From Gemmatimonadota bacterium (GTDB taxonomy: Bacteria > Gemmatimonadota > Gemmatimonadetes > Palauibacterales > Palauibacteraceae): a stretch of DNA of 10,699 nucleotides. Under the pieces are notes generated by a model that did no database searches, was not told where the DNA came from, and saw only the letters and a list, made by a program, of their open reading frames with translations. The DNA is taken from positions 1-10,699 of the forward strand of contig JBHIAV010000071.1 of assembly GCA_046758745.1 (NCBI GenBank), read 5' to 3'. Position numbers and translations under genes: made by a program. Below are positions 1 to 10,699 of the stretch, piece by piece (position 1 is the first letter of the stretch; every line of letters starts with the position of its first letter).

Positions 1-32
1 AAAAAGGCGCCCGCCGTTGTGCGGGCGCCTTT
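1..32 (-). terminator. Intrinsic (Rho-independent) terminator downstream of the cold-shock protein gene
   Basis: Perfect inverted repeat AAAGGCGCCCGC (3-14) / GCGGGCGCCTTT (21-32) with a 6-nt loop. On the - strand the GC stem is followed by at least 5 U (A1-A5). It lies about 40 nt past the csp stop. The shorter TTT on + may allow bidirectional use. Confidence 0.85.
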
Positions 33-73
33 CCCCTGCTACCTGTGCGAGCGAAGCTGTGCCTGCGTAAGGC

Positions 74-283
74 TCAGCCGATCTTCACCACGTTCTTGGC
101 CTTGGGGCCGCGGCCCTCCTCGGCGAGGTCGAACTCTACCAGGTCGCCCTCGTCGAGCGAACGGAAGCCCTCACCGGTGATCTCCGAGAAGTGGATGAAG
201 GCATCCTTTCCGCCCTCGTACGAGACGAAGCCGTACCCTTTCTCGTTGTTGAACCACTTCACGGTTCCCCTCAGTCGCGACAT
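74..283 (-). CDS. cspA: Cold-shock protein (CspA family, S1-like OB-fold RNA chaperone), 69 aa
   Basis: [20 protein letters not shown]...[39 protein letters not shown] carries the RNP1 (KGYGFV) and RNP2 (AFIHF) motifs. ATG at 283 is preceded by AGGAG (294-298, - strand), so it is preferred over the GTG at 292. The paralogue letter cannot be determined. Confidence 0.96.
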
Positions 284-441
284 TGATCGCACTCTCCTGC
301 TGAGATCAATCCTCCGACGCCGGTCTGCGACCTGACATGCATGCCGCGACCTCGCCCCTACCGCTCCCGGCCTACGCCGCGGAGAAGTGCCGCCGATGAC
401 ATGATCGCGAGGTGGACCTGCCGGATGCGTTGGATTTCCTC

Positions 442-478
442 AAAAAGAAAAGGCCCCCCGCTCCGATCCCGGGAGGGC
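442..478 (-). terminator. Terminator-like hairpin with U-tract inside the csp 5' leader (possible attenuator)
   Basis: The - strand reads GCCCUCC-cgggaucggagc-GGGGGGC-CUUUUCUUUUU: a 7-bp GC-rich stem (one G-U pair) followed by 9 U in 10 nt. Confidence 0.6.
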
Positions 479-528
479 TGCGTCCCGCGTCCGCGTTCAG
501 TGTCGTCCGGCGTGCACCATTAGCGATA

Positions 529-556
529 ATGATAAGAGCCTCCCCTGGTTTGTCAA
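529..556 (-). promoter_or_regulatory. Sigma70-type promoter for csp (predicted TSS about 522)
   Basis: The - strand has TTGACA (556-551), a 16-nt spacer and TATCAT (534-529): a perfect -35 and a 5/6 -10 in a locally AT-rich patch, about 240 nt upstream of the csp ATG. Confidence 0.7.
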
Positions 557-699
557 GACTTTGTCGCCTTTCCCCTTGCGGTGCATCCGGCTGTCCTTCC
601 CCTCACCGTACATCCGGGGGGGCGCGCTTGCCCCCAATGGTGTCGGCGTGACAGCTTGTGGCTCCAATTCACCACACGACCCTCTACCGCGGCGGTGAC

Positions 700-2241
700 G
701 TGCGAAGACTCAAGGTGGGTGTTCTCGATCTGGTGACAAAGAGCCCGACGAAGGCTCTGTGGGCTCGCGTGATGCACCCGAACCTGGCCAGCATCATGCC
801 CCAGGCGATCGCGGTGTGGTGCGAGAAGGCGGGACACGAGGTGCGTTATGTCTGTTTCACGGGCTTCGAGAACCTGCTCGAGGATCTGCCCCGGGAGATG
901 GACATCCTGTTCATCGGGGCGTTCACGCAGGCCGCGCAGCTCGCCTACGCGCTCAGCAACCTCTTCCGTCAGCGGGGTACGATCACGGTACTCGGAGGCC
1001 CACACGCGCGGTGTTTCCCCGACGACGCTTGTCGATATTTCGACTACGTGCTCGGCTTCACGGACCGGGAGCTGATCGATCGCGTCTTGCGGGAGCGAAG
1101 CCGCCAGCGACCCGTCGGGGTTCACCTCAGCGCGGCAGGTCAGCCGGACCAGCTCCCGGGTCTCCGGGAGCGCTGGCCCTTCATCGCACCGACGCTCGCC
1201 AAGTCGCCGACCAGCTTGAAGACCGTGCCCATGATCGCGAGCCTCGGCTGCCCGTACACTTGCAGCTTCTGCATCGACTCGGTGGTGGACTACCAGCCGG
1301 TGGATCCCGACTGGCTCCGGGAGGACCTTCGCTTCCTCGTACGCGAGATGCCGAAGGCCTGGGTGGGATGGCACGACCCGAACTTCGGCGTGCGCTTCGA
1401 CGAGTGCCTCTCGGCTATCGAGGATGTCATCGGGAGCGGCAACCTGTCGTTCGTCGCGGAAAGCAGCCTTTCGCTTCTTTCCGAGCCACGACTGAAGCGG
1501 CTGCGTGATGCCGGCTTTCAGGCGATCCTTCCCGGAATCGAGTCGTGGTACACCCTCGGCAACAAGTCCAAGACGGGAAAGCGCTCGGGGATGGACAAGG
1601 TCCAAGCCGTGTCGAGCCACGTGAACATGATTCTCCGGTACATTCCCTACGTGCAGACGAACTTCGTGCTCGGCCTGGACGAGGACGAGGGCGGCGAACC
1701 GTTCGAGCTGACCAAACGGTTCATCGATCTGACGCCGGGCGCCTTTCCGGGCTATTCATTGCTTTCGGCTTTCGGGGAGGCCGCTCCCCTCAACCTCGAG
1801 CTGCAGCGGGACGAACGAGTGTTGCCGTTCCCCTTCCATTTCCTCAACAACAACCAGGCCATGAACGTGCGGCCGCTAAACTACGGGTGGCCGGAGTTCT
1901 ACGATTGGGTGATCGATCTCACCAGGTACACGTTCTCCTGGAGGGCCATCGCCCGACGGGCCAGTGCGACGCAGTCCGGCTTCGCCAAGTGGATGAACGT
2001 GGTGCGGGCGATCTCCTCGGAGGGGTTCGGCCGCATCCGATACTACACGGCCGTCCGGAAACATCTCGAAACCGACCGGCAGTTTCGGCGCTTCTTCGAG
2101 GGAGAGACGGCGGAGATCCCGTCCTTCTACGTGGAGCGGGTCAAACGCGACCTCGGGCCGCTGTGGGAGTATCTGCCGGCTGATGCGCTCCGGCACGACC
2201 CCAACGCCTTCCTCAAGAAGATCGAGGGCCAGGCGGCGTGA
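700..2241 (+). CDS. Cobalamin (B12)-binding domain radical SAM protein, about 513 aa, substrate unknown
   Basis: CxxxCxxC motif in SLGCPYTCSFC. The N-terminal Rossmann-like B12-binding region has DILFIGAFT...ITVLGGPHA. Core motifs WHDPNF, GFQAILPGIES and NFVLGLDED are typical of class B radical SAM proteins. GTG 700 (MRRLKVGVLDLV) is preferred; the in-frame GTG at 658 is an alternative start. Confidence 0.9.
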   Translation: MRRLKVGVLDLVTKSPTKALWARVMHPNLASIMPQAIAVWCEKAGHEVRYVCFTGFENLLEDLPREMDILFIGAFTQAAQLAYALSNLFRQRGTITVLGGPHARCFPDDACRYFDYVLGFTDRELIDRVLRERSRQRPVGVHLSAAGQPDQLPGLRERWPFIAPTLAKSPTSLKTVPMIASLGCPYTCSFCIDSVVDYQPVDPDWLREDLRFLVREMPKAWVGWHDPNFGVRFDECLSAIEDVIGSGNLSFVAESSLSLLSEPRLKRLRDAGFQAILPGIESWYTLGNKSKTGKRSGMDKVQAVSSHVNMILRYIPYVQTNFVLGLDEDEGGEPFELTKRFIDLTPGAFPGYSLLSAFGEAAPLNLELQRDERVLPFPFHFLNNNQAMNVRPLNYGWPEFYDWVIDLTRYTFSWRAIARRASATQSGFAKWMNVVRAISSEGFGRIRYYTAVRKHLETDRQFRRFFEGETAEIPSFYVERVKRDLGPLWEYLPADALRHDPNAFLKKIEGQAA

Positions 2242-2984
2242 GTTCGGGGACCATCCGGCCCGGCGCACTGGTCGCTGCTCTCCTCTGGGCATGCGCGCCG
2301 CCGGGACAGGCGCCGCCTGAAACGGCCGAAGCACTTAACACCCGGGGCATCTCGTACGCGGCGGCGGGCCACCACGAGCGTGCACTCGCTCTCTTCGACT
2401 CGGCCCTGGCCATCGAGCCCGACCACGCGTCGGCTCTCTCCAACCGAGGAGTCGCGAACTTCGAGCTGGCCCGGTGGGACCGGGCGCTGGCCGACTTCGA
2501 CCGCGTGGTCCAGTTGAGGCCGGGAGAGGCAAAGAGCTACTACGACCGGGCGTACGTTCTCGACGTGAAGGGCGAGTACGCCGAGGCCGCGGCGGATCTG
2601 ACGCGGGCGATCGAGCTCGACCCGAGCTTCGCGGACGCGTACCTGAACCGCGGAACCATCCACGCGAAGACGGGGGACTTGGAGCGCGCGGTGGCGGATT
2701 TCACCAGGGCGATCGAGCTCGCCCCGAGTGTTGCGGCGTACAAGAACCGCGGGATCGCGCACCTGCGGGCCGGACGGTTCCAGGCGGCAGTTCGCGACTT
2801 CTCCGAGATCATCAGGCGGGAGCCGGTCGAGGCCCGGCACTATCTGAGGCGTGGCCGCGCCTACCTCGGGCTCGGCGACCGGCCGAGCGCAGAGGCGGAT
2901 TTCCGTCACCTCCTGGAGCTCACCGGAAACCCCGCGATCCGGAAGCAAGCCATCGCGAAGCTACGGGAGCTGGGTGCCATCTGA
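2238..2984 (+). CDS. Tetratricopeptide-repeat lipoprotein (about 6 TPRs, NlpI-like consensus), 248 aa
   Basis: Six consecutive ~34-aa TPRs (e.g. ADAYLNRGTIHAKTGDLERAVADFTRAIELAP). Hydrophobic N-terminus with a lipobox-like LWA-C19. GTGA start/stop overlap with the radical SAM gene (2238-2241). Confidence 0.9.
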   Translation: MSSGTIRPGALVAALLWACAPPGQAPPETAEALNTRGISYAAAGHHERALALFDSALAIEPDHASALSNRGVANFELARWDRALADFDRVVQLRPGEAKSYYDRAYVLDVKGEYAEAAADLTRAIELDPSFADAYLNRGTIHAKTGDLERAVADFTRAIELAPSVAAYKNRGIAHLRAGRFQAAVRDFSEIIRREPVEARHYLRRGRAYLGLGDRPSAEADFRHLLELTGNPAIRKQAIAKLRELGAI

Positions 2985-3004
2985 CTCGCGGAGACGTACA
3001 TGAC

Positions 3005-3064
3005 CGGAGCGGTCTCCACCGCAGCTACCGGCTGCGCGGCTCTCTTGCGGTGGGATGCTCTCCG
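3005..3064. other. GC-rich stem-loop between the convergent TPR and carbonic anhydrase genes
   Basis: CCACCGCA (3016-3023) / TGCGGTGG (3046-3053), extended by GAGC/GCTC outer pairs. No U-tract, so at most an atypical terminator or 3'-end stabiliser. Confidence 0.35.
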
Positions 3065-3115
3065 CTCGACAGCGTGGGCGCGTACGCCGCAGGCTCTGCG
3101 CGTCGCCCCCGCGCG

Positions 3116-3637
3116 TCACGCTTCCTGGAGCCGACCCGCTTCCTGTCGGCTCACCTCGCGGAGACGGCCGCTCTCCACCTCGAAGACGAAGCCGCGAACC
3201 TTGTCCTTGCGCGGGATGAAGCGGCTGGCCTCGATGCGGGCGAGCGACTGTCGGACGTCCTCCTCCGGGTCGCCGAACGCCTCCAGGGCAAAGGGCGGCC
3301 GTAGGCCCACATCCGCCGTGATCTCGGCTTTCACGCCGTCATCCGTGAAGGTGAGCATTCCGCAATCGGTGTGATGGATCAGGATGATCTCCTCCGTGCC
3401 CAGAAGCCTCTGGGATATGAGGAGCGAGCGGATGACGTCATCCGTGATCACGCCGCCGGCATTTCGGATGACGTGCGCTTCTCCCTCCTCGAGTCCGAGG
3501 ATCCGATACACGTCCAGTCTCGCATCCATGCACGCCACCACAGCTACCTTCTTGGAAGGAGGCATGGGAAGGTCGCCCTTGCCGAACGACTTCGCGAAAG
3601 CATCGTTGTTCCTGAGCAGTTCTTCCGTGATGGACAT
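3116..3637 (-). CDS. Beta-class carbonic anhydrase, clade D / Cab type (Rv1284/MtcA1-like), 173 aa
   Basis: Zn-ligand motifs VACMDAR (C-x-D-x-R) and IHHTDCGM (H-x-x-C), plus AHVIRNAGG, SLLISQRLLGTEEI and VRGFVFEVESGRLREV. ATG 3637 (MSITEELL) is preceded by GGGAGAGG. Confidence 0.95.
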   Translation of the reverse strand: MSITEELLRNNDAFAKSFGKGDLPMPPSKKVAVVACMDARLDVYRILGLEEGEAHVIRNAGGVITDDVIRSLLISQRLLGTEEIILIHHTDCGMLTFTDDGVKAEITADVGLRPPFALEAFGDPEEDVRQSLARIEASRFIPRKDKVRGFVFEVESGRLREVSRQEAGRLQEA

Positions 3638-3839
3638 CGTACCTCTCCCAATGATCGATCGAAGAGTCAAAGACGCAGCCCCTCCGCCAGGGGCGGCTGA
3701 GCAGAGTACTCTCGGGTGGTCTGTCTAGAGGGAGCGCGACGAGGCGGCCCTCGGGTGTACCTCCCGAGAGCCGGTACAGGCGGTCAGTGGGGCAGGCGTG
3801 AGACGGATCATAACCATGAATCCATAACGCGTGGCCGCC

Positions 3840-3862
3840 GATGGCGCCAGGGCCGCGCCATC
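3840..3862 (-). terminator. Stem-loop just downstream of the glnA stop
   Basis: GATGGCGC (3840-3847) / GCGCCATC (3855-3862): a perfect 8-bp stem with a 7-nt loop, 13 nt after the stop codon. No U-tract. Confidence 0.35.
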
Positions 3863-3875
3863 CCCCGGGCTCGCC

Positions 3876-5294
3876 TCACAGCTCCATGTGGTGCTCCAGA
3901 TCGAGAGGGGAGATGTAGAGCCGGAACTTCTCGAAGTCGGACAGCTTCGTCTCGAGAAGCTTGCTCACCACCTGCTCGCCGAAGGTCTCCTGCAGCAGCT
4001 CGCTCCGCTCGGCCTCCTGGATCGCCTCGTACAGGTCGTGCGGCATCGAGCGTATATCGAGATGCTCGCGCTCCACCGGCGTCAGCTCGTACAGGTCCCG
4101 CGTCATAGGCTCGGGCAGCGGCAGCTTCCGATCGATCCCGTCCAGCCCTGCGGCCAGCATGGCGGCGAAGGCCAGGTACGGGTTGCACGCCGCGTCCGGG
4201 AAGCGGAGCTCGATGCGCGTCGCCTGCTCCTTGCCGGGCTTGTATACGGGAACCCGAACCAGAGCCGACCGGTTACGCTCCGCCCATGCGATGTACACCG
4301 GGGCCTCGAACCCCACCACCAGTCGCTTGTACGAGTTGAACCACTGATTGGTGATCAGCGCCATCTCGCGAGCGTGATCCAGCACGCCTCCTATGAAGTG
4401 CTTTGCCAGTGGGGAGAGGTGGTACGCATCGTCTTTGGCGAAGAAAGCGTTGGTCTTCTCGTCCCTGAACAGCGAGAGGTGGGTGTGCATGCCGCTCCCG
4501 TTCTCGCCGTACAACGGCTTCGGCATGAAGGTGGCGTGAACCCCGTTTCGCCGCGCGATCTCCTTCACCAGCCACTTGTGAGTCTGGAGGGCGTCGGCCA
4601 TGCGCAGCGCTTCCTGGTACTTCAGATCGATTTCGTGCTGGCTGGGCCCGACCTCGTGGTGCATGTACTCGACGGGGATCGCCATCGACTCCAGGGCGAA
4701 TACCGTGGCCTCCCGCAGGTCGTCGCCGAGATCGACGGGCACGATGTCGAAGTACCCGGCCTTGTCGATGATCGTAGAGCCCTCGCCATCCTGAAAGTAG
4801 TAGTACTCGGCCTCGGGCCCGATATACATGCGCGAGGCATCGTAGCCTGCGAGCCGGCCGAGACATCGCTTCAGCACCTGTCGCGGGTCGCTCTGGTACG
4901 GGCTCCCATCGGGGTTTCTGATCTCGGCGAACATCCTGATCGACAGGGATCCACCGATCTTGAACGGGATGAGTTGGGCGGTGGACGCGATCGGTACCGC
5001 CACCATGTCGCTCTCGTGGATCCTCTGGTAGCCCTCGATCGAGGAGCCGTCGAATCCCATCCCTTCGTCGAAAGCTCCCGGAAGCTCCCCGGGTGTGATG
5101 GCGAACGACTTCAGGAATCCCAGGACGTCGGTGAACCAGAGCCGTATCGAGGTGATCCCGTGCTCGGTGCAGTACCCGATCACTTCATCCGGCCTCGAAA
5201 GCGTGAGACCGGTGGGACTCCCCCGCTCCTTGACGTACAGCTCCATCTTGTCCCGGAACTCCTCGACCACGGAAAGGAATGCGCGGCTGTCCAT
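3876..5294 (-). CDS. glnA: Glutamine synthetase type I (GSI-alpha-like), 472 aa
   Basis: IRLWFTDVLGFLKS, MGFDGSSIEG..RIHESDM, GPEAEY, HHEVGPSQHEI, ATFMPKPLYGENGSGMHTHLSL, NSYKRLVVGFEAP, NRSALVRVP and RIELRFPDAACNPYLAFA. ATG 5294 has a strong RBS GAAGGAGG (5302-5309), so the ORF-track extension to 5525 is not coding. Confidence 0.95.
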   Translation of the reverse strand: MDSRAFLSVVEEFRDKMELYVKERGSPTGLTLSRPDEVIGYCTEHGITSIRLWFTDVLGFLKSFAITPGELPGAFDEGMGFDGSSIEGYQRIHESDMVAVPIASTAQLIPFKIGGSLSIRMFAEIRNPDGSPYQSDPRQVLKRCLGRLAGYDASRMYIGPEAEYYYFQDGEGSTIIDKAGYFDIVPVDLGDDLREATVFALESMAIPVEYMHHEVGPSQHEIDLKYQEALRMADALQTHKWLVKEIARRNGVHATFMPKPLYGENGSGMHTHLSLFRDEKTNAFFAKDDAYHLSPLAKHFIGGVLDHAREMALITNQWFNSYKRLVVGFEAPVYIAWAERNRSALVRVPVYKPGKEQATRIELRFPDAACNPYLAFAAMLAAGLDGIDRKLPLPEPMTRDLYELTPVEREHLDIRSMPHDLYEAIQEAERSELLQETFGEQVVSKLLETKLSDFEKFRLYISPLDLEHHMEL

Positions 5295-5574
5295 CGATCG
5301 GCCTCCTTCAACCGGAGATTCGCGTGTCTGTGGGGAGCATCGCCGCGAGCGCCGGGGCGGTGCCTCCGGACGGTCCGGCCGACCCCAAGGTACGTGATCG
5401 AGTCGGACTGGAGAAAGGGAGAAGAGGAGCCGGCGGCGGAACGCAGCTCGGGGGTGGGGGCGGCAGGCAGCCTCGCCGCGCTGGCTGCGAGATGTCGATG
5501 CGGCCCGGCCCGGCTCAGGCGGCAATCTCCCGTCTGATCGACTCGGCCTCTTCCGGCGACCGGGACGGGCGGGC

Positions 5575-5928
5575 TCAGGTCGGCAAAGCCGGGGATCTGG
5601 CCGTCAGAGCGACGAGGGGCGCTCGTCCGTCGATCGCCCGCCAGATGTCGTTCCGGTCGAGATTGGCGAGCCGGATGCGAATCGCGCGGATACGGCTTAG
5701 GAGCTCGTCCCGCTCGTGCAACCGGCGACGCGCCTCGCTCAGCTGGAGCATGGCGTTCGAGGCCCATGCCGTCCGCTCCCACTCGCGAACCGCCCGCCTG
5801 GCGCGCCGGTACTCGGCCTCGAGCTTTGCGAGCTCGTCCTTCGGCCCCGGGCGCGCCGAACGGAGATCCGTCCTCGGCGCCGATCCGGCTACCGCCCCAT
5901 TTCGTCGATCGATCATGTCGAGGATCAT
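5575..5928 (-). CDS. Hypothetical helical / coiled-coil protein, 117 aa
   Basis: ATG 5928 follows GGAGGT (5935-5940). The core is an amphipathic helix pair: KDELAKLEAEYRRARRAVREWE...LQLSEARRRLHERDELLSRIRAIRIRLANLDR. No family was recognised. Confidence 0.7.
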   Translation of the reverse strand: MILDMIDRRNGAVAGSAPRTDLRSARPGPKDELAKLEAEYRRARRAVREWERTAWASNAMLQLSEARRRLHERDELLSRIRAIRIRLANLDRNDIWRAIDGRAPLVALTARSPALPT

Positions 5929-6060
5929 CGTGCCACCTCCGTGACTCCCCCTTGTTATGCGCACGCGCGGTCAAGCGACGATCAAGCTCCGTCCGCGCCG
6001 TCCGTGGCGCGGCAGCCGGGCGCAACGGCCCGCCGCGGAAGAGGAGAGGGTCAAGCTGTT

Positions 6061-6087
6061 GGAACCGAGGGCCTCCCCCGGACCGTT
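6061..6087 (+). promoter_or_regulatory. Putative ECF sigma factor promoter
   Basis: GGAAC (6061-6065), an 18-nt spacer and CGTT (6084-6087) resemble the SigR/SigH/EcfG-type consensus GGAAY-N17-19-GTT. It lies about 90 nt upstream of the lipoprotein start at 6174. Confidence 0.45.
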
Positions 6088-6173
6088 CTTGTTGATGAGA
6101 GGGAGCTCGAAGGACGGACCACCGGGCAGCCCGTCCGTCAGGAGCGGGCCCGGGTCAGTGTTGAGAGGACACC

Positions 6174-7196
6174 GTGAGAAGGTACGGAAGCATCACACGC
6201 CTCATCCTCGTCGGCACCGTGCTCGTCGTGGCGGCCGCGTGCGGCGACCGCGGTCGGGACGACCTGCGGACGGATGTGGATCGAAGGCTGAATCTGGCCC
6301 TGGCGGAGGAGCCCGAGCAGGCCGCGCTGCAGGATTTCCCGCAGCCCGTCGCACCCGTTCAGCCTGAGCGGCCGGCGGCGGCGGGACAGACCGCTTCGGC
6401 CCCGGGGGCGGAAGCGCCGACGCCCGAACCCGAAGAGCCCGAGGCTCCCGAGGCCTCTCCACCGGAGTCGCAGACCCCGCCGGCCCCGGCCGCTGCGCCG
6501 CAGCCGCCTCCGCCGGAACCTCCCTCGGAGGAGCCGCCGGAACCTCCCGTGGAGCAGCCGCCGGCAGCACCATTGGAGGCGGACCTCGGCCCCGGCGCAC
6601 TCGCAGAGAGCGGCTCCGCTACAGAGGAGGGCCCGGCGACCGAGAGCGTGACCGTCCCGAGCGGCACCAGCTTCCAGGTGAGGCTGCTCCAGCAGGTCAC
6701 GACCCGCTGGAGCCGTCCGGGCGACCTGTTCCTCACCGAGCTGACCAGCCCCATCAGCGACGGGGAGAGAGTTCTCGTGCCGGCGGGAACCACCATCCGG
6801 GGACGAGTCACGCGGGTCCGGGAGCCCTCAAGGCGGGGCGACGCCGGCTCCATCGACGTGCAGCTCGAGGCGATCTCGATCGACGGCTCCAGCTATCCGA
6901 TCGAGGCCACGATCACCGAGCTGCAGACCGAGACGGTTCGGCGTCCGGGCGATGGCGGCGGTGCCGGACGGGTCGCGGGTGGGGCACTCACCGGGGCCAT
7001 CCTGGGTCGCATTCTGGGTGGGAACACGAAGGGTGCACTGATCGGCGCAGCTGCCGGCGCGGGTCTCGGAGCGCTCCGTTCGGGCGGGGGTGGGGGCATC
7101 GAGGATGTGGTGCTGGCGGTGGGCTCCCAGATCTCCTGCGTTCTGGCCCAGCCCGTGACGATCCAGCGGCAGCTTCTCGCCGCGGGAAGCGGCTAG
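6174..7196 (+). CDS. Lipoprotein with Pro/Glu-rich linker, beta-rich (TrbI/VirB10-like) domain and glycine zipper, 340 aa
   Basis: RBS GAGAGG then GTG. Signal peptide MRRYGSITRLILVGTVLVVAAA-C23. About 110 aa of P/E/A low complexity, then VPSGTSFQVRL...GDLFLTELTSPI...VLVPAGTTIRGRV, then the glycine zipper GGALTGAILGRILGGNTKGALIGAAAGAGLG and a closing strand DVVLAVGSQISCVLAQPVTI. Confidence 0.85.
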   Translation: MRRYGSITRLILVGTVLVVAAACGDRGRDDLRTDVDRRLNLALAEEPEQAALQDFPQPVAPVQPERPAAAGQTASAPGAEAPTPEPEEPEAPEASPPESQTPPAPAAAPQPPPPEPPSEEPPEPPVEQPPAAPLEADLGPGALAESGSATEEGPATESVTVPSGTSFQVRLLQQVTTRWSRPGDLFLTELTSPISDGERVLVPAGTTIRGRVTRVREPSRRGDAGSIDVQLEAISIDGSSYPIEATITELQTETVRRPGDGGGAGRVAGGALTGAILGRILGGNTKGALIGAAAGAGLGALRSGGGGGIEDVVLAVGSQISCVLAQPVTIQRQLLAAGSG

Positions 7197-7245
7197 GCCT
7201 CGCTCCGGAAACCGGCTGCTCCTCGCCGCCTCAGCCGCCCGATGG

Positions 7246-8490
7246 TCACGGCCTGAAGGAGGGCCTCTTGTCCACCGCTGGGTGGATCGTGAGTCGGGAC
7301 CGGTTCGTGCCATCCGCTCTCACCGCGAAGATGTCGCCTTCGCCGTGATAGGCCAGCACGTCGCCGACCGGCGACCACGCGGGCTCCGAACCTCCACCAT
7401 CGCTCAGCTGTCTCTCATCCGTGCCGTCGCGTCGGATCACGTAGATCTCGCTCCGTCCGGTTCGGTTGGAGGTGAACGCGAGCCATTCCCCGTCCGGCGA
7501 CCAGCGGGGCATGATCCCTTCCGCCAAAGCGACCTGATTCGATCCGTCCGGATCCATGGTGACGACGGAAGTGCCCTTGGTGAAGGCGATCGTGCTGCCA
7601 TCGGGAGACCAATCCGGCGCAAAATCATCGACGGCGCTGTCGGTGATCCGCTGGCGCTCGGAGCCGTCCACGCGAATCCTGTAGATCTTCAGCCCGCTGA
7701 TGACCGGCTCCGAATTCACTCGCTTCGTGAGGGCGAGCCACGCTCCATCCGGAGACCAGGCGAGTCGAAAAGGCCACGGGGTGTCCGTGAGCGGCTCCAG
7801 AACCCGCAGCCCGCCGCCGTCGGCTTGGACGAGCGAGACGGCCATCTTCCCGCCGTCGCTGTAGAACGCCAGGGTCCGGCCATCCGGCGACCACTCGGCG
7901 AAGCCGTTGACGAGCTGGCCGAACGTCAGTCGTCGCTTGTTGTCTCCGTCAGCGTCCATCACCCAGTGATCGGGTTCGCCGCCGCGCCATGACCGAAAGG
8001 CCAGTCGGCGCGAGGGCGACCACAGCGGCCAGCTGTCGCTGGCCGGGTGGACCGTGAGCCGAGTGAGCGCGGTACCGTTGGCCTTGACGGTATAGATGTC
8101 GAACTCGCCGGCACGATCACTCGCGAATGCGATCGTCGCCGCGGGCTCGCATACGACGGAGAAGCCCACAGAGGTCGTCTCTGTGGATCGAACAGCTACC
8201 TGACGCGACGGCCTATCCACGATCGGACAGTTCACCGATGCATCCGTCAACTCCACACCATACTCGCCGGGAGCCAAGTTCGAGATGGTGACGGTTCCGT
8301 TCACCGGGAGGAGCTGACTGACGGAAGTTCCGGAAACGGTGACGAGGTAGCCGTTCGGATCGACATCGGTTCCCGTAGTCGTAACCGACACCTCAACGGC
8401 GCCGGTCGGCTGCGGCGCGGTAGGAGCCGTTGAGCGTCCCCCGCAAGCGGCGCCTACCAGCGCGCAGAGCAGAAGGGCGGTGTTCCTCAC
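7246..8490 (-). CDS. TolB-like (PD40-repeat) beta-propeller lipoprotein with N-terminal Ig-like/beta-sandwich domain, 414 aa
   Basis: Repeated WSPDG-x-x-(L/I)AF blades (WSPSRRLAF, WSPDGRTLAF, WSPDGAWLAL, WSPDGSTIAF, WSPDGEWLAF, WSPVGDVLAY). GTG 8490 with RBS GGAGGA gives MRNTALLLCALVGAA-C16. The N-domain is GAVEVSVTTTGTDVDPNGYLVTV...NLAPGEYGVEL. Not called tolB because it lacks the TolB N-domain and there is no tol-pal context. Confidence 0.9.
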   Translation of the reverse strand: MRNTALLLCALVGAACGGRSTAPTAPQPTGAVEVSVTTTGTDVDPNGYLVTVSGTSVSQLLPVNGTVTISNLAPGEYGVELTDASVNCPIVDRPSRQVAVRSTETTSVGFSVVCEPAATIAFASDRAGEFDIYTVKANGTALTRLTVHPASDSWPLWSPSRRLAFRSWRGGEPDHWVMDADGDNKRRLTFGQLVNGFAEWSPDGRTLAFYSDGGKMAVSLVQADGGGLRVLEPLTDTPWPFRLAWSPDGAWLALTKRVNSEPVISGLKIYRIRVDGSERQRITDSAVDDFAPDWSPDGSTIAFTKGTSVVTMDPDGSNQVALAEGIMPRWSPDGEWLAFTSNRTGRSEIYVIRRDGTDERQLSDGGGSEPAWSPVGDVLAYHGEGDIFAVRADGTNRSRLTIHPAVDKRPSFRP

Positions 8491-8551
8491 CGATCCTCCA
8501 AGGTCTCTTGAAGCCACCCCCGTATCGCGTTCGTTCACCCGGCGCTTCTCA

Positions 8552-8602
8552 AGATTGTAGAATCTGCCTTAGTTCATATAACACAATTATCGTGTCTACA
8601 GT
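8552..8602. promoter_or_regulatory. AT-rich divergent promoter region with palindromic candidate operators
   Basis: Sharp AT-rich patch in GC-rich DNA. TACAAT -10 on the - strand (8559-8554). TTCATA-N18-TACAGT on + (8573-8602). Palindromes AGATT-gtag-AATCT (8552-8565) and ACAC-aattatc-GTGT (8581-8595). Confidence 0.5.
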
Positions 8603-8967
8603 GTGATGAGAAAGGATGATTCGAGCCCTCAGAGGCCGGAGGCCCTGGCTTTCTCATCCGGCCCGACAGGGAAACAGCTCAAACTTTTCATACCCGGACG
8701 CAGAGGCAAAGGTCTTGAAGAGGTCTCGTCGCGGGCGTTCCGCTTCTGGCTCGGCTACCAGGAGGAGAGCCATGGGCAGCTCAGGCCGCGATCGCAGCGT
8801 CCTGCCGCGATTCATCGGCGGGTTGTGAACCGGAGCCGCGAGGCGGACGGCACCCGGTGGAACGGCACTTGCTGCGCACTGATCCCTTTTCGGGATGCGC
8901 CGGCTCGACCCGACCTCCTCGCACAGCGCCGGCGCCAGTGATCACTTCCCAGCAACGACGGAACGCG

Positions 8968-10699
8968 ATGGCTGAGGGAGCCGGCGAAAGAATCCCCTCC
9001 TGGAGCAGAGCCCCTGCTCCTGGCGACGATGCCGTCGAGCGCTTCCACATTTGGATGCCCAGGCCCCTCCTCCGGAGCATCTTCTGGATGCCGGTCCCGC
9101 GCGTTCCACCGGCGAAGCGGGAAGGCGCATACGACGTCTTCATCATGCAGCACGCCCTCGCCGACCTGCTGGACCATGTGGGGAGCGCCCCTCCCGGCGA
9201 ACGACCATTCGGCTTCCTCGTGGGCGACCTCTGCGAGGATCTGGACGCGGCCGTGCGCTACGTGCTCATCAGCACCGTGTGTCGTTCGCCCGTCCCGTTC
9301 ATCGAGGACTCCCGCAGTCAGATTACAGCGGAAGCATGGGCGGCTCTCCAGCGTGCGGCGGACCTCCGGCGTGGAAGTCTCGTCGGCTGGTATCACCGAC
9401 ATGCGAGCGGACCCATCGAGCTGTCGGAACACGACCTCGCCACGCATCGAAGGCATTTCAGCGAGCCGTGGCACAGCGCCATCCTCGTGGTCACCGACCA
9501 CGAACAACGGAAGGGTGGCTTCTTCCGACGCACCTCCAGAGGCTTCTCGGGCTCCCTACTTCTGCCGTTCTATGAGGTGGTCGCTTCCGAGTGCCTCCTG
9601 GTCAAGGGCGGAAAACGCACGCGGCTGGACTGGAGCAACGTCGCGACCGAGGACCCGGTGGTCCGGCAGCCGCTTCCGAAGGCGCACCCTCCTTCAGCGC
9701 CTGCGGGGAGGACGGATGCCCTCGCGGCTGCCGCGGATTCGGACGACGCGAGGCTCGACATGGAGCCGGCGGACACCTCGGAGCCGACGGAGGGAACGCC
9801 CGGCCGCAACGCAGACGAAGCGCCCGTTCGCCCGGCTCCGTCGACCGGCCCGACGAGCGCCATAGCCCTGGAGGCGGCAAAGCGAGCGGTCGAAGCGGAA
9901 GCCGCGGAGAAGGCGGTCGAGCTCGAGGAGGAGCGGCGGAAGGCGGCGGAAGCCGTACGCAGGGCGGAGGCGGAAGCCGCCCAGAGAGCCGCAGAGCTGG
10001 AGGCGGCCCGAAGGACCGCGGCCGCAGCGGCCCGCAAGGCGGTCGAGCAGAAAGCTGCGCGCCGGGCGGCCGAGCTCGAGGAGGAGCGGCGGAAGGCGCA
10101 GGAGGCGGCCCGCAGAGCGGAGGCGGCAGCCGCCCGCCAGGCCGCAGAGCTGGAGGCGGCGCGCCAGGCCGCACGGGAGGCGACGCGCCGGGCGGCCGAA
10201 GCGGAGGCGGCGCGGAAGGCGGCCGAGCAGGAGGCGGCGTGCCGGGCGGCGGAAGAGGCGGCGCGGAAGGCCGCCGAGGAGGAGGAAGCCGCCCGTAGAG
10301 CCGCGGAGCTGGAAGCCGCCCGCCAGGCCGCGGAAAAAGAGGCGGCCCGCCAGGCCGCGGAAGCGGAGGCCGCCTTGCGAGCGGCCGAGCAGGAGGCGGC
10401 GCGCCGGGGGGCGGAGGAAGAGGCGCGCAAGGCGGCGGAAGAAGAGGCGGCCCAGAAGGCCGCCGAGCTGGAAACCGCCCGGAAGGCCGCCGCGGAAGCG
10501 GCCCGGAAGGCGGAGGAGGAAGAGGCGGCGCGCCGGAGCGCTGAAGCAGAGGCAGCCCGCAAGGCGGAGGAGGCGGAGCGGCGGGCGGAGCAGGTGGCGC
10601 GCAGGGCGGAGGCGGAGGCCGCCCGCAAGGCCGCCGAGCTGGAAGCGGCCCGAAGGGCGGCTGTGGAGGAGGCGGAGCGGCGGGCCGCGGAAGCCGAGG
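8968..10699 (+). CDS. JAB/MPN (Mov34/JAMM) domain protein with a long A/E/R/K-rich repeat helix; 3'-truncated by the window end (at least 577 aa)
   Basis: Absent from the ORF track because it has no stop in the window. Frame +1 is open from 8719 to the end. My translation: MAEGAGERIPSW...YDVFIMQHALADLLDHVGSAPPGERPFGFLVGDLCED...RYVLISTV...GSLVGWYHRHASGPIELSEHDLATHRRHFSEPWHSAILVVTD...GGFF...PFYEVV...LDWSNV, then a P/A/D/E linker, then ALEAAKRAVEAEAAEKAVELEEERRKAAEA... The start is uncertain (ATG 8968 or GTG 8938). Confidence 0.88.
   Translation, partial: MAEGAGERIPSWSRAPAPGDDAVERFHIWMPRPLLRSIFWMPVPRVPPAKREGAYDVFIMQHALADLLDHVGSAPPGERPFGFLVGDLCEDLDAAVRYVLISTVCRSPVPFIEDSRSQITAEAWAALQRAADLRRGSLVGWYHRHASGPIELSEHDLATHRRHFSEPWHSAILVVTDHEQRKGGFFRRTSRGFSGSLLLPFYEVVASECLLVKGGKRTRLDWSNVATEDPVVRQPLPKAHPPSAPAGRTDALAAAADSDDARLDMEPADTSEPTEGTPGRNADEAPVRPAPSTGPTSAIALEAAKRAVEAEAAEKAVELEEERRKAAEAVRRAEAEAAQRAAELEAARRTAAAAARKAVEQKAARRAAELEEERRKAQEAARRAEAAAARQAAELEAARQAAREATRRAAEAEAARKAAEQEAACRAAEEAARKAAEEEEAARRAAELEAARQAAEKEAARQAAEAEAALRAAEQEAARRGAEEEARKAAEEEAAQKAAELETARKAAAEAARKAEEEEAARRSAEAEAARKAEEAERRAEQVARRAEAEAARKAAELEAARRAAVEEAERRAAEAE
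9865..10699 (+). repeat. Intragenic degenerate tandem repeat region (153-bp duplication and ~27-bp / 9-aa units)
   Basis: The 28-nt string CGAGCTCGAGGAGGAGCGGCGGAAGGCG is identical at 9918-9945 and 10071-10098 (153 nt = 51 aa apart). From 10300 there are serial units AAELEAARQ / AAEKEAARQ / AAEAEAALR / AAEQEAARR / GAEEEARK / AAEEEAAQK / AAELETARK. Confidence 0.85.

Follow-up and report, generated by a model that had tools for sequence, protein, structure and literature searches.

JAB/MPN proteins of bacteria are known as enzymes that are small and soluble and that go with Ubl/E1 systems, defence islands, RadC or phage tails, and the modifiers of archaeal JAMMs are encoded near the enzyme. BlaR1/MecR1 unite, in a single polypeptide, a domain outside the cell, an anchor in the membrane and a zinc-protease domain in the cytoplasm; they are multi-pass proteins of gluzincin fold with a penicillin-binding sensor and are unrelated to MPN. 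Spacers have precedents as well: ER/K single alpha-helices occur in myosin VI/X and caldesmon, and ZipA and TolA domain II provide flexible membrane tethers.

Here we describe a gene at the end of a 10,699-nucleotide stretch from a Gemmatimonadota bacterium (the window), and a family of relatives in which a membrane anchor with an extracytoplasmic domain carries an Rpn11/BRCC36-like head. Because the window is an entire contig (G000:C71), whose end falls inside the gene's A/E/R/K repeat, the gene is cut by an assembly break; the open frame is a partial coding sequence of 577 codons, base 10699 being the first base of codon 578 (Table 1). The large ORF at 8968-10699 that the earlier note had seen skipped by the ORF track is present, has homologues and is under purifying selection (dN/dS of ~0.21 against its in-genome paralog; dN 0.26, dS about 1.2), and this hidden ORF is confirmed as a genuine gene, beyond chance. 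We favour, with moderate confidence, the reading that it would encode the cytoplasmic part of a bitopic inner-membrane protein (N-in/C-out) made of an MPN head, a spacer, an anchor and an outer domain, the docking of a downstream partner included.

In fold, including the larger N- and C-terminal elements, the window head is like Rpn11/PSMD14, CSN5, BRCC36 and AMSH; it shares with the eukaryotic MPN+ deubiquitinases the HxH-x7-S-x2-D zinc motif, and PF01398, the family of these enzymes, is its best Pfam match, although identity to them is only 16-24%. Unlike them, the family is tied to the membrane by way of a TM helix and a long spacer, has an extracytoplasmic domain and does not conserve the catalytic Glu; neither a ubiquitin system nor known partner complexes accompany it here, and its activity is a predicted one. 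The Caldiarchaeum subterraneum Rpn11-like enzyme and Pyrococcus furiosus JAMM1 have a zinc motif identical to that of the window, but these archaeal JAMMs are small and soluble, at about 130-230 residues, whereas in the window family a spacer, a TM helix and an outer domain follow the head; they also act on Ub/SAMP-type modifiers, as their PDB entry titles state, while the window family has no Ubl neighbour. The small JABs of Mec+/CysO type (PF14464), of which the same genome holds an example on contig C43, belong to the same superfamily as the window head; compared with them, the window gene is more than four times longer, falls below the Prok-JAB cut-off, has membrane-tethered relatives and lacks a Ubl/E1 neighbour on its visible side.

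Table 1. Positions of the features of the gene and its upstream flank in the window
Feature	Positions	Strand	Basis or remark
Partial CDS	8968..10698	+	577 codons, 3' end open
N-terminal tail, aa 1-32	8968..9063	+	modelled disordered; some conserved positions
MPN/JAMM module, aa 33-235	9064..9672	+	AF2, Foldseek, Pfam, alignment
Codons E78-R79, place of the canonical JAMM general-base Glu	9199..9204	+	profile alignment, family columns
Zinc-site motif H143-x-H145-x7-S153-x2-D156	9394..9435	+	sequence, family alignment
Acidic, Pro-containing linker, aa 236-299	9673..9864	+	composition
A/E/R/K repeat, at least 278 aa	9865..10698	+	composition, repeat periods, charge pattern
Non-coding spacer between the divergent PD40 gene and this gene	8539..8967	.	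codon-position GC, family searches
PD40 gene, divergent	7246-8538	-	

The MPN-like fold proposed for the N-terminal part was recovered by AF2, Foldseek and VIA-align alike. The AF2 model of the head (pLDDT 85.4, pTM 0.81) is confidently an MPN fold over residues about 33-235, and it gave 246 Foldseek matches against the PDB at E<=1e-3, with BRCC36/KIAA0157, Rpn11 and CSN5 on top. VIA-align Z-scores range from 12 to 14.4 to BRCC36, Rpn11, CSN5 and archaeal JAMMs, e.g., 14.4 to BRCC36 (140 aa aligned at an rmsd of 2.4 A), 13.6 to the Rpn11-like enzyme of Caldiarchaeum (136 aa at 2.4 A, with 24% identity) and 12.3 to P. furiosus JAMM1, with 11.7 to AMSH. Since the alignments to Rpn11 (Z about 13) cover model residues 54-234, the stretch GGFF...PFYE...LDWSN, which had been read as a conserved-looking extension, is no add-on and belongs to a large Rpn11-type MPN domain; the module includes the GGFFRR, PFYE (E203) and LDWSN stretches. 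It also has an extra N-terminal strand with W40. PF01398 gives the window copy 19.6 bits against a curated cut-off of 22.5 while the in-genome paralog passes it with 24.7 bits, and an NCBIfam search of the window protein returned 0 families.

Across an alignment of 186 relatives, W40, G82, G86, D156 and E203 are invariant (186/186 each); H143 and H145 served to select its rows, such that their own invariance is by construction. Ahead of the module, residues 1-11, 13-16 and 18-32 were modelled at pLDDT <50, and the tail nonetheless contains the conserved positions H27, W29, P31 and R32. Frame +1 is open from GTG 8857 or ATG 8968 to the window end, and ATG 8968 is the likely start codon because M1, P10 and W12 agree with the family consensus start.

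The membrane architecture is read from relatives. In line with the earlier observation that no TM segment is visible in the window, none lies within the 577 residues; the same genome, however, holds a complete paralog of 629 aa (G000:C4:100438-102327, minus strand; E 4.1e-95, 64% identity) with a TM helix at 457-475 (P0002), preceded by basic residues and followed by a conserved C-domain. In a quick tree the two copies are sisters (SH-aLRT 89), with a branch of 0.61 leading to the window copy and a shorter one of 0.20 to the paralog, and the window copy is, as judged from these sequences, a fast-evolving in-paralog of the C4 gene. One TM helix stands behind the spacer in 85 of 90 collected proteins (two truncated window forms counted), and a C-terminal motif of Cys-x-R-P type is present in 95 of 107 full-length relatives. 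The window copy would continue like the paralog, its own TM helix and outer domain lying past the break. An extension past 10699 was sought in the assembly, in JGI metagenome contigs and in Logan contigs, and the rest of the gene was not found: tblastn with the paralog's C-terminal part over 130 contigs returned only the paralog itself, the JGI contigs held 15 relatives (best 53% identity) and no orthologue of the window copy, and every Logan contig from the 4 runs ends inside the repeat.

The outer domain of the family comprises about 95 aa ending in SGCxRP and was modelled as a three-helix bundle at pLDDT about 98; its Cys138 and Cys194 are invariant (36/36 rows), and the domain is probably disulfide-stapled. 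Foldseek of this domain against the PDB returned nothing at E<=1e-3 and only generic helical bundles, and a structure search of the Atlas gave mostly Gemmatimonadota 'hypothetical' clusters along with weak HlyD-hairpin likenesses. A sequence search for the C-domain in longer proteins gave 6 matches, all of them family members or fragments, and therefore no other architecture with this domain was found.

Homologues at E<=1e-3 number 89 in one database, and a second database holds 1130 cluster representatives at that threshold and 297 at <=1e-10, the latter aligning over about residues 30-235. The window copy is homologous to the family's head of about 205 aa, including its signatures W40, PFYE and W222-x-N224. 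Among 52 genome loci, 47 are Gemmatimonadota by title or taxonomy and 4 are 'uncultured bacterium', the lone outlier being a 1,980-bp contig of an Akkermansiaceae MAG; the family is apparently restricted to Gemmatimonadota, where it is patchily distributed, with 2-3 paralogs in many genomes. Databases label its members 'hypothetical' or generic MPN. For a bacterial JAB the architecture is an unusual one, and no characterised family with such an architecture turned up, in keeping with the suggestion that it may be undescribed. Full-text literature searches of main articles returned no paper linking Gemmatimonadota with JAB/MPN, and neither they nor the passages on 'membrane' in PMC1779556 contained a membrane-anchored bacterial JAB.

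Beyond the polypeptide itself, gene order in relatives points to a partner. We considered the 37 loci in which the gene is complete and is followed by 444 nt or more of sequence, picking neighbour genes by codon-position GC plus targeted tblastn. Directly downstream, 29 of the 37 encode a secreted protein, either an S58 peptidase (21) or a secreted two-Cys-domain/Big_1 protein (8), and the other 8 have neither. In the cases read through, stop and start overlap as ATGA, GTGA or an ATG within the Gly-Cys codons, and in four Gemmatimonadales loci the two-gene cassette is tandemly duplicated. From this gene order and start/stop overlap in relatives we infer that the outer domain may dock the secreted product of the downstream gene (an S58 DmpA-type peptidase or a Big_1 protein), and such docking would link envelope events to cytoplasmic proteolysis. 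An apparent MPN-TM-S58 fusion in locus L013 (a 1060-aa ORF) proved to contain a frame change inside the three-helix domain and is no true fusion.

The likeness to BlaR1/MecR1 is one of logic only, in that an envelope event could be coupled to cytoplasmic cleavage. A fuller version, speculative and in our view improbable as a whole, would make the family a new kind of trans-envelope module in bacteria, a deubiquitinase-like MPN+ peptidase regulated from outside: its disulfide-stapled domain would dock a translationally coupled S58 aminopeptidase or Big_1 surface protein, changes at the wall or surface would trigger cytoplasmic cleavage by BlaR1-like logic in an Rpn11-like fold, and the helix of the window copy, at 40 nm or more, would serve as a ruler letting the head act deep in the cytoplasm.

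Under the favoured reading, the head would be a zinc-dependent peptidase or isopeptidase trimming a cytoplasmic substrate at the membrane. The 'exact JAMM spacing' of the earlier note holds for H-x-H-x7-S-x2-D at 9394-9435, with the predicted zinc ligands H143, H145 and D156 plus S153, but not for the JAMM motif in full, because the canonical catalytic Glu, expected ahead of the second strand, is doubtful. HMMER pairs E78 with the catalytic Glu of Rpn11 only through a one-residue gap, and the register-equivalent residue, also in comparison with 2kcq, is R79 in the window copy. The Glu is not conserved in the family and an Arg holds the register position in the window copy, so that the head is at present a putative enzyme.

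An alternative, which we consider possible but on balance unlikely, is that the head, in the manner of Rpn8, CSN6 or Abraxas, is a module that is non-catalytic or altered in its metal binding; it would tether or assemble a cytoplasmic partner at the membrane, as a scaffold or signal relay and not as a protease. Besides R79, it can draw on the lack of the canonical Glu in much of the family, with E at 78 or 79 in 74 of 186 relatives and positions 75-81 free of acidic residues in 56 of them, on the MPN- subunits KIAA0157, CSN6 and eIF3 being among the strong structural matches, and on the 2-3 paralogs of many genomes, in tandem pairs in some, which are reminiscent of MPN+/MPN- pairs. Against this, D156 is invariant and position 153 is Ser or Thr in 169 of the 186 (S 98, T 71, A 15), whereas the MPN- proteins known to date usually lack such conserved zinc-site residues; furthermore, the window copy and its closest clade keep a Glu at 78, both tandem paralogs of locus L038 keep the HxH..S..D motif, and the invariant E203 could replace the missing Glu.

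A second alternative, which we regard as very unlikely, is that the gene encodes a JAB of an anti-phage or Ubl-linked system (Cap3/CBASS, Bil/Bub or Mec/CysO type) with its partners past the contig end. The downstream side of the gene does lie beyond that end, and JAB domains are generally known in such systems, in part from passages of PMC1779556. However, Prok-JAB scores of the window copy (19.1 bits, and 23.5 in a six-frame search) stay below the cut-off of 25, and PADLOC matched the head to JAB at only 15 bits and the paralog not at all. The absence of E1/E2/Ubl partners noted earlier for the window was borne out in the 9 kb upstream and extends to the annotated flanks of the paralog and of the representative loci L003, L005, L035, L038, L041 and L052. 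The only ThiF-ThiS-small JAB cluster lies on another contig (C43:7544-9176), where the genome's single ThiF gene sits with a ThiS-like gene and a canonical small JAB (C43:7544-7894, 85.8 bits to Prok-JAB). The annotated flanks of relatives hold MacAB, OMP, S58, NhaA, Big_1 proteins and central-metabolism genes. Of three roles guessed at in the earlier note, the membrane-tethered protease fits best, as the paralog and relatives do have a TM tether, with the conserved outer domain now added behind it; a defence sensor is unlikely, given that 15-bit match only and relatives among housekeeping genes, and nothing points to a polar or cytoskeletal scaffold.

Between head and anchor, the window copy is as described before, an acidic Pro-rich linker (aa 236-299) followed by the 278-aa A/E/R/K stretch. 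The latter (at least 278 aa; A 42%, E 25%, R 16%, K 5%, no P) is encoded by imperfect DNA repeats with periods of 24/27/51/75/153 nt. Compared with 2000 shuffles, opposite-charge pairs are enriched at i+3, i+4 and i+5 (z 5.9, 7.5 and 5.9) and depleted at i+1, i+2, i+7 and i+8, with a charge period of about 8.6 aa; non-Ala hydrophobics (L+V+C) make up about 6%, with zero I, M, F, W or Y and no hydrophobic seam. Acidic and basic blocks alternate and i/i+4 opposite charges are enriched, as in ER/K-type helices, and the stretch may form a stiff single alpha-helix of ER/K type. With a rise of 0.15 nm per residue, such a helix would measure about 40 nm or more and would set the head's reach from the membrane, spacing a membrane anchor from a globular head much as ZipA and TolA domain II do. 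Differences from known ER/K helices are the very high Ala content (42%) of the window repeat, its richness in Arg, and the fact that the kind of spacer varies across the family.

Indeed, the rod is not the defining feature, as spacers with at least 60% A+E+R+K occur in just 4 of 107 full-length relatives. Spacers among these 107 are mostly acidic or Pro-rich, with lengths from 53 to 526 aa, and the A/E/R/K rod is best described as a lineage-specific form of a variable spacer.

That GC-rich repetitive DNA or misassembly produced the long frame, or at least its repeat, and that no rod is translated from it, seems close to negligible as an explanation: several frames on both strands are open over 9570-10699, contig breaks and alternative joins (X1 'skips 384' and 'goes back 441'; X4 'skips 628') all fall in the repeat, and its codon-position GC of 0.90/0.60/0.85 is less decisive than that of the MPN part (0.69/0.50/0.78, resembling the neighbour genes), but the frame runs on from a head that is conserved and under purifying selection, a repeat of like kind stands at this place in the paralog too and is followed there by an in-frame TM helix and C-domain, other members have A/E/R/K spacers of 400-500 aa (P0054, P0079), and two independent contigs confirm 8700-10233 and 8700-10479. 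The stretch is present in independent Logan contigs from 4 runs of 1 study, of which X2 differs from the window by one mismatch and X1 by one substitution and an in-frame GAG insertion after 10173. The exact repeat length is uncertain, because the independent short-read contigs all break within the repeat and one carries that insertion.

With an active head, the family would widen JAMM chemistry in bacteria to proteolysis that is membrane-proximal or envelope-linked; with an inactive one, it would provide a bacterial example of MPN pseudo-enzyme scaffolding. Either way, its spacers (53-526 aa; acidic, Pro-rich or ER/K) form a natural series for the study of tether length, within a family that, in one little-studied phylum, is often encoded as one half of a coupled pair, next to the gene of a secreted protein.

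Upstream, none of the window copy's neighbours recurs beside a family gene across the 52 genome loci; the sole cross-locus match is ORF 3-335, seen at two loci on the opposite strand and about 4 kb off. ORF 3831-5537 (+) has zero Pfam match, and the minus strand carries the real gene of that region. ORF 8603-8941 is probably not a gene, since its GC contrast between codon positions is weak (0.67/0.57/0.71) and it matches no family. One sigma-70-like site is present at 8534-8563 (+).

The large gene at the 3' end of the window, read in the earlier note as a JAB/MPN head on a charged helical stalk, occupies a frame open from GTG 8857 or ATG 8968 to the final window base, with ATG 8968 the likely start given that M1, P10 and W12 of its translation agree with the consensus start of its family. 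The window is the full contig C71 of an assembly of 130 contigs (3.08 Mb, 87% complete), so the hidden gene is cut by an assembly break, not by biology. An ORF lying 5' of it (8603-8941) has a weak codon-position GC contrast and did not match the family.

Features of the window and the complete paralog on contig C4 of the same genome
Feature	Coordinates	Strand	Remarks
Radical SAM/B12 enzyme	658-2241	+	
TPR protein	2238-2984	+	
Beta-carbonic anhydrase	3116-3670	-	
Glutamine synthetase	3876-5525	-	Pfam Gln-synt_C 1.3e-118; codon-position GC 0.65/0.44/0.83
Pro-rich lipoprotein-like protein with Gly-zipper	6174-7196	+	
PD40 beta-propeller lipoprotein	7246-8538	-	
Zinc-site motif H143-R-H145-x7-S153-x2-D156	9394-9435	+	sequence reading
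Complete C4 paralog	C4:100438-102327	-	head 64% identical to window copy

The window protein stays under the curated Pfam cut-offs for JAB (19.6 bits, PF01398) as well as Prok-JAB (19.1 bits, PF14464) and matched no NCBIfam family; the C4 paralog scores 24.7 against PF01398, over the cut-off. An AlphaFold2 model of the head, built with a 43-row alignment (A1), reached a pLDDT of 85.4 and a pTM of 0.81, with residues 1-32 modelled as disordered, and Foldseek returned 246 PDB matches at E<=1e-3, headed by BRCC36/KIAA0157, Rpn11 and CSN5. VIA-align superposed the head on BRCC36 (Z 14.4, rmsd 2.4 Å, 140 residues), a Caldiarchaeum Rpn11-like enzyme (Z 13.6), Rpn11 (Z ~13, model residues 54-234), P. 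furiosus JAMM1 (Z 12.3) and AMSH (Z 11.7). These comparisons support the MPN-like fold proposed earlier but not the separate conserved extension, as the structural alignments place GGFFRR, PFYE and LDWSN within what is predicted to be a large eukaryote-like MPN domain.

The H-x-H-x7-S-x2-D spacing was confirmed; calling the site an exact JAMM goes too far for its general-base Glu. In phmmer, E78 pairs with the Rpn11 Glu only via a one-residue gap, and against 2kcq the register places R79 at this position. Among 186 aligned relatives, chosen by a GW[YFW]HxH pattern that makes both motif His invariant by construction, D156, E203, W40, G82 and G86 are present in all 186, and position 153 is S in 98, T in 71 and A in 15. 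Glu occupies 78 or 79 in 74 of these relatives, and 56 have no acidic residue within 75-81. The general-base Glu, not conserved in the family, is the weak point of the JAMM assignment, and for this reason a non-catalytic or altered MPN scaffold is the main rival to a zinc peptidase. The protein resembles Rpn11, BRCC36 and archaeal JAMMs in fold and would resemble them in working. The window copy scores below the Pfam cut-off and its Glu is doubtful, and on these grounds it is best classed among MPN-fold proteins that carry a JAMM-type zinc site, short of a proven MPN+ enzyme.

In the C4 paralog (P0002) the head is followed by a linker rich in Pro, repeats of the EAARKAA type, a basic segment, a single hydrophobic helix (457-475), an acidic spacer and a conserved C-terminal domain. 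Modelled with 36 rows, the C-terminal part consists of a TM helix joined by a disordered spacer to a three-helix bundle (pLDDT ~98), for which a PDB search gave no specific match; two Cys, invariant in the alignment, would fit an oxidising, extracytoplasmic site. Among 90 proteins (89 matches of 345-1101 aa at E<=1e-3 in the first database search, plus the window translation, P0001), 86 carry the HxH..[S/T]xxD pattern and 85 a single TM helix, with the window's own two truncated forms among those that lack it. In the 107 full-length relatives whose spacer could be recognised, it spans 53-526 aa (median 258) and the segment C-terminal to the TM helix 107-288 aa (median 150), and 95 of these proteins have a Cys-x-R-P type motif at the C-terminal end. 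An N-in/C-out single-pass architecture is shown by the C4 paralog and most full-length relatives. At E<=1e-3, an exhaustive search found 1130 cluster representatives, of which 297 reach <=1e-10 and 48 <=1e-30; they align over residues ~30-235. The suggestion of a possibly undescribed architecture stands, with no described family of this head-spacer-TM-outer domain type found in Pfam, NCBIfam, PADLOC, literature searches of main texts or part of PMC1779556.

We propose that the window copy would share this C-terminal half, that its head may act as a zinc (iso)peptidase on a cytoplasmic substrate near the membrane, that the spacer would determine the head's reach, and that the outer three-helix domain may dock a secreted partner encoded downstream. 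The family would be more interesting if this envelope-coupled protease model is true.

The syntenic copy is the C4 paralog: the ZnuB-like gene upstream of it is found again in 18 loci, and the gene downstream, which encodes an S58 (DmpA-type) peptidase whose start resembles a signal peptide, in 23. A small ORF (L002:2559-2861, -) lying between the paralog and the ZnuB-like gene contains a segment similar to Flp/Fap pilins (PF04964, 27.4 bits against a cut-off of 32.2). Across the 37 loci where the family gene is complete and 444 nt or more follow it, a secreted-protein gene comes next in 29: an S58 peptidase in 21, including divergent L035 and L036, where other neighbours differ and an M15 D-Ala-D-Ala dipeptidase lies upstream, and a secreted two-Cys N-domain protein with Big_1, MG4 or TPR domains in 8; neither kind follows in the other 8. 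At the junctions read, family gene and partner overlap by ATGA (L038b, L049) or GTGA (L041b), or the partner ATG lies within Gly-Cys codons 16 nt before the family gene end (L003, L041a), an arrangement that reads as the usual signature of translational coupling. An out-of-frame ATG within GGATGC (the conserved Gly-Cys codons) occurs within 33 nt of the family gene's 3' end in L003, L008, L038, L039, L041, L047 and L048. The pair of family gene and Big_1 gene is tandemly duplicated in L038, L040, L041 and L048, and the two L038 family proteins have heads 41% identical. The two-Cys proteins lie at ~7600-11700 (L038, L040, L041, L048), ~7200-9570 (L049, L051, L052) and ~1245-3635 (L054); the N-domain they share is ~70 aa long, has a pair of conserved Cys (GTEPLRKTDL...RNCL.F.PT.RD) and is covered by no Pfam family. 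An apparent fusion of family protein and S58 peptidase (L013:2255-5437, 1060 aa) was rejected, as the ORF leaves the family frame within the three-helix domain through a frameshift, be it real or an assembly error.

A Ubl-linked or defence JAB is unlikely. The genome's only ThiF (E1-like) gene does sit with a canonical small Prok-JAB (85.8 bits) and a ThiS-like gene (C43:7544-9176); none of the annotated flanks of family genes holds a Ubl, E1 or E2 gene, extending what the earlier note reported for the window. This C43 cluster is of the Mec/CysO type and has no relation to the window gene.

An ORF artefact is also unlikely for this cut gene; codon-position GC over the head (0.69/0.50/0.78) is similar to that of adjacent window genes, dN/dS against the C4 paralog head is ~0.21 (dS near saturation), and the head is under purifying selection. 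In a quick tree the window copy is sister to the C4 paralog (SH-aLRT 89) on a branch three times longer (0.61 versus 0.20). Database proteins of the family come from Gemmatimonadota MAGs and are labelled 'hypothetical protein', 'Mov34/MPN/PAD-1 family protein' or 'proteasome lid subunit RPN8/RPN11'. By title or taxonomy, 47 of 52 genome loci are Gemmatimonadota, four are 'uncultured bacterium' and one is an Akkermansiaceae MAG contig of 1,980 bp. A single-protein query, which sets a lower bound, matched the head at E<=1e-5 in at least 30 of 201 genomes sampled from Gemmatimonadota alone (at least 28 of 195 of high quality), with two or three matches in 12 of the 30 positives.

The 278 residues from aa 300 comprise 42% A, 25% E, 16% R and 5% K, with no Pro and ~6% L+V+C, and the DNA encoding them repeats imperfectly in tandem, the periods being 24, 27, 51, 75 and 153 nt. 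Relative to 2000 shuffles, opposite charges are enriched at i+3 (z 5.9), i+4 (z 7.5) and i+5 (z 5.9); they are depleted at i+1, i+2, i+7 and i+8, and the charge period is ~8.6 residues. Such a pattern is that of ER/K single alpha-helices, and the rod appears to be of this type, not a heptad coiled coil; it may span at least 40 nm at 0.15 nm per residue. The helical stalk noted earlier is thus present in the window copy but does not define the architecture: A+E+R+K reaches at least 60% of the spacer in only 4 of 107 full-length relatives, and since most have acidic or Pro-rich spacers, the rod is probably a single lineage's form of a variable tether.

The stretch recurs in Logan contigs from four runs of one study of hydrothermal vent metagenomes, and two of these runs may be the source; the contigs cover 8700-10479 in run X1 and 8700-10233 in X2. 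Every contig ends within the A/E/R/K repeat; X1 has an in-frame GAG (one extra Glu) inserted after 10173 (window 10173-10175) and, also within the repeat, a G>T substitution, which reflect variation in repeat length or else a difference between assemblies, and X1 and X4 contigs contain alternative repeat joins. From the shared stretch, breaks, insertion and joins, the repeat is real and its exact length unsure.

Among the other window genes, the longest plus-strand ORF (3831-5537) was rejected as a shadow frame, glutamine synthetase being real by codon-position GC and Pfam. The Pro-rich lipoprotein-like product (340 aa) opens like a lipoprotein (..VVAAACGD), has a long stretch rich in Pro, Glu and Ala, and carries a glycine-zipper region at its C-terminus, with weak Pfam matches below cut-off. 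Counterparts of the named window genes lie beside the family gene in none of 52 loci. The only cross-locus match of the window neighbours is the ORF at the contig start (3-335), found in two loci as opposite-strand ORFs ~4 kb from the family gene.
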